Shown here one piece after another: positions 1 through 62,375 of a stretch of 62,375 nucleotides of DNA. The DNA comes from a bacterium. GTDB taxonomy: Bacteria; Patescibacteriota; Minisyncoccia; Phycocordibacterales; PALSA-1337. The translations under genes and the position numbers were made by a program. The stretch is from positions 1 to 62,375 of the forward strand of contig JAJXVL010000001.1 in assembly GCA_021782175.1 (NCBI GenBank), read 5' to 3'. Positions within the stretch are counted from its first letter, which is position 1; every line of letters starts with the position of its first letter. The notes below the pieces were generated by a model. That model was not told the DNA's origin, searched no databases, and was given only the letters and a program-made list of their open reading frames with translations.

Positions 1-79
1 AGGACGGGATTTTCGCGTTGGACGATTTCGATCATGGCAAAACTCTAACATGTTTTGCGCCAGCTGTCATGAATTCTAT

Positions 80-590
80 AGTACCAGTGACGCATTGTTC
101 TTTTGAGACAAAACGAATCTGCCAGACCTTCACCGATTGTTTCGTCTCGACCTTCGGCTTCGGCTCAAAAGAATAATGTGTCACTGGTACTTGAGTTTGT
201 GCCCAGACCCTTAGCCCCATCAATAGTAGTTTCTCGGAGAGTAGTTGTACCCTTAGTGGGAACTCTACTTAGGCCGATTATTCGGCTGAAGGAATACATT
301 TGAGACTACTGATCCCGCTGGGAAGTTCCCACTAAGGGTACAGCTACTCTCCTAGTAATACAGTCTCTCAAAAACTCTATTGATGGGGCTTTGGTATTGG
401 ATTCACTGATTAGTAGTCCTGAAAGTCCTAGAAGCATTGGAGAGGGACTTCAATGTTCGGTCGAAAGGACCCTGCGAGCGCGACTGGCGCGAGCATAGAG
501 GAGATTCCCAGCAGGGAATTTCCGTGTCCTGGAGACCGAATATTGAAGTCCCATGATGCTTCTGGGGCTAAAGTAAGGATTGTGCCTGAT
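80..590. repeat. Mosaic nested-palindrome intergenic repeat cluster, locus L1. It contains a 28-bp hairpin (80-107/164-191), P arms near 213-240/364-390 enclosing Q arms 237-263/325-351, a G spacer at 391-425, and a D multi-helix module at 427-567.
   Basis: The arms were read directly from the sequence. Region 213-567 is the reverse complement of 32339-32682 with few differences. Confidence 0.85.
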
Positions 591-591
591 A

Positions 592-2523
592 TTACAACAA
601 TGATTCCGGATTGACCTTGATCGAAACTTCCGGCGGCAGGGAACGTAGTTTTGCCAGGAGCTCCGAGTCCGGCCAATGTTTGATCGGCACCTTGATGAGC
701 CCATGGATCGTCGAAGCCCCGCTCGCCGTCGCCGTGAAAGCCGGGAAGACATCTACTTCATGCGGCGTGAACAGAGCCTGGAGCTCGCCCATCTTCCGAG
801 CGATCACATCTTTGCGGCCCTCGATACTCACCTTGATGAGAACCGAGAAGGGTGGGTAGGCGAAGCGTTTGCGGCTCTCGATCACGCGATTGAAATAGTC
901 GCTCAAATTGCCCTTGAGACCGTACTCGAAGACTTTTTCCTCGGCGCGACGCGTCTGGACCAAGAAAACGCGGTTGGCAGCCGTACGCAATCTGGTCAGG
1001 AGATACATCAAGCGTTCTTCCAGGCGGAAATCCGGCAGAGTCAGCAGAGAATCGAGCGAAGCCACAGCGGCGTATTCGATCGGTGCATCTAGGCGTGTCA
1101 GTGCTGTTTCTGTGCCGACCAGGACCGAGCCCGGCTTGGCTCGCCAGTGATCCATGATGATCGAAGCTTGTTTGGTTGTTGTGGCGGAGTCAGCATCCAG
1201 TCGGAAGACTTCCAGCCCCGGGAAACGTTCGCGCAATTCTTCACGGACACGTTCCGTACCGATGCCGAGCGGGGATAGTCTAGGACCACCACAAACAGCA
1301 CAGACGATATCGGCGCTTTCCCGCGTGCCGCAAGTGTGGCACATGAAGAAATTGCGGCCGGTCTCCTTGGAGACATGTAGTACCAGCGGAGTAGCGCACT
1401 GCTTGCAAGCCACGGCCGTCTGGCAATCATCGCAGACCGTGATCGGCGACAAGCCGCGGCGAGCTGTCAGGATGAAAAGATGACTGTTCTCGGCTTGGGT
1501 ACGGCGGATGATTTCTTCGAGGGCGGGTGACAGGACACGGAAGGGTGTCTTGGTAGTGTGTTCAGCGCGATTGTGTGGATCTGGTCGGCGACGCATGTCG
1601 ATGAGCTCATCCGCGGCCATGGAAATAGAGCGCCATTTGAAGGGTGTGCCGCTGGTGATCTCATGCTCCTCTAGTCTCCAGAGCGTCTCAATCCGTAGAA
1701 GTGAATCTGCCAAGTAGACATTTTGTCTGGCCAAGCGGCCGATCCGCTCCAGCGCGCGGCGTGCGTCCAGATAAGGAGACTTGCTAGCCATCCAGCCGCG
1801 ACCGTTCTCTCGCTCAATAATGCGGCAACTGATATCGGCGCGGGGCAAGAGAACGAAGAGACCGGCGGTCACAATCACCGCCGGATGATCACAGTCAGCG
1901 ATGGCCGCCCAGGTTTCCAAAAGTTTTTTCTTGGGCAGGCCGGTATGAATGAAGAAGATGTATTTCTCAATGCCTTTTTGCAGATTGTCGAAGAGTTGGC
2001 GGGCATCCTCCATGGTTGGCGCGTGGAAGACTATGGATTGCCGCTTGGCGAATTCTTGCCGGATCAGACCGCGCCAGGCTGAGAAACGATCAGTGTCATC
2101 CCCCTGGATCGCAATCGTTTCATCAGCCAACGAAGCATTCTCCGCGAAGAAGCCACCTTGCCGTGGTAGAGGCGGGGCGATACGACCGCTCTGTTCTAGA
2201 ATGATTTCGGGGACCAGACTCCGGATAACCGTGCCAATATTTGTCGCGTAGAAATCGGCTAGTTCGCTGCAAGCAGCCATGAAAGCGGCCGGGAAAAAAG
2301 CGTTGGCTTTGACCTTGCCCAATTTGCGGATCTGATAGGGTGCGTCGCGCAGTTCAGCCTTGAGATCGGCCGCCGGTCGGCTCTCGGTGACAATGGCCGG
2401 GATATTCTTCTTGCGCAAAGGCACGCTGACAATAGCCCCTACCGGAGCTTCGGCTGCCGTGAAATAGGACAAGGTTGAGGAAACCTTGGAACGCGTGAGG
2501 GGGATAACGGTGATGATATTCAC
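592..2523 (-). CDS. priA: Primosomal protein N' (PriA)-like, with degenerate helicase motifs
   Basis: 643 aa with a GTG start. It has the PriA-type Cys-rich zinc region (CDDCQTAVACKQC...CHTCG...CAVCG) and PriA-like overall length and order. No GxGKT Walker A and no DEEH motif are visible. Confidence 0.7.
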   Translation of the reverse strand: MNIITVIPLTRSKVSSTLSYFTAAEAPVGAIVSVPLRKKNIPAIVTESRPAADLKAELRDAPYQIRKLGKVKANAFFPAAFMAACSELADFYATNIGTVIRSLVPEIILEQSGRIAPPLPRQGGFFAENASLADETIAIQGDDTDRFSAWRGLIRQEFAKRQSIVFHAPTMEDARQLFDNLQKGIEKYIFFIHTGLPKKKLLETWAAIADCDHPAVIVTAGLFVLLPRADISCRIIERENGRGWMASKSPYLDARRALERIGRLARQNVYLADSLLRIETLWRLEEHEITSGTPFKWRSISMAADELIDMRRRPDPHNRAEHTTKTPFRVLSPALEEIIRRTQAENSHLFILTARRGLSPITVCDDCQTAVACKQCATPLVLHVSKETGRNFFMCHTCGTRESADIVCAVCGGPRLSPLGIGTERVREELRERFPGLEVFRLDADSATTTKQASIIMDHWRAKPGSVLVGTETALTRLDAPIEYAAVASLDSLLTLPDFRLEERLMYLLTRLRTAANRVFLVQTRRAEEKVFEYGLKGNLSDYFNRVIESRKRFAYPPFSVLIKVSIEGRKDVIARKMGELQALFTPHEVDVFPAFTATASGASTIHGLIKVPIKHWPDSELLAKLRSLPPEVSIKVNPESLL

Positions 2524-2542
2524 GGCTTAGTTATACAACATC

Positions 2543-4066
2543 CTATAGATCTCGGAAAGTTTCGATCTTGGCGCCGATTTTGTTGAGACGAGCCGCCAGA
2601 TCTTCATAGCCGCGGTTGATATTGTAGACATTGCGCAGGACAGACACGCCCGGCGCGGCCATCATGGCGAGCATGATGATGACTGAGGGGCGCAGAGCCG
2701 GCGGGCAGACCATTTCGGCGGCCTTGAGCTTGGCTGGTCCTTTGATATAGAAGCGGTGCGGATCGGCCAGGATGGACTCCGTGCCGAGCTTGTCCAATTC
2801 CTTGTAATAAATAGCTCTTTCTTCGAAGGTCCAATCATGGATGAAGGTTTCACCGGTGGCAAAGGCGCCGATCAGAGCAAAGAAGGGCAAGTTGTCCATA
2901 TTGATGCCCGGGAAGGGCAGGGCGTGGATTTTCTCATCCAAGGCTATGAGCTCAGACGGAGCTGTTTCAAGATCTACCAGATTGACGCGACCGTTCTGTC
3001 CCTTGTAGTGGCGCAAAATTTTGTATTTGAAGCCCATTTTGCTGAGCTTCAAAAGTTCTAATTCTAGGAAATCGATAGCACAACCCTCAATAGTGATAGC
3101 TGAGCCAGTGGCGATAGCGGCGGCGATGAGAGACATGGCTTCGATCGGATCTTCACCAACTGCGTAAGTGACATCAGTGTTGATTTCTTTGACTCCATGC
3201 ACAACCATAGTCGCCGTGCCGATACCATCTATCTGCACGCCAAGTTGCTCGAGATAAAAACAGACATCCTGTACCTGATAATTGGCGGAAGCAAATTTGA
3301 GGGTAGTTTTCCCGGGGATGAGCGCCGCCGCCATGAGCACGGTTTCCGTGACGGTATCGCCGGCTTCATAGAGTACAATTTCGCGATTGGCTTTGAGACC
3401 GGTATGTGAGACCTCATAATGGTTGGTCGTGGTTTCGATGGAAACACCCAGATCTTCTAGAGCATACAGATAGGGCTTCACGGTGCGCGAACCGAGTCGG
3501 CAACCACTCGGATGATTGACCTTGAACTTCCTCAGATGATGGATCAAGGGACCCATGAGCATGATTTCGCTCCGGGTCCGGGCTTGGGAGAAGTAGCGGG
3601 GATCGGAGAGATCGAACTTGGCCGGCGGGGTGATGAGCAGATCGTCGCCCCGCCACTCGCATTTGACGCCGATTGATTCCAAAACCTCGATGATCCGGTA
3701 GACTTCTTCGATTCGTGGCGCGTTCGCTATGGTAGTGCGGCCTTTGTTGAGTAGCGCGGCGATCATTACGCCCAGAGTGCCATTCTTGGACGAGCGCACG
3801 GCGATGCGACCTTTGAGCTTGTGACCACCCTCAATGCGGAAGTTGATGGTGCCGCCCTTGGAGAGACTGACAATCTCGTGATCGAGGGCGCTGCTGATCC
3901 GAGCTAGCGTCTTGGTCGAGAGATTTTGTTCGCCTTTCTCGATGCGGGCGATAACACTCTGGGTGGTGCCGACTTTGCGCGCGAGGGCAGCCTGAGTCAA
4001 GCCGCGATCTTCACGCAAGCGGGCAATGAGGGAACCGATATGGCTCAAAGAAGGATTTTTCTTCAT
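2543..4066 (-). CDS. murA: XRE-type helix-turn-helix domain fused to UDP-N-acetylglucosamine 1-carboxyvinyltransferase (MurA)
   Basis: 507 aa. The N-terminal ~65 aa (LTQAALARKVGTTQSVIARIEKGEQNLS) look like an XRE HTH. The rest aligns with MurA/EPSP-synthase-fold enzymes and includes an active-site-like PSGCRLGSRTV segment. Confidence 0.8.
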   Translation of the reverse strand: MKKNPSLSHIGSLIARLREDRGLTQAALARKVGTTQSVIARIEKGEQNLSTKTLARISSALDHEIVSLSKGGTINFRIEGGHKLKGRIAVRSSKNGTLGVMIAALLNKGRTTIANAPRIEEVYRIIEVLESIGVKCEWRGDDLLITPPAKFDLSDPRYFSQARTRSEIMLMGPLIHHLRKFKVNHPSGCRLGSRTVKPYLYALEDLGVSIETTTNHYEVSHTGLKANREIVLYEAGDTVTETVLMAAALIPGKTTLKFASANYQVQDVCFYLEQLGVQIDGIGTATMVVHGVKEINTDVTYAVGEDPIEAMSLIAAAIATGSAITIEGCAIDFLELELLKLSKMGFKYKILRHYKGQNGRVNLVDLETAPSELIALDEKIHALPFPGINMDNLPFFALIGAFATGETFIHDWTFEERAIYYKELDKLGTESILADPHRFYIKGPAKLKAAEMVCPPALRPSVIIMLAMMAAPGVSVLRNVYNINRGYEDLAARLNKIGAKIETFRDL

Positions 4067-4122
4067 AGGTCACAAAATAAGTCAAAGCTTGGATTAGGGT
4101 AATAAGGTAAGCTTTGCGGAGT

Positions 4123-4144
4123 ATTATAGCATATATGCTATAAT
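4123..4144. promoter_or_regulatory. Perfect 22-bp palindrome ATTATAGCATATATGCTATAAT containing TGcTATAAT extended -10 hexamers on both strands; candidate promoter/operator for the HTH-murA gene
   Basis: The palindrome was verified by hand. On the minus strand the TATAAT lies ~57 nt upstream of the murA ATG at 4066. Confidence 0.5.
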
Positions 4145-4197
4145 TTTTATACAAGATCTGTAAAAGGTAGAGTTTTGCATTCGTTAAAAAATACTTC

Positions 4198-5451
4198 CTA
4201 TAGAGCCTTTCTAAATATGACTATGTGTGCATCGTTTGGATCTATTTTTTGTATAGCCTCCCTAATTTCCTCGATCCTGATTGAATCAATAGAGTTCAAA
4301 TACTCTTCGTCGCTATACGCAATACCAGTATTGATCACTCTCTGTACAGTGTAGCTTCTATGCTTATCTGGATCTATTGGTCGTATATCGAACGATCCAC
4401 GAAGTCCTGCTTTTACTGTATTCAATCTATCTTCAGAGATGATCTCTGGATTTTGTATTAGATCTTTTATTGCAGATATGGTTGCGTTCATGTCTTCCGG
4501 GCGCGTCTCAGCATAAAACCCCCAATAGCCACCACCGGGAACCTCGTTTGCTATTATTTCTGCAGAATAGACCAACTTCCTTTCTTCGCGAAGTACTTTA
4601 TACAAAGGTGAATCCAAGCCGCCAAATCCAAAAATATGTTCCACCAAGCTCCTGCGAAATCTCTCTTTTAAAGACATTTTATCGGCTATAGGAAAAAGTA
4701 CTAATACAATGGACAACTCGTGTTCGGTCTTTATTGATGTTACTACACCGCGTTGCCACACGGGAAGCACACCGTAACTCGCGGCAGAGTGTCTCGGAGA
4801 CAAACCTCGTTTCTGGATGAGTGGTACCAGTGTATCCAATTCTGATAGTAGTTTCTTTTCGTCCAGGTTTCCGCTCACAAACAAGGCACACCGTGAACGA
4901 TCATAATTGTATTCCTGGGCCTTGCGTAGAATGCTCGGATTCATTGACGCTAATGATTTTTCATTACCGAGCACTGGATGGCCAAAAGGGTGCCCTTTCC
5001 AAATTATCCCAGGTAATTCATAAGTTACAAAACTCCTCAGTGAAGCTTTTTTTCTAGTGATTTCTTGGAGGATTATATCGCGTTCGGCATAGATGGCAGT
5101 ATCAGTCATCAATGGCTGTGCCATCAAATCTGTTATAGTGGATAGCGCTTCACGCCATATGCTCACTGGTACATGTGCATGATATGTTGTCGCATGTGTA
5201 GAAGTATACGCGCCCACACTTCCTCCGTGTCTAGATATATAGCCTTTTGTATCTGTGTATCCACCAGGATATTTGGATGTTCCACGGAATGGCACATGCT
5301 CAAACCAGTGATAGAGTCCCGGCGATCCTACACTCTCATCATCAGCACTACCCACGAACATAGTCCAGCTCATGCTGACTGAACGTACATCTGGAAGATG
5401 CTCAAAATATACTGTGATTCCAGACGATCCTTCGATTTTTTTGAATTTCAT
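4198..5451 (-). CDS. M16-family zinc metallopeptidase (pitrilysin/insulinase-like)
   Basis: It carries the inverted zinc motif HxxEH (HWFEH) near the N-terminus within a ~417-aa ORF. The start was trimmed to MKFKKIEG. The gene is visibly AT-rich relative to its neighbours. Confidence 0.75.
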   Translation of the reverse strand: MKFKKIEGSSGITVYFEHLPDVRSVSMSWTMFVGSADDESVGSPGLYHWFEHVPFRGTSKYPGGYTDTKGYISRHGGSVGAYTSTHATTYHAHVPVSIWREALSTITDLMAQPLMTDTAIYAERDIILQEITRKKASLRSFVTYELPGIIWKGHPFGHPVLGNEKSLASMNPSILRKAQEYNYDRSRCALFVSGNLDEKKLLSELDTLVPLIQKRGLSPRHSAASYGVLPVWQRGVVTSIKTEHELSIVLVLFPIADKMSLKERFRRSLVEHIFGFGGLDSPLYKVLREERKLVYSAEIIANEVPGGGYWGFYAETRPEDMNATISAIKDLIQNPEIISEDRLNTVKAGLRGSFDIRPIDPDKHRSYTVQRVINTGIAYSDEEYLNSIDSIRIEEIREAIQKIDPNDAHIVIFRKAL

Positions 5452-6020
5452 TTTATAAAAATAGGGCATCTGCAAAGACGCCCTGAACTGACATTGTTTG
5501 GTTAGCGCCCTTCCCCGGTGCTTCCGTCTCCGTTGCCGGAGGAATCGGAATCACCTTCGTAGGACGGACAACCCGTATCGTCGCTTTCGCTGCTTTCGCG
5601 AGACATGGCGAATTCGTGATTGAGGTTAGAATGTGCTCTGCTGTGTCCGTATTAGGCAAACGGATGCCGTCAACCATCCACAGTGTGTGGATGAAAATCA
5701 CCTTTCCGGACGATCTTCGGATACAACCGTTTCATCCCAGTAATCACCTGGAATGTCAGGCTCTTTTACTATACTACTCATATTTTTCCTTTGTTTTAGC
5801 AGACATGCATCATAATGTCTGCTACAGTGTGCGACCATCCATTATTAGATGGTAGCACCGGTTCCACAGATAGCATACATTTGTAATAAAAAATGTCAAT
5901 ATACAAGCTTATGTCATTACCGAGCCTGATTCGTTCGATATTTGACAGGTTGGGATTGGAAAGTTCCGACTAGGATGACTCGTTTGCGGTTCGGCCTCTT
6001 TGTGCTAAAGTCAGCCTGTT

Positions 6021-7034
6021 ATGAGTATTTTCTCGTCGAAACTAGGTATCGATCTAGGTACGGCCAATACGCTAGTTTTCATGCCGGGCAAGGACATTGT
6101 TCTCAATGAGCCCTCAGTGGTGGCTGTCTCCGAGGCTGACAAGCGGGTTTTGGCGGTCGGTAACGATGCCAAGGAGATGGTCGGACGCACGCCGGATTCG
6201 ATCGTGGCTTATCGGCCGATGAAGGATGGCGTCATCGCCGACTATCGCGTGACGGAGGCTATGCTGCGCTATTTCATCAACAAAGCTCTGGGTCGTTTCA
6301 ATATCTGGAAGCCGGATGTGATGATCTCGGTACCAGCCTCGGTCTCTTCGACTGAGCGCCGCGCCGTGATCGAGGCCGCCATCCGCGCCGGCGCCAAGAA
6401 TGCCTATGTAGTCAAAGAGCCGATCTTGGCGGCTATCGGTGCCGGTATTCCGATCCAAGAAGCTCGTGGTCACATGGTCATCGATATTGGCGGCGGTACG
6501 ACTGATGTGGCGGTCATTTCTCTCGGTGGCATCGTTTCCTCTACCTCAGTCAAATGTGCCGGCAACAAGCTCGACGCGGCCATTGCCGACTATGTCAAGA
6601 AAACTTTCAATCTAGCGATCGGTGATCATATGTCGGAAATCATCAAGATTCAGATCGGTTCAGCTATCCCGCTCGATACTGAGCTGTCGATGACTGTTAA
6701 AGGTCGCGATTTCATCTCGGGCTTGCCGCGTTCAACGGAAATCAAGACCAATGAGATTGTCAAAGCTCTGGCCGCGCCGCTCAGAGATATGGTCAAGGCT
6801 GTGAAGGATGTTCTCCAGGACACGCCTCCAGAATTGGCTGCGGATATCATCGATCAGGGCATCATTATGACCGGCGGCTCCTCGCTCCTGCGCAATTTGC
6901 CGGAATTGATCTTCCGTCGCACTGGCGTCAAAGCGCGCTTGGCTGATGAGCCGCTCCTATGCGTGGCCAAGGGTACCGGCATCGCTCTCGAACATTTGGA
7001 TACTTACAAGAAAGCCATCGTCGCCAAGCGCTAG
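6021..7034 (+). CDS. mreB: Rod-shape determining protein MreB (paralog 1)
   Basis: 337 aa with actin-fold motifs GIDLGTANT, DIGGGTTD and MTGGSSLL. Confidence 0.9.
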   Translation: MSIFSSKLGIDLGTANTLVFMPGKDIVLNEPSVVAVSEADKRVLAVGNDAKEMVGRTPDSIVAYRPMKDGVIADYRVTEAMLRYFINKALGRFNIWKPDVMISVPASVSSTERRAVIEAAIRAGAKNAYVVKEPILAAIGAGIPIQEARGHMVIDIGGGTTDVAVISLGGIVSSTSVKCAGNKLDAAIADYVKKTFNLAIGDHMSEIIKIQIGSAIPLDTELSMTVKGRDFISGLPRSTEIKTNEIVKALAAPLRDMVKAVKDVLQDTPPELAADIIDQGIIMTGGSSLLRNLPELIFRRTGVKARLADEPLLCVAKGTGIALEHLDTYKKAIVAKR

Positions 7035-7398
7035 TTTCCTGATCCGGCACAGAGTCTTGACAGATCAAAATAACAGAGTAGTATCTCTGACTATCGTTGA
7101 TCTTAGACAGCTTGGATTGTCCCCACCTAGGTTCGTCCCTGGCACACCCTCCCGTTCTAGAATGTCGGTATTCGACCACTGATGTTCGTCTGAACGCCCG
7201 CGGCAATACAGGCTCGAAAATAAAAATAGGGGATTTTGATCTCTGCTGACTTTGATTGAGGATCCGCGCAAGCGGCTGGGCCCTTGGTAGTAATACCCGG
7301 GGCCCTTTATCTTTGTCTAAATCTTATTTAAATGCGATCAAGATTTGAAGTAGCATTTCTCGCTAGCTCTTGAGAAAGCTTGCTTGTACAATGTGTGC

Positions 7399-8079
7399 AT
7401 GACTCTCGCTGATTTCCTCCAAGGTTCCAATCACCACGCTTATGGTCTCATCGGTGGGGGAGCTTTGCATGATGAACTATTGGCTTATCTGGAGCGCAAG
7501 ACCGGTTTCAAACTTCAAGGCAATCCGGATTTCATCGATCGTGTCTACGATAGTTTCACCATCGATGATGCTCGCGAGCTCAAGACCGCGGCTGGTCTCA
7601 AGGCTGTGTCGGCGACCAACAGAAAGATTTTTGTCTTGAAGATCACTGGTCTGACCAACGAAGCACAAAATGCCTTACTCAAAATCCTGGAAGAACCACC
7701 GGCGGGTACGCAATTCTTCCTGATCGTGCCGTCGCTGGCGCAACTCTTGCCAACCGTACGCTCGCGTTTGAGTCTGTTTGCTCCGGCTTTGCCAGAGAAA
7801 GGTGGCGGGGAAACTGCCAAACAGGCCGCGGCTTTCCTGAAGTTGTCCGTGGCGGCCCGACTCGAGGCAGTCAAGAAACTGATGGAAGAAATTGCCAAAG
7901 AGAAAAAGAGCAAGCAGGACGCCCTCGATTTCTTGGAGGCCTTGGAGTATGAAATCTACGAACGAGGTCCGAGCAAGCAAAAAGAAAAACTCGAGGCTGT
8001 AGAAATTGCTCGTAAGTACGCCCGAGACCGCTCACCATCTCTCAAGATGCTTCTCGAATATGTCGCTATGAGCCTCTGA
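7399..8079 (+). CDS. holB: DNA polymerase III delta'-like clamp-loader subunit (short form)
   Basis: It has the KILEEPP...FFLIV and SRL (sensor) motifs typical of the delta'/gamma family, but is only ~226 aa. Confidence 0.6.
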   Translation: MTLADFLQGSNHHAYGLIGGGALHDELLAYLERKTGFKLQGNPDFIDRVYDSFTIDDARELKTAAGLKAVSATNRKIFVLKITGLTNEAQNALLKILEEPPAGTQFFLIVPSLAQLLPTVRSRLSLFAPALPEKGGGETAKQAAAFLKLSVAARLEAVKKLMEEIAKEKKSKQDALDFLEALEYEIYERGPSKQKEKLEAVEIARKYARDRSPSLKMLLEYVAMSL

Positions 8080-8102
8080 GATTCATGCTATAATGCCCGC
8101 AT

Positions 8103-8654
8103 ATGGCATACGACTTCAATCATTTCAAGAAAAACATTACCAGCGCTGAGGATTGGCTCAAACAGGAATTGCAGCAGATCAGGACTGGCCAGGCTTCGCC
8201 GGCTCTGCTCGATGGGGTGCGCGTAGAGTCCTATGGGGCTCTCGTGCCACTCAAGGAAGTAGCCAGTGTGACTATCGAGGGGGCTCGCACTCTGCGTGTC
8301 TCGCCTTGGGACAAGAGTCAGATCAAGGATATCGATAAGGCTATTACGGTGGCCAATCTCGGTTTGGCCGTCGCCACTGATGATCAGGGTCTCCGCGTCA
8401 ATTTCCCGGAACTGACTTCTGATCGCCGCAAAGACTTCGTCAAGCTGGCCAAGGACAAGCTCGAGGACGCCAAACGCCATCTGCGCGGTCATCGCGACCA
8501 AGTCATCAAGGATCTCCAGGAAAAGGAGAAAGCCGGCGGTTATGGCAAAGACGAAATCTTCCGTCTCAAGGGTGAAGCCCAAAAAATGATTGACGAAGGC
8601 AACAAGCGTCTAGAAGATCTGTTCACCAAGAAAGAGCGAGAAATCCAAAGCTGA
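8103..8654 (+). CDS. frr: Ribosome recycling factor
   Basis: 183 aa, RRF-like throughout (LRTGQASPALLDGVRVESYG...). Its TGA stop overlaps the next gene's ATG. Confidence 0.92.
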   Translation: MAYDFNHFKKNITSAEDWLKQELQQIRTGQASPALLDGVRVESYGALVPLKEVASVTIEGARTLRVSPWDKSQIKDIDKAITVANLGLAVATDDQGLRVNFPELTSDRRKDFVKLAKDKLEDAKRHLRGHRDQVIKDLQEKEKAGGYGKDEIFRLKGEAQKMIDEGNKRLEDLFTKKEREIQS

Positions 8655-9856
8655 TGACCGTTGTTGTTTTCATCATTGTCCTGGCGGTTTTGATTTTTGT
8701 GCATGAGCTGGGGCATTTCCTGGTGGCCAAAGCGAGCGGCATTGCCGTAGAGAGTTTTGCTATCGGCTTTGGTCCCAAGATTTGGTCTTGGCGCCGCGGG
8801 GAAGTCGAATATCGTATCAACTGGCTGCCGCTCGGCGGCTATGTCAAAATCGCCGGCGAAATGCCGGAGGAAAATCTGAGAAGCCTCAGCGATGATAACA
8901 GCTCCGAAACTACCTCGATTGCGGAAACCGCGACGCCGGTACAGACTCATGACCCCAAAAGACTTTTTTGTAATCAACCGCGTTTGAAGCAGGCCCTCGT
9001 CCTGTCGGCGGGTATTTTCTTCAATTTCCTTTTCGCCTGGCTCATATATAGCTGTGTCTTTACGGCCGGCGTTACAGCCTCGACGGCTGGTTTCGAATCA
9101 TACGCGGATCATCTGAGTAACCCGCGAGTGATGGTCACTTATATTTTTCCGGATTCTGTGGCGGCCAAGGCCGGGCTCCAAGCCGGAGATATTGTCGAGG
9201 CAGTGAGCAATCAAGTCAGCACCGCCAATACGCCTGGCCAAGTCTCGATGACGACCACGGTGACCTTTGCGCCGACGGTGAATGCCATCCAGTCTCTGGT
9301 CAACAACTCCGCCGGTGGAACAATCAATCTGGAATACCGGCGCGGATCGATCGAGAGAACTGTCGCTCTCAAACCACAAGCTGGCCTGTTCACTCCGGGC
9401 AAATACGCTATCGGTGTCGGCATGGATAGCGTGGCTGATCTGCGTTTGCCACCACTCCTGGCTGTGGACGAAGGTTTCCGCTACACCGTGACTATTATCC
9501 GGGAAACTGTTATCGGTCTGTATTCCTTGGTGGCCAATATTTTTCACGGTACTCCAGACTGGAATGAAGTGGCCGGTCCGGTCGGTATTGCCGGCATTGT
9601 CGGCAATGCCGCGGCTCTGGGTTGGTCCTACCTAGCGATGATTACAGCTATCATTTCGATCAACCTAGGCGTAGTCAATCTGATACCATTTCCGGCCCTG
9701 GATGGTGGAAGACTTTTCATCCTCGGTTTGGAAAGTTTGGCTCGAAGGTCTCTGCCGGCCAAACTGACCAACTATATCAATATGATTGGCTTCTTCCTGC
9801 TCATGATCTTGATGATCTTCCTGACCTGGCGTGATATTGCCAAGTTGATAAAATAA
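8654..9856 (+). CDS. rseP: RIP site-2 metalloprotease RseP/M50 family
   Basis: It has an HELGHF zinc motif in the first TM helix, a central PDZ-like region, and a C-terminal LPFPALDGG motif. Confidence 0.88.
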   Translation: MTVVVFIIVLAVLIFVHELGHFLVAKASGIAVESFAIGFGPKIWSWRRGEVEYRINWLPLGGYVKIAGEMPEENLRSLSDDNSSETTSIAETATPVQTHDPKRLFCNQPRLKQALVLSAGIFFNFLFAWLIYSCVFTAGVTASTAGFESYADHLSNPRVMVTYIFPDSVAAKAGLQAGDIVEAVSNQVSTANTPGQVSMTTTVTFAPTVNAIQSLVNNSAGGTINLEYRRGSIERTVALKPQAGLFTPGKYAIGVGMDSVADLRLPPLLAVDEGFRYTVTIIRETVIGLYSLVANIFHGTPDWNEVAGPVGIAGIVGNAAALGWSYLAMITAIISINLGVVNLIPFPALDGGRLFILGLESLARRSLPAKLTNYINMIGFFLLMILMIFLTWRDIAKLIK

Positions 9857-9913
9857 ACTGACAAAACCCTTATTTTTCGTTAACATTCAAGCCAAGCTTA
9901 CCAAGCCAATAAT

Positions 9914-11149
9914 ATGCGCCAAACACAACTTTTTACTCGCACCCGCCGCGAAGCTCCCAAGGACGAAGTAGCCAAGAATGCCGAGCTGCTCATTCGAGCC
10001 GGTTTCATCTACAAGGAGATGGCTGGCGCCTATGCCTATCTGCCGCTCGGTTTGCGAGTCTTGAACAAGATCGTCGGTATTATCAGGGAAGAAATGAATG
10101 CCCTCGGGGGCCAGGAAGTCTTGTTGACCGCTCTGCAGAACCGCCAGGTCTGGGAGACAACGAATCGCTGGAGCGATGAAGTGGTCAACAACTGGTTCAA
10201 AACCAAGCTCAAGAATGGCGCCGAAGTCGGCTTGGCCTTCACTCACGAGGAGGCTTTGACCAATCTGATGCGCGACTATATCCGCTCCTTCCGCGATTTG
10301 CCGGCGGCGGTCTATCAATTCCAGACCAAATTCCGCAACGAAGAACGCGCCAAGAGTGGCATCATGCGCGGTCGCGAATTCCTGATGAAGGATCTCTATT
10401 CCTTCAATGTCGATGAAATCACTCATCAAGCTTTCTATGATCGGGCCAAGCAGGCTTATCTCCGTGTCTTTGACCGGGTGGGTTTGGGCGGTGAGACTTA
10501 TCTCACTTTCGCTAGTGGCGGTTCCTTCTCGAAATATTCGCATGAGTTTCAGACTGTTTCTGAGGCCGGCGAGGATCTCATCTATGTCCATGAAGCCAAG
10601 AGAATCGCTGTGAACAAAGAAGTCCTGAACGATGAAGTCCTGGCCAATCTCGGTCTCAAACGCGAAGAGTTGGTCGAGAAGAAGTCAGTGGAAGTCGGTA
10701 ATATCTTCACCCTGGGTACGCGTTTCTCTGAACCGCTCGGTCTCTCCTACAAGGACGCCGCTGGTGTCTCCAAGCCTGTTTTCATGGGTAGTTATGGTAT
10801 TGGTCCGGGTCGGGTGATGGGTACTATCGTCGAAACGCACACTGATGACAAGGGTATTGTTTGGCCAGAATCAGTGGCACCTTTTGCCGTACATCTCCTG
10901 GCTCTTTTCGATGAAGCCGGGGCCGTGAAGGCCGCCGCGGATACTCTGTATGAGAATCTGACCAAGCAGGGAATCGAAGTACTCTATGATGATCGAGATG
11001 TGGGTGCCGGAGAGAAATTTGGTGATGCCGATCTCATCGGTATTCCGAAGCGTTATGTGCTCTCGGCCAAGACATTGCAAAAAGGTGAAATCGAAATCAA
11101 AGATCGCGCTACAGGGGTAGTCACCATGAAGGCTCTGAGTGATTTGTGA
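9914..11149 (+). CDS. proS: Prolyl-tRNA synthetase (short form without a large editing insertion)
   Basis: It carries the class II motifs FRNEERAKSGIMRGREFLMKDLYSF. 411 aa. Confidence 0.88.
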   Translation: MRQTQLFTRTRREAPKDEVAKNAELLIRAGFIYKEMAGAYAYLPLGLRVLNKIVGIIREEMNALGGQEVLLTALQNRQVWETTNRWSDEVVNNWFKTKLKNGAEVGLAFTHEEALTNLMRDYIRSFRDLPAAVYQFQTKFRNEERAKSGIMRGREFLMKDLYSFNVDEITHQAFYDRAKQAYLRVFDRVGLGGETYLTFASGGSFSKYSHEFQTVSEAGEDLIYVHEAKRIAVNKEVLNDEVLANLGLKREELVEKKSVEVGNIFTLGTRFSEPLGLSYKDAAGVSKPVFMGSYGIGPGRVMGTIVETHTDDKGIVWPESVAPFAVHLLALFDEAGAVKAAADTLYENLTKQGIEVLYDDRDVGAGEKFGDADLIGIPKRYVLSAKTLQKGEIEIKDRATGVVTMKALSDL

Positions 11150-11212
11150 TTGGTTCTGTACTTACCTTTTTCCTCACACATATCTTTCCGTAAGATATAC
11201 CCTGAATACAGT

Positions 11213-11557
11213 CACTTCTCTGTAGAAGCTCTCAACCCAAGCCCCATCCCTAGTAGTTTTTGAGAACCCTGCGGAACTCGCTACGCTCCCGCTCCGCTCA
11301 GACAGTCCTCGGTCTCTCAAAAACTCTAGGAATGGGGCTTGGGGTAGTGACTAACCATATCCATTCCTCTACACCAAGCAACAGTCTCTCTCGTGTGTCT
11401 CATAGCCCAATGCTTCTAGGGCTAACTTGGTTTAATAATATTTCAAGTGAGTTCCCACTAGGTACAACCAGTTCCCCGAGAAACTACTATTGATGTGGCT
11501 AGGTCTGGGTACGCTTAAGTTAAGCGGAGTCCTCACTAAGATTACAGAGTACTCTCC
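11213..11557. repeat. Mosaic nested-palindrome repeat cluster, locus L2. It contains a P hairpin in reverse orientation at 11241-11338, a D right arm, a Q right arm + P right arm, and the tail.
   Basis: It shares modules with 24963-25087, 27911-28035 and 28050-28110, read directly from the sequence. Confidence 0.8.
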
Positions 11558-11636
11558 AAGATGTTGTAATATTACGATATAACTAATTATATCCTGTCAA
11601 TTACGCCTTATTTCCGCTTTGTGTTAATGTACGCCT

Positions 11637-12704
11637 ATGAAATTCAAGGATTATAAGGAAAGGTTTTTCGGTCGTTTCTCTAACGATATTGGTATTGATC
11701 TCGGTACCGCTAATACTCTGGTCTATGTCCGCGGCAAGGGCATTGTCGTCAACGAACCATCCGTCGTGGCTGTCAACGAGAAGACCGGTCAAGTCGTAGC
11801 TGTCGGCGCCGCCGCCAAAGAGATGCTCGGTCGCACTCCGGCGCATATCACGGCTGTCAGACCGTTGGTTGATGGTGTCATTTCTGACTTCGAAGTGACC
11901 GAGGAAATGCTCTCCTACCTCATGAAGCGCGCCGCGGAATTCCTGCCCAAGAAGCCGCTCGGTCCGCGTGTAGTCATCGGTGTACCTTCCGGCGTGACTA
12001 ATGTCGAAGTTCGTGCCGTGCGTGACGCCGCCAAGAATGCCGGTGCCAGGGAAGTCCACATCATCGAACAACCCATGGCCGGAGCCATCGGCATCCGCCT
12101 ACCAGTCCATGAGCCGGTTGGTTCTATGGTTATCGATATCGGCGGCGGCACCACTGATATCGCCGTCATTGCTCTCGGGGGCATTGTTCGATCCAAGAAC
12201 CTCAAGATTGCCGGTGATCGCCTGAACAATGACATCGTTTCCTATATCCGCAACGAATTCAAGATCCTGATCGGTGAGACGACGGCTGAACAAGTCAAAA
12301 TTACCGTCGGCGCGGTCGTGCCAGCTGAGCCTCTGGAGACTACTATTCGTGGCCGCGACCTTATCACTGGTTTGCCGCGAGAAGTTGTCATTACCGACTC
12401 CGATATTCGTGAAGCGATGAGTCAATCGATCGAGACCCTCGTCGAAGCCTCGAAAGAAGTTTTGGAAACTACGCCTCCAGAAATCCTCTCAGATGTCATG
12501 AAGCGCGGTATCTATCTGGTTGGTGGCGGGGCTCTTATCAAAGGTCTGGATGAACTCCTCTCTGATACGCTCAAATTACCGGTAGCTATTGCGGACGACC
12601 CGCTCACGGCGGTCGCTCGTGGTGCTGGCGCTATTCTAGAAGAGTTGGAGCTCTTCCGACCAGTTTTACTCGAAAGCGAAGATGACGTACTTAGCGCCTC
12701 GTAA
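11637..12704 (+). CDS. mreB: Rod-shape determining protein MreB (paralog 2, next to mreC)
   Basis: 355 aa with motifs GIDLGTANT, DIGGGTTD and LVGGGALI. Confidence 0.92.
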   Translation: MKFKDYKERFFGRFSNDIGIDLGTANTLVYVRGKGIVVNEPSVVAVNEKTGQVVAVGAAAKEMLGRTPAHITAVRPLVDGVISDFEVTEEMLSYLMKRAAEFLPKKPLGPRVVIGVPSGVTNVEVRAVRDAAKNAGAREVHIIEQPMAGAIGIRLPVHEPVGSMVIDIGGGTTDIAVIALGGIVRSKNLKIAGDRLNNDIVSYIRNEFKILIGETTAEQVKITVGAVVPAEPLETTIRGRDLITGLPREVVITDSDIREAMSQSIETLVEASKEVLETTPPEILSDVMKRGIYLVGGGALIKGLDELLSDTLKLPVAIADDPLTAVARGAGAILEELELFRPVLLESEDDVLSAS

Positions 12705-13473
12705 CAAAGCCGGCGCTTGGCGCCGTCGTGGCTGGCTTGCCGGCATTGTGGCGGTAGTTTTCTTTGTTTTGGTTTGGCAAGCGCCTTACTTCTGGTCAGG
12801 ATTATTCACTTCCATGGCCGCGCCTTTCTGGCGGGCCGGTTTGGCTTTCGAGAATGGTGATTTGCGTTCACCCACTTCGCTCCTAGCCGAGAATGAAATG
12901 CTCAAACTGAAACTAGCCAATCTAGAATTGACTTTGGCTAGTTCCACAACCGAATTGTTGATCCAACAGAATCAGGATTTGCTCACCTTGCTCGGTCGCG
13001 CTACCACTACACGCTCGATCTATACGGCCGCCGCGGTCCTCGTACGGCCGCCAGCCACACCCTATGATGAAATGATTATTGACTTGGGCCAGGATGATGG
13101 AGTCAGTACGAGCACCAATGTCTATGCCCCGGGACAAGTTCTGATCGGACAAGTTGCCGAGGTCTGGCGTCATACAGCGCGCGTTTCTTTGTTCTCCTCG
13201 CCCGGACGCTCCTTCAATGTTCTCGTGGGACCAGATCGGGTACCAGCCACGGCTGTCGGTGAAGGTGGCGGAGAGTATCGAGCTCAAGTTCCTCATGGCA
13301 CCACTCTAGTGCCGGGCGACATCGTGACTGAGCCGGCTCTACATGATCGCGCTTTTGGTACCGTGGTTTCGGTGAATACCAATTCGGCTAACCCTTTTGA
13401 TGATGTCTTGCTGGCGCCGCCAGTCAATATTGATCAGCTGCGCTTCGTCCTCTTGAATCTGCAGAAGAAATAG
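12682..13473 (+). CDS. mreC: Rod-shape determining protein MreC
   Basis: It has an N-terminal TM helix, a coiled-coil segment and a beta-rich C-terminal region, and it lies immediately after mreB. Confidence 0.7.
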   Translation: MTYLAPRNKAGAWRRRGWLAGIVAVVFFVLVWQAPYFWSGLFTSMAAPFWRAGLAFENGDLRSPTSLLAENEMLKLKLANLELTLASSTTELLIQQNQDLLTLLGRATTTRSIYTAAAVLVRPPATPYDEMIIDLGQDDGVSTSTNVYAPGQVLIGQVAEVWRHTARVSLFSSPGRSFNVLVGPDRVPATAVGEGGGEYRAQVPHGTTLVPGDIVTEPALHDRAFGTVVSVNTNSANPFDDVLLAPPVNIDQLRFVLLNLQKK

Positions 13474-13478
13474 AATCT

Positions 13479-13745
13479 ATGTCTCGAAATCATCTCCTCA
13501 TCCGTTTACTTTTTGATTGTGTCGTCTTGATCAGTGTTTTGTTTGGCTGGTGGCCGGTCGCACTCATCGTCGGTTTTGTCGGGGCCTGGTTCTTCCCGGC
13601 CTATCTGGAATTCTTGGCAGCCGGCTTCTTGTATGATGCCTTGTTCGGCTTGAATAGCAGTCAGTTTATGTTCGGCTTGGCCGGCACTCTTACTACCGCG
13701 GTTTTGCTCGCGATCTTGCGACCGCTCAAACTCTTGGTTCGTTGA
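13479..13745 (+). CDS. Small multi-TM membrane protein in the mreD position
   Basis: 88 aa and very hydrophobic. The call rests on synteny after mreBC only. Confidence 0.35.
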   Translation: MSRNHLLIRLLFDCVVLISVLFGWWPVALIVGFVGAWFFPAYLEFLAAGFLYDALFGLNSSQFMFGLAGTLTTAVLLAILRPLKLLVR

Positions 13746-14979
13746 GAGTTTTGGTTCCTTGGGCTTTGAGCTCGGTAGCTGACAGAGTAGGGTGGTCATA
13801 CCAAGCCGCCGCCAAGGCAATCATCAGAGCATTGTCACCAGTGATTTGGTGATCCGGTAGGAAAACAGGTATGCCAAGTTTGGCGGCAGTGATCACAAGT
13901 CTATTACGGATCCGAGTATTAGCCGAAACACCGCCGCCCAGGATGATTGTTCTGGCTCCAGTCACTTCTATAGCTCTGGATAGTTTGCTTGCCAATACTT
14001 CGGTGACAGCCAGTTCAAATTCCAAGGCCAAGGCTTTTTTGAAATCTTCAGACATCAAGCCTTTTGTGTCGAGGGGTGCTTCTCGCACAGCATAGAGTAC
14101 AGCTGTTTTCAGACCAGAAAAAGAGAAGTCACAATCTTCGCTATGGATCATAGGGCGTGGCAGTTTGACTGGACTCTCCAGGCCCAGATCTTCGGCCTGA
14201 CGAGCCCAGAGAGAAAGATGCGGTCCGCCTGGATATGGCAGACCAAGCAGGCGTGCCGCCTTGTCGAAAGCTTCACCGACGGCATCATCACGAGTTTGAC
14301 CAATGATCTGATACTGACCCGGACTGTTTACGGTGACTAGTTCCGTATGTCCGCCGCTTATGAGCAAGGCTATCGCTGGCCACTCTGGTACAGCCAGCTT
14401 CTGCCAAGTAGTGGCTCGGATCTTGTCTGACCACAAGGAACCGACGATATGACCTTCCATATGGTTGATCGGTACGACGGGGCACTGCCAGAGTTCTGAG
14501 AGCAGACGTGCGAAGTTGATTCCCACCCACAAGGCCGGTTCTAGACCGGGTCCCTCGGTGACGGCAATCAGCTCAATCGGCCAAATTTTTTCTTTCAGGA
14601 AATGAGCCGCGGCAAAAGTTTCGAACAATTCTGGATTTTGCGGCGACACCTCGGAGCGGTTCATGTCTATGGTGTCTTGGAAATTTTTGGCCAGATCAGC
14701 CAGTACTTGTTTCTCGATTGATTCCTTGTTTTCTGTTTCAGGCCAACCAGCCTCAGAGGCTTTGAGGAACAATTGATGCAAGAGTGGCACTAGATTGTGT
14801 CCGTGCTCGCGTTTGGCAAGCGATGGGTAGACCCCGCCATAGGCTGAGTGCAGATCAGCTTGGGAATGTACCAACGAAGCCAAGACACGGCATTCCGGCT
14901 GGCCTTGTTGGTCTAGACGCTTCTCAATCAGAGCCAAAGCGGTCTCGTCGCATGATGTTTCAATACCTAAAATAATCAT
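13726..14979 (-). CDS. tsaD: tRNA N6-adenosine threonylcarbamoyltransferase TsaD (Kae1 family) with an internal insertion
   Basis: It has GIETSCDET at the N-terminus and an HMEGH motif. It is 417 aa, against roughly 340 aa for typical TsaD. Confidence 0.88.
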   Translation of the reverse strand: MIILGIETSCDETALALIEKRLDQQGQPECRVLASLVHSQADLHSAYGGVYPSLAKREHGHNLVPLLHQLFLKASEAGWPETENKESIEKQVLADLAKNFQDTIDMNRSEVSPQNPELFETFAAAHFLKEKIWPIELIAVTEGPGLEPALWVGINFARLLSELWQCPVVPINHMEGHIVGSLWSDKIRATTWQKLAVPEWPAIALLISGGHTELVTVNSPGQYQIIGQTRDDAVGEAFDKAARLLGLPYPGGPHLSLWARQAEDLGLESPVKLPRPMIHSEDCDFSFSGLKTAVLYAVREAPLDTKGLMSEDFKKALALEFELAVTEVLASKLSRAIEVTGARTIILGGGVSANTRIRNRLVITAAKLGIPVFLPDHQITGDNALMIALAAAWYDHPTLSATELKAQGTKTLNEPRV

Positions 14980-15012
14980 AATGATGCTAGCTGTTCAGAG
15001 GTTTTTCTGCTC

Positions 15013-15041
15013 TTGACGATTTGTTGCATATATTATAATAT
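15013..15041 (+). promoter_or_regulatory. Sigma70-like promoter candidate (TTGACG, 15-17 nt spacer, TATAAT/TAATAT)
   Basis: The hexamers were read in the AT-rich spacer upstream of the 15130 ORF. Confidence 0.4.
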
Positions 15042-15129
15042 CTGAAAAACCTTTCGAGGGCAATGTTTTCTAGGAAATAATTACCATTTCATCCATAGGT
15101 TCATAGGGTAGTGTGTAATTTAAGAAAAT

Positions 15130-15588
15130 ATGTCAAATATCATGACCAAAAATCGTCTAATCACCGCGGCTGTCGGTATCGCCACATTCCTCACTGTTAC
15201 GGCTGCTTTGCCACTCACGGCCTTGGCCTGGTGCAGCAACTACGGTTACAACTGTGACCAAAACGCTCAACCGACTTCCTACAGGACTTATTATCCCAAT
15301 GGTTATTCCTATACTTTTTATCAGCCGGGGGTAGCTTCGGGCGGACAGTTTACGCCGACGCCTTATGTGCCGACACCACCAGTCTGGTCTCTGCCGCCGA
15401 GTTATACCTACAACAATAACAACGGCTATTATTACCAGCCGGGCAGCTACTATTATCAGCAGCCGACTTATCAGCCGCCTGTTTACAATCAGCAACCGGG
15501 AAACGGTTATTACTACCAGCAACCGACCTATCCTCAACCGAACTATACCGTACCGACGACAGGCTATATTCCTCGTTACGCCTACTAA
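15130..15588 (+). CDS. Secreted Tyr/Gln/Pro/Asn-rich low-complexity protein
   Basis: It has a signal-peptide-like N-terminus (AAVGIATFLTVTAALPLTALA) followed by GYYYQQPTY-type repeats. Confidence 0.6.
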   Translation: MSNIMTKNRLITAAVGIATFLTVTAALPLTALAWCSNYGYNCDQNAQPTSYRTYYPNGYSYTFYQPGVASGGQFTPTPYVPTPPVWSLPPSYTYNNNNGYYYQPGSYYYQQPTYQPPVYNQQPGNGYYYQQPTYPQPNYTVPTTGYIPRYAY

Positions 15589-15690
15589 AGTTTCCCTTAA
15601 GCTCAATAATGGTTTGATGAGCCGAGACTATTTGGTCCAGTTTCTTTTTGCACGTGTTTGTGCGTGAAAAAAGCTCTTTTTTCTGCTAGG

Positions 15691-17952
15691 ATGATGCCCA
15701 TGGCCGATAATCTCAAACCGGTGCCAGGCTTGCCTGACAAATTCCTCAAACCGTACGACTCTGTCGGTACGGAGGATCGTGTTTATGAAGCTTGGGAAAA
15801 GAGTGGTTTTTTCAACCCCGACAATCTGAAGTTGCCTTCAGATGCCAAACCTTTTTCGATGGTTTTGCCGCCACCAAATGTGACGGGACAATTGCATATG
15901 GGTTCAGCCATGATGCTGGCCATCGAAGACGTTCTGACCCGCTACAAGCGCCTGAGAGGTTATCGTGCTCTCTGGCTTCCGGGCACGGACCATGCGGCTA
16001 TCGCCACCCAAGTAGTAGTAGAGAAGAAAATCCAGAAAGAAGAGGGTAAATCAAGATATGATCTCGGTCGTGAAGAACTCCTGCGGCGCATCGGCACTCA
16101 TGTCTCCGAGACTCACGATGTCATCATCAAACAGATGCGCAAAATGGGCGCTTCTCTGGACTGGTCGCGTGAAGCTTTTACCCTCGATGAGCCGCGCAAT
16201 CTGGCGGTGCGTACCGCCTTCAAGCGCATGTATGATGATGGACTGATCTATCGGGGTTATCGCGTCGTCAACTGGGACCCCAAGGGCCAGACGACTATTT
16301 CGGATGACGAGATCGAATACGAGACCAGGAAAACCAAACTTTATACTTTCAAATACGCGGCTCATATTCCTATCTCTATTTCCACCACGCGCCCGGAAAC
16401 GAAACTCGGTGACACAGCTATCGCTGTTCATCCGGATGACCCGCGTTACCAGGCTCTGATCGGCCAGGAATTCGAAGCGACTTTTGCCGGTGAGCCTATC
16501 AAACTCAAAGTCATCGCTGATCAAGCGGTAGAAAAAGACTTTGGTACCGGCGCACTCGGAGTGACACCGGCACACTCAATGATCGATTGGGAAATGGCTG
16601 AGCGTCACCATTTGCCGCTCAAACCAGTCATCAATGAATACGGCAAGATGATTGTCGGTCAGGAAGGCGTGCGGGACAAGAAAACCACCGAAGCGCGCGA
16701 GGCAGTGGTGGCCTGGCTCAAAGAGAATGGTTTGTTGGAGAAAGAAGAGGAGATCGAGCACAATGTCAGCCTGGCGCAACGCACCGGCGGTCTGATCGAA
16801 CCCTTGCCCAAGTTGCAGTGGTTTGTGGCTGTCAACAAACCCTTCAAGCTCAAACATTCCTCTATTCCAGGCCTAGTGGCTGGTACAGAGACCACGCTCA
16901 AAGAGATGATGAAGCTGGCCGTCGCCAGTGGTGAGACCAGCATCATTCCCGATCGTTTCCAGAAAATTTACTTCAATTGGATCGAAAATCTGCGTGATTG
17001 GTGCGTGTCACGGCAAATCTGGTACGGTCATCGCGTGCCTGTCTGGTATCGTGGCCAAGAAGTTCATTGCGACCTTATAGCGCCGGATGGAGAAGGTTGG
17101 CGCCAGGATGAAGATACTCTGGATACTTGGTTCTCTTCTGGTCTATGGACTTTCTCGACTTTGGGTTGGCCTGATGAAGCGGCTTTTGAAAAGATGCGTC
17201 AATATCATCCGACGACGGTACTGGAGACTGGTTCAGACTTGATCTTCTTCTGGGTGGCCCGCATGATCCTCATGACCACTTATCTCCTCGGGGAAGTGCC
17301 TTTCCGCACGGTCTATATGCACGGTCTGGTGCGTGATAACAAGGGCCGCAAGATCAGCAAATCACTCGGTAACAATATCGATCCGCTCGATATGATTGCC
17401 AAATATGGTGCTGACGCCGTGCGCATGTCGCTCATAGTCGGAGTTGGCCCTGGCTCGGAAAGCAAGATCGATGAACAGAAAATCAAAGCTTATAAGCTTT
17501 TTGCCAACAAAATCTGGAATATCACTCGTTTCATTCTGACCAATACGGCTGATTTCAAAAAGGCTCAGTCACCAGTTATTGATTGGAGAAATATTGAGAA
17601 TCAGGAAGCTTATCCATCTCGAAAGATTCATTTGGCTTGGCTCCAAGAATTCGAGAGCACTCTACAGGACATTACCACAGACATGGAAAACTTCCGTTTC
17701 TACCTGGCGGCGGAGAAACTATACCACTATACTTGGCACACCTTGGCAGACAAGATTCTCGAAGAGTCCAAACCAATGTTTAGCTCGAATAATCCTCTCG
17801 AAAAGGCCGCCACCCAAGATTTGTTGTTGTCTATCCTGACTAGACTAACGATCGCATTACACCCCTTCATGCCGTTTATAACGGAAGAAATCTGGTCAGC
17901 TCTGCCAGGAAATGATCAAAGCCTGCTCATGGTCCAGCATTGGCCGGAATAG
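15691..17952 (+). CDS. valS: Valyl-tRNA synthetase (no long C-terminal coiled coil)
   Basis: It has a class I HMGS (HIGH-type) motif and a KISKS (KMSKS-type) motif. The start was chosen among ATGs at 15691/15694/15700. Confidence 0.9.
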   Translation: MMPMADNLKPVPGLPDKFLKPYDSVGTEDRVYEAWEKSGFFNPDNLKLPSDAKPFSMVLPPPNVTGQLHMGSAMMLAIEDVLTRYKRLRGYRALWLPGTDHAAIATQVVVEKKIQKEEGKSRYDLGREELLRRIGTHVSETHDVIIKQMRKMGASLDWSREAFTLDEPRNLAVRTAFKRMYDDGLIYRGYRVVNWDPKGQTTISDDEIEYETRKTKLYTFKYAAHIPISISTTRPETKLGDTAIAVHPDDPRYQALIGQEFEATFAGEPIKLKVIADQAVEKDFGTGALGVTPAHSMIDWEMAERHHLPLKPVINEYGKMIVGQEGVRDKKTTEAREAVVAWLKENGLLEKEEEIEHNVSLAQRTGGLIEPLPKLQWFVAVNKPFKLKHSSIPGLVAGTETTLKEMMKLAVASGETSIIPDRFQKIYFNWIENLRDWCVSRQIWYGHRVPVWYRGQEVHCDLIAPDGEGWRQDEDTLDTWFSSGLWTFSTLGWPDEAAFEKMRQYHPTTVLETGSDLIFFWVARMILMTTYLLGEVPFRTVYMHGLVRDNKGRKISKSLGNNIDPLDMIAKYGADAVRMSLIVGVGPGSESKIDEQKIKAYKLFANKIWNITRFILTNTADFKKAQSPVIDWRNIENQEAYPSRKIHLAWLQEFESTLQDITTDMENFRFYLAAEKLYHYTWHTLADKILEESKPMFSSNNPLEKAATQDLLLSILTRLTIALHPFMPFITEEIWSALPGNDQSLLMVQHWPE

Positions 17953-18055
17953 GAATGAAGCTTTATCCACAAGGGCTTGGCCGCCAGAGAGCGAACTGGA
18001 GTATAATAAACGGCAAGAACATTGTTTCTGGCTATTATCAACATTCCTCTCCAAT

Positions 18056-19252
18056 ATGTACAAAAAAACCATTCGGATCATTGCCTTGTGCACGCTATCC
18101 TTGTTACTAGGCGTGACTATTGTGCCAAGATTGACCTCGGCTCAAACCTCGGTTGGTACGATTTCTGGTTGGGCTTGGTCTGGCACTATCGGCTGGCTCT
18201 CGGCCAATTCTAGCGATGCCGGCGCCGGCGGCGGTCCTTACTCCCTCAGTGTTGATTCGAGTGGTAATATCACCGGCGATATGTGGTCTCCTAACATTGG
18301 CTGGGTGCAGTTCGGCGGTTTGTCCGGTTTTCCTTCGAGCGGTAGCAACGCGGCCGTCAATCTTTCCTCCGGTGCTGTCACCGGCTGGGCTCGCGCCTGT
18401 GCCGGTACGGCCAATGGTGATTGTTCGAGTATGACTAGTCGCTCCGATGGTTGGGATGGCTGGATTGAGCTCTCTGGCACCAATCACGCCACCGGCGATT
18501 CGACTGGTAGTTCCGGCGTGACTTATGTGCCCTCCACCAAACAATTTGTCGGCTATGCCTGGGGCGGCCCGGTCGTTGGATGGATCCAATTCAATTCGCC
18601 GACTCCGGTTGTCTTCAATCCGACCGCCGCGCCGACAGTCGCTTGCAGTCCTTCTACCACTACACATCTTTCTTCGGCTGGTACGGTAACTTTCACTGCT
18701 TCGGCTTCCGGTGGATCCGGCGTTTATGACTATAGCTGGGATGGTGGGGTGACTTGGGTTTCCGGCAATACCGACACGATCACTTATAGCGCGCCGGGCG
18801 GTTCCGGTCCTTCACTCTATGTTCGTGATCACACTACGACCTCTTTGCAATCAGCCGCGTCGCCGTCTTGTGGAGCTGTGACTGTTACAGCCCCGGCCTC
18901 GGGCGCTCTCCTGATCGGTCCGACGGCTGCTACCGCCACCAAGACTTCTTTGCCGGTTGGTCGCGGTCAGTCATTCGATATCAAGTGGAACAATACTTTG
19001 CCGAGTGGTTACACCTGCTCACCTTCGGTGACGCCACCGGCTGGTCAGTCCGCCCCTTCCAACTGGACGGCTTGGACCGGTCAGAGTAATTTCTCTGGCA
19101 CTGGTGATACCGGTTTGATGCCGACAAATAGCAGCACTCCACTCGGCAAATATATCTTCACGCTCTATTGTTCCGATGGTATTCCGGGGGACGCAACCAT
19201 ATCAAACTCTGTCAATATGAATGTCACGGCTTCTTCGGAAGGGGAGATCTAA
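18056..19252 (+). CDS. Secreted protein with four W-x-x-x-GW[ILV]xF-type repeats and an Ig/PKD-like Ser/Thr-rich C-terminal half
   Basis: It has a signal peptide (MYKKTIRIIALCTLSLLLG...AQT). Repeats include GWAWSGTIGWLS, MWSPNIGWVQF, DGWDGWIEL and YAWGGPVVGWIQF. Confidence 0.6.
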   Translation: MYKKTIRIIALCTLSLLLGVTIVPRLTSAQTSVGTISGWAWSGTIGWLSANSSDAGAGGGPYSLSVDSSGNITGDMWSPNIGWVQFGGLSGFPSSGSNAAVNLSSGAVTGWARACAGTANGDCSSMTSRSDGWDGWIELSGTNHATGDSTGSSGVTYVPSTKQFVGYAWGGPVVGWIQFNSPTPVVFNPTAAPTVACSPSTTTHLSSAGTVTFTASASGGSGVYDYSWDGGVTWVSGNTDTITYSAPGGSGPSLYVRDHTTTSLQSAASPSCGAVTVTAPASGALLIGPTAATATKTSLPVGRGQSFDIKWNNTLPSGYTCSPSVTPPAGQSAPSNWTAWTGQSNFSGTGDTGLMPTNSSTPLGKYIFTLYCSDGIPGDATISNSVNMNVTASSEGEI

Positions 19253-19284
19253 TCGGTTTGCCGAAAGCTCGCTCAAATACTACT

Positions 19285-20109
19285 GTGCCTTTTCGCCGCG
19301 TCGACATTCATGCTCACACGCAATTTGCCGCCTTTGAAGCTGATCGAAAGGCTGTTATTGAGCGAGCTCTCTCTTCGGGCACTGCTATCATCAACGCCAG
19401 CACCAAACTGAGTACTTCTCGGGCGGCTGTGGCTTTGACCCAGGAATATCACGAGGGAGTCTACGCTTTTGTAGGTCTGCATCCCATCCATACCACGGCT
19501 TCCTTCCACGACGAGCAGGAATTGGGTCCGGGCAGTCAGCCTTTCTCCTCAACTGGCGAAGTGTTTGATCCGGCGGCTTATCGGACCATGCTGGCGGAGC
19601 CCAAAGTGCTGGGTATCGGTGAATGCGGTCTGGATTATTTCCACTTGGCTGACGATACCAAGGCCAAACAATGCGCGGCTTTCTCGGCTCAAATCGCTCT
19701 GGCCAATGAGACGGGCAAACCACTGATGCTCCATATCCGTGAGGCTTATGATGATGCTCTCGATATCTTGGCAACGGAGTCCAAAGTCGCTGGCGATGTG
19801 CATTTCTTCGCTGGGACGATCGAACAGGCCAAACGCTTCCTCGATCTCGGTTTCACCATCTCCTTCACCGGAGTGGTTACTTTTGCGGCGCAGTATGTAC
19901 CGCTCGTCGAATACGTGCCGCTGTCCATGATTCAGGCTGAGACGGATTGTCCCTACGTGGCGCCCGTGCCACATCGAGGCAAGCGCAACGAACCTTCGTA
20001 TGTGGCTGAGATTGTTGCCCGGATTGCCACTATCAAGAAACTGTCTCTCGAAACCGTGGAGACGGCGCTCCTCGAAAATGCCCGCCGAGTTTGGCGTTTG
20101 CCGTGCTAG
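19285..20109 (+). CDS. tatD: TatD-family metal-dependent DNase/hydrolase
   Basis: It has VDIHAHTQF at the N-terminus plus GECGLDY, MLHIREA and ETDCPY motifs. The GTG start was chosen after the upstream stop at 19252. Confidence 0.82.
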   Translation: MPFRRVDIHAHTQFAAFEADRKAVIERALSSGTAIINASTKLSTSRAAVALTQEYHEGVYAFVGLHPIHTTASFHDEQELGPGSQPFSSTGEVFDPAAYRTMLAEPKVLGIGECGLDYFHLADDTKAKQCAAFSAQIALANETGKPLMLHIREAYDDALDILATESKVAGDVHFFAGTIEQAKRFLDLGFTISFTGVVTFAAQYVPLVEYVPLSMIQAETDCPYVAPVPHRGKRNEPSYVAEIVARIATIKKLSLETVETALLENARRVWRLPC

Positions 20110-20117
20110 AATAAGTC

Positions 20118-20912
20118 ATGATCTCTCGCTTGCCAAAAAGCAAAAAAGCAAATGACACTGCGTCGACCCAGGAATTAAGTCGTCTGAGAGATGAGTTGGA
20201 ATCTCTGGAAAAACGCCAGAGCGAATTTGTTTCTTTTGCGGCCCACCAACTCCGCGCGCCGCTCACAGCTCTCAGAGGTTATGCCTCCTTGCTCCTAGAA
20301 GGGGATTTGGGCGCTCTGCCACCGGCTGCCGCCAGTGCCGCTGAGAAAATCTACGAGTCGGCGGGTCGGCTCACGGAAATCGTGGATGGTTATCTGGACA
20401 TCAATCACTTGGACACCGGAGTCATGAAATATGATTTTGCACCTGTCGACCTGCGTTTGCTGGTCGAGGAAATCATCGCCGAGCTGCAACCGATCATTGA
20501 CCGGTCGCCGGTGATTTTCAGTTTCCGAATCATTGATCCGGCGGCGACTTACCAAGTCTTGGCTGACCGGTCTCGATTGCGCCAAGCCATCACCAATTTG
20601 CTGGACAACGCTTTCAAATATACTCCGGCTGGTTCGGTGGAGCTTATTCTCAATCTGGATGAGCCACGTTCGAGGGTTGTTCTCGAGATAGCTGATACGG
20701 GTATCGGTATCGAACCGGAAGTCATGCCCAAACTTTTCCAGAAATTTTCTCGGGCTGATAATGCCAAGTTTTTCCATCGTCAAGGTTCCGGTCTGGGGCT
20801 ATTCGTGGCCCGAGAAATCATCGCGGCGCATCAGGGTGAGCTCCAGGCGCAAAGTGCCGGAGCTGGCCGCGGCGCCAAGTTTTCTATCTCTCTGGAACCT
20901 TTTGGGCGTTAA
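20118..20912 (+). CDS. Cytoplasmic sensor histidine kinase core (HisKA + HATPase_c, no TM or sensor domain)
   Basis: It has the H-box FAAHQLRAPLTAL, an N-box LLDNAFKY, and G-boxes DTGIGI/GSGLGL. Confidence 0.82.
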   Translation: MISRLPKSKKANDTASTQELSRLRDELESLEKRQSEFVSFAAHQLRAPLTALRGYASLLLEGDLGALPPAAASAAEKIYESAGRLTEIVDGYLDINHLDTGVMKYDFAPVDLRLLVEEIIAELQPIIDRSPVIFSFRIIDPAATYQVLADRSRLRQAITNLLDNAFKYTPAGSVELILNLDEPRSRVVLEIADTGIGIEPEVMPKLFQKFSRADNAKFFHRQGSGLGLFVAREIIAAHQGELQAQSAGAGRGAKFSISLEPFGR

Positions 20913-20929
20913 TGTGATAGTATTTGGCC

Positions 20930-22765
20930 ATGTCTAATGCATCTACTACACAAACTAACCCAGCCGCCCAAACCAAGACCAAAGCCGAAACCAAACAGGA
21001 TTTTCGCCGTGGCCTCAGAGCTATTTGGCGCCATCTGAGCAGTTGGCGGCGTGAGATCAACTGGCTGATTGCTCTCGGTATCATCTCAGCTATTGCCAAT
21101 GGGTCTGTGCCGTATGTGACTGGCCGCTTCTTCGATGCTTTGATTCACTTGTCCCAACATCAAGTGCTGACGAACCCTTGGACTGGTTGGCCCTTGTGGG
21201 TTCTTTTCCTGGTTTTGTGGTTGTTGGTGCAAGTTGTAGCCAACAATGTCGATTGGATCAGAGATCGTATGCGCCGCCGTGTTGATTCTGGCGTGCAATT
21301 CAAAGTCCAAACCGACGGTTTTGTGCATATGCTTCGTTTACCTCTGACATATCACAAAAACACTCATACCAACGGTGATTTGCAGAAGATCAGTATGGCT
21401 TCGTGGCGTATCTCGGCCATTATCGGTCTCATGAGCAATATGGCCCCGCAGCTTCTGAGCGTGCTCATTGGTATCACTCTCGCCGCCAGCATCAACTTGT
21501 CTCTATCCGGTATTTTGGCGTTGGGTGTGATCGTCTATTTGGCTCTGCTTGTGAAGATTCTGATGCCGATTGCTGCTATCGACAGTCAGGCACATCGTTC
21601 CTGGAATGAGAGCTGGGATGATGCCGCGGCTTCGGTACAGCAAGTCGAATCCGTCAAACAGGCTGCCGCCGAAAAATACGAGACTGATAAGGTGCGCGAA
21701 TCATTGCTAGGGAAGACCTTGGGTCTGTGGATGAAGCTAGAGAAACATTGGAGCAACATCAGCTTCTTCCAGCAATTCGTGGTGATGTTGACTCAGCTGA
21801 CAATCTTCATTATCTCGGTGCGTCTCATTGCCACAGGTGCAATTACCGTCGGTGAGCTAGTGGCGCTCAATGGCTATGCGCTGATGTTCTTCGGGCCATT
21901 CGTGTCCATTGGCTACAATTGGCAGAATATCCAGAATGGCATCACCGCCGCGGCTGCCGTAGACAAGATTTTCCAGGAACCGGAAGAAGTTTATCAGCCA
22001 GTCGAGGCGGTGGCGCCGAGCTCTTTCCGCGGCCAAGTCATCTTCGATCATGTTTCTTTCCGTTACGCTCCCCATCAGCCGATCGTCTTGCATGATCTCA
22101 ATATTACCGTGGAGCCCGGCCAGGTCGTGGCTCTGGTAGGGGAGTCCGGGGTCGGCAAGAGCACTGCCATCTCCCTTATTTCCGGCTATCATTTCCCGTC
22201 AGAGGGAACCGTGCGAATTGATGGTTATGACACGCGCACGCTTGATTTGCACGAATTACGCCGGCATATTGCGGTCGTGCCGCAGGAAGTGGCTCTCTTC
22301 AACAATTCTATCAAGGCCAATATCCGTTACGGTTCCTTCGAGGCTAGCGATGAAGCGGTGGCCAGAGTCGCGCAGGAAGCGCATATTGATGAATTTGTCC
22401 AAGCGATGCCTGAGAAATATGACACTCTGGTTGGTGAGCGCGGCATCAAGCTCTCGGTGGGTCAGAAACAGCGCGTGGCTATCGCCAGAGCCATGTTGCG
22501 AGAACCGGCCATCCTGATTCTGGATGAGCCGACTAGCGCCCTGGACGCCCATACGGAGCAGATTGTGACTACGGCCATGGAGAAGCTCATGCACGGCCGG
22601 ACAACCTTCATCATCGCGCACCGTCTCTCGACTGTGCGCCAAGCGGACATGATCTTGGTTTTCGACAAAGGTCACATTGCCGAGAGCGGCAAGCATCAAG
22701 AATTGATCAACAAACCAGATGGTATTTACCGCCGTTTGTACGAATATCAAGTTGGTTTGCACTAA
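20930..22765 (+). CDS. ABC exporter, fused permease/ATPase (MsbA-like)
   Basis: It has a six-TM N-terminal half, Walker A GESGVGKST, the signature LSVGQKQR and Walker B ILILDEPTS. Confidence 0.9.
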   Translation: MSNASTTQTNPAAQTKTKAETKQDFRRGLRAIWRHLSSWRREINWLIALGIISAIANGSVPYVTGRFFDALIHLSQHQVLTNPWTGWPLWVLFLVLWLLVQVVANNVDWIRDRMRRRVDSGVQFKVQTDGFVHMLRLPLTYHKNTHTNGDLQKISMASWRISAIIGLMSNMAPQLLSVLIGITLAASINLSLSGILALGVIVYLALLVKILMPIAAIDSQAHRSWNESWDDAAASVQQVESVKQAAAEKYETDKVRESLLGKTLGLWMKLEKHWSNISFFQQFVVMLTQLTIFIISVRLIATGAITVGELVALNGYALMFFGPFVSIGYNWQNIQNGITAAAAVDKIFQEPEEVYQPVEAVAPSSFRGQVIFDHVSFRYAPHQPIVLHDLNITVEPGQVVALVGESGVGKSTAISLISGYHFPSEGTVRIDGYDTRTLDLHELRRHIAVVPQEVALFNNSIKANIRYGSFEASDEAVARVAQEAHIDEFVQAMPEKYDTLVGERGIKLSVGQKQRVAIARAMLREPAILILDEPTSALDAHTEQIVTTAMEKLMHGRTTFIIAHRLSTVRQADMILVFDKGHIAESGKHQELINKPDGIYRRLYEYQVGLH

Positions 22766-22809
22766 GTCCACGGACAGAGTGGTGCCCGAGAATTACAAGA
22801 CAAGAAAGG

Positions 22810-23292
22810 TTACTTTTGCGCAGCTTCTTCTCGGAGCAGACTTTCCACAGCGGCCCTCACATCAGCACCATCAGCCGTGCCGGCGAGCTCTTTCATCATG
22901 AGGCCAACGATCTTGCCGCTGGCCTTTGGGTCAAAATTGCCTTCGGCCTTCAGTTTCTCTATCCGTTGATGCACGATGAGTTTCACTTCGGCCGGGGTCA
23001 TCATTGCTGGCAGATAAGCTTCCAGAATGGATAGTTCCGAGCGCTCCTTGGCGGCTAGATCTGGTCGGCCACCCTTCTCGAACTGCTCGATCGAATCCTT
23101 GCGCTGTTTGACGCTGCGTTTCACTAGAGCCAGGACTTTGTCGTCCGAGAGGAATTCCTGATCGCCTGGTGTTTTGCTGGTGAGCATTTCATTCTGACAT
23201 AGGGCGTTCAGACCTCGCAGGGTGTCCAACCTGATGGTATCCTTGGCGCGTAGAGCCTCCTTGATCTCTTCTTTGATGGTTTGGTGAAGCAT
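22810..23292 (-). CDS. yqeY: GatB/YqeY domain protein
   Basis: 160 aa and YqeY-like throughout (MLHQTIKEEIKEALRAKD...ILEAYLP). Confidence 0.8.
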   Translation of the reverse strand: MLHQTIKEEIKEALRAKDTIRLDTLRGLNALCQNEMLTSKTPGDQEFLSDDKVLALVKRSVKQRKDSIEQFEKGGRPDLAAKERSELSILEAYLPAMMTPAEVKLIVHQRIEKLKAEGNFDPKASGKIVGLMMKELAGTADGADVRAAVESLLREEAAQK

Positions 23293-23326
23293 GTTATTTC
23301 CGATATACTTGATATACTATAAAAAT

Positions 23327-24418
23327 ATGGAATCAATCCTCGTTATTCTAGTCCTTTTGGTCCTGATTGCCAATGGCGTCTTTTTCTACCTGAGTCGGCG
23401 TCCAGCCCATGAGAACAAGCCGGAAGAATCACACGGTGACGGCCTGAAACTCATTTTGGAGCAAGTTAACGAGCTTTCTCGTACTGTTGATCGCAAGGTC
23501 AATGATCTAACGCGCTCCGTTGATACCAAGATGCACGAATCAGCCCGCTCTATGCAGGAGTCCATGCGTGCTCAACTCTCGGAATCTTCGCAGTTGATCA
23601 AGGAGGTGACTCAGGGCCTGACCAAACTCGACGAGACTAATCGCCAGGTGGTCTCCTTCGCGGACCAGCTCCAGAATCTACAGGATATTCTGAAGAATCC
23701 CAAGCACCGCGGTATTCTCGGTGAGTATTATCTGGAGGCTTTGCTCAAGAATGTTCTAGCTCCCGGACAATATCAGATGCAATACGCTTTCCAGAATGGG
23801 GAAATCGTAGACGCCGCGGTCTTCGTCAAAGACAAGATCATCCCGATTGACTCGAAGTTTTCTCTGGAAAATTACAACAAATTGGCCGAAGAGAAAAACC
23901 CGGCCGAGCGCGAGCGTCTGGAGAAGGCTTTCGTCGGTGATCTGAAAATACGCATTCAGGAAACCGCCAAGTATGTCCGGCCGGCCGAGGGGACTATGGA
24001 CTTCGCCTTCATGTTTATTCCACATGAGGCTATTTATTATGACCTCTTGGTCAACAAAATCGGCGTGGTGACTGAGGAAACGGACAATTTGATCCAACGG
24101 GCGGCCAGCAAGTACAAAGTCATTATCGTTTCGCCGACTTCCTTCTTGGCTTATCTGCAGACGGTTCTCCAAGGTCTCAAAGCGCTACAGATCGAGGAAA
24201 CCGCCAAGGATATCATCAAGCGAGTGGGGGAGCTGGGTACTCATCTCAACAAATATGCCGAATACCATGCCAAATTGGGCGTTTCTCTGGCGACTGTGGT
24301 CAATCACTACAATCATGCCGGCCGGGAATTCAAGAAGGTTGACAAGGATGTTTTGCGTATTACGGGCGAGGCTCCGGGGATTGAAACAGCCGTCCTAGAC
24401 AAGCCGGAAGAAGCCTAG
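23327..24418 (+). CDS. rmuC: DNA recombination protein RmuC
   Basis: It has an N-terminal TM helix, a long coiled coil and an RmuC C-terminal nuclease-like region (FMFIPHEAIYYD). Confidence 0.82.
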   Translation: MESILVILVLLVLIANGVFFYLSRRPAHENKPEESHGDGLKLILEQVNELSRTVDRKVNDLTRSVDTKMHESARSMQESMRAQLSESSQLIKEVTQGLTKLDETNRQVVSFADQLQNLQDILKNPKHRGILGEYYLEALLKNVLAPGQYQMQYAFQNGEIVDAAVFVKDKIIPIDSKFSLENYNKLAEEKNPAERERLEKAFVGDLKIRIQETAKYVRPAEGTMDFAFMFIPHEAIYYDLLVNKIGVVTEETDNLIQRAASKYKVIIVSPTSFLAYLQTVLQGLKALQIEETAKDIIKRVGELGTHLNKYAEYHAKLGVSLATVVNHYNHAGREFKKVDKDVLRITGEAPGIETAVLDKPEEA

Positions 24419-24460
24419 AGGATTGCAAAATCCAAGGAACCATGTATAATGGGACGCATT

Positions 24461-24781
24461 ATGGAATTTGCAGTTATCCAAACCGGCGGCAAGCAATACA
24501 CCGTTTCCAAGGGTGATGTAGTCACTATTGAGAAGCTTTCGGGCACGCACAAAGTCGGCGATACCATCGTTTTTGACAAGGTTTTGCTGGTGGATGACGG
24601 CAAAGACACTTCGATCGGCACGCCTTATTTGCCGAAGGCCAAGGTGACCGGTACTCTGACGGAGATTGGTCATGCCAAGACTGTTCTGGTGGTCAAGTAT
24701 CGCCAGAAGAACCGTTCCGGCTGGAAGCGCAATGGTCACCGCCAACCTTTCTTCAAGGTCAAGATTGAGGATCTCAAATAA
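24461..24781 (+). CDS. rplU: 50S ribosomal protein L21
   Basis: It begins MEFAVIQTGGKQYTVSKGD. An alternative ATG at 24449 is possible. Confidence 0.92.
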   Translation: MEFAVIQTGGKQYTVSKGDVVTIEKLSGTHKVGDTIVFDKVLLVDDGKDTSIGTPYLPKAKVTGTLTEIGHAKTVLVVKYRQKNRSGWKRNGHRQPFFKVKIEDLK

Positions 24782-24794
24782 TTGTTTTTAGAAT

Positions 24795-24826
24795 AAAAAA
24801 GCTTCGTCAAACGAGGCTTTTTTTGA
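24795..24826. terminator. Bidirectional rho-independent terminator (A-run, GCTTCGT/ACGAGGC stem, T-run)
   Basis: The sequence is AAAAAAGCTTCGTCAAACGAGGCTTTTTTT, directly after rplU. Confidence 0.75.
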
Positions 24827-24832
24827 ACAATA

Positions 24833-25125
24833 ATATCGGAGAACAGGTTGTCTGTCGGAGAGTAGCTGTACCCTTAGCGGGAACTCCACTTGAAATATCA
24901 TTAAACCGAGTTAGCTCTAGAAGCATTGGGACTTCAATGCTTCTAGGGCTTTCAGGACTGCCAATCAGTGAATCCAATACCAAGGCCCCGTCAATAGAGT
25001 TTTTGAGAGACCGAGGACTGTCTGAGCGGAGCGGGAGCGTAGCGAGTTTCGCAGGGCTCTCAAAAACTACTATTGATGGGGCTAAAGTCTGGGTGCGATT
25101 AAGTTAAGTAGCAGTACTCAAGTAA
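24833..25125. repeat. Mosaic nested-palindrome repeat cluster, locus L3. It contains left Q-type arms at 24833-24893, a short D hairpin at 24917-24947, and G + P hairpin + tail at 24963-25125.
   Basis: 24963-25087 matches 27911-28035 at 124 of 125 positions (hand comparison). Confidence 0.88.
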
Positions 25126-25143
25126 ATCTTATGGTAATTACGA

Positions 25144-25755
25144 CTAGTGTCGATTCTGTAGAGCATTCCTGATGGTTTCGTTGTCGGCGTATTCGAGTTC
25201 GGCCCCAGTTGAGAGACCGCGCCCGAGGACGGTGACCTTCATGTTTGGTATATTTTTCTGCAGAGCCGCATGTACTATTTCTGCCGTGTGCTCGCCGTCG
25301 GGGGTAGTATTCAAAGACAGGATAATTTCCTTGAGCTCGGTATTCTGACGCACCTGATCCAAGAGTTTTTGGAGCCTGATTTTCTTGTCGGGTTCCTGAT
25401 CGAGGATCGGTACCGTCCCACCCAAGATGAAATAGAGACCTTTGTAGGCGCCACTTTTCTCAATGGATTCAAAATCTACATCGCGAGCTACGATCATCAG
25501 TTTTTCATGATCGCGTGCGGCATCAGTGCAAATATTGCAGTCCGCGGCACCGGTAGTCGTTTTACCGGCCAAGAAGAAGCGATGACAGACGGGACATTCA
25601 GTACTGTTTTGTTTGACGGCCATCACCAAGTCAGCGAATTCCTTCACGGTGCTTTGCGAGCGGCTGAGGAGATAATAAACAAAGCGCCTGGCTTGGCGTG
25701 GTCCGATGCCCGGAAAATGAGCGAAGATTTCCTCCAGCCGACGCAGGTTGTCCAT
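25144..25755 (-). CDS. recR: Recombination protein RecR
   Basis: It has an HhH N-terminus (LPGIGPRQARR), a Cys4 zinc finger (CPVCHRFF...CNIC) and a Toprim region. Confidence 0.9.
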   Translation of the reverse strand: MDNLRRLEEIFAHFPGIGPRQARRFVYYLLSRSQSTVKEFADLVMAVKQNSTECPVCHRFFLAGKTTTGAADCNICTDAARDHEKLMIVARDVDFESIEKSGAYKGLYFILGGTVPILDQEPDKKIRLQKLLDQVRQNTELKEIILSLNTTPDGEHTAEIVHAALQKNIPNMKVTVLGRGLSTGAELEYADNETIRNALQNRH

Positions 25756-25776
25756 AGGGTAATCTTAGCGGCTAAA

Positions 25777-27159
25777 TCAAACCTTGTCGAATTCTCCGAA
25801 GTCGGCCTTGTCCACTGACAGGAAGGTGGTCTTCTTGGTATCGAAGTATAGTTTGACCGTACCGGTTGGGCCGTTACGATGCTTCTCAATCAGGATCTCG
25901 GCTTCTTCCTTGCGGCCGCCTTGGTCCTGGTCGGCTTCGCGGTGAATGAACATGACCACATCAGCGTCTTGTTCGATGGAGCCAGAATCACGCAAGTCTG
26001 AGAGGCGTGGTTTGCCGCCACGCTGTTCTACCGCACGAGAGAGCTGAGACAGCGCCAGGACGGGCACCTCGAGCTCACGAGCCATGTTCTTGAGCGAGCG
26101 GGAAATTTCGGTGACTTGCTGGACGAGGTTGTCATTGTAGCGGCCGGCATTGGTTGGCACCATGAGTTGCAAATAGTCTACGACGACCAAGCCCAAGCCT
26201 TTCTCGGCCTTGAGACGGCGTGCCACAGCGCGCATTTTGATGATGTTGTTGCCCGGCTGATCATCGATATATATAGGTGCCTCGGAGAGACGGCTGATAG
26301 CGTCGCCAATAGCCTTGAAGTCATTCTCGACCGAGAGATTGTGACCAGTACGCAATTTCCAAGCATCGACATGAGACTCGGCGGCCAACATACGATCTAC
26401 CAGCTGTTGAGAGCTCATTTCCAGGGAGAAGATGGCTACCGGCACCTTGTGGTTGACGGCGGCTTTGCGGGCAATATCGAGCGCTAGGGAAGTCTTACCC
26501 ATAGAGGGTCGAGCCGCTAGGATGATCAGATCTGATTTCTGGAAGCCGGCCAACTTGCCGTCAATTTCCTGGAAGCCGCTCGGCACGCCGCGGAGCTCGT
26601 TGCGGGTATTGTGCAAATGATCAATGCGTTCCCAAGCTTCATCCAGCGTATCCTTCAAAGCGACAAACTTGTGTGAGCCGGTTTTGTTGGTGACGGCGTA
26701 GAGTTCCTTCTCGGCTTTTTCCAAAAGGTCATGCAGATCAGCTTCTTCCTCATAGCCGAGCCCGCTGATGACTTCGGCGGCACGGATGAGTTCACGCATA
26801 ACATGCTTCTTCTCGACAATTTCCGCATAATAGCTGGCATTGGTGGAAGAAGGTACCGTGTTGATGAGCTCAGTCAAATAAGTCATGCCGCCGATGTCTT
26901 CTAGTTGGCCTTTTTCTTTGAGACGAGCTGAAACAGACAGGAGATCAATCGGGGTGTTCTTGTTATGCAATTCCGAAAGCACGCCCCAGATCTGCCGATG
27001 GCTGGTGGCGTAGAATGACTGTTCATGCACTACATCCATGACATCATGCATGGCTTCACCACGAATCATAACTGAGCCCAAAAGTGCTTTTTCGGCCTCG
27101 AGATTTTGAGGTGGAATCTTCAGATCGCGGGCTTTGAGATAGGGTGAAACGGGGGCCAT
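25777..27159 (-). CDS. dnaB: Replicative DNA helicase DnaB
   Basis: It has PPQNLEAEKALLGSVM at the N-terminus and Walker A ARPSMGKTS. The start was trimmed to MAPVSPYL. Confidence 0.92.
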   Translation of the reverse strand: MAPVSPYLKARDLKIPPQNLEAEKALLGSVMIRGEAMHDVMDVVHEQSFYATSHRQIWGVLSELHNKNTPIDLLSVSARLKEKGQLEDIGGMTYLTELINTVPSSTNASYYAEIVEKKHVMRELIRAAEVISGLGYEEEADLHDLLEKAEKELYAVTNKTGSHKFVALKDTLDEAWERIDHLHNTRNELRGVPSGFQEIDGKLAGFQKSDLIILAARPSMGKTSLALDIARKAAVNHKVPVAIFSLEMSSQQLVDRMLAAESHVDAWKLRTGHNLSVENDFKAIGDAISRLSEAPIYIDDQPGNNIIKMRAVARRLKAEKGLGLVVVDYLQLMVPTNAGRYNDNLVQQVTEISRSLKNMARELEVPVLALSQLSRAVEQRGGKPRLSDLRDSGSIEQDADVVMFIHREADQDQGGRKEEAEILIEKHRNGPTGTVKLYFDTKKTTFLSVDKADFGEFDKV

Positions 27160-27403
27160 ATTTTTGTTTTGATGTTTTGATTGTAACACAATGCTACTAG
27201 CACCCAAGACTTGAATCTGGAACTACATAGGGGAAAAACTGTGGATGATTAGAGACTGATTTTTTCATCAGCTTTTGAGGCAAAATGCACGGAAAATTGA
27301 GTCTTTTTTGAGAAATATTTGAATGTGATCTTGCTAAAGTGCCGCTATTATTTGTTAATCGCGATTTGTTTGAGTCCAAGACTTCGATCGAATCGCCGCC
27401 ACT

Positions 27404-27664
27404 ATGTCTCTAGAACAAAAGGATATTGAGTGCTTGGAACGAGTTATTTACAAAAATAGTGATGATATTGCCGTGTCCATCGGACGTAGCTTCGAGCGAT
27501 TGGAGGAGAGGATTGATGCTGTGGAATCACGCATTTATAGTCGACTCAATGATCTCGAGGAAAAAATCGAATCCGCCAGACAAGATTTGGCTGATGAGTT
27601 CGGTGAAGTCAAAGCTGAATTGCGTGAACTGACTAGGCTTGATAGGGAAGTCGAGGCGGATTAG
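27404..27664 (+). CDS. Small acidic coiled-coil hypothetical protein
   Basis: An 86-aa ORF with heptad-like charged repeats. I recognise no family. Confidence 0.4.
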   Translation: MSLEQKDIECLERVIYKNSDDIAVSIGRSFERLEERIDAVESRIYSRLNDLEEKIESARQDLADEFGEVKAELRELTRLDREVEAD

Positions 27665-28186
27665 TTACATTAGTAGTTTTTCCAGAGAAAATGTGTTTTT
27701 TGGAGGATAACCATTTCAATCTGATGAGCCCTCAGGTAGTTGGTCTCTAATAGCCCTAGAAGCATTGGGGTTCTGAGACACGCTGTCGGCACGGCCATCG
27801 TGTCGCAGCTCGTGCTCGCCGACGCGAGGAAATAGACATGATAATGTTCGATGTGCGTCGGCTCCGCAAGGTCTCATCACCCCAATGCTTCTATGTCTTT
27901 CATGAGTAATAATCAGTGAATCCAATACCAAGGCCCCATCAATAGAGTTTTTGAGAGACCGAGGACTGTCTGAGCGGAGCGGGAGCGTAGCGAGTTTCGC
28001 AGGGCTCTCAAAAACTACTATTGATGGGGCTAAAGGTTCCAGGATGTTCTAAGCGAAGTTCCCACTAAGGGTACAGCTACTCTCCGAGAAACTACTATTG
28101 ATGGGGCTAAAGGTTTCAGGATGTTCTAAGTAGAGTTCCCACCAGGGTACAACCTGTTCTCCGACAGACAACTTGTTATCCGATAT
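27665..28186. repeat. Mosaic nested-palindrome repeat cluster, locus L4. It contains the E leader, D arms at 27753-27770/27879-27895 with a ~110-nt loop, G + P hairpin at 27911-28035, and a tandem ~72-nt tail/Q-right/P-right unit x2 at 28014-28160. It ends with Q-type right arms at 28126-28186.
   Basis: All modules were read directly from the sequence and are shared with L1-L3, L5 and L6. Confidence 0.88.
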
Positions 28187-28189
28187 ATT

Positions 28190-29575
28190 TTATTTTTCCA
28201 CCACCTTGTAACCATCAACCTGATCCAGGATTTCAAAACCACGTGATTCTATCTCGGCGCGTAAGGCATCAGCTTTCGCCCAGTCTTTGGCTTGCCTAGC
28301 TTCTTCACGAGCTTCAGCCAGAGCCTGAATCTCCGGTGGTATAACAGTCGTTTCTGATATTTTGGGCACCGTGGACAATTTCAAACCGAAGACTCGGTCG
28401 AAGTCTAGAAGAGTCGCTTTTTTGGCGGCTTCTGATACACCGGAATCCTTGATCAAGGCCCAAGCCAGAGCCACAGCCTGAGGCATATCCAAGTCATCGT
28501 TGATTAAGGTCTGGAAACGCGTCAAATAGCTCGAATCAGCCTCGCCGCCATCAGGATAGGTACTGACTATGGTCATGAGGCGTATGAGGGCGTTCTGAGC
28601 CGCCTTGATGGCTTCCAGGTTGAAGTCGATAGGTGATCGATAGTGAGCCGTCAGGAGCCAGTAACGGTAGGCGAGAGGAGAGACAGCTTGGTCGATCAGT
28701 TGTTGTAGGGTCAGAAAGTTCCCGGAAGATTTGGACATCTTGTCATGATTCAGTGTGATGAAGGCACTATGCATCCAATAGTCAGCCAGCGGCCTGCCGC
28801 AAGCTGCTTCGGATTGGGCTATCTCATTGGTGTGATGTACCGGAATATGATCGATGCCCCCAGTATGAATATCGAAGGGTTGACCGAGGTATTTGACGGA
28901 CATAGCCGAACATTCGATGTGCCAGCCCGGGAAGCCTTTGCCCCAGGGACTATCCCAACCAAGTTTCGGATCAAATTTCCACAGCCAAAAGTCCGCCGGA
29001 CTTTTCTTCTCTGGATCCAGTGCTACTCGAGCACCGGCTTTCAATTCGTCTAGTTTGAGATTGGCCAGCTTGCCGTAAGCAGGGAATTTGGAAACATCGA
29101 AACAGATTCCGCGTGAAGTTTGATAAGTGAAGCCATTCTCCTCAATCAGTTTGATAAGAGCGATATCATCATCAATATGTCGGCTAGCCTTGGGTAGTTC
29201 CTGGGGCTTCTCGATATTCAATCTTTCCAGATCGGTCACAAATCTCTCGAAGTAGATATCAGCCACTTCCGCCATGGCCGCTAGGGTGAGTGGCTTGCCG
29301 AGTCTTTTCAGGGTCTTGGTCATCTTGTCTTCGCCGTCATCAGCATCACTGATCAAATGTCCGACATCGGTGATATTGATCACCTGGTGCACGGCATATT
29401 TGTTGTATTCGAAAACACGCCGCAAGATATCGGCAAAAACATACGCCCGGAGATTGCCGATATGCGCGTCATCGTAGACAGTCGGGCCGCAATGATACAT
29501 GCCCACTTGGCCGGGATGAATCGGCTCGAAGACTTCCTTGCGCCGGGTCAGAGTGTTCCAAATCTTGATATCCAT
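28190..29575 (-). CDS. cysS: Cysteinyl-tRNA synthetase
   Basis: It has a HIGN (HIGH-type) motif and KMSKS. The start was trimmed to MDIKIWNTL. Confidence 0.9.
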   Translation of the reverse strand: MDIKIWNTLTRRKEVFEPIHPGQVGMYHCGPTVYDDAHIGNLRAYVFADILRRVFEYNKYAVHQVINITDVGHLISDADDGEDKMTKTLKRLGKPLTLAAMAEVADIYFERFVTDLERLNIEKPQELPKASRHIDDDIALIKLIEENGFTYQTSRGICFDVSKFPAYGKLANLKLDELKAGARVALDPEKKSPADFWLWKFDPKLGWDSPWGKGFPGWHIECSAMSVKYLGQPFDIHTGGIDHIPVHHTNEIAQSEAACGRPLADYWMHSAFITLNHDKMSKSSGNFLTLQQLIDQAVSPLAYRYWLLTAHYRSPIDFNLEAIKAAQNALIRLMTIVSTYPDGGEADSSYLTRFQTLINDDLDMPQAVALAWALIKDSGVSEAAKKATLLDFDRVFGLKLSTVPKISETTVIPPEIQALAEAREEARQAKDWAKADALRAEIESRGFEILDQVDGYKVVEK

Positions 29576-29579
29576 AGGA

Positions 29580-30518
29580 TTAGAGCCAGCGGCGACGTTT
29601 GACGAATAACCAGATACCGATGGCAATAACGATCATTGATCCCAGAATAATCATCCAACCAGATCGTTCATCAATGATTGGCACATAAGCGGCTGGAATA
29701 GTGAACAGGGCCGCAATGAAAGTGGCCGGGTAGAAGATAAAAGTTACAACTGTCAGAGTTCTAATGATATCGTTTTGTTTGGTGTTGAGCAGTGAATCAT
29801 TGGTCTCACGCAGATCGACGACCAATTCATGAGCATTGGCGATCAGTTCGTGAATGCGACCAAATTCATCATGCAAATCTTAGACATAACTGCCAAAATC
29901 GCCACCGAAGAAATCCTTGGAGGCAAAGTCGATCATATCTTCCCAAATCTCTCGATGAACTCTGGCCGTCTGACGGAAGTCAATGAGCTCGCGTGACAGG
30001 CTGGAGAGGACCTCCACCATGCTGCGCTCGTCGCCTTTGAATATTCGAGTCTCAGCCGAAGAAAGAGCATCATGAATATTACGCAGATCTTCAACCATAC
30101 CGGCGTACAAGCGCATGACCATGTAGTAGAAGAGGTGCCCGGCATGTTCTAGTTTGTCTTTGGCTTCACGGTCCAAGATGACATTGGTTTCAAAAATTTT
30201 GGCGAAATACTCCAACTGTTCTATGGCTCCGGAACGGGAAGTGATCAAGAAATCTTTGCCGATCACAAAGTCTATTTCGCGGTCGACAATAATATAACGG
30301 CCGTTTTTCTGGATTCGTTCGGGCAGGGTCAGCACTACTAGGACATAGTCTTTGTAGAAGTCTATTTTGGCCACCGAAGGGGAACTCTTCAACTCTTCAC
30401 CAACCAAAGGGTGGAGATTGTAACGTTTGACTAAATAAGCGATTTCTTCGTCAGTGGGGGAGTCTAGGTCAACCCAGATCAAGCCCTTGGCGGTGTGAGT
30501 ATTGGTCATATGGATCAA
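29580..30518 (-). pseudogene. corA: CorA-like Mg2+/Co2+ transporter homolog interrupted by a single in-frame TAA (29880-29882), with the GMN signature not conserved
   Basis: The two ORFs (212 aa + 98 aa) are in the same frame and read ...FGSYV*DLHDEFGRIHEL... The C-terminal part has two TM helices, but FIAALFTIP replaces the expected YGMNF. Confidence 0.65.
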
Positions 30519-30600
30519 TTATACGGTGCGTCGCTTGGCGCCGCAACCGCTTTGTGCCATAATAGTCGGGCTTACTCTAATCAAAATTAGACATTATCTT

Positions 30601-31818
30601 ATGCCCGCCTCAAACAAAAAATTTCTCTATTTAGCGGTGATTCTACCGACAGCCGTCATCGCTTTTATCATTGGTCTCTACTTCGGTGGTAACCCAACGA
30701 TCTCTTCAGAAATCGGCAATGCTCAGGCAACGGATGGTCAGTTTGTTACCGGTGACCAGTTCGCGCCATTCTGGAAAGCTTGGAGTATTTTGGAGCAAAA
30801 GGATGTCAACGCGGCCTCAACGACCGTCTCTGATCGTATCTGGGGCGCTATTAGCGGTCTTACGGCTTCTTACGGTGATCCTTATACGGTCTTCTTCCCG
30901 CCCCAGCAGGCCAAAATGTTCGAGGAAAACATTGCCGGTAATTTCGGTGGTGTAGGTATGGAAATTGGCGTCAAAGATGGTCAGTTGGTAGTGGTGGCTC
31001 CGCTCAAGGATAGTCCGGCCGCCAAAGCTGGGGTCAAAGCCGGGGAAGCTATTGTAGCTATCAACGGTACTTCTACGGATCAGATGAGCTCAGATGAGGC
31101 TGTGAGCTTGATCCGTGGTCCCAAGGGTACGCCGGTCAAAATCTCTTTCCTCGATCCTGGTACCACCAAGCCGATTGAGCGTACGATTATTCGTGACACT
31201 ATCAATATTCCGACTTTGGATGCCACGGCCCGACCTGACGGCATCTTCGTCATCAAACTCTACAGCTTCACTGCTCAATCACCGGATCTTTTCCGTAACG
31301 CGCTGCGTCAGTTCGTCCTCTCTGGCGATCACAAGTTGATTCTTGATCTGCGTGGCAATCCGGGTGGCTATCTGGATGCCGCTTGGGATATGGCTTCCTG
31401 GTTCTTGCCGGCTGGTAAGGTAGTGGTGACCGAGGCTTTTGGTAACCACGCCGCTCCCCAGGTCTATCGCAGCAAAGGCTACAATGTCTTCAATAGCAAT
31501 CTGCAGATGTATGTACTCGTTGACAATGGCTCGGCTTCAGCCGCGGAAATTCTAGCTGGCGCTTTGCAGGAACAAGGTATTGCCAAGCTTATCGGCGTCA
31601 AAACCTTCGGTAAGGGTTCTGTCCAGGAATTGGTACCGATCACCGATAACACTTCACTCAAGGTTACTATTGCTCTATGGTTGACGCCGAACGGACACAA
31701 TCTCAACCATGACGGTTTGGATCCTGACTATGTCGTGCCGACGACCAATGCCGATGTCCAAGCTGGTCACGATCCGGTCATGGACAAGGCAGTGTCTCTA
31801 CTCAGCCAGCAGCCTTAG
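30601..31818 (+). CDS. ctp: Carboxy-terminal processing protease (S41 family) with PDZ domain
   Basis: It has an N-terminal TM helix, a PDZ domain, and the motifs GNPGGY and SASAAEI. Confidence 0.85.
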   Translation: MPASNKKFLYLAVILPTAVIAFIIGLYFGGNPTISSEIGNAQATDGQFVTGDQFAPFWKAWSILEQKDVNAASTTVSDRIWGAISGLTASYGDPYTVFFPPQQAKMFEENIAGNFGGVGMEIGVKDGQLVVVAPLKDSPAAKAGVKAGEAIVAINGTSTDQMSSDEAVSLIRGPKGTPVKISFLDPGTTKPIERTIIRDTINIPTLDATARPDGIFVIKLYSFTAQSPDLFRNALRQFVLSGDHKLILDLRGNPGGYLDAAWDMASWFLPAGKVVVTEAFGNHAAPQVYRSKGYNVFNSNLQMYVLVDNGSASAAEILAGALQEQGIAKLIGVKTFGKGSVQELVPITDNTSLKVTIALWLTPNGHNLNHDGLDPDYVVPTTNADVQAGHDPVMDKAVSLLSQQP

Positions 31819-31851
31819 TATGTTCAGTATTAGCAAATCAAAACAAACAAC

Positions 31852-32295
31852 ATGAAAGTCATTCTGCTCAAAGATCTCGCCAAGCTCGGTAAGAAGTTCG
31901 ATGTCAAGGAAGTATCCAGTGGTCATGCGCTCAACCTGCTTATTCCGCGCGGTGATGCTATCGCGGCTACACGCGACACTCTGAAGCGTTACGAATTGAT
32001 CAAAGCCAAGGAACAAGGTGACAAGCAAGTTATTGCCGATCTAATCGCCAAGAATATCAAGGATCTCGATGGTTTGAATCTGTCAGTCGCCAGCAAGGCC
32101 AATGACAAAGGTCATCTTTTCGCTGGTTTGCACCGCGAAGCTGTGGTGGCGGAAATCTTCAAACAAACCAAGCTCCAGATTGATCCAGAATTCATCAAGT
32201 TGGATCAGCCGCTCAAGACGGTAGGGGAGCACGAAATAGTGGTCCAAGCGGGGGAGCAAAAAGCTAAGTTTACTCTGGTAATCACCGCGGCTTAG
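31852..32295 (+). CDS. rplI: 50S ribosomal protein L9
   Basis: It begins MKVILLKDLAKLGKKFDVKEVSSGHALNLLIP. Confidence 0.9.
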   Translation: MKVILLKDLAKLGKKFDVKEVSSGHALNLLIPRGDAIAATRDTLKRYELIKAKEQGDKQVIADLIAKNIKDLDGLNLSVASKANDKGHLFAGLHREAVVAEIFKQTKLQIDPEFIKLDQPLKTVGEHEIVVQAGEQKAKFTLVITAA

Positions 32296-32299
32296 TCGC

Positions 32300-32715
32300 A
32301 ACTTCACTAGAGAAGCTCTCAGGTAGTCAGTCTCGAATAGCCCCAGAAGCATCAGGGGACTTCAATATTCGGTCTCCAGGACACGGAAATTCCCTGCTGG
32401 GAATTTCCTCTATGCCAGGCAACAGTCGCGCTCGCAGGGTCCTTTCGACAGAACATTGAAGTCCCCTGAGGATTTGAGGTATTTCAGCAGCGAATCAATA
32501 CCAAAGCCCCATCAATAGAGTTTTTGAGAGACCGTATTGTTAGGAGAGTAGCTGTACCCTTAGTGGGAACATTCCCAGCGGGATCAGTAGTCTAAAATGT
32601 ATTCCTTCAGCCTAATAATCGGCCTAAGTAGAGTTCCCACTAAGGGTACAGCTACTCTCCGAGAAACTACTATTGATGGGTCTAAGGTCTGGGCGCGATT
32701 AAGTTAAATGGAGTT
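32300..32715. repeat. Mosaic nested-palindrome repeat cluster, locus L5. It contains the D multi-helix module at 32339-32470, the P stem enclosing the Q hairpin at 32505-32682, and the tail.
   Basis: It is the reverse complement of 213-567 with scattered substitutions. Confidence 0.88.
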
Positions 32716-32726
32716 CCTATTTCCTG

Positions 32727-32775
32727 AATAAAAAACAGATCAACCTTTATGGGTCGACCTGTTTTTTTGTTTTTC
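32727..32775. terminator. Bidirectional rho-independent terminator candidate (11-bp imperfect stem flanked by A-run and T-run)
   Basis: The sequence is AAAAACAGATCAACC-TTTATG-GGTCGACCTGTTTTTTTGTTTTT, located downstream of rpmA on the minus strand. Confidence 0.6.
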
Positions 32776-32797
32776 TTGGTAGGGAAGCGTTGTTGAA

Positions 32798-33070
32798 CTA
32801 GATCACATGGACAACTTTCTTGCGAACGATGTCACTGTTGAAGCTAGTTTTGCGCTTCGATGAGAACTGGACTTTGCCATCCTTTTCAGCAAAAAGGGTA
32901 TAGTCCTTGCCTACGCCGACATTTTTGCCAGGCAGGAATGAAGTACCACGCTGGCGGAGGATAATTTGGCCGACGGTAATAGCTTGGCCGTGGTTTTTCT
33001 TCACGCCCAAATATTTCGGATTTGAGTCGCGACCGTTCTTTGATGCGCCTTCTGCTTTGCGGTGTGCCAT
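32798..33070 (-). CDS. rpmA: 50S ribosomal protein L27
   Basis: It begins [24 protein letters not shown]. Confidence 0.93.
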
Positions 33071-33189
33071 AGTGGAAACTAGCTTAACATAAGGCTATTT
33101 TTGGCGCAAGGGTAGAAAAATGGCTCAAAATAAGGGTTTTTTGGTGCTGAAATATGGCTCAACAAAGCCATTTATTTGGCATAGACCTC

Positions 33190-33218
33190 TTGACTTTGTA
33201 GACCATAAGTGCTAGACT
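33190..33218 (+). promoter_or_regulatory. Sigma70-like promoter candidate TTGACT-17 nt-TAGACT
   Basis: The hexamers and spacer were counted by hand. It lies ~60 nt upstream of the 33278 ATG. Confidence 0.45.
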
Positions 33219-33277
33219 ATGGGCACAAATGAGCTAAGTGAGCGTCATGCTTACAGGCTCGTTTTTTAATTAAACAT

Positions 33278-33745
33278 ATGATTGAAGTAGCTACTGGTGT
33301 GGCATTCCTGATGTCTTCGCTTTACGGCGTAGGTCAGGCCAATGCCGCTACAACCGCGAATATGCCGTCGACTGTTATTCAGGCAGCCTCACAGGCCCAA
33401 AATAGCGTCGCTACGACTAGTCCGGCCAATAACAAGGGTATTGAAGCTTATGTCAAAGAGTCTTATGCCGATGAGCCAATCCTGGTAGATATTGCTCGCT
33501 GTGAGTCGACCTTCCGACAATTCGGTCAAGATGGCAAAGTCATAAGGGGATTGGTCAATAACCAGGATGTTGGCGTGATGCAGATCAACGAACGATACCA
33601 TGCGGCCGAAGCGGCCAAGATGGGTATCGACATCTATACTGTCGAGGGTAATGTAGCCTTCGCTAGACATCTCTATGAGAAGTATGGAACAGACCCGTGG
33701 TCTTCGTCAGAGAAGTGCTGGGGTCAAGATTTGGCCGGCCGCTAG
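33278..33745 (+). CDS. Secreted transglycosylase-like (SLT/Rpf-type lysozyme fold) protein
   Basis: It has a signal peptide, an ARCEST motif with a candidate catalytic Glu, and DVGVMQINERYH. Confidence 0.65.
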   Translation: MIEVATGVAFLMSSLYGVGQANAATTANMPSTVIQAASQAQNSVATTSPANNKGIEAYVKESYADEPILVDIARCESTFRQFGQDGKVIRGLVNNQDVGVMQINERYHAAEAAKMGIDIYTVEGNVAFARHLYEKYGTDPWSSSEKCWGQDLAGR

Positions 33746-33799
33746 GATGTCGCACAATATATCTTTTGGGTAATATAGGCCCGGGACCAGTATAGTCCT

Positions 33800-34132
33800 C
33801 TACTGATATGTTGGTATTGGCGGTAGTTGTGGCGATGAAGTGGCGATGTTGGTGGTCTGCCCATTCTTCATGTTGGTGAGATTCTGAATGGCCGGATCCC
33901 AGATCAGGTTCACGAAGATGTTCCAGGCGTAAGTTGCCGGAACCTTGAGATAGTTATCCCAGATATAGACCGTATTACTAGCTACATAAGAGATATTATC
34001 CTGAGTGGTCGGTGCGTTGACTAGACTGCGTAGATTGATATTGAAATAGCTCAAAACTAATAAAGCGATGACAATGAGCACGATCATTTTGATCAGGCCT
34101 CTATCCCCCGCCGGTTTGGTTTTCATAGACAT
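33800..34132 (-). CDS. Small membrane-anchored hypothetical protein
   Basis: 110 aa with one N-terminal TM helix (MIVLIVIALLVLSYF). Confidence 0.45.
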   Translation of the reverse strand: MSMKTKPAGDRGLIKMIVLIVIALLVLSYFNINLRSLVNAPTTQDNISYVASNTVYIWDNYLKVPATYAWNIFVNLIWDPAIQNLTNMKNGQTTNIATSSPQLPPIPTYQ

Positions 34133-34141
34133 ATTTTAGCC

Positions 34142-35482
34142 TTAATATGGCATTTTCGGCAAATAAGAAAGTGGATTGAGATAAGCCGACAAAACAGCCA
34201 AAGGTACAGTGGCACCTTGACAATGTTTGGAAGTTGTGAACTTCTGAATAGAAACACCGCTCGTGGCATAGACGCCAAAGTGCAAGTGCGGACCGGTTGT
34301 ATAGCCCGTATTGCCGCTATAGCCGATAATTTGTCCGGTGACTACAGTCTGACCAATATCAACGACAGATAGCGACAGGTGGGCGTATAGAGTCGACAAA
34401 CCATCCGGATGCTTGATCATGATCCAGCGGCCGAAGGAATAACAACCAGGTACCAGGTCAGTATTAGCTTCGCCAACGACTTGTCCGGTCAAAGCGGCTC
34501 TTACAGGCGTACCAATGGAAGCTCGGAAGTCGACGCCGTCATGACCAAAACCGTTGTAGATTTGGGCATTGGCTGTGGCAAAAGGCGTGTTACCGAAATA
34601 TTGCGTGATAAAGACCTTGTCTACCGGCCAGTTCAATGGCGCTGAGCCTGAAGGTGGCAGGCTGGTACTGCTCACATTCAGCTGCAGTTGGCTGCCATAC
34701 TGCAACAATTCTTGCTCGAAGGCATCTTTGAGGGCTTTTTTGTTGGCCAGAATGGCCTGGTAAGCAGCCTCAGAGTCTTTGGTCTCTGCCAGAAGTTTGC
34801 TCTTGTCATTCTGGGTAGCCAGGACAACATTGCGCTGATCACGCAGTTGGTTTTGCAGGTCGATCAAATCAGCCCGGGCTTTTTGCACATTGGACTTGGT
34901 ATGTTCCAGGCTGGCCTTGGTTGAAGACAATTTCCCAATCCGGTCCTGGAGATTACCTTCGAGTAGAGCCAGGTCATTGACATTCTGCCAGACTTGGCTG
35001 ATTGATTGGCTGGACAAGATAAGTGCTGCCAAAGAATGGTTACCACTCTCAGCCATACTCATGAATGCTTCAGCTACGGAGCGTTGATTGTCCGCCAAGG
35101 TGCTTTGGGTGTCACCAATTTGGCTATTGAGGTTGTTGAGACGGGCTGAAGCGGCATCAACCTTGTCCTTGGTCAGAGCGATCGAGGCCTGCAGTTTGCG
35201 TTGGCTCAGATCTAGACTCTTGATAGTGTCGGATAGCGAGTCGGCTTGGCCGGATAAATCATCTAGCTGATTCTGATAAGCCGCGATTTCCTTTTCTAGA
35301 TTTTGAATATCTGCGGTACGTTGGTCGATCTTGCTTTGCAAACTACTGTCCGCGGCCGGGGAGGCTGTGGAGGCATTCGTTGTATCAGCTCTGGTGTATG
35401 CCGGCTGTGCCAGGAACGAAACAATCACGACCAAAAAGGCCCAAGTGAAAGCCTGTAGTATCCCTTGGAGGTTTTTAGCCAT
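34142..35482 (-). CDS. M23 family metallopeptidase with N-terminal coiled coil (EnvC-like)
   Basis: It has a signal/TM segment, a long Q/L-rich coiled coil, and the motifs HDGVDF and TGPHLHFGVY. Confidence 0.85.
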   Translation of the reverse strand: MAKNLQGILQAFTWAFLVVIVSFLAQPAYTRADTTNASTASPAADSSLQSKIDQRTADIQNLEKEIAAYQNQLDDLSGQADSLSDTIKSLDLSQRKLQASIALTKDKVDAASARLNNLNSQIGDTQSTLADNQRSVAEAFMSMAESGNHSLAALILSSQSISQVWQNVNDLALLEGNLQDRIGKLSSTKASLEHTKSNVQKARADLIDLQNQLRDQRNVVLATQNDKSKLLAETKDSEAAYQAILANKKALKDAFEQELLQYGSQLQLNVSSTSLPPSGSAPLNWPVDKVFITQYFGNTPFATANAQIYNGFGHDGVDFRASIGTPVRAALTGQVVGEANTDLVPGCYSFGRWIMIKHPDGLSTLYAHLSLSVVDIGQTVVTGQIIGYSGNTGYTTGPHLHFGVYATSGVSIQKFTTSKHCQGATVPLAVLSAYLNPLSYLPKMPY

Positions 35483-36836
35483 GCTTCAACGATTGAGACT
35501 CCTGAGTATTCAGGCGATGCAGGGCCGAGTCTAGTCTCTTCAGACTCTCTTCCCTGCCTAGAATAGCAGCTGAGACGAATGGATCTGGGGATTTGTCCTG
35601 ACCAGTGAGAGCAATACGTAAGGGCCAGAGAACATCGCCGCGACCTTGGGCTTCGGCGTAGGGCCAGAGGGTATCTTTGATCGTATTGGCGTCAAATTCG
35701 ATATCCGCCAAGATATGCAGGAGACGCTTGGCTTCGGTCAGATGTTTGATGGCTGTAGCTGTTGGTTCGGTGCTTTTTTTCCAAGGAAGCTTGGCTAGGT
35801 CATAAGCCGGTAAACTTCGCACAAAATGCAATTCCCCACTTTCTTCGAATAGTGCCGGGACTTCATCAAAAGCGGCAATCTTATCCTTGATGATTGGGAG
35901 CAAGCGTTTCAAAACCGGGCTTTTGACGGATAGCCATTCTGGCAAGAATGGTTGGACGGCCTCGCTGAAGTCGGCTTCGTTGAGTTGGAGCAAATATTGG
36001 CGGTTGAACCAGCGCAATTTGGCTTCGTCGAAGATGGCCCCGGCCTTCTGGACACGTTCCAATGAAAAATCTTTGATGATTTCCGCGAAAGACATAACTT
36101 CGCGATTATCTTCCGGGTGCCAACCTAGGAGAGCCAGATAATTCACTACGGCTGCTGGCAAGAAACCGCGGCGGCGATATTCGGTCACCGGGATGGCACC
36201 GTTGCGTTTGGATAGTTTGGAACGATCAGTAGCCAGAAGAAGCGGAATATGAGCATAGGATGGTACCGGAAAACCCAGGGCTTCGTAGAGCAAAATATGA
36301 CGAGGGGTATTGGAGATGTGATCTTCACCGCGAATAACATGAGTAATACCCGACTCAGCATCATCCACCACGACAGCCAGATGGAAGACCGGTTCATCCA
36401 AACTTTTGGCTATGACAAAGTCGCCCAATTCCGTGGTGTCGAATTCGATTCGACCGCGAATCAAGTCATTGAAGACCACAACCTTGTTGGGATTCTTGAA
36501 ACGAATAACTTCACTCCGTTCACCAGCCGCCGCTACTTTCTCAGCCGAAACAAAAGCTTGGCTATTGGCGATCAAACGCTCAATATGTTTGCGATAATTA
36601 GCAGTGTGGTCTGATTGTCTCGAGAAATCATCATAATCCAAGCCGAGCCATTTCAAGCTATCAACAATGTTCTCCTCGTATTCTTTTTTGGAGCGTTCAC
36701 GGTCAGTGTCTTCGATGCGCAGGACGAATCGGCCGCCCTGCTGACGGGCAAAAATATAGGAAAAAAGCGCTGTTCGGTAGGAACCAGCGTGGAAATAACC
36801 AGTCGGTGAAGGGGCAAAACGGGTGATAACTTTCAT
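35475..36836 (-). CDS. gltX: Glutamyl-tRNA synthetase
   Basis: It has RFAPSPTGYFHAGS (HIGH-type) and KLSKR (KMSKS-type) motifs. The start was trimmed to MKVITRFAP. Confidence 0.9.
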   Translation of the reverse strand: MKVITRFAPSPTGYFHAGSYRTALFSYIFARQQGGRFVLRIEDTDRERSKKEYEENIVDSLKWLGLDYDDFSRQSDHTANYRKHIERLIANSQAFVSAEKVAAAGERSEVIRFKNPNKVVVFNDLIRGRIEFDTTELGDFVIAKSLDEPVFHLAVVVDDAESGITHVIRGEDHISNTPRHILLYEALGFPVPSYAHIPLLLATDRSKLSKRNGAIPVTEYRRRGFLPAAVVNYLALLGWHPEDNREVMSFAEIIKDFSLERVQKAGAIFDEAKLRWFNRQYLLQLNEADFSEAVQPFLPEWLSVKSPVLKRLLPIIKDKIAAFDEVPALFEESGELHFVRSLPAYDLAKLPWKKSTEPTATAIKHLTEAKRLLHILADIEFDANTIKDTLWPYAEAQGRGDVLWPLRIALTGQDKSPDPFVSAAILGREESLKRLDSALHRLNTQESQSLKHG

Positions 36837-36871
36837 TGCCTTATTATAGCGTATCTTGGTACAATGTAGCC

Positions 36872-37144
36872 ATGTCAGTAGAATTCGAAAGTGATTTGGC
36901 GGGTCGTTCCTATCGACCAACATCAGTACCACCAAGTAAGCTGGAGACTATGGTGATCAAGATGGGCCTGGCCAAGGATCACAAATCAGCTCAAACGGTT
37001 TTTGCTGTTGTATCAGTGATTTGTCTCACGGCGGCAATTTATTTATTCTGGACTCAGAATAGTCCGGCTTCCCCCAGTGTTGGGCAGATATCAGCACCGG
37101 TAGTGGCACCTACAAACCAAGTCAAACCAGCCGTTAAGCCCTAA
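36872..37144 (+). CDS. Small single-TM hypothetical protein
   Basis: 90 aa with one TM helix (VFAVVSVICLTAAIYLFW). It is divergent from gltX. Confidence 0.4.
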   Translation: MSVEFESDLAGRSYRPTSVPPSKLETMVIKMGLAKDHKSAQTVFAVVSVICLTAAIYLFWTQNSPASPSVGQISAPVVAPTNQVKPAVKP

Positions 37145-37170
37145 GGATTCCAAAAAATTAGAAACAAAAA

Positions 37171-37193
37171 ACAGCCGTATGGCTGTTTTTTGT
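37171..37193. terminator. Bidirectional rho-independent terminator (ACAGCC-GTAT-GGCTGT with flanking A-run and T-run)
   Basis: The sequence was read directly. It lies between convergent ORFs. Confidence 0.75.
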
Positions 37194-37213
37194 TAACAGG
37201 AAGTGTTCGTTTT

Positions 37214-37720
37214 CTAGCCTTTGACACTAGCGCCAGCCGAAGCCGAAGCATGGAACATCTTCATGATAATATTGCCATTCTGATCCTTGAGCGGCAAATC
37301 AACAGAGACATCGAACTTCTTGTCGCCATTATCGCTATGCAACATGGCATAGTAGGCCTGACCGTCGATCATCGGCGAGGTCAAGATGACCTTGACCGGA
37401 TTGATGCCGGTACCGCTATAGGTCTCACCAATAATCGCGCCCGGCTGGCCCTTGTTGTCCTCATGGATGACTACCCAGCCTGGCTGGCTAAGTTGTACGG
37501 AAGAAACATAGACGACATTGCCCGGGTACTGATCGGCCATAATGATAGAGTTGACCGCACCGGCAGTAGCACCGGAGTCACCGGCCGCAGTCGTGTCCGA
37601 GGTAGTCGGCGCTTGCGAGGACTTCCCTCCCCAAGCCATGACACCGGCCACAACGAGCACAACGATCACGATCGCGGTGACTACCCACTGCCAAGTCTTG
37701 ATACCACTTTCTGGTTGCAT
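37214..37720 (-). CDS. Membrane-anchored extracytoplasmic hypothetical protein
   Basis: 168 aa with an N-terminal TM helix, a Thr/Ser/Ala linker and a beta-rich domain (PGWVVIHEDNKGQPG). Confidence 0.5.
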   Translation of the reverse strand: MQPESGIKTWQWVVTAIVIVVLVVAGVMAWGGKSSQAPTTSDTTAAGDSGATAGAVNSIIMADQYPGNVVYVSSVQLSQPGWVVIHEDNKGQPGAIIGETYSGTGINPVKVILTSPMIDGQAYYAMLHSDNGDKKFDVSVDLPLKDQNGNIIMKMFHASASAGASVKG

Positions 37721-37776
37721 TTTGTTAAGAATTTAAAAGGCTACTAATTACGACTTTGAGGATCATATTATAGCAC

Positions 37777-38913
37777 TTATTTTTCGTGTTCCAAGGCCAA
37801 GTCCAAGATGGCGTCGGCAATCAGTTGGGCGCTATCCAGCCTGGCAAAAGCCTTGGCTCGAGACCTCATGGTGTCGCTCAACACGGCCGAACTTTCGATA
37901 CGGTCAATTTCGGCTATCAAAATATGGGCGCGGAGGTTGTTTTCCTCGATAACCGAAGCAGCGCCAGTGGCGGCATAGGTCAAAGCATTGGTAGTTTGGT
38001 CATGAGAAATGCTCTGTGGTAGCGGAATGATGATTGACGGCAATCCCCAAGCGGCTATTTCGAAAATAGTCGAACCGGCGCGTGAGACGACGAGGTCAGC
38101 CGCGCCGGCGGCCATGCGCATAGTGAGATCATTCAAATAATCAAGAGGATGAAAACGGTTGGCGTGCGGGTGATCCTTGAGAATGATCTTGGCGGTTTCG
38201 TTGACTTCGGTGAAATTATCTCGACCAGTTTGCAGGATGATCTGGTAGCGATTCAGCAAATCCGGCAGGGCCTCTAGGAGAGTATCATTGATCTTGGCGG
38301 CGCCCTGTGAACCGCCGAGGAATAGGATGGTCGGCAATTCTGGCTCCAGTTGCAAGAATTCATGAGCGCCATTTTTGATCGGGGCGGCAATGGCTGGCCT
38401 GATGGGATTGCCGGTAAAGGCGATGCGTTCTCGGCTCTTGGGTCCAAAGGAATGAGCTGCTTCCGGATAAGACACCGCGATGCGTTTGGCGAATTTACCG
38501 GCCCAGGCGTTGACTTTGCCTGGATGTGAATCAGATTCATGGATAATCACCGGTATTCGCAGAACCTTGGCCGCAAACAAAGCCGGAAAACTAGCGTAGC
38601 CGCCTTTACCGAAGACCACATCCGGATAGATCGAATAAATAGTGATAATGGCTTTGAAACAGCCATATGCTGTCTTGAAGGCATCCATGAAATTACGCAC
38701 TGAGAAATAGCGGCGGATTTTGCCGGCAGGGACAGGAATAAATTTTACTTCGTTGTCGAAGAGTGCCCGAGCATTGTATGGCGTGGGCGACATGAAGTAG
38801 AGCTGTGGCGGAATAATCTTGCGCTCCTTGACTCTTTCGCGCAAAGACATAATCACGGCAATGATTGGATAGAAGTGTCCGCCAGTGCCGCCGCCGGTAA
38901 ATAAGATTTTCAT
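37777..38913 (-). CDS. murG: UDP-N-acetylglucosamine--N-acetylmuramyl-(pentapeptide) pyrophosphoryl-undecaprenol GlcNAc transferase MurG
   Basis: It has GGTGGHFYP at the N-terminus and GT28 architecture. Confidence 0.9.
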   Translation of the reverse strand: MKILFTGGGTGGHFYPIIAVIMSLRERVKERKIIPPQLYFMSPTPYNARALFDNEVKFIPVPAGKIRRYFSVRNFMDAFKTAYGCFKAIITIYSIYPDVVFGKGGYASFPALFAAKVLRIPVIIHESDSHPGKVNAWAGKFAKRIAVSYPEAAHSFGPKSRERIAFTGNPIRPAIAAPIKNGAHEFLQLEPELPTILFLGGSQGAAKINDTLLEALPDLLNRYQIILQTGRDNFTEVNETAKIILKDHPHANRFHPLDYLNDLTMRMAAGAADLVVSRAGSTIFEIAAWGLPSIIIPLPQSISHDQTTNALTYAATGAASVIEENNLRAHILIAEIDRIESSAVLSDTMRSRAKAFARLDSAQLIADAILDLALEHEK

Positions 38914-38960
38914 GGTGATAAAGTTAATTCTAGCTTGAAAAAGAGCTGGCGAAAAGTGGT

Positions 38961-40070
38961 TTATTCCTGAATATTACGGCCGTATTTGGAAATGTTGGCC
39001 ACAATACCGGCAGCCATGAGGGTGATAATGAGTGCGGTACCGCCATGGGAAACGAAGAGGAGTGGCACACCGGAGACTGGCATGAGGCCGATCATAGCCG
39101 CAATGTTCAGAAAGGATTCGGCGGTAATCAGAGTGGCAATACCGATAGCGACCATGCCGCCAAAAACATCAGGTGCTCTAGTGCCTACCCGCAAAGCACT
39201 CAGGGCAAAAGCACAATAGAAAGCTAGGAGTAGTGAACCGCCGACAAAGCCAAATTCTTCGGCGGCGACGGCGAAGATAGAGTCATCGGTCGGTTGTGGC
39301 AAATAGCCGAATTTCTGCACACTCTGGCCGAAGCCGCGCCCCAACCAACCACCAGAGCCGATCGCAATCTTTGATTGGTTGATCTGATAACCGGAACCTT
39401 GGGTATTGGCCGAAGGATTGAAGAAGACTTTGACTCTTTCTAGGGCGTAGGGGCGTAGAGCGATCACACCGCCGACTACCACGAGACCGATCAAAGCGGC
39501 CAACAATACATGCCGCCAAGAAATTCCAGCAATGCCCAACATCACGATGCCGGTGCCGCCGATGATGACCAGGGTGTCAGTATCAGACTGAACCAAGAGA
39601 AGCGTACCCAAAATAGCCATGATGATGATATATGGCAGGAGGCCATAGCGGAAGCTCTTGATATGATCCTTGGCAAAATAAATCCAAGCCGCCAGATAAA
39701 CAATAAAGGCGATTTTGAGAAACTCTGATGGCTGGAATGATAAGGCGCCAATATTGATCCAACGTGAAGCGCCGTTGTAGTGGAGAGTTAGAGCCGGAAT
39801 GAAAAGTAGCAAGTTGATGAAAAGCGCGCCCAGCATGATGAAAAGAGCCCATTTGCGCCAATGAGTATATTTGATGCGGGAAAATGCCCAGAAGAAACCG
39901 ATACCTACCAAGAGTGAGATGGCTTGCTTCATCGCCACGGTACCGAAGCTGGCGCCATTCTGGGCGATCAGACCCATCGAAGCTGACAAGAATATGACGA
40001 AGCCGGCTGCTGACAAGAGAACCGTAGAAACAAGGAAGAAACGATCAATCGGTTTGGTAGGCGAAGACAT
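38961..40070 (-). CDS. ftsW: SEDS-family peptidoglycan polymerase (FtsW/RodA)
   Basis: It is a ~10-TM protein with conserved QPSEFLK and DDSIFA-like motifs, adjacent to murG. Confidence 0.85.
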   Translation of the reverse strand: MSSPTKPIDRFFLVSTVLLSAAGFVIFLSASMGLIAQNGASFGTVAMKQAISLLVGIGFFWAFSRIKYTHWRKWALFIMLGALFINLLLFIPALTLHYNGASRWINIGALSFQPSEFLKIAFIVYLAAWIYFAKDHIKSFRYGLLPYIIIMAILGTLLLVQSDTDTLVIIGGTGIVMLGIAGISWRHVLLAALIGLVVVGGVIALRPYALERVKVFFNPSANTQGSGYQINQSKIAIGSGGWLGRGFGQSVQKFGYLPQPTDDSIFAVAAEEFGFVGGSLLLAFYCAFALSALRVGTRAPDVFGGMVAIGIATLITAESFLNIAAMIGLMPVSGVPLLFVSHGGTALIITLMAAGIVANISKYGRNIQE

Positions 40071-40071
40071 A

Positions 40072-40641
40072 TTATGGAGTTTGGGGTGGCTCCTCTTTTG
40101 CGGCCGGTGTGTCTTGCTTGAAGGTTTCTATGGCTTGGCGGACAGCCTCGTATTCCGGCAATTCGGTAATCTTCGACACTCCTAGGTGAGCCAGAAGAGC
40201 CAGAGTCGGCTTGTAGAGGTAACTGCGAGCATCAGCAGGGTTCTCTACCCTCTCGATCAGACCGCGAATGAGCAAAGCTCGCAAGATGAATTGTGAATTG
40301 ACGCCGCGAATATAGTCGATATCGGCGCGAGCAATCGGTCCTTGGTAGAGAATGATCGTCAATGTTTCGACACCAGCCTTGCCGATATCTCTGGTCAATT
40401 CTTCCTTGGCCAGAGTGGCTATGAAGTCAGATAAGGGTTTGGCGGTACCGAGCATAACTTCATCGTCAGTCTGGACGATAGTCAGACCGCGTCCTTGCAG
40501 AGCGTTTTCTAAGGCTGTTAAGCCTTGTTTGACACTGTCTGGATCGGTACCAAGCCAGGTAGCCAGTTTTTTGAGTGAGACTGGTTCAGCTTTCCAGAAA
40601 AGGATGGCTTCGATTTTGGCGGCGAGATCCATGTTTGGCAT
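40072..40641 (-). CDS. scpB: Segregation and condensation protein B
   Basis: It has a winged-helix tandem and ScpB-like IEAILFWKAEPVS and IRGVNSQFILRALLIRGLI segments. Confidence 0.85.
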   Translation of the reverse strand: MPNMDLAAKIEAILFWKAEPVSLKKLATWLGTDPDSVKQGLTALENALQGRGLTIVQTDDEVMLGTAKPLSDFIATLAKEELTRDIGKAGVETLTIILYQGPIARADIDYIRGVNSQFILRALLIRGLIERVENPADARSYLYKPTLALLAHLGVSKITELPEYEAVRQAIETFKQDTPAAKEEPPQTP

Positions 40642-40727
40642 TATAACAGAGTCCGGCTATCACCGTCAGGCGTTGACAACTACCGTGAAAGGTCTAGTAT
40701 CAGAGGTCGGAAAGGAGGAAACAAAAA

Positions 40728-40940
40728 ATGAAAAAGCTCAGGTTTTTCCTGCGACTGATGTCGGTCAAGGAAATCGACATCTGGGTTAAGGAGATTGACA
40801 CGGAGATTCATAGGCTGGAGAAATCGTCGGTGACCATACTGTCTTGTATGGACAAGCTGGTGCCACTTTATGTCTGGCACGACAAGCTTGTTGACAGGCG
40901 CAAGGAGCTGGTCAAGAAAGCTTCAGTTGCCGCCCGCTAA
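40728..40940 (+). CDS. Small basic hypothetical protein on the opposite strand between scpA and scpB
   Basis: It has a strong SD (AAGGAGG at 40712-40718, 9 nt before the ATG), a 70-aa ORF, and its own downstream hairpin + T-run. Confidence 0.5.
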   Translation: MKKLRFFLRLMSVKEIDIWVKEIDTEIHRLEKSSVTILSCMDKLVPLYVWHDKLVDRRKELVKKASVAAR

Positions 40941-40974
40941 TGGATTTCTTCAGACCCCGGACACAATTTTGCAA

Positions 40975-41006
40975 ACCGCCAAGGCAGCTTGGTGGTTTTT
41001 TATTTT
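40975..41006 (+). terminator. Rho-independent terminator (ACCGCCAAG-GCAG-CTTGGTGGT followed by TTTTTTATTTT)
   Basis: The sequence was read directly, downstream of the 40728 ORF. Confidence 0.7.
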
Positions 41007-41727
41007 AATATGTTGGCACGCCAACCTGTTTCGTTTCCATATCAATCTCCCCGAAATTGCTCTCTTGGCTGACTTGCAAAATACCCTGTTTGACCAGCTC
41101 AAGCATAGCCAAGAAACTGACGATGATGTGTACTTTTTCGCCTCGATGTTCAGCCGTGAACTGGCCGAAGCTCATGCGCAGTTCGCCGGTAATACGTTTG
41201 GTCAGGTTGCCGATCATTTCTTCCAGGCTCATGACTTTCTTGACGGTGACTTGCGGCAGTTTTTCCTTCTTGGGCAAACGATTGATCAGATCTTTCAGAG
41301 TGGAGAGAGCGCGTTCCAGAGTGAAGGCCGGGTCTGGCGCGAAGATCGGTTCGACAAAACAACTCTGACCTTGCGGAAAAATCACTTCCTGGCCAAAGAG
41401 TGCCTGGATGCTATGACTAGCTTCTTTGATCTTCTGATATATCTTCAAACGGGTCTCCAGGTCGTGAATGTCACCTTGTTCTTCGACCGTCAGGTTCAGA
41501 CTCGGTAGGAGTGATTTGGATTTGATAAGCAGAAGTGTGGAAGCGATCAAGATGAAATGGGCTGACTCCCCCATCGGTAAGTTTTCAAATTGTTTGCCGT
41601 GCGTGATGAAGTCGTCAGTAACCTTGGCGAGAGCGATATCGTTGATGAAAAGTTTGCGACTCTCGATCAATTCGAGCAAGAGATCCAGAGGACCATTGAA
41701 AGTTTCAGTTTTGACCGTGAAAGACAT
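41005..41727 (-). CDS. scpA: Segregation and condensation protein A
   Basis: 240 aa with the ScpA-like N-terminus FNGPLDLLLELIESRKL. Confidence 0.85.
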   Translation of the reverse strand: MSFTVKTETFNGPLDLLLELIESRKLFINDIALAKVTDDFITHGKQFENLPMGESAHFILIASTLLLIKSKSLLPSLNLTVEEQGDIHDLETRLKIYQKIKEASHSIQALFGQEVIFPQGQSCFVEPIFAPDPAFTLERALSTLKDLINRLPKKEKLPQVTVKKVMSLEEMIGNLTKRITGELRMSFGQFTAEHRGEKVHIIVSFLAMLELVKQGILQVSQESNFGEIDMETKQVGVPTY

Positions 41728-41728
41728 T

Positions 41729-42874
41729 TTAGAGAACGCCGATTTTCTTCTTCACTTCCTCCAATTTGGCTGAGGCTACAGTGTTGGCCTTGGTGGCTCC
41801 TTCGGCTAGGATCTGGCGTACTTTGGCTTCGTCTTGGGCTAGTTCGGCCCGGCGCTCACGCAAGGGCTTGATGAAGGCATCAATATCATCTATCAAGGCC
41901 TCTTTCAAGGCCTTGTATTTGCCCTTATTTGCCTCGTAGAGGGGCTTGAGCTCTGATTCGGGTCGGAATAACCGATGGATGGCGTAGACGTTCGTAGGCA
42001 CCTCTCCGCTCGAGTCGGTGACGATAGACATCACGGCTTTTTCGATCTCGGAACGCGTGGCAAAGAGTGGAATAGTGTTGTTGTAGCTCTTGGACATCTT
42101 CTGGCCGTCGGTACCAGGCACGATGCCGGTCGAGCCCAGAATGAGCGGCTCAGGCAACTTGAAGGTCTCACCAAAAGCGTTATTGAATTTCTGGGCAATA
42201 TCGCGGGCGTATTCCACATGCTGTTTCTGGTCCTGTCCGACCGGAACAACTTTAGTATCATAGAGTAATATATCTGCTGCCATTAAGACAGGATAATTAA
42301 ATGTCCCGACATTTATTGATTCAAGAACTTTTAGGGTTAGATTAAAAGAACTTTCAGCAGTATATTCTGGACTATTTATTTTTTCGTTAAACTCTTTCAG
42401 AGCTTTTTGTGCTAGTGGTGTTCTAGAAATTGCAGGCTTTTCACTATCTGGTAAATCCTTATTACTAATACCAGAATACCCCAATAAACCATATTTATTT
42501 TTTATATACTCTTCAATACCTTTGTCTCTACTTGCCTTAAAGGCGTGTGCTCTCATTAAGTACGGAACAGCTACAAGAGTGTCAAAAATCCAAGCCAACT
42601 CTGTATGTGCTGATACATCTGATTGTTTGAATATAGTTGCCTTCTTTGGATCCAAGCCGATCGCCAAATAATCTATGGCAAGATCAAGGGAGTGACGACG
42701 CATTTCCTCAGCGTTCTGTATTAGGTTCAGGGCATGGTAGTCGGCCAAGAAGAAATAACATTCGTAGTCGCCGGTGTTGAGCAGATCCACGAATTGCTTC
42801 ATGGCTCCGAAATAGTTGCCAATATGTGGTCGGCCGGTTGGTTTGACGCCAGAGAGGAGGATTTTCTTATTCAT
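41729..42874 (-). CDS. trpS: Tryptophanyl-tRNA synthetase with a ~55-aa internal insertion
   Basis: It has GRPHIGNYFG (HIGH-type), YPVLMAADILLY and KMSKS motifs. It is 381 aa, against roughly 330 aa for typical bacterial TrpRS. Confidence 0.88.
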   Translation of the reverse strand: MNKKILLSGVKPTGRPHIGNYFGAMKQFVDLLNTGDYECYFFLADYHALNLIQNAEEMRRHSLDLAIDYLAIGLDPKKATIFKQSDVSAHTELAWIFDTLVAVPYLMRAHAFKASRDKGIEEYIKNKYGLLGYSGISNKDLPDSEKPAISRTPLAQKALKEFNEKINSPEYTAESSFNLTLKVLESINVGTFNYPVLMAADILLYDTKVVPVGQDQKQHVEYARDIAQKFNNAFGETFKLPEPLILGSTGIVPGTDGQKMSKSYNNTIPLFATRSEIEKAVMSIVTDSSGEVPTNVYAIHRLFRPESELKPLYEANKGKYKALKEALIDDIDAFIKPLRERRAELAQDEAKVRQILAEGATKANTVASAKLEEVKKKIGVL

Positions 42875-42892
42875 GGCTAAATTGTAGCAAAT

Positions 42893-43804
42893 TTAAATAC
42901 CTTCTGCTTTGAGAGCCTCGACGAGCTTCTTGGCTTCCTTGGAGAGTTTCTTGGGCATGATGAGCTTGATGACAACTAGCAAATCGCCGCGTTTCTCGTG
43001 GGTACCGGTCAAGCCGCGACTCTCGTATGGCACACCCTTGCCGCGGACACGCAAAATGTCGCCTTGATTCGAACTCTCAGGGATCTTGAGCTCAATCGGT
43101 CCATCCAGTGTTTCCAGAGTCATAGTGCCGCCAGAGAGAGCGGTGCCTAGCTTGATGGCAAGCTCGGTGACCAAGTTGAAGCCTTCCTTGCGGATAGTCG
43201 GATGTTCCTGCACCCATAGCCTGACAATCAGATCACCACGACCACCCTGACCTTCCTCGCCTTTTTCCTTGAGGCGCAAACCTTGGCCACTCTCCACCCC
43301 CGGCGGAATCTTCACCGAGAGATGCTCCTTGTTGATGGCCAGATCTTTCTCGGTGCCAAAAATAGATTCCTTGAAGGTGAGCTCCAGGTCAACGGTGATG
43401 TTGCGACCGCGGCGTGGTCGTCGACCGCCGCCGAAGAATTCTCCGAAGAGATCGCCCAGATCGAACTCGACGCCGCCCTGGTTGAAGTTGAAGCCGCCGC
43501 CCTGCTGGAATTGCGAGAAGTCGAAGCCGCCAAAACCGGCGCCTTGATTGAAGCCATTGAAGCCGCCCTGGCCGCCCGGATTGAATCCCGGTCCAGCCTG
43601 GCCGAACATATCGTATTGTTTGCGCTTGTTATCGTCGGACAAGACCGAATAAGCCTCACTGGCTTCCTTGAATTTCTGAGCCGAGGTCGGGTCGTTTTTG
43701 GTTTTGTCGGGGTGATGTTCGTGCGCTAGTTTCCGGAAGGCTTTCTTGATCTCTTCCTTGGAAGCGCCCTTATCGACACCGAGAGTTTTGTAGTAGTCTT
43801 TCAT
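42893..43804 (-). CDS. dnaJ: J-domain co-chaperone (DnaJ/CbpA type) lacking the Cys-rich zinc-finger region
   Basis: It has a J domain with HPD and a G/F-rich linker. There are no Cys residues anywhere in the 303 aa. Confidence 0.85.
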   Translation of the reverse strand: MKDYYKTLGVDKGASKEEIKKAFRKLAHEHHPDKTKNDPTSAQKFKEASEAYSVLSDDNKRKQYDMFGQAGPGFNPGGQGGFNGFNQGAGFGGFDFSQFQQGGGFNFNQGGVEFDLGDLFGEFFGGGRRPRRGRNITVDLELTFKESIFGTEKDLAINKEHLSVKIPPGVESGQGLRLKEKGEEGQGGRGDLIVRLWVQEHPTIRKEGFNLVTELAIKLGTALSGGTMTLETLDGPIELKIPESSNQGDILRVRGKGVPYESRGLTGTHEKRGDLLVVIKLIMPKKLSKEAKKLVEALKAEGI

Positions 43805-43867
43805 GTTTTTGATGCTCCATGATAAGCCTCGGTACGGTCACCGAGGCCTACATAGAGCAGTTCGCTC

Positions 43868-45775
43868 TTAATTCTTCTCTTTGAACTCAGCATCCTTCAC
43901 GTTGTCAGCACCACCTTCTGGTGGTTTCTGATCATTCGCTTGGGCGCTGTTCGGAGCTCCGCCCGGCTGCTGCTGATTCATGAACTGGCCGATTTTCTGA
44001 ATCTCCGTAGAGAGAGCTTCGGTAGCCGTCTTGAGAGCAGTCTGATCTATCGGATTGGCATCCTTGGCGGTCTTGAGAGCGGCAATCTTGTCTTCGATAC
44101 CCTTCTTTAAGTCAGCAGGCACTTTGTCGCCGGCATCCTTGAGGGCTTTTTCGCTGGTATAGACGAGCTGTTCGGCAATATTCTTGGCCTCGATATCGGC
44201 GTGCTTGGCCTTGTCTTCGGCTTCATGCTGGGCCGCCTCGGCCTTCATGCGCTCGACTTCGTCCTTGGAGAGACCGCTCGAAGCCGTGATCTTGATCGAG
44301 TTGGCCTTGCCGGTAGCTTTGTCTTTGGCGGTCACATTCAAGATACCGTTGGCGTCCACATCGAAGGTCACTTCGATCTGCGGCATGCCGCGGGGAGACG
44401 GCGGAATACCATCCAAGATGAAGCGTCCGAGGGACTTGTTGTCAGCTGACAGGGCGCGCTCACCCTGAGTGATATGAATCTCCACGGAAGTCTGATTGTC
44501 AGCTGCAGTCGAAAAGATCTGACTGCGCTGAGTCGGTACGGTAGTGTTCTTCTCGATGAGCTTCGTGGCGACGCCGCCCATAGTCTCAATGCTGAGCGAG
44601 AGCGGGATCACATCGAGGAGGAGAACATCTTTGACTTCCCCGCCCAAGATACCACCCTGGATGGCGGCACCGACAGCCACGACTTCATCCGGATTGACGC
44701 CCATGTGCGGCTCTTTGCCGAAGAATGCTTTCACGGCATTTTGGAGAGCCGGCATGCGGGTTTGGCCGCCGACCATGACGACTTCGTTGATTTCACCGAC
44801 CTTGAAGGGTGAAGCTTCGATAGCGCGCTTGGTGATAGCCATGGCACGATCGATGAATTCACGGGTGAGTTCTTCGAGTTTGGCGCGAGTCAGGGTCACG
44901 AGCAAATGCTTCGGCCCGTCACTGCCGGAAGTGATGAACGGAATATTGATCTCCGTTTGCACGGCCGTCGAGAGTTCAATCTTGGCTTTTTCGGCAGCTT
45001 CATCCAGACGCTGGAGAGCTAGCGGGTCTTTGCGCAGGTCGATGGCGTTCTCTTTCAGGAACGATTCAGCCAGCCATTTGACGATCCCCGCATCGATATC
45101 GCGGCCACCGAGATGAGAGTCACCGTCAGTGGATTTTACTTCGACGACATCATCACCAACTTCGAGCACGGAGATGTCGAAAGTACCGCCACCAAAGTCG
45201 AAGACGGCGATCTTTTCGTTCTTCTTCTTGTTGAAGCCATAAGCGAGCGCGGCCGCGGTGGGTTCGTTGATAATGCGCTTCACATCGAGACCGGCAATTT
45301 TGCCGGCGTCCTTGGTGGCTTGGCGCTGAGAGTCGTTGAAGTAAGCCGGGACGGTGATGACTGCTTCAGTGATCTTCTCGCCGAGACGCGTCTCAGCATC
45401 AGTCTTGAGCTTGGTCAGGATCATGGCCGAGATTTCCTCCGGGCGGTACCATTTGCCGTCCATATTTACCTCGATGCCGCCATTTTCGGCCTTGCGCACT
45501 TCGAAAGGTACGTTCTTGATATCAGATTGCACACCGGGCTCGTCGAAGTTGTGGCCCATGAAGCGCTTGATCTGATAGATAGTATTTTTGGGATTGGTGA
45601 CGGCCTGGCGCTTGGCGAGGAGACCGACGAGACGTTCGCCCGTTTTGGACTGAGCAACGATCGAGGGTGTGGTACGAGCACCTTCGGCATTCTCGAGCAC
45701 GCGAGGTGTGCCAGCTTCCATGACAGCTACGGCTGAGAAGGTTGTACCGAGGTCGATTCCGATGATTTTGGACAT
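43868..45775 (-). CDS. dnaK: Molecular chaperone DnaK (Hsp70)
   Basis: It has GIDLGTTFS and DFGGGTFD motifs. 635 aa. Confidence 0.95.
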
Positions 45776-45869
45776 AATTTTGTGGGTTTAGTGAACTTTT
45801 TAAATCTTATGCACGAACAAAAACCCAAAATCAGCACCTTGATAACGGAGCCTGATTTTCGGGTGTTAA

Positions 45870-46214
45870 TTAAAAATTAGCCGGAGCGCGAGTCGGTTGG
45901 GTGGAGAGGAGAATATCGAGATCGAAATATGGCGAGACACAAGGAGCCACTGGTGCCCTGTAGGGAGTCTCAATCTCAGCTTGAACAGTCCAAGCTGGCA
46001 GACAAAGCACTACGCCAGACTCATGAGCTACCGCACCCGTGAGGGCTAAGGTCTGTTTGGGGAGTGGTTGGAGCGATACCAGGCGAGCTTTGACTTCCCC
46101 GCCGACGATCGCTACCAAGAAAACCGCCCGGAACTGTTGTCCGAAGCTGTCTGTGACTAGCTTCTCGACGAATTTTGAGCGGCACTCGATAATCATCTTT
46201 AGATTATAACTCAA
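45870..46214 (-). CDS. Hypothetical protein between grpE and dnaK
   Basis: A 114-aa ORF (possibly starting at MIIECRS, 46196). I recognise no family. Confidence 0.35.
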   Translation of the reverse strand: MSYNLKMIIECRSKFVEKLVTDSFGQQFRAVFLVAIVGGEVKARLVSLQPLPKQTLALTGAVAHESGVVLCLPAWTVQAEIETPYRAPVAPCVSPYFDLDILLSTQPTRAPANF

Positions 46215-46284
46215 TTATATGGATTATTCAATATCAGACAAAAGGCTCTACTCAGGAATACTTTTGCTTTTTAAGCCTGTTATT

Positions 46285-46845
46285 TTACTTCTTGAACTCG
46301 CCGACTTTGACTTTGGGCGGACGCAAATCTTTGCCGTTGAGTTTGTAGCCTTTTTGTACTACGGCCACAATCTTGTGGTTTTCTGATTCTTTGGCGACCG
46401 GAACATATTCGGCGGCTTCGTCGCGGTTATGGTCAAAAGTCTCACCGAGAGGATTTACTTCGATGAGGCCGGCATCAGCGAGAGACTTCTTGAGTTGGGC
46501 TTGAATGTATTCCACACCGACGCGCCAGTTTTTGTCGACTTTTTCCCAAGCTTCTTTGTTGCTCATAGCCAGATCAAAGCTTTCCAAAACCGGGATCAAG
46601 CTCTCGACGAGGCGTTCATTGGCAAACTTCACAAACTCGGCTCGATCAGCCTCATCGCGTTTGCGGGCATTGATGAGATCGGCTTTGGCTCTCTGCCAGC
46701 CGGTCAAGTACTCTAGTTTGTCAGCTTCACACTGTTTGAGTTTCTCGCGTAGCTTCTTCAGAGCCTCAGCGGTGTTTTCTTCGGCAATGACGCTATCATC
46801 GATTGAATCATGATCAATATCGTCTTCAGTATATTTGTGAGTCAT
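46285..46845 (-). CDS. grpE: Nucleotide exchange factor GrpE
   Basis: It has a coiled-coil N-terminus and a GrpE-like C-terminus (FDHNRDEAAEYVP...KGYKLNGKDLRPPKV). Confidence 0.88.
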   Translation of the reverse strand: MTHKYTEDDIDHDSIDDSVIAEENTAEALKKLREKLKQCEADKLEYLTGWQRAKADLINARKRDEADRAEFVKFANERLVESLIPVLESFDLAMSNKEAWEKVDKNWRVGVEYIQAQLKKSLADAGLIEVNPLGETFDHNRDEAAEYVPVAKESENHKIVAVVQKGYKLNGKDLRPPKVKVGEFKK

Positions 46846-46894
46846 ATGGCTAGAGTATAGCGGAGCGAATAAAACACGCAAGTCCTTGAAGGAA

Positions 46895-47098
46895 AAGTCA
46901 TTAGTTTTTCCAGATCCTTAGTCCCGTTAGTATTAGTTTCTTAGAAAATAAGTTGTTTTTCGGAGAACAGGTTGTACCCTTGTGGGAACTCTACTTAGGC
47001 CGATTATTCGGCTGAAGGAATACATTTTAGACTACTGATCCCGCTCTAGAATGTTCCCACAAGGGTACAACCTGTTCTCCTCACAACTGCTCGGTCTC
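46895..47098. repeat. Mosaic nested-palindrome repeat cluster, locus L6. It contains the E leader and a Q-variant hairpin at 46961-47080 with the same ~60-nt loop as L1/L5.
   Basis: The arms GGAGAACAGGTTGTACCCTTGTGGGAAC / GTTCCCACAAGGGTACAACCTGTTCTCC are perfectly complementary. They differ from the L1 arms at paired positions. Confidence 0.85.
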
Positions 47099-47132
47099 TC
47101 AAAAACAAAAGTCTCCTCGAAAGGAGACTTTT
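47099..47132 (-). terminator. Rho-independent terminator downstream of rpsI (9-bp stem AAGTCTCCT/AGGAGACTT, then TTTTGTTTTT on the minus strand)
   Basis: The sequence was read directly. Confidence 0.75.
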
Positions 47133-47160
47133 GGAATTTGATGAAAATGAAGCGACTTCC

Positions 47161-47562
47161 CTAGCGCTTGCTCCACTGCGGAGACTTGCGGGCTTTCTTC
47201 AAACCGAACTTGCGGCGTTCTTTGGCACGAGCATCGCGCTTCAGGAGACCGGCTTTCTTCAAGCCGCCGCGGAGATTGAGATCATAGACGAGCAGGGCGC
47301 GAGCTACACCGTGGCGGAGAGCTTCGGCCTGGGCCGCGATACCACCACCGACGATCTTGGCGGAAACCATGAACTTCTCAGCCGGCTTGGCGCCAGTGAT
47401 CGCTTCCATGGCGATGGCCTGGAGTTCTTTGACCGGAAAATATTTTTCCAAAGCCTGACCGTTGACTTCGTAGCTATGTTGCTTGGCAATGAAGAGACGG
47501 ACGCGGGCAATAGCCGTTTTGCGGCGGCCGACAGCTTCGTAGTATTTGTTGGTGGCAGTCAT
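47161..47562 (-). CDS. rpsI: 30S ribosomal protein S9
   Basis: It has the C-terminal ...KKARKSPQWSKR segment and GGG..AQAEALRHG. Confidence 0.93.
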   Translation of the reverse strand: MTATNKYYEAVGRRKTAIARVRLFIAKQHSYEVNGQALEKYFPVKELQAIAMEAITGAKPAEKFMVSAKIVGGGIAAQAEALRHGVARALLVYDLNLRGGLKKAGLLKRDARAKERRKFGLKKARKSPQWSKR

Positions 47563-47572
47563 GAGAGTTCGC

Positions 47573-47917
47573 TTATTCTTTTACGCTAAGATTCTTAATG
47601 CGTTCATCGCGCAGCTTGTTGTCTGGCATCATGCGATAGATCGCGCGGCGGAAGACTTCCTTCATGCCTTTGCGCTCGATCAAATGACCTAGTTTTTCCT
47701 GGTTCAGACCACCGCGCCAGCCGGTATAAGTGACATAAATATCACCCTCTTTCTTGCGAGCGGTGACGTCGACCTTGGCGGCATTGATGATTTCTACCTG
47801 ATCAGCTGTCACTTTGTTCTTGGCAAAAGTCGGTGACTTTTTGCCGAGAAGTACCGCTGCAGCTTGGCTGGCGATGCGACCGATCTTCTTGCCTTGTGCG
47901 TCAATAGTGTATTTCAT
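47573..47917 (-). CDS. rplM: 50S ribosomal protein L13
   Basis: L13-like throughout. The start was trimmed to MKYTIDAQGKKIGR. Confidence 0.9.
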   Translation of the reverse strand: MKYTIDAQGKKIGRIASQAAAVLLGKKSPTFAKNKVTADQVEIINAAKVDVTARKKEGDIYVTYTGWRGGLNQEKLGHLIERKGMKEVFRRAIYRMMPDNKLRDERIKNLSVKE

Positions 47918-47921
47918 GGTA

Positions 47922-48272
47922 TTAAACAAATTCAATCAGAGCCATAGCGCTACCGTCCAACTCACGGTTCGGCAACTTGATAATCCTGGTATAACCGCCG
48001 GCCCGAGTAGCGTATTTCGGAGCAATCTCGGCAATCAGCTTCTGGGTTTCCGCTACACCCATGACACGGCTTTGGATCAAGCGGCGTGAAGCCACTGTAT
48101 CACTCTTGGCCTTGGTCACCAACTTCTCGACATAAGGACGAAGTTCCTTGGCCTTGGCGGCCGTCGTCTCGATCTGACCGTGGCGGATGAGGTTGCGAGC
48201 CAGCGAGCGCATCAGAGCGTGACGCTGGTTCTTCTCGCGGCCGAATTTTCTGACATTAGAGTGGTGACGCAT
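47922..48272 (-). CDS. rplQ: 50S ribosomal protein L17
   Basis: It begins MRHHSNVRKFGREKNQRHALMRSLA. Confidence 0.93.
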   Translation of the reverse strand: MRHHSNVRKFGREKNQRHALMRSLARNLIRHGQIETTAAKAKELRPYVEKLVTKAKSDTVASRRLIQSRVMGVAETQKLIAEIAPKYATRAGGYTRIIKLPNRELDGSAMALIEFV

Positions 48273-48308
48273 GGTAGTTGATCGTGCGGATAAAAATAAC
48301 TGGACTGA

Positions 48309-49292
48309 TTATTGTTTCAAATTGATGCCGTATTGCGAGAGCAGTTTCTTGATCTCTTGCATACCCTTGGCGCCCAAGCCGTCGATATCCATGATATCGG
48401 ACTCTTTCTTGCGAGCGAGGCCGCCGAGAGTGCGAATGTTGGCATTGGTCAGGGCTTTGACTGTGCGCGAAGAAAGCTCCAGAGCATCAACACGGGTCTT
48501 CAGGAGCTCCGTGTCCATATCGGCGCCGCCGACCTTGTCTTCGTTAGAAGATGAGGGGGTTTCCACGGCCTTGGCGATTTCCTCGGCAATCGGCTCCTCG
48601 ACTTCAACGAATCCTACGATAGCCTTGAGCTGGGCAATCATGAGACCGATAGACTTCTCCATAGCTTCACGCGGTGTGATGGTGCCATCAGTTTCGATCG
48701 AGAGACGCAAGCGGTTGAAATCCGTACGCTCACCGACGCGCATGTTCTCTACTTCGTAGTTGGCTTTGCGAATCGGGGTAAAAGCGGCGTCGAGGGTGAT
48801 CACACCAATCTCTACACGCTCCTTCTGGAGGACTTCCTTGGAAACATAGCCGAGGCCCTTTTCGACGGTCATCTCAATGTCGAGATCAGCGGCTTTGTCC
48901 GTCAAACTGGCAATATGCAAGTCAGGATTGAGAACTTCAGCCTGACCAGGTACCTCGATATCCTTGGCTGAGAGCTCTTTGACACCCTTACCTTTCAAGG
49001 TCAAGGTGACCGGCTCATCGCTATCCAAGCGAATGCGGAGTTTCTTCAAATTGAGCAAAATAGTGATGACATCTTCTTTGACGCCGTTTACGGTTGAGAA
49101 TTCATGTTCCACGCCAGCAATCTTGACCTTGGTGACAGCGGCACCAATGAGCGATGACAAGATGATACGGCGCAAAGAATTGCCTAGAGTGTGGCCATAA
49201 CCAGGATAAAGGCTGTCTATCTCATAGACGCCAGAAACGCCGTCTTCGTTGATGACCTTGGGCTTGGAAGGAAGGATGATGTCGTACTTCAT
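48309..49292 (-). CDS. rpoA: DNA-directed RNA polymerase subunit alpha
   Basis: It has N-terminal and C-terminal domain architecture and a C-terminal HhH region (LELSSRTVKALTNANIRTLGGL). Confidence 0.93.
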   Translation of the reverse strand: MKYDIILPSKPKVINEDGVSGVYEIDSLYPGYGHTLGNSLRRIILSSLIGAAVTKVKIAGVEHEFSTVNGVKEDVITILLNLKKLRIRLDSDEPVTLTLKGKGVKELSAKDIEVPGQAEVLNPDLHIASLTDKAADLDIEMTVEKGLGYVSKEVLQKERVEIGVITLDAAFTPIRKANYEVENMRVGERTDFNRLRLSIETDGTITPREAMEKSIGLMIAQLKAIVGFVEVEEPIAEEIAKAVETPSSSNEDKVGGADMDTELLKTRVDALELSSRTVKALTNANIRTLGGLARKKESDIMDIDGLGAKGMQEIKKLLSQYGINLKQ

Positions 49293-49346
49293 GTGATTAA
49301 GATTATGAAATGAAAGGATAATTGTAACCTAAAAATTGAAAAAAGG

Positions 49347-49952
49347 CTAGCGAGTGTAGAATTCCAGTACGGCGCGCACATCGAAGAGCAAGTCCGTCAT
49401 ATCAGCGGTCGGCTCACCAGCCACCGTGATTTCTTTCTTGTCGGCATCGACCGTAAGCCAGACTGGTGATTTGGTTTCCTTGAGTTGCTCGTCCAACTTG
49501 GCGAATAGAGCCTTGCGCTGACTACCCTCACGGATGCTCAAACGGTCGCCAACTTTGACTTCGTACGAAGGTACGGTGATCTTACGGCCGTTGACCGTGA
49601 TGTGTCCATGCGAAACCATCTGTCGAGCGGCGGAACGTGTCGGAGCAAAACCGGCCCGGACAACTACGTTGTCGACGCGGCTTTCCAGAACATTGAGCAA
49701 GTTCTTGGCATTATCACCGGTGTTTTGCAGAGCCATTTTGACGTACTTGGTAAATTGACCACTCGAAACACCGTAGCTATAGCGAGCCTTCTGCTTCTCC
49801 AACATTTGTCGGCCGTACTCACTCTTGTTCTGGCGGCGGCCACCCTTCTTCTGCTTGCGTCCAGCACGCAAAGCAAACTTTTGCGTCTGCGTTTTGCGGA
49901 AAACGGGGATACCGAGATAGCGAGCTTTTTTGTAGCGTGGGCCGATTTGCAT
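49347..49952 (-). CDS. rpsD: 30S ribosomal protein S4
   Basis: It begins MQIGPRYKKARYLG and has an S4 RNA-binding domain. Confidence 0.93.
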   Translation of the reverse strand: MQIGPRYKKARYLGIPVFRKTQTQKFALRAGRKQKKGGRRQNKSEYGRQMLEKQKARYSYGVSSGQFTKYVKMALQNTGDNAKNLLNVLESRVDNVVVRAGFAPTRSAARQMVSHGHITVNGRKITVPSYEVKVGDRLSIREGSQRKALFAKLDEQLKETKSPVWLTVDADKKEITVAGEPTADMTDLLFDVRAVLEFYTR

Positions 49953-49967
49953 GGTGATTATTTGGAA

Positions 49968-50396
49968 TTAAACGCGGCGAGGCTTCTTGGGCTTGGGACC
50001 ATTAAAAGGCACCGGCGTCTGGTCTTTGATGGAAGTGATGCCGAAACCCTTGCTAATAAAGCCGCGAATAGCTGATTCACGACCGGAACCGACACCTTTG
50101 ACGATCACATCGATTTCTTTGAGGCCCAAGTTGACGGCCTTGGCAGCCAAGTTCTCACCGACCTTGGCAGCGGCAAAAGGTGTACCCTTCTTGGCTCCTT
50201 TGAAGCCGGCACCGCCGGCCGTACCCCACATAAGAGCGTTGCCAGACTTGTCCGTCAGGAGAAGTTTGGTGTTGTTGTAGGTCGACTGCACGTAGAGAAT
50301 ACCCGCTTCGACGCGCTTCTTGCTCGAAGTAGTAACGGCCGACTTACCTTCGGCGCCTCCTTCAGTATTATTGGTGACGATGCGTTTCTTACCCAT
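49968..50396 (-). CDS. rpsK: 30S ribosomal protein S11
   Basis: It has GILYVQSTYNNT...GFKGAKKGTPFAA. Confidence 0.93.
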   Translation of the reverse strand: MGKKRIVTNNTEGGAEGKSAVTTSSKKRVEAGILYVQSTYNNTKLLLTDKSGNALMWGTAGGAGFKGAKKGTPFAAAKVGENLAAKAVNLGLKEIDVIVKGVGSGRESAIRGFISKGFGITSIKDQTPVPFNGPKPKKPRRV

Positions 50397-50407
50397 ATTA
50401 TTGATGA

Positions 50408-50788
50408 TTATGTCTTTTCTTCCTTACGACGACCGGATCCCATGGTCTTGCGGACGTTGCCGCGCACCGTACGAGAGTTGGTCTTGGTCCTCTGGCCACG
50501 AGCCGGCAAATGACGGCTGTGTCTAGAACCACGATAAGTTTTGATATCTTTGAGGCGCTTGATATTGGAAGCAACTTCACGTTTGAGGTCACCTTCAATC
50601 TTGAAACCTTCAATCAGTTTGCGAATAGCGTTCTCTTGTTCCACGCTCAAATCCTTGGGCTTCAAGTCAGCTGATACTTTGGTCTCGTTGAGTACGCGCA
50701 TGGCGCGGGAGCGTCCAATGCCATAGACCGCCGTCAGGGCTATGTCCATTCTTTTGTTTTCCGGTAATGTAATGCCTAGAATACGCAT
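50408..50788 (-). CDS. rpsM: 30S ribosomal protein S13
   Basis: It begins MRILGITLPENKRMDIALTAVYGIG. Confidence 0.93.
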   Translation of the reverse strand: MRILGITLPENKRMDIALTAVYGIGRSRAMRVLNETKVSADLKPKDLSVEQENAIRKLIEGFKIEGDLKREVASNIKRLKDIKTYRGSRHSRHLPARGQRTKTNSRTVRGNVRKTMGSGRRKEEKT

Positions 50789-50796
50789 ATTGAAAT

Positions 50797-50913
50797 TTAG
50801 CCTTGACGCTGTTTATGCCGCGGATTGGCTTTGCAAATGACATAAATATATCCCCGTCGACGGACGACGGAACATTTCGGACAAATGCGTTTGACTGCGG
50901 CTTTGACTTTCAT
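50797..50913 (-). CDS. rpmJ: 50S ribosomal protein L36
   Basis: The 38-aa product is [38 protein letters not shown]. Confidence 0.93.
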
Positions 50914-50917
50914 TTTT

Positions 50918-51139
50918 TTATAAACGTCTGATGATACGTGCTCGTCCGCCGTATGGATCCTGAATGAGCTCCACTCGATCACCGACCAAGACGCGAATGC
51001 GATTCATTCTCATCTTGCCGGCCAAATAGGCCAAGACAACGGTGTCGGTACCTTCAATCATCACGCGAAATAACGTGTCCGGCAAGGCCTCCGTGACTGT
51101 GCCGGTTACGCTGATTTTCGGTTGAGGAGCGGTATCCAT
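50918..51139 (-). CDS. infA: Translation initiation factor IF-1
   Basis: It has an S1-like fold sequence ([12 protein letters not shown]...[16 protein letters not shown]). Confidence 0.92.
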
Positions 51140-51203
51140 TGCGTATGAACGCGTCCGTGAATACTAGCAGATAGGGCTATACAGAGTCAATAGCCAGAGC
51201 GGT

Positions 51204-52619
51204 TTATTGACCCTTAATCACAATATTAATGCGATTTTCGTCACTGGGAACAGTCGAAGCCCATGATGGGAATAGCTCGCCGGTGCTGTGACTGATATCG
51301 ATAACCGGGCTGTAAGCTTTCAAGACATCAATGGTTTTGTTGAGCGGCACACCAGCCAATTTGTGCCTCAACTCGGCCGTAGGAATAGTTCCAACGAGGC
51401 TCATATCTCCGCTCCAACGGGCAATCAGAGCGCTCTTCTTGGTCGGTGAAAAATCTTTTGGATTGGTAATAGTGAAATCCAACTGCTCCAAACCAGGCGT
51501 GCTGTAGGCAAAACTGCCAAAAGTATCGACGGCCGCTTGACCGGCCAGTTTTGCTACCAATTCTGCTCGCTTGAAAGTAATGCCATACAAGGTGCCAGAA
51601 ACAGATAGGACGGCACTGCTCGCAGAATCACTACTGCTTACTGTCGGAGTAAAATCAGTGATGTATCCCTTGGCGAACATAATCTGATCGGCCGGTACGT
51701 GACTTTGAGCCGCTGCCGCCAGCTGAGGCAACATACTGGCCTCCAAAGCCGCAGTTGATGTGGCCAGATTGGCCGGATCGATTATTTTTTTGTGGCCGAC
51801 AAAGCCGCCAGTGCCATTGGAAGCCGCTTCCACCGTGAAGGTGTCATAACGCGGCGTGCCCTTGTAAGCGACGATCTTGAATCCACCGACATTGTCTTTG
51901 GCGAAGTTGTAAATTTCCCCTGGTTGATCAGCTACAACACCAACATTGGTATGGCCAGGAATGAGTACACCCTGACTAGACATGGTGTAGCCAGGAATAG
52001 TGATTGAGCTGGTTAGCCGATAGATCAGGCCGCTATTCCCCGCGGCCAGACGAGTGCCAGCGATCAATCTTTGAGGATGTGGAGAATAAGCGTTACCGAT
52101 TGTCACGGTAGCTGTGGTTTTGGTCGAGACATAGGCACCATCACTGGCAGCAATGGTGGTCGAGGCTGTCAGTTGACTCTCGACAATACCATAAGAAATA
52201 TAACCAGAAGCTCCGGTGCCGGAAGCCACTAGGGTGTTGGAAACTTTGACCGGTATGCTGACGGGGGTAATGGTGAAAGTAGCTCGGGCCAAACTCTGTG
52301 AAGCGAAATAACCGGCAATGGCTATCAGAATCACTGCCCCGACGATACCGCCACTCCAGAGCTGCTTTTTGGAAAAACGTCGATCGGGACGCTTGGTTTT
52401 TTGGTCGAGAATCGGCGGCCTCATTCTGAGCTTCTTGATCTCGATAGTGTGTTCGCCTTTGTGCTCGTTGCGTTCGGTATTTTTGAAATGAGATGAGGAT
52501 GTGGTTTCTTCATACTCACGCTGAGTGGTCGTTCTCTCGACCCGAGATTTGCCCACGGATGGTGGATCCTTGATACTGCGGCGATCGTTTATGATGATGT
52601 CTTCTAAACGGCGTGGCAT
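51204..52619 (-). CDS. Single-pass membrane protein with a basic cytoplasmic N-terminus and a large Thr/Ser/Ala-rich extracytoplasmic domain (hypothetical)
   Basis: The start was trimmed to MPRRLEDII because the longer ORF overlaps the end of alaS. A TM helix lies at GGIVGAVILIAIAGYF. Confidence 0.55.
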   Translation of the reverse strand: MPRRLEDIIINDRRSIKDPPSVGKSRVERTTTQREYEETTSSSHFKNTERNEHKGEHTIEIKKLRMRPPILDQKTKRPDRRFSKKQLWSGGIVGAVILIAIAGYFASQSLARATFTITPVSIPVKVSNTLVASGTGASGYISYGIVESQLTASTTIAASDGAYVSTKTTATVTIGNAYSPHPQRLIAGTRLAAGNSGLIYRLTSSITIPGYTMSSQGVLIPGHTNVGVVADQPGEIYNFAKDNVGGFKIVAYKGTPRYDTFTVEAASNGTGGFVGHKKIIDPANLATSTAALEASMLPQLAAAAQSHVPADQIMFAKGYITDFTPTVSSSDSASSAVLSVSGTLYGITFKRAELVAKLAGQAAVDTFGSFAYSTPGLEQLDFTITNPKDFSPTKKSALIARWSGDMSLVGTIPTAELRHKLAGVPLNKTIDVLKAYSPVIDISHSTGELFPSWASTVPSDENRINIVIKGQ

Positions 52620-52696
52620 ATTTATGCAAATCATAACACACTGTGACCACAATCGATAATCACACTTAGTCTCGATTTGTATTTCCTGGATTATTT

Positions 52697-54562
52697 CTAG
52701 GCCAGGATAGCCTTGATGCGGCGAATGCCTTGAGCGACTGCTTCCTCCTTCTGGATTTTGAAGTGCCAACTTCCTTCTGGGCCGGCCAATTCACTGGTGT
52801 TGCTGACATGAGGGCCGCCACAAAACTCCTTGGAGTACGCGGAAGCCAGATCCTGGCCGATGAAATAGATCGAAACTTCCTCGCCGTATTTGTCACCGAA
52901 GAAGTGCCTAGCGCCAGTCTGCTCTGCTTCGGACTTGGGCATGATCACTTGCTGGACCGGCAAAGCCTCGGCGATTTTGCGGTTGACGATTTCTTCCACG
53001 CGTTTTTTCTCTTCGTCGGTCATCTTGGCTCCGTGGGCAAAATCAAAGCGCAAGCGCTCGGCTGTAATATTCGAACCTTTTTGGCTGACATGGTCTCCTA
53101 GGACATCGTGGAGGGCTTGGTGAAGAAGATGAGTGGCGGTGTGATAGCGCACTACCATCGGATCATTAGTATCAGCCAAACCGCCTTTGAACTTTTGTTC
53201 GGCGCCCGCTCGAGACAGCTCTTGATGTTTCTTGAATTCGGCCTCGAAATCAGCTTTGTCGACGGTCAAACTTTTGGCTGAGGCCAAGGCCACGGTCAAA
53301 TCAATTGGTAGACCATAGGACGAAAAAAGTTGGAAGGCTTGGACACCAGAAATGTCTTGTCCAGATTTGGCGATCTTTTCAAACTCTTTAATTCCATGTA
53401 CCAGACTGGCACTGAATTTATCAGCCTCTTCCCTGATAACATTGCTAATTTCTATAATTTTGGTATGCAGGATCGAGTAAGTTTCATTGTAGACTTCGGC
53501 ATAAGCCGCGACCAGATCAGCGATTGCCCCGGCCGACAATTGGTGTCCGGTGGTATTGAAGACGGCTTTGCGAATCAAACGGCGGAGGATATAACCCCGA
53601 CCCGTGTTGCTCGGCGTGACTCCATCGGCTATCAAGAAAACCGCCGCACGGATATGGTCAGCGATAATTCGTTGTTTCGACAGAGAATCAGCCAGACGAT
53701 TGGTGATAGCCATAGCCGGCTTGAAAAGATCGGTGTCATAAATATTATCGACACCTTGGATAGTCATAGTCAGACGCTCTAGGCCGGCGCCGGTATCTAC
53801 TGAAGGTTTGGGCAGTTTGCCGATGATCCGGCCATCCTTCTTCTCGTATTGCATGAAGACATCGTTCCAGACCTCGACGACTTCCCGGCTCTCATCAGCC
53901 GCCAAGTATTGATCCTTGGTGATTGGTTGGCCGCCGAACTTGCCGGTCAGATCATAAAACATTTCGGTATCCGGACCGCAGGGGCCATTGTCACCGGCTT
54001 CCCACCAATTATTTTTGGCCGGCATATAGAAAATGCGCCCTGCTTGGCCGGAGGTTGTATCACCGCCGCAGTCGATATTGTGGCCGCGAAAAACTTCTTG
54101 CCAGATAGCCACGGCTTCGTCATCGCGTGGCGCATTAGCATCGCCTTCGAAGACCGTCACATAGAGCCGTTTGGGGTCTAGTCCCAGTCCTTGTTCTGGT
54201 GAAGTCAGGAATTCGTAACTCCAATTGATGGCCTCTTTCTTGAAATAATCGCCGAGAGACCAGTTGCCAAGCATTTCGAAGAAAGTAGCGTGAGTCTTGT
54301 CACCAATGTCGTCGATATCGACAGTGCGCAGACATTTCTGAGCATCAACCAATCGAGTGCCCAGAGGATGCGGTTCACCCAGGAGATAAGGCACCAGAGG
54401 CTGCATGCCGGCAGTGTTGAAAAGAGTGGCATTGGTTACACCTTTTTCATCCGGGGTGACCAAAGAAGCGGATGGGATGACAGCGTGTCCACGCGCCGCG
54501 AAGAAAGCCAGGAAGCGGCTGCGGATTGTATTGGCGCTAATCAGGGATTTCTTTGGGTTCAT
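52697..54562 (-). CDS. alaS: Alanyl-tRNA synthetase, short form ending after the editing domain (no C-Ala domain)
   Basis: It has the class II catalytic core and editing-site motifs HTATHLLHQAL and CGGPHV. It is ~621 aa, against ~870 aa for typical bacterial AlaRS. Confidence 0.9.
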   Translation of the reverse strand: MNPKKSLISANTIRSRFLAFFAARGHAVIPSASLVTPDEKGVTNATLFNTAGMQPLVPYLLGEPHPLGTRLVDAQKCLRTVDIDDIGDKTHATFFEMLGNWSLGDYFKKEAINWSYEFLTSPEQGLGLDPKRLYVTVFEGDANAPRDDEAVAIWQEVFRGHNIDCGGDTTSGQAGRIFYMPAKNNWWEAGDNGPCGPDTEMFYDLTGKFGGQPITKDQYLAADESREVVEVWNDVFMQYEKKDGRIIGKLPKPSVDTGAGLERLTMTIQGVDNIYDTDLFKPAMAITNRLADSLSKQRIIADHIRAAVFLIADGVTPSNTGRGYILRRLIRKAVFNTTGHQLSAGAIADLVAAYAEVYNETYSILHTKIIEISNVIREEADKFSASLVHGIKEFEKIAKSGQDISGVQAFQLFSSYGLPIDLTVALASAKSLTVDKADFEAEFKKHQELSRAGAEQKFKGGLADTNDPMVVRYHTATHLLHQALHDVLGDHVSQKGSNITAERLRFDFAHGAKMTDEEKKRVEEIVNRKIAEALPVQQVIMPKSEAEQTGARHFFGDKYGEEVSIYFIGQDLASAYSKEFCGGPHVSNTSELAGPEGSWHFKIQKEEAVAQGIRRIKAILA

Positions 54563-54637
54563 GGCTCGAAATATAGCAGATTTTGCCAAAAAAAACGACG
54601 ACCGTGAATTGGTCGTCGTGAATAGTGAGCCCCGCCA

Positions 54638-55096
54638 TCAACGTTTGTTGGTGGCGATCTTGAAACCCTGGGCCAGCATGATCTGACAGGCACCGTTGTG
54701 ACACTCTCGGACCATGGCCAACATCAGGTGTTTGATGCCGACTTTCTCAGCCTGGCCGCGACGAGCGAATTCCTTGGCCAGAGCCAGCACCCGCTCTAGA
54801 TGCAGGTCGTGTTGACCGACGCGATGCTTTTCCGTGGAGACCAATTTGGGCAGGTCACTCTGGAGCTGGCGTTTGATCCGGTTCAGGAACTGTTCCTGAT
54901 CCTTGGGATCCAGATGGATCGGTTCGTCGGCGCCTGTGCCGTGACCCATCACGGCAATGCCGTACAAGAGGTATTCGCACCGGAAAACATCAAAGTTTTC
55001 GGCGGCAGTTTGAGCACCAACGCGGATAGCCTCAGTCGCTTTTTCCGAAAACGGCAAAACCCTCATCGTCTTACGGATTTTCTTGAAAATTGTCAT
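54638..55096 (-). CDS. Clp N-terminal (Clp_N repeat) domain-only protein
   Basis: It has two Clp_N-like repeats (CEYLLYGIAVMG... and IKHLMLAMVRE...) within 152 aa and no AAA+ module. Confidence 0.6.
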   Translation of the reverse strand: MTIFKKIRKTMRVLPFSEKATEAIRVGAQTAAENFDVFRCEYLLYGIAVMGHGTGADEPIHLDPKDQEQFLNRIKRQLQSDLPKLVSTEKHRVGQHDLHLERVLALAKEFARRGQAEKVGIKHLMLAMVRECHNGACQIMLAQGFKIATNKR

Positions 55097-55195
55097 TTTT
55101 CAAGTAAAAGCCTTTGTGGTCCTTGGAGTATTTTCCGAGGTTTCAACGACAAAGAACTATTACTTATGAAAAACTGACATAATATATGTATATTG

Positions 55196-55792
55196 TCAAA
55201 CGAACTTTTTCAAAACCTGGAAATCTTGTTTGAGCGTATCGCGCATGCCTCCGTTGTAGAGGGCGGCAGCGGGATGATAGAGCGTTACGATGGTAATCTC
55301 CCCATAGCTCGTCTGAGCCGCAAAAGTTCGGCCGTGAATGCGGCTGATTGGCTCCAGTTCGAGGTCCAAGCCAAATTTCTTCATGATGTAATTCATAGAA
55401 TGCCTTCCGAGAGTAGCGATGACTCGTGGCTGGATGATATTGATTTGCCTATCGAGAAAAGGTGCGTAGAGTTCGATTTCTTCTGGCGTGGGGTCGCGAT
55501 TCTCTGGCGGTCGATCTTTGACGATGTTGGTGATATAGACTTGCGCGCGTTCGAGGCCGATCGAATTGATCAGTTCGTCCAGGAATTTGCCCGCGGCACC
55601 GCAGAACGGTCTCGCAGTCTTGGCTTCATTCAGACCCGGCGCTTCGCCGACGAACATGATTTGGGCTTCGTGATTCCCTTCTCCGACAACTGGGAAGAAA
55701 TGATTTTCTGTGCGGTAAGTGTAGAGTGGCGATTCTTTGAAAACCAACAATTCATCGCGAATCTTCCTGAGAGCTTCGTCTCGAGTATTCAT
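55196..55792 (-). CDS. udg: Uracil-DNA glycosylase, family 4
   Basis: It has MFVGEAPGLNEAKTARPFCGAAG and a C-terminal HPAAALY motif. The start was trimmed to MNTRDEAL, downstream of a terminator hairpin. Confidence 0.85.
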   Translation of the reverse strand: MNTRDEALRKIRDELLVFKESPLYTYRTENHFFPVVGEGNHEAQIMFVGEAPGLNEAKTARPFCGAAGKFLDELINSIGLERAQVYITNIVKDRPPENRDPTPEEIELYAPFLDRQINIIQPRVIATLGRHSMNYIMKKFGLDLELEPISRIHGRTFAAQTSYGEITIVTLYHPAAALYNGGMRDTLKQDFQVLKKFV

Positions 55793-55805
55793 GACATAAT
55801 TGTAC

Positions 55806-55837
55806 AACAAAAAATGACTGGTTTTGGAACCAGTCAT
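55806..55837 (-). terminator. Rho-independent terminator (perfect 10-bp stem ATGACTGGTT/AACCAGTCAT, then TTTTTTGTTG on the minus strand)
   Basis: The sequence was read directly, downstream of the 55853 ORF on the minus strand. Confidence 0.75.
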
Positions 55838-55852
55838 GTTGAGAAAATTATC

Positions 55853-56368
55853 TCAGGAAGCCTGTTCGATCAGCTTGAGAGCGGCGGACCAATCTTCCGG
55901 CAGGTAAAAATGCTTGATACCCAAGGATCTGGTGATCTCGTGTTCCCACTTCGCTCCAAACGATGAACGCCAGTCTGGAATGAAGTGCATGGCTTCTACC
56001 AAGCCAGAAGTGAAAATAGGCTCATAGAAATCATACAGAATGGGCATGCAATATCCCTTTTTGTCGGAGTTTTGGAGGCGCCATTCATTGTGGAGGCGAA
56101 CCAGTTGTTCCTCAAAAGGAATTTGACTGAAGACATTATAGCCATTTTGGGCCAAGGCCTCGATGGTGGCTTGGAAAACAGCCAGATTGCCCTTGAGAGT
56201 ACCAGTGCCACCGGTGGTGATCGGACCAGAAACCATATGCACCTTACCACGCGGATTGTGTTTGATCACATCTAGGGCTACCTGACAAAGATCTCCAAAG
56301 CTGCGTACCTTAGCCAATTTCGCCCTGTCTTTTTTTGTCCAGAACTTGAAGTGAATTTGGTTGTGCAT
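55853..56368 (-). CDS. DUF4406 / nucleoside 2-deoxyribosyltransferase-like small protein (tentative)
   Basis: 171 aa with an early VSGPITTGG loop resembling the SGPM/SGPI motif of that fold. The assignment is by memory only. Confidence 0.4.
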   Translation of the reverse strand: MHNQIHFKFWTKKDRAKLAKVRSFGDLCQVALDVIKHNPRGKVHMVSGPITTGGTGTLKGNLAVFQATIEALAQNGYNVFSQIPFEEQLVRLHNEWRLQNSDKKGYCMPILYDFYEPIFTSGLVEAMHFIPDWRSSFGAKWEHEITRSLGIKHFYLPEDWSAALKLIEQAS

Positions 56369-56421
56369 ACTGCGGACAATTTAGCACCAATAGCTTTTTA
56401 GGCAAGCACCCGCAATAGAGC

Positions 56422-57273
56422 CTACTTCGCCTGCTCGACAATCAACTGAGCTTCTGTGAGCACCGCTTCGGCTGCCGCGGCTTTGACGCCAATCTCCCCC
56501 AGAATTTGCGGAGTACCAATGAGATCAACGCAAGCCAAGACATCACGACCGATCAAGTCTTTCTTCTGATCATGAGACAAACTAGTCAGACAAGTGATCG
56601 GGTGCAAGCCGTTCTGCTCAATCACCTGGTGCAAGCCACCTTGCGCTGGGTAATTCCAACCAATCATTTTCAGACCGACGCACTCGGCGTATTTCACAGC
56701 CGCTTCCGTGAACTTGGTGTTTGTTGCCAACCAACGGCCGTTCTTCGAGAGTTGACGCTTCTCACCACCAAAGTCAAAAGTTTGTTCGGCCAAGTCGTCG
56801 AAGCGCGCTTTGACATAGAGGGCTACTTTCAAATCAGACTTCAAGCCCAATTCATTGTGGAATTTGGCTTCGGCCATGGCCAGCTCCGCACCTTTCCAAG
56901 CCACCACGTCTACTTCATGCTCCACGCAGGTGCCTTTCAGAACCTGATCAGTGACAGTTTCATAGCCCCACAAGCGGAAAATTCGGGCCATGAACTTCTC
57001 AAAAGGAAACCCATCCGGACCAAGTTCAAACAAAGCTCTCCTGATCGAATACTTTACCGCGGTTGGATGGTGGTTCTGGCGCAAGAGTGCAAAAGCGCGG
57101 CTGTAAATATCTGTTGTGGGCATGCCATCCCACATCTCCCCGTTGATTTCTTTGACGATCTGATTGATAACCGGCTCGTTGGCTCCGACTTTTTTCAGCG
57201 AGGTGACAAGCTTATGCTCATCAAAAAGTTCTTTTTGGCCGTTTGATTTGGTGACAGAAAAAGTAGGGTTCAT
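56422..57273 (-). CDS. ATP-cone domain fused to a PD-(D/E)xK (Mrr-like) restriction-endonuclease-fold domain
   Basis: The N-terminus VTKSNGQKELFDEHKLVTSLKKVG... is ATP-cone-like. It is followed by GFPFEKF...EVDVVAW...AMAEAKF, which gives a D...ExK pattern. Confidence 0.65.
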   Translation of the reverse strand: MNPTFSVTKSNGQKELFDEHKLVTSLKKVGANEPVINQIVKEINGEMWDGMPTTDIYSRAFALLRQNHHPTAVKYSIRRALFELGPDGFPFEKFMARIFRLWGYETVTDQVLKGTCVEHEVDVVAWKGAELAMAEAKFHNELGLKSDLKVALYVKARFDDLAEQTFDFGGEKRQLSKNGRWLATNTKFTEAAVKYAECVGLKMIGWNYPAQGGLHQVIEQNGLHPITCLTSLSHDQKKDLIGRDVLACVDLIGTPQILGEIGVKAAAAEAVLTEAQLIVEQAK

Positions 57274-57282
57274 TGGTGATTA

Positions 57283-58401
57283 TTATACGATAATTCCGCC
57301 ACCGAGGCACTCTTCACCTCGATACAAGACCAGGGATTGTCCGGGGGTGATAGTGTTCTGAGCTTTGGCGAAAGTTATCGTAGCGGTATCAGCAGTGGCA
57401 GTTGTGACTGTTCCCTGAAACAGAGCTTCGCGATAGCGGCCGCGCATTTCCACGATTTGTGACAGGGGCGCGTGGCCGGAGAGCCAGTTGGTACGCCGAA
57501 GAGTTGCCTGGGTGGTAGCGTTATCCGTCAAATCATTTGTTTTACGATTGGCTACGGTGATAGTGTTCAGCTTCATATTTTTGCCAACAACGAAATAAGG
57601 CTCATCGTGAGGGGTTTTCCTGGTGATTTCAAAGCCGTGTCTTTCGCCGATCGTGAAAAAAGCCGCTCCGGGATGCATGCCGATATTTTGTCCAGAAACA
57701 TCCAAGACTTGGCCCGGTTTGGTTTCGATGTAGTGGCCCAAGAACTCCTTGAGATCAACATGGCCGATGAAACAGAGACCCTGACTGTCCTTCTTGGTGG
57801 CATTGGGTAGTTTGAATTTCTCTGCCAGGCGGCGTACTTCTGGCTTGGTCAGATGGCCGACTGGGAACATGATATGGGCCAAGTCTGCTTGGTTGAGTGT
57901 CCAGAGGAAATAAGATTGGTCTTTGTTACTGTCAGCACCTTTGCTGAGATGATAGGTGGTTTGACCGGCTTTTGTTTGGTCGCTCGTTACCTGAGCATAA
58001 TGGCCAGTGGCCACAAAATCAGCTCCTTGTTCTGCAGCATAACGCCAAAAAGCGCCGAACTTCACTTCGCGATTGCACATCACATCAGGATTGGGGGTTC
58101 GTCCGGCAGCGTATTCAGAGAGCATGTAGTCTATGACACCGGTTTTGTATTCCTGAGAAAGATCCAGGGTTTCGAAAGGAATCCGGAGATGAGCCGCTAC
58201 TCTCATGGCTGATAAACGTTCCTCCTTCCAAGAACATTCGAGCCAATCCGGCTGCCAAACCTTGATGAAGATGCCGGTGACATCATAGCCAGCCTGCTTG
58301 AGTAGGGCGGCGGAAACAGCGCTGTCTACCCCACCCGACAGGCCGACAAAAATTTTCCTTTTAGGAATTTTGTTAATTTTTATATCAGATTTTTTTCCCA
58401 T
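57283..58401 (-). CDS. mnmA: tRNA-specific 2-thiouridylase MnmA
   Basis: It has the PP-loop GLSGGVDSAV and MnmA-like sequence throughout. Confidence 0.92.
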   Translation of the reverse strand: MGKKSDIKINKIPKRKIFVGLSGGVDSAVSAALLKQAGYDVTGIFIKVWQPDWLECSWKEERLSAMRVAAHLRIPFETLDLSQEYKTGVIDYMLSEYAAGRTPNPDVMCNREVKFGAFWRYAAEQGADFVATGHYAQVTSDQTKAGQTTYHLSKGADSNKDQSYFLWTLNQADLAHIMFPVGHLTKPEVRRLAEKFKLPNATKKDSQGLCFIGHVDLKEFLGHYIETKPGQVLDVSGQNIGMHPGAAFFTIGERHGFEITRKTPHDEPYFVVGKNMKLNTITVANRKTNDLTDNATTQATLRRTNWLSGHAPLSQIVEMRGRYREALFQGTVTTATADTATITFAKAQNTITPGQSLVLYRGEECLGGGIIV

Positions 58402-58402
58402 A

Positions 58403-59305
58403 TTATTTTTCTGAAAACAACCCCTCTGATTGCCATTTCAAAATTAAATTGCGAACAAAATTGAGAGAATGCAACGCTTCTATTTTATCTAGCACTATGT
58501 TTTCAGATAATAGATCTACACGTTGTCTATGTTTAATAAATTCTATCCTGTATTCATCAAGAAATTGAGATGTGCTTAAAGCTTGTCCGAGTTGAAGAAA
58601 TGATTTTGAAACATCCGCAGCAAGTTTTTTATAGGTTTCCTCGTTATAATTGTTAGAATAGTCGTCTCTGATTATTTTACTAAAATTACTCTCGCCGCCA
58701 CCTCCCCAATAACCAGTAAGTTTTCCTGCTAATTCTACAATGCGGTGCCCATCAAATACTGCTGTTTGTAAGGCTTCGTCAGATCTTCCTACACAGTCGT
58801 TATACCGCGTCTCATTAAATGCTGATTCGGCTTCCTTAACCTTCACTCTTATATCATTTATATCTATAAGATCTGCTAGAGATAAAGTGTCGTAACACGT
58901 TTCAAATTCCTTTGAAAAAACTTCTTTTAGGAAATCTTCAGTGTACCCTTGATATTTAATAAGAGTTTCAAATGAAGGCACATCACCGCGGTGATGAACA
59001 TTATTCCTCTCTTCGTGTAAATTTCCAATTTTTGAACTTGTCGGTAATTTTTCCAAGTTTTTTAATAAATCGTAGTATTCCCAATGTTTCTTTGGGTTAT
59101 TATTTTTATCTTTTGGTAATGATATTTTTTTATAATCTACAAATATTTTCATTACCATTTCCACTGAATTATCAAAACAGTGTATCGCTAATAGTCTATC
59201 GATAGTAGAGCTTGTATTTTTTGCAAAATCAGACCCACGCATGAACATAGCCTTAACAATAACAAGAGAATGTATGACCCTTATTTTTTCCTGCTCTGTA
59301 CTCAT
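58403..59305 (-). CDS. AT-rich hypothetical protein with a possible HEPN-like R-x4-H motif (ERNNVHHRG)
   Basis: 300 aa, helical and Lys/Asn/Glu-rich. It lies 1 nt from the mnmA start, and its ATG overlaps the mltG stop (ATGA). Confidence 0.45.
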   Translation of the reverse strand: MSTEQEKIRVIHSLVIVKAMFMRGSDFAKNTSSTIDRLLAIHCFDNSVEMVMKIFVDYKKISLPKDKNNNPKKHWEYYDLLKNLEKLPTSSKIGNLHEERNNVHHRGDVPSFETLIKYQGYTEDFLKEVFSKEFETCYDTLSLADLIDINDIRVKVKEAESAFNETRYNDCVGRSDEALQTAVFDGHRIVELAGKLTGYWGGGGESNFSKIIRDDYSNNYNEETYKKLAADVSKSFLQLGQALSTSQFLDEYRIEFIKHRQRVDLLSENIVLDKIEALHSLNFVRNLILKWQSEGLFSEK

Positions 59306-60258
59306 AAGTTGAGATACTTGGCCTTGTTGGCATTATGTCCTTCCAGTGTCGTAGCGTAGTGCATGACACCGTCTTTGCCAGAAAGGTAGAACCAGTATGG
59401 CGTATTGGTCGGCTGGACAGTGTCTAGGATAGCGTCCAAGCCAGGATTATCAATCGGCGTGGGTGGCAAGCCTGTATGCAGATAGAGGTTGTATGGTGAA
59501 GCGGTCTTGAGATCATCCAAGGTCAATTGATCCAGTGGTTTGTTCAGGAAGTAAGCAAAAGGCGGATCAACCTGCAGAGCCATGCCGCTTGTGAGACGGT
59601 GCCAGAGAATGCCCGCCACAATCCTGCGGTCAGTACTCGAAGTAGCCTCTTTCTCAACGATGGAAGCCATCTTGATCACTTGGGAAAGTGGCTGGTCGAA
59701 GTGTCCGATCACATCGTTGATTGTTGCTAGTTTGTTTTGGAAAATAGTCTGCATGTCAGTAACCACCTTGTTGGGTGTGACGTTGGTTGGCCAGAAATAA
59801 GTATCCGGGAAGAGGTACCCCTCATCTTTCTTGGCTATCGTGATGAAAGTATCACTATCAAATCCGGGTATGCTTTTCTTGATTAGTTTGGCGATATCAA
59901 CAGAACTACTTCCTTCGGGAATAGTTACCTTGACCAAAGGAAACCCTTCTAGGCCATGTGTGGTTCGATAGGCAATGCGCAAAACCGACTGTGGACTATC
60001 GAAAAGATACTGTCCTGATTTGACCCCTCGGGTACCGCCATCGATAAGTACTGCGTATATTTTGTACATCCAGGTTGATTTGATCAAACCTTTTGATTCG
60101 AGTAAGTCGGCCGTCTGGCTCAGAGTAGTACCGGGAGCAATGTTTACAACAGTCTGGCCTGGAAAATTGAGCGGCGAAATAGAGGCCCCAACCACACCAA
60201 AAATAGCGGCCACAACCGCCAAACCAGCGAGGATGGTGATGAACAGTCGTTTATCCAT
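59302..60258 (-). CDS. mltG: Endolytic murein transglycosylase MltG (YceG-like)
   Basis: It has an N-terminal TM helix, a YceG-like core (ASIVEKEA...GILWHRL) and a PYNLYLHTGLPPTPI motif. Confidence 0.88.
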   Translation of the reverse strand: MDKRLFITILAGLAVVAAIFGVVGASISPLNFPGQTVVNIAPGTTLSQTADLLESKGLIKSTWMYKIYAVLIDGGTRGVKSGQYLFDSPQSVLRIAYRTTHGLEGFPLVKVTIPEGSSSVDIAKLIKKSIPGFDSDTFITIAKKDEGYLFPDTYFWPTNVTPNKVVTDMQTIFQNKLATINDVIGHFDQPLSQVIKMASIVEKEATSSTDRRIVAGILWHRLTSGMALQVDPPFAYFLNKPLDQLTLDDLKTASPYNLYLHTGLPPTPIDNPGLDAILDTVQPTNTPYWFYLSGKDGVMHYATTLEGHNANKAKYLNL

Positions 60259-60259
60259 A

Positions 60260-61537
60260 TTAGATTGGCAGATTGCTCGGCGCTTCGGCCTTCTTGGACG
60301 GGACGCGTTCCAAGCCAGGCGTAGCCGCGACTGTACCCGGGAAGTGGTAAATAGTCGCCAATTCCTCAGTATTCAGAACGACTACTTTGGAATTCTGGAA
60401 TGGCGGATAAAAAGCGGAACGCCGACGGTAGGCCTTGAGAGCAGCCTTGGAAATATAGTTACGGCGCATATTGCGGTAGTCCTGCCAGGGATAATCAGAA
60501 ACTTTGGAGGTCCATTTGCCGCTCGGTTTGAAGCCATTCAAGTGTTCCGTGTTGAACTGTTTCAGGCAGGAAATAATACCGCCGATACCAAAAGGTGTAT
60601 CGAAAGATTCTTTCTTGGCGATATACATGGTTCGGATACAAACATCAAAAGGCATTTTGGTCACACTGCGCTCCAGAGCTTTGACTACCTCTTGTTCTCC
60701 ATGAGAGATCGTGGGTAGTTTGGCAAAGCCGGTATCCGGATTGACTTCCCCGGCTACCTTGGTTTTCTTGTCACGAATGAGGATTTTGTTTACCTCTTCC
60801 TGGGCCAAATCTTTCCAGCGGTCAGTTTTGCCCCAGAGGGTGCCTTTCTTGTGCTGCTCTTTCTTGTGAGCACGCACGATGAATTGGAACCAAGCTTGTT
60901 CATTGGGTCTCAGACTGCCCAACCATTCGATGGTATGAGTGAGCGGATCAATCTTGAATTCTTCCTTGGGGTCCTTGTCCAGACCGTAATCAATATAGGT
61001 CTTGATGGGATAAGGGTCAGGCTTGGTGCATTCGAACTCCGCGGCCCAAACTTTCCAGATCTTGGGGTCGAATTGGACTTCCTTGGCATAGTCGGTACGT
61101 TCGGTGATTTCGATGCCGGGATATTGAGCATATAGTGCCGACATCAAGTTCTGTTTGCGTCGATCCTCAGTCCAGATCATGAATTTCACTTGACCTTCGA
61201 TGGAGATGATTTCCAGGGAATACCACGGTCTGGTATCACCTTTCCAGTATTGGCCGTACCAATTGCCATCAGCGGTGTTGTGGATAGCCTGCAAGACAGT
61301 TTCCATGGCCAACGGCGATTTCCAGGTGTCCTTGGGCAAACGCAACTCCAGCAAAGTATATTTCAACTTCAAAAAATTCTTGAGTCTCACATAACGCACC
61401 CAAATATCCCAAAAGAGCCTGGCCATGATGACGGCTAGGGCAATTGGCGACAAGAGGATAGTGTAATGCAAAACCGTCGGCCACAAATCCGTATGGAAAA
61501 GATTGCCAAGCAGACTCGCAATATCGGCGTAGGTCAT
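60260..61537 (-). CDS. Membrane-anchored conserved hypothetical protein (Trp/Lys-rich, C-terminal LNTEELATIYHFP motif)
   Basis: A 425-aa ORF with one or two N-terminal TM helices. I cannot name a family with confidence. Confidence 0.5.
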   Translation of the reverse strand: MTYADIASLLGNLFHTDLWPTVLHYTILLSPIALAVIMARLFWDIWVRYVRLKNFLKLKYTLLELRLPKDTWKSPLAMETVLQAIHNTADGNWYGQYWKGDTRPWYSLEIISIEGQVKFMIWTEDRRKQNLMSALYAQYPGIEITERTDYAKEVQFDPKIWKVWAAEFECTKPDPYPIKTYIDYGLDKDPKEEFKIDPLTHTIEWLGSLRPNEQAWFQFIVRAHKKEQHKKGTLWGKTDRWKDLAQEEVNKILIRDKKTKVAGEVNPDTGFAKLPTISHGEQEVVKALERSVTKMPFDVCIRTMYIAKKESFDTPFGIGGIISCLKQFNTEHLNGFKPSGKWTSKVSDYPWQDYRNMRRNYISKAALKAYRRRSAFYPPFQNSKVVVLNTEELATIYHFPGTVAATPGLERVPSKKAEAPSNLPI

Positions 61538-61561
61538 GACGCCATTATTATAGCAGATTAT

Positions 61562-62375
61562 TTAGGCGGCTACCGCGTACTTGCCATCGTTCTGGCGCTT
61601 GAAATATTTGGGATTCTGCAGATTGACGGCTACGGTGTTCTCTTTGACATAACGCTCTTTCATAACCTTGGCGATTACTTCTTCTTTGGTCAGCGGGCCG
61701 TTCTTCTCGATGACGCTCTTGATGACATCGCGGACAATGCCTGGCGCATAACCCCACTCAGCCAGAGCGTAGAGGCCACGGCCAACCAGGACGAAGCGTT
61801 TGTCCTTGATGAGCTCATTGTGAGTTGTGGCAATGTGGGCCTTCTTGTTGAACATCTTTTCGATCTGCTTAGCAACGTCGCGGAAGTGGATCGGTGAGCC
61901 GTGTTTGCGGATGACCAGGAAGGCGTAATCACGGACACCTTTGGTGTGAATATTGGCCGAGTCAGTCGCTCCCCAATCGCCGAGGGAGTTCTTGCCGACC
62001 TTCTTGGAAATGGCGAGCCAGCGTTTGACGATCTCCTGATTCTTGTAACGCTCCGAAACTGATTCGAGGTGTTGGAGGAGACGGTTGACCATCTCTGATT
62101 CTGGAAGGAGGTCTTCGGATGAGAGACCGGCGTAGAGCTTCTTCAGTGCATCCTCGACTTGTTTGGAGAGGGCTTCGTTGACATGCCAGCGATGACGGAA
62201 GTCGTCGTCTTCCTTGATCTTCCTGAAAGGTTCGCCAACTACCAGGAGGAAGTGGATATTGTTCTGCAAAATTTTGTCATGGGAGATGTGGCCGAGGAAA
62301 TCATCTTCGACAACTACGCCGCCGAGCGAGTGGAGCAGAGTTTCAATCTCAGCGAAAACAGCTTTTTCCTGAGCG
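61562..62375 (-). CDS. HARE-HTH domain protein (5' end outside the window)
   Basis: The reading frame stays open to the window edge. The C-terminal half HFRDVAKQIEKMF...NELIKDKRFVLVGRGLYALAEWGY matches the HARE-HTH / RpoE-delta N-terminal pattern. Confidence 0.55.
   Translation of the reverse strand, partial: AQEKAVFAEIETLLHSLGGVVVEDDFLGHISHDKILQNNIHFLLVVGEPFRKIKEDDDFRHRWHVNEALSKQVEDALKKLYAGLSSEDLLPESEMVNRLLQHLESVSERYKNQEIVKRWLAISKKVGKNSLGDWGATDSANIHTKGVRDYAFLVIRKHGSPIHFRDVAKQIEKMFNKKAHIATTHNELIKDKRFVLVGRGLYALAEWGYAPGIVRDVIKSVIEKNGPLTKEEVIAKVMKERYVKENTVAVNLQNPKYFKRQNDGKYAVAA

What the first reader, a model, noticed from the sequence alone, without database searches (positions are those of the whole stretch)
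55853..57273. ATP-cone::PD-(D/E)xK nuclease co-transcribed with a DUF4406-like gene
The 283-aa protein joins an N-terminal ATP-cone to an Mrr-like restriction-endonuclease fold (GFPFEKF, EVDVVAW, AMAEAKF). The ATP-cone is the nucleotide-sensing module of NrdR and ribonucleotide reductases.

The gene is followed, 54 nt downstream, by a 171-aa nucleoside-deoxyribosyltransferase/DUF4406-like gene and then by a strong terminator (55806-55837). The pair therefore closes the long mltG-mnmA operon.

A nuclease gated by (d)NTP levels, next to a putative nucleotide-modifying enzyme, is the kind of pairing seen in nucleotide-sensing or nucleotide-depleting anti-phage systems. That functional reading is speculative.
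Basis: partly seen in the sequence, partly recalled or inferred. Interest (0 to 1): 0.6.

Follow-up and report, generated by a model that had tools for sequence, protein, structure and literature searches.

The report
ATP-cone-gated housekeeping nuclease, optional NDT-like neighbour
The gene really fuses an ATP/dATP-sensing ATP-cone to an intact AF1548/Mrr-type nuclease, but it is a single-copy, vertically inherited housekeeping gene of a group of tiny-genome (Patescibacteria) bacteria, its DUF4406-like neighbour is only an occasional passenger, and nothing points to phage defence.

Summary
Observation confirmed. The catalytic residues E92, D122, E135 and K137 are invariant in 40 diverse relatives. 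The 171-aa neighbour is a DUF4406/nucleoside-deoxyribosyltransferase-like protein, on weak but convergent evidence. A stable hairpin plus U-run follows it.

The defence interpretation is not supported.
- The nuclease is single-copy in 110 of 151 genomes of its order.
- It sits in a conserved p425-mltG-mnmA-nuclease-(variable slot)-UDG4-alaS block.
- It co-diverges with mnmA and mltG and is as conserved as mnmA.
- It has no significant PADLOC match.
- The DUF4406-like gene follows it in only 5 of 80 related loci.
- Outside the order its neighbours are unrelated housekeeping genes.

Most likely it is a stand-alone DNA-maintenance nuclease whose activity is switched by adenine nucleotides through the ATP-cone. 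Substrate and gating are inferred. Two ideas were tested and rejected: that it fills a missing AP-endonuclease role or a missing Holliday-junction-resolvase role. The family is catalogued but biochemically untested, and this copy is an ordinary member.

The parts
56422..57273 (-). Gene for the 283-aa ATP-cone / AF1548-type PD-(D/E)xK nuclease
   Evidence: ORF. Pfam ATP-cone above its cut-off. PDB 1Y88 at E 7e-33. More than 3634 homologues, mostly about 280 aa with the same architecture.
57043..57258 (-). ATP-cone domain (residues 6-77)
   Evidence: PF03477 at 28.4 bits against 25.8. The six-frame search gives 31.1 bits at 57040-57258. Foldseek matches NrdR/RNR ATP-cones with probability 1.0. 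K9, G12, F17 and K21 are invariant or nearly so in the family.
56662..57012 (-). PD-(D/E)xK nuclease core (residues about 88-204). Putative catalytic residues are E92, D122, E135 and K137.
   Evidence: Aligned to 1Y88. E92, D122, E135 and K137 are invariant in 40 diverse relatives. The D-13-E-x-K spacing is the same as that of the catalytic residues predicted for AF1548 (PMC1821046). 1Y88 is grouped with Mrr_cat/COG1787 (PMC3424549).
56425..56640 (-). AF1548-like C-terminal helical domain (residues about 212-283). It is presumed to bind nucleic acid.
   Evidence: PF22357 is matched by 28 of 29 family members, best E 9e-11. A profile of this region matches 1Y88 residues 130-196 at E 7e-11. The model shows five helices here. 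A helix-hairpin-helix identity was not confirmed.
56369..56421 (-). 53-nt spacer between the nuclease and the DUF4406-like gene
   Evidence: Coordinates. No promoter-like site was found here on the minus strand.
55853..56368 (-). Gene for the 171-aa DUF4406 / nucleoside-2-deoxyribosyltransferase-like protein
   Evidence: Pfam DUF4406 at 24.0 bits against 22, with 8 of 13 homologues matching. Motifs VSGPIxTGG and SxGxxWE (E142) are invariant. The fold matches phage NDT/DUF4406 models. There is a weak match to phrog_355, annotated as NDT.
55806..55837 (-). Terminator-like hairpin (stem-loop 55814-55837) followed by a U-run
   Evidence: Pattern scan. Folding energy -14.9 kcal/mol, z = -4.1. The sequence is unique in the genome, so it is not one of the genome's palindromic repeat modules.
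55196..55792 (-). Family-4 uracil-DNA glycosylase. It is the usual downstream neighbour of the nuclease in relatives. The likely start is ATG 55792.
   Evidence: Pfam UDG at E 3e-33 and TIGR00758 at 202 bits. It lies downstream of the nuclease in 49 of 80 loci and directly adjacent in 17. The start was inferred from relatives' alignments.
57283..58401 (-). mnmA (tRNA 2-thiouridylase). It is the conserved upstream neighbour and ends 9 nt before the nuclease start.
   Evidence: Pfam tRNA_Me_trans at E 5e-74. It lies upstream in 67 of 80 loci.

Best explanation
The 283-aa protein is a stand-alone, vertically inherited housekeeping nuclease. An N-terminal ATP-cone binds ATP and/or dATP. By changing the oligomeric state or domain arrangement, as it does in ribonucleotide reductases and NrdR, it switches an AF1548/Mrr-type Mg2+-dependent PD-(D/E)xK endonuclease on or off. 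The putative active site is E92, D122, E135 and K137. The AF1548-like C-terminal helical domain helps to hold the nucleic acid.

Its most likely job is DNA maintenance tuned to the cell's adenine-nucleotide or dNTP status: repair, or controlled turnover of damaged or surplus DNA. It does not look like a restriction or defence enzyme.

The DUF4406-like gene is not an obligate partner. It is an old, frequently lost passenger of a variable slot in a 'DNA/nucleotide hygiene' block. It is probably a nucleoside or nucleotide N-glycosyl-transferring or -hydrolysing enzyme of the NDT superfamily, acting on the nucleotide pool.

Shown here: domain identities, invariant catalytic residues, fold, single-copy vertical inheritance, and gene context. 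Inferred: nucleotide binding, gating, DNA as substrate, and the biological process.
For: Domains and fold.
- ATP-cone above the Pfam cut-off, with NrdR/RNR-like fold.
- Homology to 1Y88 at E 7e-33.
- Confident model: pLDDT 95.4, pTM 0.89.

Active enzyme.
- E92, D122, E135 and K137 are invariant, and ATP-cone residues K9, G12, F17 and K21 are conserved, in 40 relatives at 34-75% identity.

Housekeeping behaviour.
- Exactly one copy in 110 of 151 genomes of the order, all 0.4-1.2 Mb.
- Conserved p425-mltG-mnmA-nuclease-UDG4-alaS synteny in 80 species.
- Mantel correlation of distances: r = 0.61 against mnmA and 0.65 against mltG (p <= 5e-4). Mean pairwise identity is 0.55, against 0.57 for mnmA and 0.45 for mltG.

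Context.
- Within the order, the slot downstream of the nuclease holds UDG4, a Cas4/RecB-like PDDEXK_1 nuclease (16 loci), an MGMT-type DNA-binding protein (7), an HD/YfbR-like 5'-deoxynucleotidase (4), a MazG-like protein (2-3) and the DUF4406-like gene (5).
- In one genome that lacks the nuclease, a DEDD/DnaQ-like exonuclease occupies the same slot.

No sign of defence.
- No significant PADLOC match.
- No defence genes were noticed among the ORFs of 18 distant loci, compared with one another and with the window's genes but not scanned against PADLOC; the recurrent ones there look like housekeeping genes (typA, PPIase, enolase) by eye.

ATP-cone mechanism.
- In RNR and NrdR, ATP and dATP control activity through oligomerisation (PMC12051234).

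DUF4406-like gene.
- 13 of 27 genomes that encode it have the nuclease within 4 kb upstream.
- The two proteins co-diverge (Mantel r = 0.51, p = 6e-4). This fits co-inheritance with repeated loss.
Against: - No member of the family has been assayed. Nucleotide binding, nuclease activity and substrate are all inferred.
- R10 of the canonical ATP-cone phosphate-binding pair is not conserved (the comparison with E. coli NrdA numbering is from memory).
- The repair or hygiene theme of the neighbours is confined to one order. Outside it, none of mnmA, UDG4 or alaS lies nearby, so the association may be synteny by descent rather than functional coupling.
- The gene is absent from 27% of the order's genomes, so it is dispensable.
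- It does not fill an obvious gap. Xth-type AP endonuclease is present in 44 of 46 genomes and RuvC in 46 of 46, regardless of the nuclease.
- An RNA substrate is not excluded.
Confidence: 0.62

Rival explanations
1. Nucleotide-salvage nuclease. When the ATP-cone senses low ATP or dATP, the enzyme degrades imported or surplus DNA or RNA to feed the nucleotide pool of an organism that cannot make nucleotides de novo. The DUF4406/NDT-like, MazG-like and HD/YfbR-like neighbours process the products.
For: - The ATP-cone is the classic sensor of the dNTP pool.
- Optional neighbours include enzymes of nucleotide metabolism: DUF4406/NDT-like, MazG-like and YfbR-like 5'-deoxynucleotidase.
- The genomes are tiny, 0.4-1.2 Mb.
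- Earlier notes of this scan reached a similar reading. They are leads only.
Against: - The nucleotide-metabolism neighbours are rare: 2-5 of 80 loci each.
- The commonest neighbours are DNA-repair proteins (UDG4, PDDEXK_1, MGMT-type).
- Outside the order no such neighbours recur.
- Whether these genomes lack de novo nucleotide synthesis was not tested here.
Confidence: 0.2
2. One reading: a nucleotide-sensing anti-phage nuclease working with the DUF4406-like enzyme. It would be triggered when phage infection perturbs (d)NTP levels.
For: - Sensor-plus-PD-(D/E)xK-nuclease fusions are a known defence design. Weak fold matches to the nuclease domains of Can2, Cdn1 and VC1899 were found.
- NDT-like and DUF4406 proteins are common in phages.
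- An AT-rich foreign gene lies two genes upstream in the same operon.
Against: - No significant PADLOC match for either protein.
- Single-copy, vertically inherited and as conserved as mnmA.
- Embedded in a core gene block in 80 species and among what look like housekeeping genes in 18 distant genomes.
- The DUF4406-like gene is adjacent in only 5 of 80 loci.
- The matches to Can2 and Cdn1 have TM 0.2-0.3 and cover only the shared nuclease fold.
Confidence: 0.06
3. RNA-directed nuclease. The enzyme would take part in tRNA or rRNA processing or turnover, regulated by ATP. This would explain the tight linkage to mnmA and alaS.
For: - mnmA is the most conserved neighbour (67 of 80 loci) and ends 9 nt before the nuclease start.
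- alaS lies in the same block (52 of 80).
- Some PD-(D/E)xK enzymes cut RNA; tRNA-intron splicing is listed among the superfamily's roles (PMC3424549, abstract).
Against: - The mnmA and alaS linkage disappears outside the order, as expected for inherited gene order.
- The Mrr_cat/AF1548 group is otherwise a group of DNA enzymes.
- Slot neighbours are mostly DNA-repair proteins.
Confidence: 0.08
4. Non-cleaving, NrdR-like regulator. The nuclease fold would serve only as a DNA-binding module, and the ATP-cone would control binding to DNA.
For: - NrdR uses the same ATP-cone to gate DNA binding.
- No NrdR-type second ATP-cone protein was found in this genome, which is 84% complete. The only other ATP-cone lies in a 791-aa RNR-sized ORF.
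Against: All four catalytic residues of the PD-(D/E)xK site are invariant in 40 relatives at 34-75% identity. That is not expected for a purely DNA-binding derivative.
Confidence: 0.04

Closest known systems
AF1548 of Archaeoglobus fulgidus (PDB 1Y88; Pfam Mrr_cat region plus PF22357 AF1548-like_C; grouped with COG1787/COG1715 in the PD-(D/E)xK survey PMC3424549)
   Same: It has the same nuclease core and the same C-terminal helical domain: E 7e-33 over residues 94-279, and Foldseek E 6e-14 with TM 0.81. The D-13-E-x-K catalytic spacing is the same.
   Different: The crystallised AF1548 chain (199 aa) has only about 22 residues before the nuclease core and no ATP-cone. It is a structural-genomics protein with no assayed function.
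ATP-cone of ribonucleotide reductases and of the repressor NrdR
   Same: The N-terminal 80 residues belong to the same Pfam family and have the same fold. K9, E15 and K21 align with nucleotide-contacting positions; the numbering is recalled from E. coli NrdA and was not tested. The likely mode of action is the same: ATP or dATP binding changes the oligomeric state.
   Different: Here the output domain is a nuclease, not a reductase or a zinc-ribbon DNA-binding domain. R10 is not conserved. No binding data exist.
Mrr, a type IV methyl-dependent restriction endonuclease (Pfam Mrr_cat)
   Same: It belongs to the same branch of the PD-(D/E)xK superfamily.
   Different: Mrr_cat scores below its cut-off (16.7 against 21 bits). 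Mrr's N-terminal DNA-recognition domain is replaced by an ATP-cone; that Mrr has such a domain is recalled from memory. The distribution is vertical and the context is housekeeping, not a mobile restriction gene.
Can2/Card1 and Cdn1: CARF-sensor plus PD-(D/E)xK nuclease effectors of type III CRISPR and related systems
   Same: The design principle is shared: a small-molecule (nucleotide) sensor domain fused to a PD-(D/E)xK nuclease. Weak fold matches were found (E 2e-3 to 2e-2).
   Different: There is no CARF domain, the TM scores are only 0.2-0.3, no CRISPR or cyclase genes lie nearby, and the ligand would be ATP or dATP rather than a cyclic oligoadenylate.
Nucleoside 2-deoxyribosyltransferase / DNPH1 (Rcl) superfamily, including Pfam DUF4406 (for the 171-aa neighbour)
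   Same: Pfam DUF4406 scores above its cut-off. The fold matches phage NDT/DUF4406 models. The protein has a glycine-rich VSGPIxTGG loop and an invariant glutamate in SxGxxWE, resembling the family's catalytic-Glu motif; the motif comparison is from memory.
   Different: There is no significant match to any solved NDT or DNPH1 structure. It carries an extra N-terminal helical segment of about 40 residues. Only 13 to about 27 relatives were found, all in Patescibacteria-type genomes.

Membership tests
ATP-cone (PF03477) | Profile match above the curated cut-off | tested here: met
   28.4 bits against 25.8. The six-frame genome search gives 31.1 bits.
ATP-cone (PF03477) | Fold of a beta-hairpin plus a four-helix bundle, superposable on RNR and NrdR cones | tested here: met
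   Foldseek probability 1.0 to NrdR (7p37, 9gex) and RNR chains, with rmsd 1.8-2.6 A over about 81 residues.
ATP-cone (PF03477) | Conserved nucleotide-contacting residues (K9, R10, E15, K21 in E. coli NrdA numbering, recalled from memory) | tested here: inconclusive
   K9 and K21 are nearly invariant and E15 is the consensus residue. Position 10 is variable (S in this protein).
ATP-cone (PF03477) | Binds ATP and/or dATP and changes the activity or oligomeric state | not testable with these tools
   This needs ITC or DSF and SEC-MALS on purified protein.
AF1548-type / Mrr_cat branch of PD-(D/E)xK nucleases | Sequence homology to AF1548 over both the nuclease core and the C-terminal domain | tested here: met
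   1Y88 at E 7e-33 over residues 94-279. PF22357 is matched by 28 of 29 family members.
AF1548-type / Mrr_cat branch of PD-(D/E)xK nucleases | Intact E...D...E-x-K catalytic constellation | tested here: met
   E92, D122, E135 and K137 are invariant in 40 sequences.
AF1548-type / Mrr_cat branch of PD-(D/E)xK nucleases | Pfam Mrr_cat match above its gathering score | tested here: not met
   16.7 bits against 21 for this protein. Many close relatives do carry a precomputed PF04471 assignment.
AF1548-type / Mrr_cat branch of PD-(D/E)xK nucleases | Metal-dependent phosphodiester cleavage | not testable with these tools
   No member of the family has been assayed. No paper on it was found.
Anti-phage defence system | Match to a known or candidate defence protein model | tested here: not met
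   PADLOC gives only a chance-level ZorC match to the nuclease (E 0.022, 11.7 bits) and nothing for the DUF4406-like protein.
Anti-phage defence system | Location in variable defence islands or mobile elements, with patchy, horizontally transferred distribution | tested here: not met
   It sits in a conserved core block in 80 species. It is single-copy in 110 of 151 genomes of the order. It co-diverges with mnmA and mltG. In 18 distant loci the recurrent neighbours look like housekeeping genes.
Anti-phage defence system | Conserved linkage of the component genes (nuclease plus DUF4406-like) | tested here: not met
   5 of 80 nuclease loci carry the DUF4406-like gene. Conversely, 13 of 27 DUF4406-like loci carry the nuclease.
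Anti-phage defence system | Protection against phage when expressed | not testable with these tools
   This needs phage-challenge assays in laboratory hosts.
DUF4406 / nucleoside 2-deoxyribosyltransferase-like superfamily (171-aa protein) | Profile match above the curated cut-off | tested here: met
   24.0 bits against 22. 8 of 13 homologues match, best E 2.8e-5.
DUF4406 / nucleoside 2-deoxyribosyltransferase-like superfamily (171-aa protein) | NDT-like fold | tested here: inconclusive
   BFVD phage NDT, DUF4406 and DUF1937 models match with probability 1.0 but E about 2e-3 and TM 0.42-0.71. No PDB match has E below 0.25.
DUF4406 / nucleoside 2-deoxyribosyltransferase-like superfamily (171-aa protein) | Catalytic glutamate in a conserved S/D-x-G-x-x-x-E motif (recalled from NDT and DNPH1) | tested here: inconclusive
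   S136, G138, W141 and E142 are invariant. This stretch gives the weak match to phrog_355, annotated as NDT. Equivalence to the catalytic Glu was not shown by a structural alignment.

The most novel reading that the evidence does not exclude
The ATP-cone/AF1548 nuclease would be the first nuclease whose cutting is allosterically gated by the ATP/dATP ratio.

In these bacteria it would act as a non-canonical DNA-repair or DNA-turnover endonuclease that licenses cutting only when the nucleotide pool can support resynthesis. The sampled genomes of the order lack both known mismatch-repair initiators: MutS in 1 of 46 and NucS in 1 of 46.

The optional DUF4406/NDT-like and MazG-like neighbours would clean up the released or abnormal nucleotides.
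Probability: 0.15. Interest if true: 0.7.

Novelty: new member of a known kind. Interest (0 to 1): 0.3.

Why it matters
The ATP-cone is known to control only ribonucleotide reductases and their repressor NrdR. If it also gates a nuclease, that would extend dNTP-pool sensing to DNA cutting, in a family with more than a thousand 50%-identity clusters and a solved but unexplained structure (1Y88).

For this window the practical message is negative. The gene pair is not a new defence system and should not be annotated as restriction or defence. The nuclease is a conserved housekeeping gene, and the DUF4406-like gene is a facultative passenger of a variable slot.

The family remains a reasonable target for a simple biochemical study.

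Tried and rejected
1. Missing AP endonuclease downstream of UDG4: rejected. An Xth-type Exo_endo_phos gene of about 260 aa is present in 44 of 46 genomes of the order (23 of 23 with the nuclease, 21 of 23 without).

2. Missing Holliday-junction resolvase: rejected. RuvC is present in 46 of 46 genomes.

3. Complementarity with mismatch repair: none found. MutS (1 of 46) and NucS (1 of 46 above the cut-off) are absent whether or not the nuclease is present. This neither supports nor excludes a repair role.

4. Phylum-wide survey with PF22357: uninformative. The 56-position model missed even the window's own gene in the six-frame search.

5. C-terminal domain as helix-hairpin-helix: not confirmed. 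Profile searches gave only 1Y88, plus non-significant matches to the RAD51 N-terminal domain (E 0.75) and SAM_SMF.

6. Solved-structure relatives of the DUF4406-like protein: none by sequence or by fold.

7. The hairpin as one of the genome's palindromic repeat modules (lead from note e1-3705356): rejected. The sequence is unique in the genome.

8. Functional linkage to mnmA, UDG4 and alaS beyond the order: rejected. None of them lies within 5 kb in 18 class- or phylum-level relatives.

9. Literature: the full-text searches tried (ATP-cone together with restriction endonuclease, endonuclease, nuclease or Mrr; AF1548; COG1787) found no paper on an ATP-cone nuclease.

Full report
**What is in the sequence**

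On the minus strand the window carries a tightly packed gene row (Pfam and NCBIfam):
- a 425-aa ORF (60260-61537)
- mltG/YceG (59302-60258)
- an AT-rich 300-aa ORF (58403-59305)
- mnmA (57283-58401)
- the 283-aa ORF of the finding (56422-57273)
- a 171-aa ORF (55853-56368)
- a family-4 uracil-DNA glycosylase, UDG4 (55196-55837 as the longest ORF)
- a 152-aa ORF
- alaS

**The nuclease**

Pfam finds an ATP-cone at residues 6-77 above its cut-off (28.4 bits against 25.8). Mrr_cat and AF1548-like_C score below their cut-offs. The decisive hit is PDB 1Y88 (AF1548 of Archaeoglobus fulgidus), at E 7e-33 over residues 94-279.

An AlphaFold model built on 40 relatives is confident (pLDDT 95.4, pTM 0.89). 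It matches 1Y88 at E 6e-14 and TM 0.81. Its N-terminal domain matches NrdR and RNR ATP-cones with probability 1.0.

In an alignment of 40 relatives at 34-75% identity, E92, D122, E135 and K137 are invariant. The D-13-E-x-K spacing equals that of the catalytic residues predicted for AF1548 (PMC1821046). The PD-(D/E)xK survey places 1Y88 with Mrr_cat, COG1715 and COG1787 (PMC3424549).

The last 70 residues or so are the AF1548-like_C domain, matched by 28 of 29 family members. I could not confirm that this domain is a helix-hairpin-helix module.

So the protein has three domains, not two, and it looks catalytically competent.

**The neighbour**

The 171-aa protein passes the DUF4406 cut-off narrowly (24.0 bits against 22), and 8 of its 13 detectable homologues also match. 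Its invariant motifs are VSGPIxTGG and SxGxxWE.

No solved structure matches it by sequence or by fold. Its model (pLDDT 88.5) consistently matches phage N-deoxyribosyltransferase, DUF4406 and DUF1937 models (probability 1.0, E about 2e-3). A weak match to phrog_355, annotated as NDT, covers the SxGxxWE region. 'NDT/DUF4406-like' is therefore reasonable but not firm.

**The hairpin**

The sequence at 55814-55837 forms a 10-bp perfect stem followed by U6. It folds at -14.9 kcal/mol, z = -4.1. Relatives' UDG4 proteins align from residues 13-21 of the longest ORF. UDG4 therefore most likely starts at ATG 55792, which makes the hairpin intergenic.

The hairpin sequence is unique in the genome. UDG4, the 152-aa ORF and alaS follow on the same strand.

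**Distribution and context**

The window belongs to a 546-kb Patescibacteria-type assembly that is 84% complete. Source names for close homologues are Taylorbacteria, Paceibacteria and Minisyncoccia.

The nuclease is present exactly once in 110 of 151 sampled genomes of its order. Across the whole class it is present in only 18 of 201. The family has 1145 clusters at 50% identity with E <= 1e-3 (434 with E <= 1e-30); the 150 best listed are almost all about 280 aa long.

In 80 related genome loci, the neighbours within 5 kb are mnmA (67 loci), mltG (60), the 425-aa ORF (57), alaS (52) and UDG4 (49). The DUF4406-like gene is there in only 5. UDG4 abuts the nuclease directly in 17 loci.

The space between the nuclease and UDG4 or alaS is a variable slot. 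Across the loci it holds:
- a Cas4/RecB-like PDDEXK_1 nuclease (16 loci)
- an M3 peptidase, named by eye and not confirmed by a family search (7)
- an MGMT-type DNA-binding protein (7)
- the DUF4406-like gene (4-5)
- an HD/YfbR-like 5'-deoxynucleotidase (4)
- PCMT (3)
- MgtC (3)
- a MazG-like protein (2-3)

Pairwise distances of the nuclease correlate with those of mnmA (r = 0.61) and mltG (r = 0.65, p <= 5e-4). Its mean pairwise identity (0.55) equals that of mnmA (0.57) and exceeds that of mltG (0.45). This is the signature of a vertically inherited gene under strong constraint.

PADLOC gives no significant match to either protein.

In 18 relatives from other orders and classes, none of mnmA, UDG4, alaS or mltG is nearby. 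The few recurrent neighbours look like unrelated housekeeping genes (typA, a PPIase and enolase, named by eye). The nuclease is therefore a stand-alone gene, and the repair-flavoured neighbourhood is a feature of one order.

**The DUF4406 link seen from the other side**

Of 27 genomes that encode a DUF4406-like relative, 13 have the nuclease within 4 kb upstream on the same strand, often directly adjacent. Several others have the gene in the same block next to PDDEXK_1, MGMT, MazG-like or UDG4 genes. More distant relatives sit in unrelated contexts.

Distances of the two proteins correlate (Mantel r = 0.51, p = 6e-4). The simplest reading is an old arrangement that was inherited with the block and lost many times, not an obligate two-gene system.

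**Function tests by phyletic pattern**

I compared 23 genomes of the order that have the nuclease with 23 that lack it.
- An Xth-type AP endonuclease is present in 44 of 46.
- RuvC is present in 46 of 46.
- MutS is present in 1 of 46, and NucS in 1 of 46 above its cut-off.

So the nuclease does not replace an AP endonuclease or a junction resolvase. The order lacks both known mismatch-repair initiators whether or not the nuclease is present.

Two genomes lack the nuclease but keep the block. One has MgtC in the slot. The other has a DEDD/DnaQ-like exonuclease, by motif, translationally coupled to mnmA at exactly the nuclease's position. This is suggestive, but it is a single case.

**Mechanism proposed**

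In RNRs and NrdR, the ATP-cone translates ATP or dATP occupancy into changes of oligomeric state that switch activity or DNA binding (PMC12051234). Here the same module precedes an intact PD-(D/E)xK site and a helical domain shared with AF1548.

The best-supported model is a nuclease whose cutting is licensed or blocked by adenine nucleotides, serving DNA maintenance.

Domain identity, residue conservation, fold, inheritance and context are shown. Ligand binding, gating, substrate and the biological process are inferred. Salvage-type degradation, an RNA substrate, a non-cleaving regulator and defence are listed as rivals with their odds.

**Relation to earlier notes of this scan**

Many earlier notes describe the same family and reach the same housekeeping reading. 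I treated them as leads.

**Verdict**

This gene is an ordinary member of a catalogued but biochemically untested family. The DUF4406-like pairing is facultative.

Noticed in passing
window 58403-59305 (-): A 300-aa ORF with 32-38% GC lies among neighbours of about 50% GC. It is wedged between mltG (4-nt overlap) and mnmA (1-nt gap). It has no match in Pfam, NCBIfam, PADLOC or PHROGs and no homologue in any of the 80 related loci. It looks like a lineage-specific foreign insertion into the operon. An earlier first-reader note calls it HEPN-like.
   Followed up: partly
L121 5148-5876 (+) (genome G270, same order): In a relative that lacks the ATP-cone nuclease, a 242-aa DEDD/DnaQ-like exonuclease (identified by motifs only) occupies exactly the slot between mnmA and UDG4. 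Its start overlaps the mnmA stop. This may be an in-situ displacement of one nuclease by another (n = 1).
   Followed up: partly
46 genomes of the window's order: MutS (MutS_V domain) was found in 1 of 46 and NucS in 1 of 46 (above its cut-off) near-complete genomes. RuvC, Xth and UDG are near-universal. The order appears to lack both known mismatch-repair initiators.
   Followed up: partly
Slot downstream of the nuclease in L036, L042, L043, L045, L046, L048 and others (16 of 80 loci): A Cas4/RecB-like PDDEXK_1 protein of about 270 aa, with N- and C-terminal cysteine pairs, is the commonest occupant of the variable slot between the ATP-cone nuclease and UDG4. An MGMT-type DNA-binding protein lies in the same slot in a partly overlapping set of loci.
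   Followed up: partly
window 54638-55096 (-): A 152-aa ORF lies between UDG4 and alaS. It has no Pfam or NCBIfam match and no homologue in the 80 related loci. It is followed by a second terminator-like hairpin at 54595-54619 (9-bp stem, 6 GC pairs, T-run) just upstream of alaS.
   Followed up: no
L014 2590-2967 and L058 6091-6477; also L082, L097, L098: A MazG-like gene of about 125 aa sits immediately upstream of the DUF4406-like gene in several relatives. The two may form a small nucleotide-sanitising unit. The window has the DUF4406-like gene without the MazG-like gene.
   Followed up: partly
window 60260-61537 (-): The 425-aa ORF upstream of mltG has no Pfam or PADLOC match, yet it is conserved at 37-73% identity in 57 of 80 related loci, always in the same position.
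   Followed up: no

What the first reader, a model, noticed from the sequence alone, without database searches (positions are those of the whole stretch)
58403..59305. Very AT-rich HEPN-like gene spliced between mltG and mnmA
This 300-aa ORF is far more AT-rich than its neighbours, yet it is translationally coupled to both of them. Its ATG overlaps the mltG stop (ATGA at 59302-59305), and its stop lies 1 nt before the mnmA start.

The helical N-terminal half contains LHEERNNVHHRG, which fits the R-x4-H (RN...H) signature of HEPN RNases. Those are common in abortive-infection and toxin systems. No obvious antitoxin or partner gene is adjacent. The HEPN assignment rests on a short motif only.
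Basis: partly seen in the sequence, partly recalled or inferred. Interest (0 to 1): 0.6.

Follow-up and report, generated by a model that had tools for sequence, protein, structure and literature searches.

The report
Acquired solo HEPN RNase-like gene
A foreign, AT-rich gene sits exactly between two housekeeping genes of an ultra-small bacterium and encodes a member of an uncatalogued family of HEPN-type (RNA-cutting) proteins, most likely a stand-alone anti-phage or toxin gene; this is a new family of a well-known kind, not a new kind of system.

Summary
A 300-aa ORF (58403-59305, minus strand) overlaps the mltG stop codon (ATGA) and ends 1 nt before the mnmA start. Its GC is 0.33 against 0.51 for the genome (z = -4.6; GC3 0.26 vs 0.57).

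The HEPN reading holds up:
- R100, N101 and H105 are invariant in the family. R100, H105, E49 and K18 are invariant across 40 divergent relatives.
- The top 11 Foldseek PDB hits are all HEPN proteins, though with weak E-values.

No Pfam, NCBIfam, PADLOC or PHROG family matches, so this is an uncatalogued HEPN clade: a constant N-terminal HEPN module and a variable C-terminal helical module.

Recent acquisition is also supported. The gene is absent from 30 relatives that keep mltG-mnmA synteny, with empty sites in about 13, and from 399 of 400 other genomes sampled from the phylum. Homologs are scattered over bacteria and archaea, often inside restriction-modification or defence islands, with no constant partner.

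An independent assembly confirms both junctions and carries a nonsense codon (E251*). RNase activity and a defence role are inferred, not shown.

The parts
58403..59305 (-). Whole acquired ORF (300 codons plus TAA stop): HEPN-like protein P0001
   Evidence: define the ORF. GC is 0.333, z = -4.6. It is absent at this site in 30 relatives.
58748..59284 (-). N-terminal module, residues 8-186: HEPN four-helix core (helices at about residues 9-29, 34-58, 90-106 and 112-134) plus a helical hairpin extension (150-185)
   Evidence: AF2 model m034303206bbe has pLDDT 96.1 and pTM 0.87. The top 11 Foldseek PDB hits are all HEPN, with TM 0.48-0.63 normalised by target. This module is shared by 485 representative clusters.
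58991..59008 (-). R100-N101-N-V-H-H105: the predicted catalytic R-x4-H motif, at the end of helix 3
   Evidence: R100, N101 and H105 are invariant in A1. R100 and H105 are invariant in 40 divergent N-domains. The position in the model comes, and the definition from PMC3710099.
59147..59161 (-). E49-x3-K53 in helix 2: the HEPN 'Ex3[KR]' auxiliary acidic motif, part of the invariant AIHxFDNxxE block
   Evidence: E49 is invariant in A1 and A3. Helix 2 spans residues 34-58. The motif is defined in PMC3710099.
58406..58747 (-). C-terminal helical module, residues 187-300 (LTGYWG, QLGQAxTxMQFLDEYR and FVxNLILKWQxEG blocks). Function unknown; proposed regulatory or sensor module
   Evidence: It is conserved within the close family, at 60% mean pairwise identity. 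Across the wider clade it falls to 16% against 26% for the HEPN half. In the full-length model pLDDT is 51-65 for residues 190-250 and 81-94 for 250-290.
58553..58555 (-). Codon 251 (GAA, Glu), which is TAA (stop) in a 99.4%-identical sister-strain contig
   Evidence: L048, ENA ERZ27237563 k141_812636.
59302..59305 (-). ATGA overlap: the insert's start codon overlaps the mltG stop. MltG carries one extra C-terminal residue (…KYLN-L*) compared with relatives (…KYLN*)
58399..58405 (-). TAA-T-ATG: insert stop, 1-nt spacer, mnmA start. A relative with an empty site (L024) has the same spacing, TAG-C-ATG, between mltG and mnmA
59302..60258 (-). mltG (YceG family), the upstream host gene
   Evidence: PF02618, 8.2e-65. 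It is syntenic across the order.
57283..58401 (-). mnmA (tRNA 2-thiouridylase), the downstream host gene
   Evidence: PF03054, 4.6e-74. It is syntenic across the order.

Best explanation
The ORF is a real gene that one lineage of an ultra-small-genome (Patescibacteria-type) bacterium acquired recently by horizontal transfer from a lower-GC source.

It landed as a bare ORF, with no promoter, terminator, repeats or mobility gene. It replaced the short spacer between mltG and mnmA, a junction that holds different cargo in different relatives. It is therefore most likely expressed from the host operon, by translational coupling at both ends.

The protein belongs to an uncatalogued clade of the HEPN superfamily.
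- The N-terminal module is a four-helix HEPN domain with an intact active site (R100-N101-x3-H105 plus E49-x3-K53).
- The C-terminal module of about 115 residues is helical. It is conserved in the close family and varies across the wider clade.

Proposed mechanism (inferred, not shown):
1. Like other HEPN enzymes, the protein dimerises or oligomerises so that two R-x4-H motifs form a metal-independent RNase site.
2. With no antitoxin present, it is made in an inactive state, as the solo HEPN defence proteins HepS, ApeA and Tha are.
3. During phage or plasmid invasion, a trigger sensed through the variable C-terminal module switches it on.
4. It then cuts tRNA or other RNA, arrests translation and aborts the infection.
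For: **Real gene, real junctions.** There are 15 full-length homologs at 37-42% identity with 28 invariant columns. An independent assembly spans both junctions at 99.4% identity.

**HEPN.**
- R100, N101 and H105 are invariant. K18, E49, R100 and H105 are the only invariant residues across 40 divergent N-domains.
- The domain model has pLDDT 96.1. [quoted passage not shown]
- The top 11 Foldseek PDB hits are all HEPN proteins, with probability up to 1.00, TM 0.48-0.63 and RMSD about 4-6 A for most of them.
- Of 100 relatives, 7 touch Pfam HEPN PF05168 and 1 touches HEPN_Swt1. Several touch PADLOC Csx1/Csm6, CARF_HEPN or RTasHEPN models.

**Acquisition.**
- GC z = -4.6 and GC3 0.26 vs 0.57.
- Synteny 425-aa gene / mltG / mnmA / 283-aa gene holds across the order, and the gene is absent there. 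About 13 relatives have an empty site.
- Only 1 weak hit turns up in 400 other genomes of the phylum.
- Homologs are scattered over Saccharibacteria, Dadabacteria, Nitrospiraceae, Bipolaricaulota, Acidobacteriota, Pseudomonadota and methanogenic archaea. They are nearly always lower in GC than their flanks.

**Defence role.** Homologs sit in defence contexts:
- inside a type I R-M operon (ResIII ... HsdS);
- next to MmeI-type and Eco57I-type R-M genes;
- next to a Dcm/HaeIII/Vsr cluster;
- next to an E2-E1-JAB fusion;
- next to HEPN_AbiV and a HicB-like gene.

Other low-GC islets of the host carry Abi_alpha, PIN and DNA methylase genes.

**Solo and self-regulated.** No MNT gene is present in the genome and there is no conserved neighbour. 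Precedents are HepS (PMC13043305), ApeA and Tha.
Against: No activity data exist: RNase activity, toxicity, oligomerisation and phage defence are all untested.

Foldseek E-values are weak (0.19 or higher). The sequence profile finds no HEPN chain in the PDB. No curated family matches this protein itself.

The host genome is only 84% complete, so an unlinked partner cannot be excluded.

A sister strain carries a nonsense codon at residue 251. The gene may therefore be dispensable or decaying in this population.

The C-terminal module's sensor role rests only on its faster divergence.

Confidence: 0.6

Rival explanations
1. Passenger gene in decay. It is a HEPN-family gene that arrived by chance, gives this host no benefit and is being lost. 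The translational coupling only reflects selection to keep mnmA expressed.
For: A sister-strain contig has E251*, which removes the conserved C-terminal helices. It is one of only two substitutions in 903 nt. The gene is unique to this genome among 30 relatives and 400 phylum genomes. The junction turns over cargo frequently.
Against: In the window the ORF is intact over 300 codons in AT-rich DNA, where stop codons arise easily. All family-invariant residues are retained. The nonsense allele could be a minority variant or an assembly error.
Confidence: 0.15
2. Toxin of a toxin-antitoxin or addiction module whose antitoxin is unlinked, unrecognised, or an RNA. The gene would act as a selfish stabilising element and not as a defence gene.
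For: The closest structural matches are HepT toxins of HEPN-MNT systems. A HicB-like antitoxin gene lies near one homolog. The genome is 84% complete, so a partner could be missing.
Against: There is no NTP_transf_2 (MNT) gene in the genome, and the control genomes were positive. The RX4HXY tyrosine that MntA AMPylates is absent: the sequence here is H105-R-G. No neighbour is conserved across 13 homolog loci. The overlapping antisense ORF is not conserved and is within chance, P = 0.16. Both flanking genes are conserved housekeeping genes.
Confidence: 0.12
3. Host-adapted RNA-processing factor functionally tied to MnmA, for example a tRNA anticodon nuclease or tRNA quality-control RNase acting on the s2U34 tRNAs made by the downstream enzyme.
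For: It is tightly coupled to mnmA. Several HEPN enzymes are anticodon nucleases: PrrC and RloC per PMC3710099, and HepS and ApeA.
Against: None of the 13 homolog loci has mnmA or mltG nearby. Relatives fill the same junction with unrelated genes: REC, RNase_T, PsbP-like and HTH-HATPase. The composition marks it as recent cargo.
Confidence: 0.04
4. Not a HEPN enzyme. It would be a generic helical-bundle protein in which R-x4-H is a structural or ligand-binding motif without nuclease activity.
For: All database matches are below significance: Foldseek E is 0.19 or higher, there are no Pfam hits for the protein itself, and the profile finds no PDB hit. Some HEPN domains are non-catalytic (PMC3710099).
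Against: The only four residues invariant across 25-43%-identical relatives are the HEPN catalytic set plus one Lys. They lie at the canonical topological positions. The structural neighbours are exclusively HEPN. The weak family hits of relatives converge on HEPN models in two independent libraries.
Confidence: 0.07

Closest known systems
HEPN superfamily (Anantharaman et al. 2013, PMC3710099), in particular its solo families embedded in restriction-modification operons
   Same: It has an all-alpha four-helix core. [quoted passage not shown] It is patchily distributed across bacteria and archaea and often sits in R-M operons.
   Different: It matches none of the named HEPN families in Pfam, NCBIfam or PADLOC. 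It carries its own conserved C-terminal helical module of about 115 residues.
HepS, the solo HEPN abortive-infection anticodon nuclease of prophage Gifsy-1 (PMC13043305)
   Same: It is a single HEPN protein with no partner or inhibitor gene. HepS is constitutively expressed yet inactive until triggered. The canonical motif even has the same numbering (R100, N101, H105). This is the best model for how a solo HEPN gene can sit in a constitutively expressed operon.
   Different: No sequence or fold match to HepS appeared in the PDB searches. HepS homologs are mostly prophage-borne in Enterobacteria and Bacillaceae. This family was not found in viral contigs or phage genomes. Trigger and targets are unknown here.
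ApeA (single-gene HEPN defence; bioRxiv 10.64898/2026.01.26.701840) and Tha (PMC11087260)
   Same: Both are stand-alone HEPN effectors that carry their own sensing function and cause abortive infection by RNA cleavage.
   Different: There is no hit to the ApeA models in Pfam or PADLOC. ApeA forms large doughnut-shaped oligomers that bind dinucleotides. Tha is controlled by an overlapping antisense gene. The antisense ORF here is not conserved and is within chance.
HepT toxin of the type VII HepT/MntA (HEPN/MNT) toxin-antitoxin system (PMC7641770; PDB 5yep, 7bxo, 8xdj)
   Same: These are the closest solved structures by Foldseek, with TM 0.54-0.63, RMSD about 5 A and probability up to 1.00. They use the same R-x4-H RNase motif.
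   Different: The host has no MNT antitoxin and the protein has no RX4HXY tyrosine. It is more than twice as long, with an extra C-terminal module. It gets no PF05168 hit itself.

Membership tests
HEPN superfamily | All-alpha domain with a core of four helices in an up-down bundle | tested here: met
   The AF2 N-domain model has pLDDT 96.1 and is all helical. The top 11 Foldseek PDB hits are HEPN proteins, with TM 0.48-0.63 normalised by target. E-values are weak, 0.19 or higher.
HEPN superfamily | Conserved Rx4-6H motif at the end of helix 3, at the start of the loop to helix 4 | tested here: met
   R100-x4-H105 is invariant in A1 and A3. It lies at the C-terminal end of the helix spanning residues 90-106 and is followed by a loop and the helix 112-134. 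The definition is in PMC3710099.
HEPN superfamily | Polar residue (N, D or H) immediately after the conserved R | tested here: met
   N101 is invariant in the 16-member family. It is N in most of the 40 divergent N-domains.
HEPN superfamily | Second conserved acidic residue in helix 2, typically as Ex3[KR] | tested here: met
   E49 is invariant in A1 and A3. E49-M-V-M-K53 lies in the helix spanning residues 34-58.
HEPN superfamily | Metal-independent RNase activity that depends on the motif's R and H | not testable with these tools
   This needs a biochemical assay.
HEPN superfamily | Dimerisation that brings two Rx4H motifs together into a composite site | not tested
HepT/MntA type VII toxin-antitoxin (Pfam HEPN PF05168 with MNT) | Adjacent MNT nucleotidyltransferase antitoxin gene | tested here: not met
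   The neighbours are mltG and mnmA. PF01909 is absent from the whole genome, while 12 of 14 control genomes were positive.
HepT/MntA type VII toxin-antitoxin (Pfam HEPN PF05168 with MNT) | RX4HXY motif, whose Tyr is the AMPylation site | tested here: not met
   The sequence here is R100-NNVH-H105-R-G. The family consensus is RNxVQHQGD, with no Tyr at position +2. The motif is defined in PMC7641770.
HepT/MntA type VII toxin-antitoxin (Pfam HEPN PF05168 with MNT) | Match to PF05168 above threshold | tested here: not met
   The protein gets no Pfam family at E up to 1. Only 7 of 100 distant relatives give weak hits, the best at 1.6e-4.
Named solo or Abi HEPN families (ApeA, AbiV, AbiJ, AbiU2, AbiD/F, RiboL-PSP, Swt1 and others) | Match to the family's Pfam or PADLOC model | tested here: not met
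   There are no hits in Pfam, NCBIfam or PADLOC for the protein. Relatives give only scattered weak hits.
HepS (Gifsy-1 solo HEPN) | Detectable sequence or fold similarity to the HepS structures | tested here: inconclusive
   HepS did not appear in the phmmer or profile searches of PDB sequences, nor among the 50 Foldseek hits listed. Whether the HepS entries are in the local copies was not verified.
Mobile element cargo (IS, transposon, integron cassette, prophage) | Terminal repeats, target-site duplication, attC site, or an adjacent mobility gene | tested here: not met
   No terminal direct or inverted repeats bracket the insert. There is no mobility gene within the operon. There are no relatives in viral contigs or phage genomes.

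The most novel reading that the evidence does not exclude
The mltG-mnmA junction, and similar operon junctions in ultra-small Patescibacteria genomes, could be a cargo-exchange site. Promoter-less single ORFs would be swapped in and out with codon-level precision by a mechanism not yet recognised. That would let these genomes sample defence genes such as this HEPN family under host-operon control, without any mobile-element scaffold.

A second unexcluded twist is that this HEPN enzyme targets the s2U34 tRNAs made by the co-translated MnmA.
Probability: 0.08. Interest if true: 0.65.

Novelty: new variant of a known kind. Interest (0 to 1): 0.36.

Why it matters
**An unnamed HEPN clade.** It adds a clade of about 485 representative clusters at 50% identity, found in bacteria and archaea, to the HEPN RNase superfamily. 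The architecture is a constant HEPN effector module plus a variable C-terminal module, about 300 aa in total. That layout invites testing as a self-contained sensor-effector defence protein.

**How tiny genomes carry defence genes.** Ultra-small genomes have almost no intergenic space. Here a defence-type gene is carried as a bare ORF stitched into a housekeeping operon, coupled at both ends, at a junction that turns over cargo.

**Limits.** Solo HEPN genes and their association with R-M and defence islands are already well established, so this would not surprise a specialist. Nothing about function has been shown experimentally.

Tried and rejected
1. **Insert supplies a new mnmA start and N-terminus.** The AT-rich tract runs into mnmA. 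Rejected: the Lys-rich N-terminus (…DIK..K.PK.KIFVGLSGG) is shared with same-genus genome G001.
2. **Overlapping antisense regulator as in Tha.** The 77-aa ORF at 58972-59205 (+) is within chance (P = 0.16 under synonymous shuffling). It is not conserved in frame or position in 10 homologs.
3. **MNT antitoxin elsewhere in the genome.** None found.
4. **Mobile-element hallmarks.** No flanking direct or inverted repeats. Promoter and terminator matches are at shuffle level.
5. **Phage origin.** No relatives in IMG/VR contigs or in 50,697 phage genomes by tblastn at E up to 1. There were no meaningful BFVD fold hits.
6. **Full-length Foldseek search.** Uninformative: the best hits were membrane proteins with RMSD above 20 A. 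The domain had to be isolated first.
7. **Sequence and profile searches of PDB chains.** Only spurious hits.
8. **Assembly chimera.** Rejected by independent contig L048.

Full report
**Observation.**
The minus-strand ORF 58403-59305 encodes 300 aa. Its ATG overlaps the stop codon of the upstream gene as ATGA (59302-59305). Its TAA is followed by a single T and then the ATG of the downstream gene. The neighbours are YceG/MltG (PF02618, 8e-65) and MnmA (PF03054, 5e-74).

The ORF's GC is 0.333. The 545,689-bp genome averages 0.505 (sd 0.037) over 900-nt windows. That places the ORF at z = -4.6, in the lowest 0.06% of windows. GC3 is 0.26 against 0.565 for 424 long ORFs.

An independent ENA assembly contig (L048, 1412 nt) matches window 59358-58048 at 99.4% identity. 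It spans the mltG end, the whole insert and the mnmA start, so the arrangement is not an assembly chimera.

**What the protein is.**
The protein itself matches no model in Pfam, NCBIfam, PADLOC or PHROGs. It is not an orphan, though.
- A word-indexed search found 15 full-length relatives at 37-42% identity, all unnamed.
- An exhaustive HMMER scan of 1.84 billion representatives found 485 clusters at E up to 1e-3. Most align only to residues about 10-180.

In the 16-sequence family alignment, H97, R100, N101 and H105 are invariant, as is an AIHxFDNxxE block at residues 40-49. In an alignment of 40 divergent N-terminal domains (25-43% identity), exactly four residues are invariant: K18, E49, R100 and H105.

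AlphaFold2 with that alignment gives a very confident all-helical model of residues 8-186 (pLDDT 96.1, pTM 0.87). The defining paper of the superfamily (PMC3710099) sets out these criteria:
- Rx4-6H lies at the end of helix 3, before the loop to helix 4.
- The residue after R is polar.
- A second conserved acidic residue lies in helix 2, typically as Ex3[KR].

All of them are met. R100-N101-x3-H105 ends the helix spanning residues 90-106. E49-MVM-K53 lies in the helix spanning residues 34-58.

Foldseek with the full-length model was uninformative. With the isolated domain, the top 11 PDB hits are all HEPN proteins: HepT toxins 8xdj, 8xeh, 8yuf and 7bxo, plus 2q00, 2hsb and 1wty. Probability reaches 1.00, TM normalised by target is 0.48-0.63, and RMSD is about 4-6 A for most of them. 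E-values are weak, 0.19 or higher.

Weak hits of distant relatives converge on the same answer:
- 7 of 100 touch Pfam HEPN (PF05168) and 1 touches HEPN_Swt1.
- Several touch the PADLOC Csx1/Csm6, CARF_HEPN or RTasHEPN models.

I conclude that the N-terminal module is a catalytically intact HEPN domain of a clade not represented in current family libraries. I put this at about 0.85-0.9.

The C-terminal ~115 residues are helical and conserved within the close family, at 60% mean pairwise identity. Across the wider clade they fall to 16%, against 26% for the HEPN half, while total length stays near 300 aa. So the N-terminal module is constant and the C-terminal module varies.

**Is it recently acquired?**
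Yes. The block 425-aa gene / mltG / mnmA / 283-aa gene is syntenic in 30 relatives of the same genus and order. These genomes are 0.5-1.1 Mb at up to 100% completeness, consistent with Patescibacteria. None has this gene at the locus.

In about 13 relatives mltG abuts mnmA, with a gap of 0-190 nt. In the closest, L024, the arrangement is TAG-C-ATG, the same 1-nt spacing now seen between the insert and mnmA.

MltG here has one extra residue (…KYLN-L*). Its codon, together with the new stop codon, contains the insert's ATG. The insert is therefore essentially just the ORF.

A profile search of 400 other genomes spread over 320 genera of the phylum found one weak hit, to the N-domain only.

Full-length homologs occur in Saccharibacteria, Dadabacteria, Nitrospiraceae, Bipolaricaulota, Acidobacteriota, Pseudomonadota and Methanoregula. 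More distant or partial matches occur in other archaea. In nearly every host the homolog is lower in GC than its flanks.

The insert has no flanking repeats. Promoter and terminator signals are at shuffle level. There is no mobility gene, and no relatives appear in viral contigs or phage genomes.

**The junction is a variable spot.**
Other relatives fill the same junction with unrelated genes:

| Cargo | Relatives |
|---|---|
| Response-regulator receiver genes, on the opposite strand | 5 |
| RNase_T-type exonucleases | 3 |
| PsbP-like protein | 1 |
| HTH-HATPase-DUF4325 protein | 1 |
| Unknown 128-aa protein | 1 |

**What it probably does.**
Both flanking genes are conserved housekeeping genes, so there is no adjacent partner. 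The genome (84% complete) has no MNT nucleotidyltransferase. The RX4HXY tyrosine needed for MntA-type neutralisation (PMC7641770) is absent. This is not a HepT/MntA module.

The 13 homolog loci examined share no constant neighbour. Several of them lie in defence contexts:
- inside a type I R-M operon, between a ResIII subunit and an overlapping HsdS gene (L037);
- beside an MmeI-type enzyme and DUF4917 (L040);
- beside Dcm, a HaeIII-like endonuclease, Vsr and a Cdc6-type ATPase (L044);
- beside an Eco57I-type enzyme and an E2-E1-JAB fusion (L043);
- beside HEPN_AbiV and a HicB-like gene (L004).

This matches the R-M-embedded solo HEPN families described in PMC3710099.

The host's other low-GC islets carry Abi_alpha, PIN and DNA-methylase genes. 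The AT-rich fraction of this genome is thus an accessory and defence pool.

The best-supported mechanism, by analogy and not by test, is a self-contained HEPN defence protein. It would be made constitutively from the host operon and held inactive. A trigger sensed by the variable C-terminal module would switch it on, and it would then cleave tRNA or other RNA and abort the infection.

The precedents are HepS (a solo HEPN, constitutively expressed, an inactive tetramer until bound by a phage tail-tip protein, and an anticodon nuclease; PMC13043305), ApeA and Tha. HepS even has the same motif numbering (R100, N101, H105). However, none of my sequence, profile or fold searches of the PDB returned it, so I claim analogy and not kinship.

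**Caveats and rivals.**
The sister-strain contig carries only two substitutions in the 903-nt insert. One is synonymous. The other is GAA to TAA at codon 251, which removes the conserved C-terminal helices. This fits a dispensable accessory gene with rapid turnover and keeps alive the rival that the gene is a decaying passenger (0.15).

The other rivals are:
- an unlinked or unrecognised antitoxin (0.12);
- a non-catalytic helical protein (0.07);
- a functional tie to MnmA (0.04). No homolog has mnmA nearby, and the junction hosts unrelated cargo elsewhere.

The Tha-like antisense-gene idea was tested and rejected. So was the idea that the insert supplies the mnmA N-terminus.

**Novelty and verdict.**
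Solo HEPN genes, their patchy horizontal spread and their residence in R-M and defence islands are established knowledge. Earlier notes from this scan (unchecked AI leads) describe other AT-rich solo HEPN-like genes wedged into housekeeping operons of Patescibacteria. None is similar in sequence to this one. That makes the pattern recurrent, not unique.

What is new here:
- the family is uncatalogued, with its own two-module architecture;
- the insertion is an unusually clean, bare-ORF one, coupled at both ends, at a cargo-turnover junction.

I rate it a new variant of a known kind, with interest 0.36. Confidence in the overall explanation is about 0.6. By component, it is about 0.95 for recent acquisition, 0.85-0.9 for HEPN and 0.55 for a defence function.

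Noticed in passing
Relatives' loci L008-L036 (the mltG-mnmA junction); window 58402-59305: Across the order, the mltG-mnmA junction is a cargo-turnover spot. It is empty in about 13 genomes. Elsewhere it holds Response_reg genes on the opposite strand (5 genomes), RNase_T exonucleases (3), a PsbP-like protein, an HTH-HATPase_c-DUF4325 protein and an unknown 128-aa protein.
   Followed up: partly
L048 (ENA ERZ27237563 k141_812636); window 58555: A 99.4%-identical sister-strain contig has a nonsense codon (E251*, GAA to TAA) in the HEPN-like gene. Its last ~100 nt diverge from the window inside mnmA, which points to a strain variant or a chimeric contig end.
   Followed up: partly
Own genome G000: C15:1406-2251(-), C31:339-875(-), C11:15464-17038(+), C39:1641-2540(-), C51:1752-2249(-): The genome's other low-GC islets encode Abi_alpha (PF14337, 1.9e-34), a PIN-domain protein, an N6/N4 DNA methylase, a GT11 glycosyltransferase and a LAGLIDADG endonuclease. 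The AT-rich fraction is an accessory and defence pool.
   Followed up: partly
L001 5706-6335; L004 3119-3700 and 3827-4531: HEPN-type genes cluster near homologs. The 209-aa gene upstream of homolog P0010 has its own R-N-x3-H-x-Y motif (LRNRLVHYK). In L004 the homolog is followed 2 nt later by a Zn-ribbon protein with a HEPN-like helix, and then by a HEPN_AbiV gene.
   Followed up: no
L041 1264-2994: In an Acidobacteriota contig the homolog lies in one 576-aa open frame with an N-terminal DUF429 domain (PF04250, 6.7e-8). This may be a fusion, or an upstream gene read through by my crude ORF call.
   Followed up: no
window 56422-57273 (-): The 283-aa gene downstream of mnmA combines an ATP-cone with Mrr_cat and AF1548-like C-terminal domains. 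It is conserved in synteny across the whole order, so it is a core gene and not mobile cargo.
   Followed up: partly
window 60260-61537 (-): The 425-aa gene upstream of mltG has no Pfam family. It is conserved in synteny across the order at 47-68% identity.
   Followed up: no
L043 1319-3769: Beside the Methanoregula homolog lies an 816-aa single-chain fusion of prokaryotic E2, ThiF (E1) and JAB domains, next to an Eco57I-type R-M gene. This is a ubiquitin-like conjugation defence-type gene in an archaeon.
   Followed up: no
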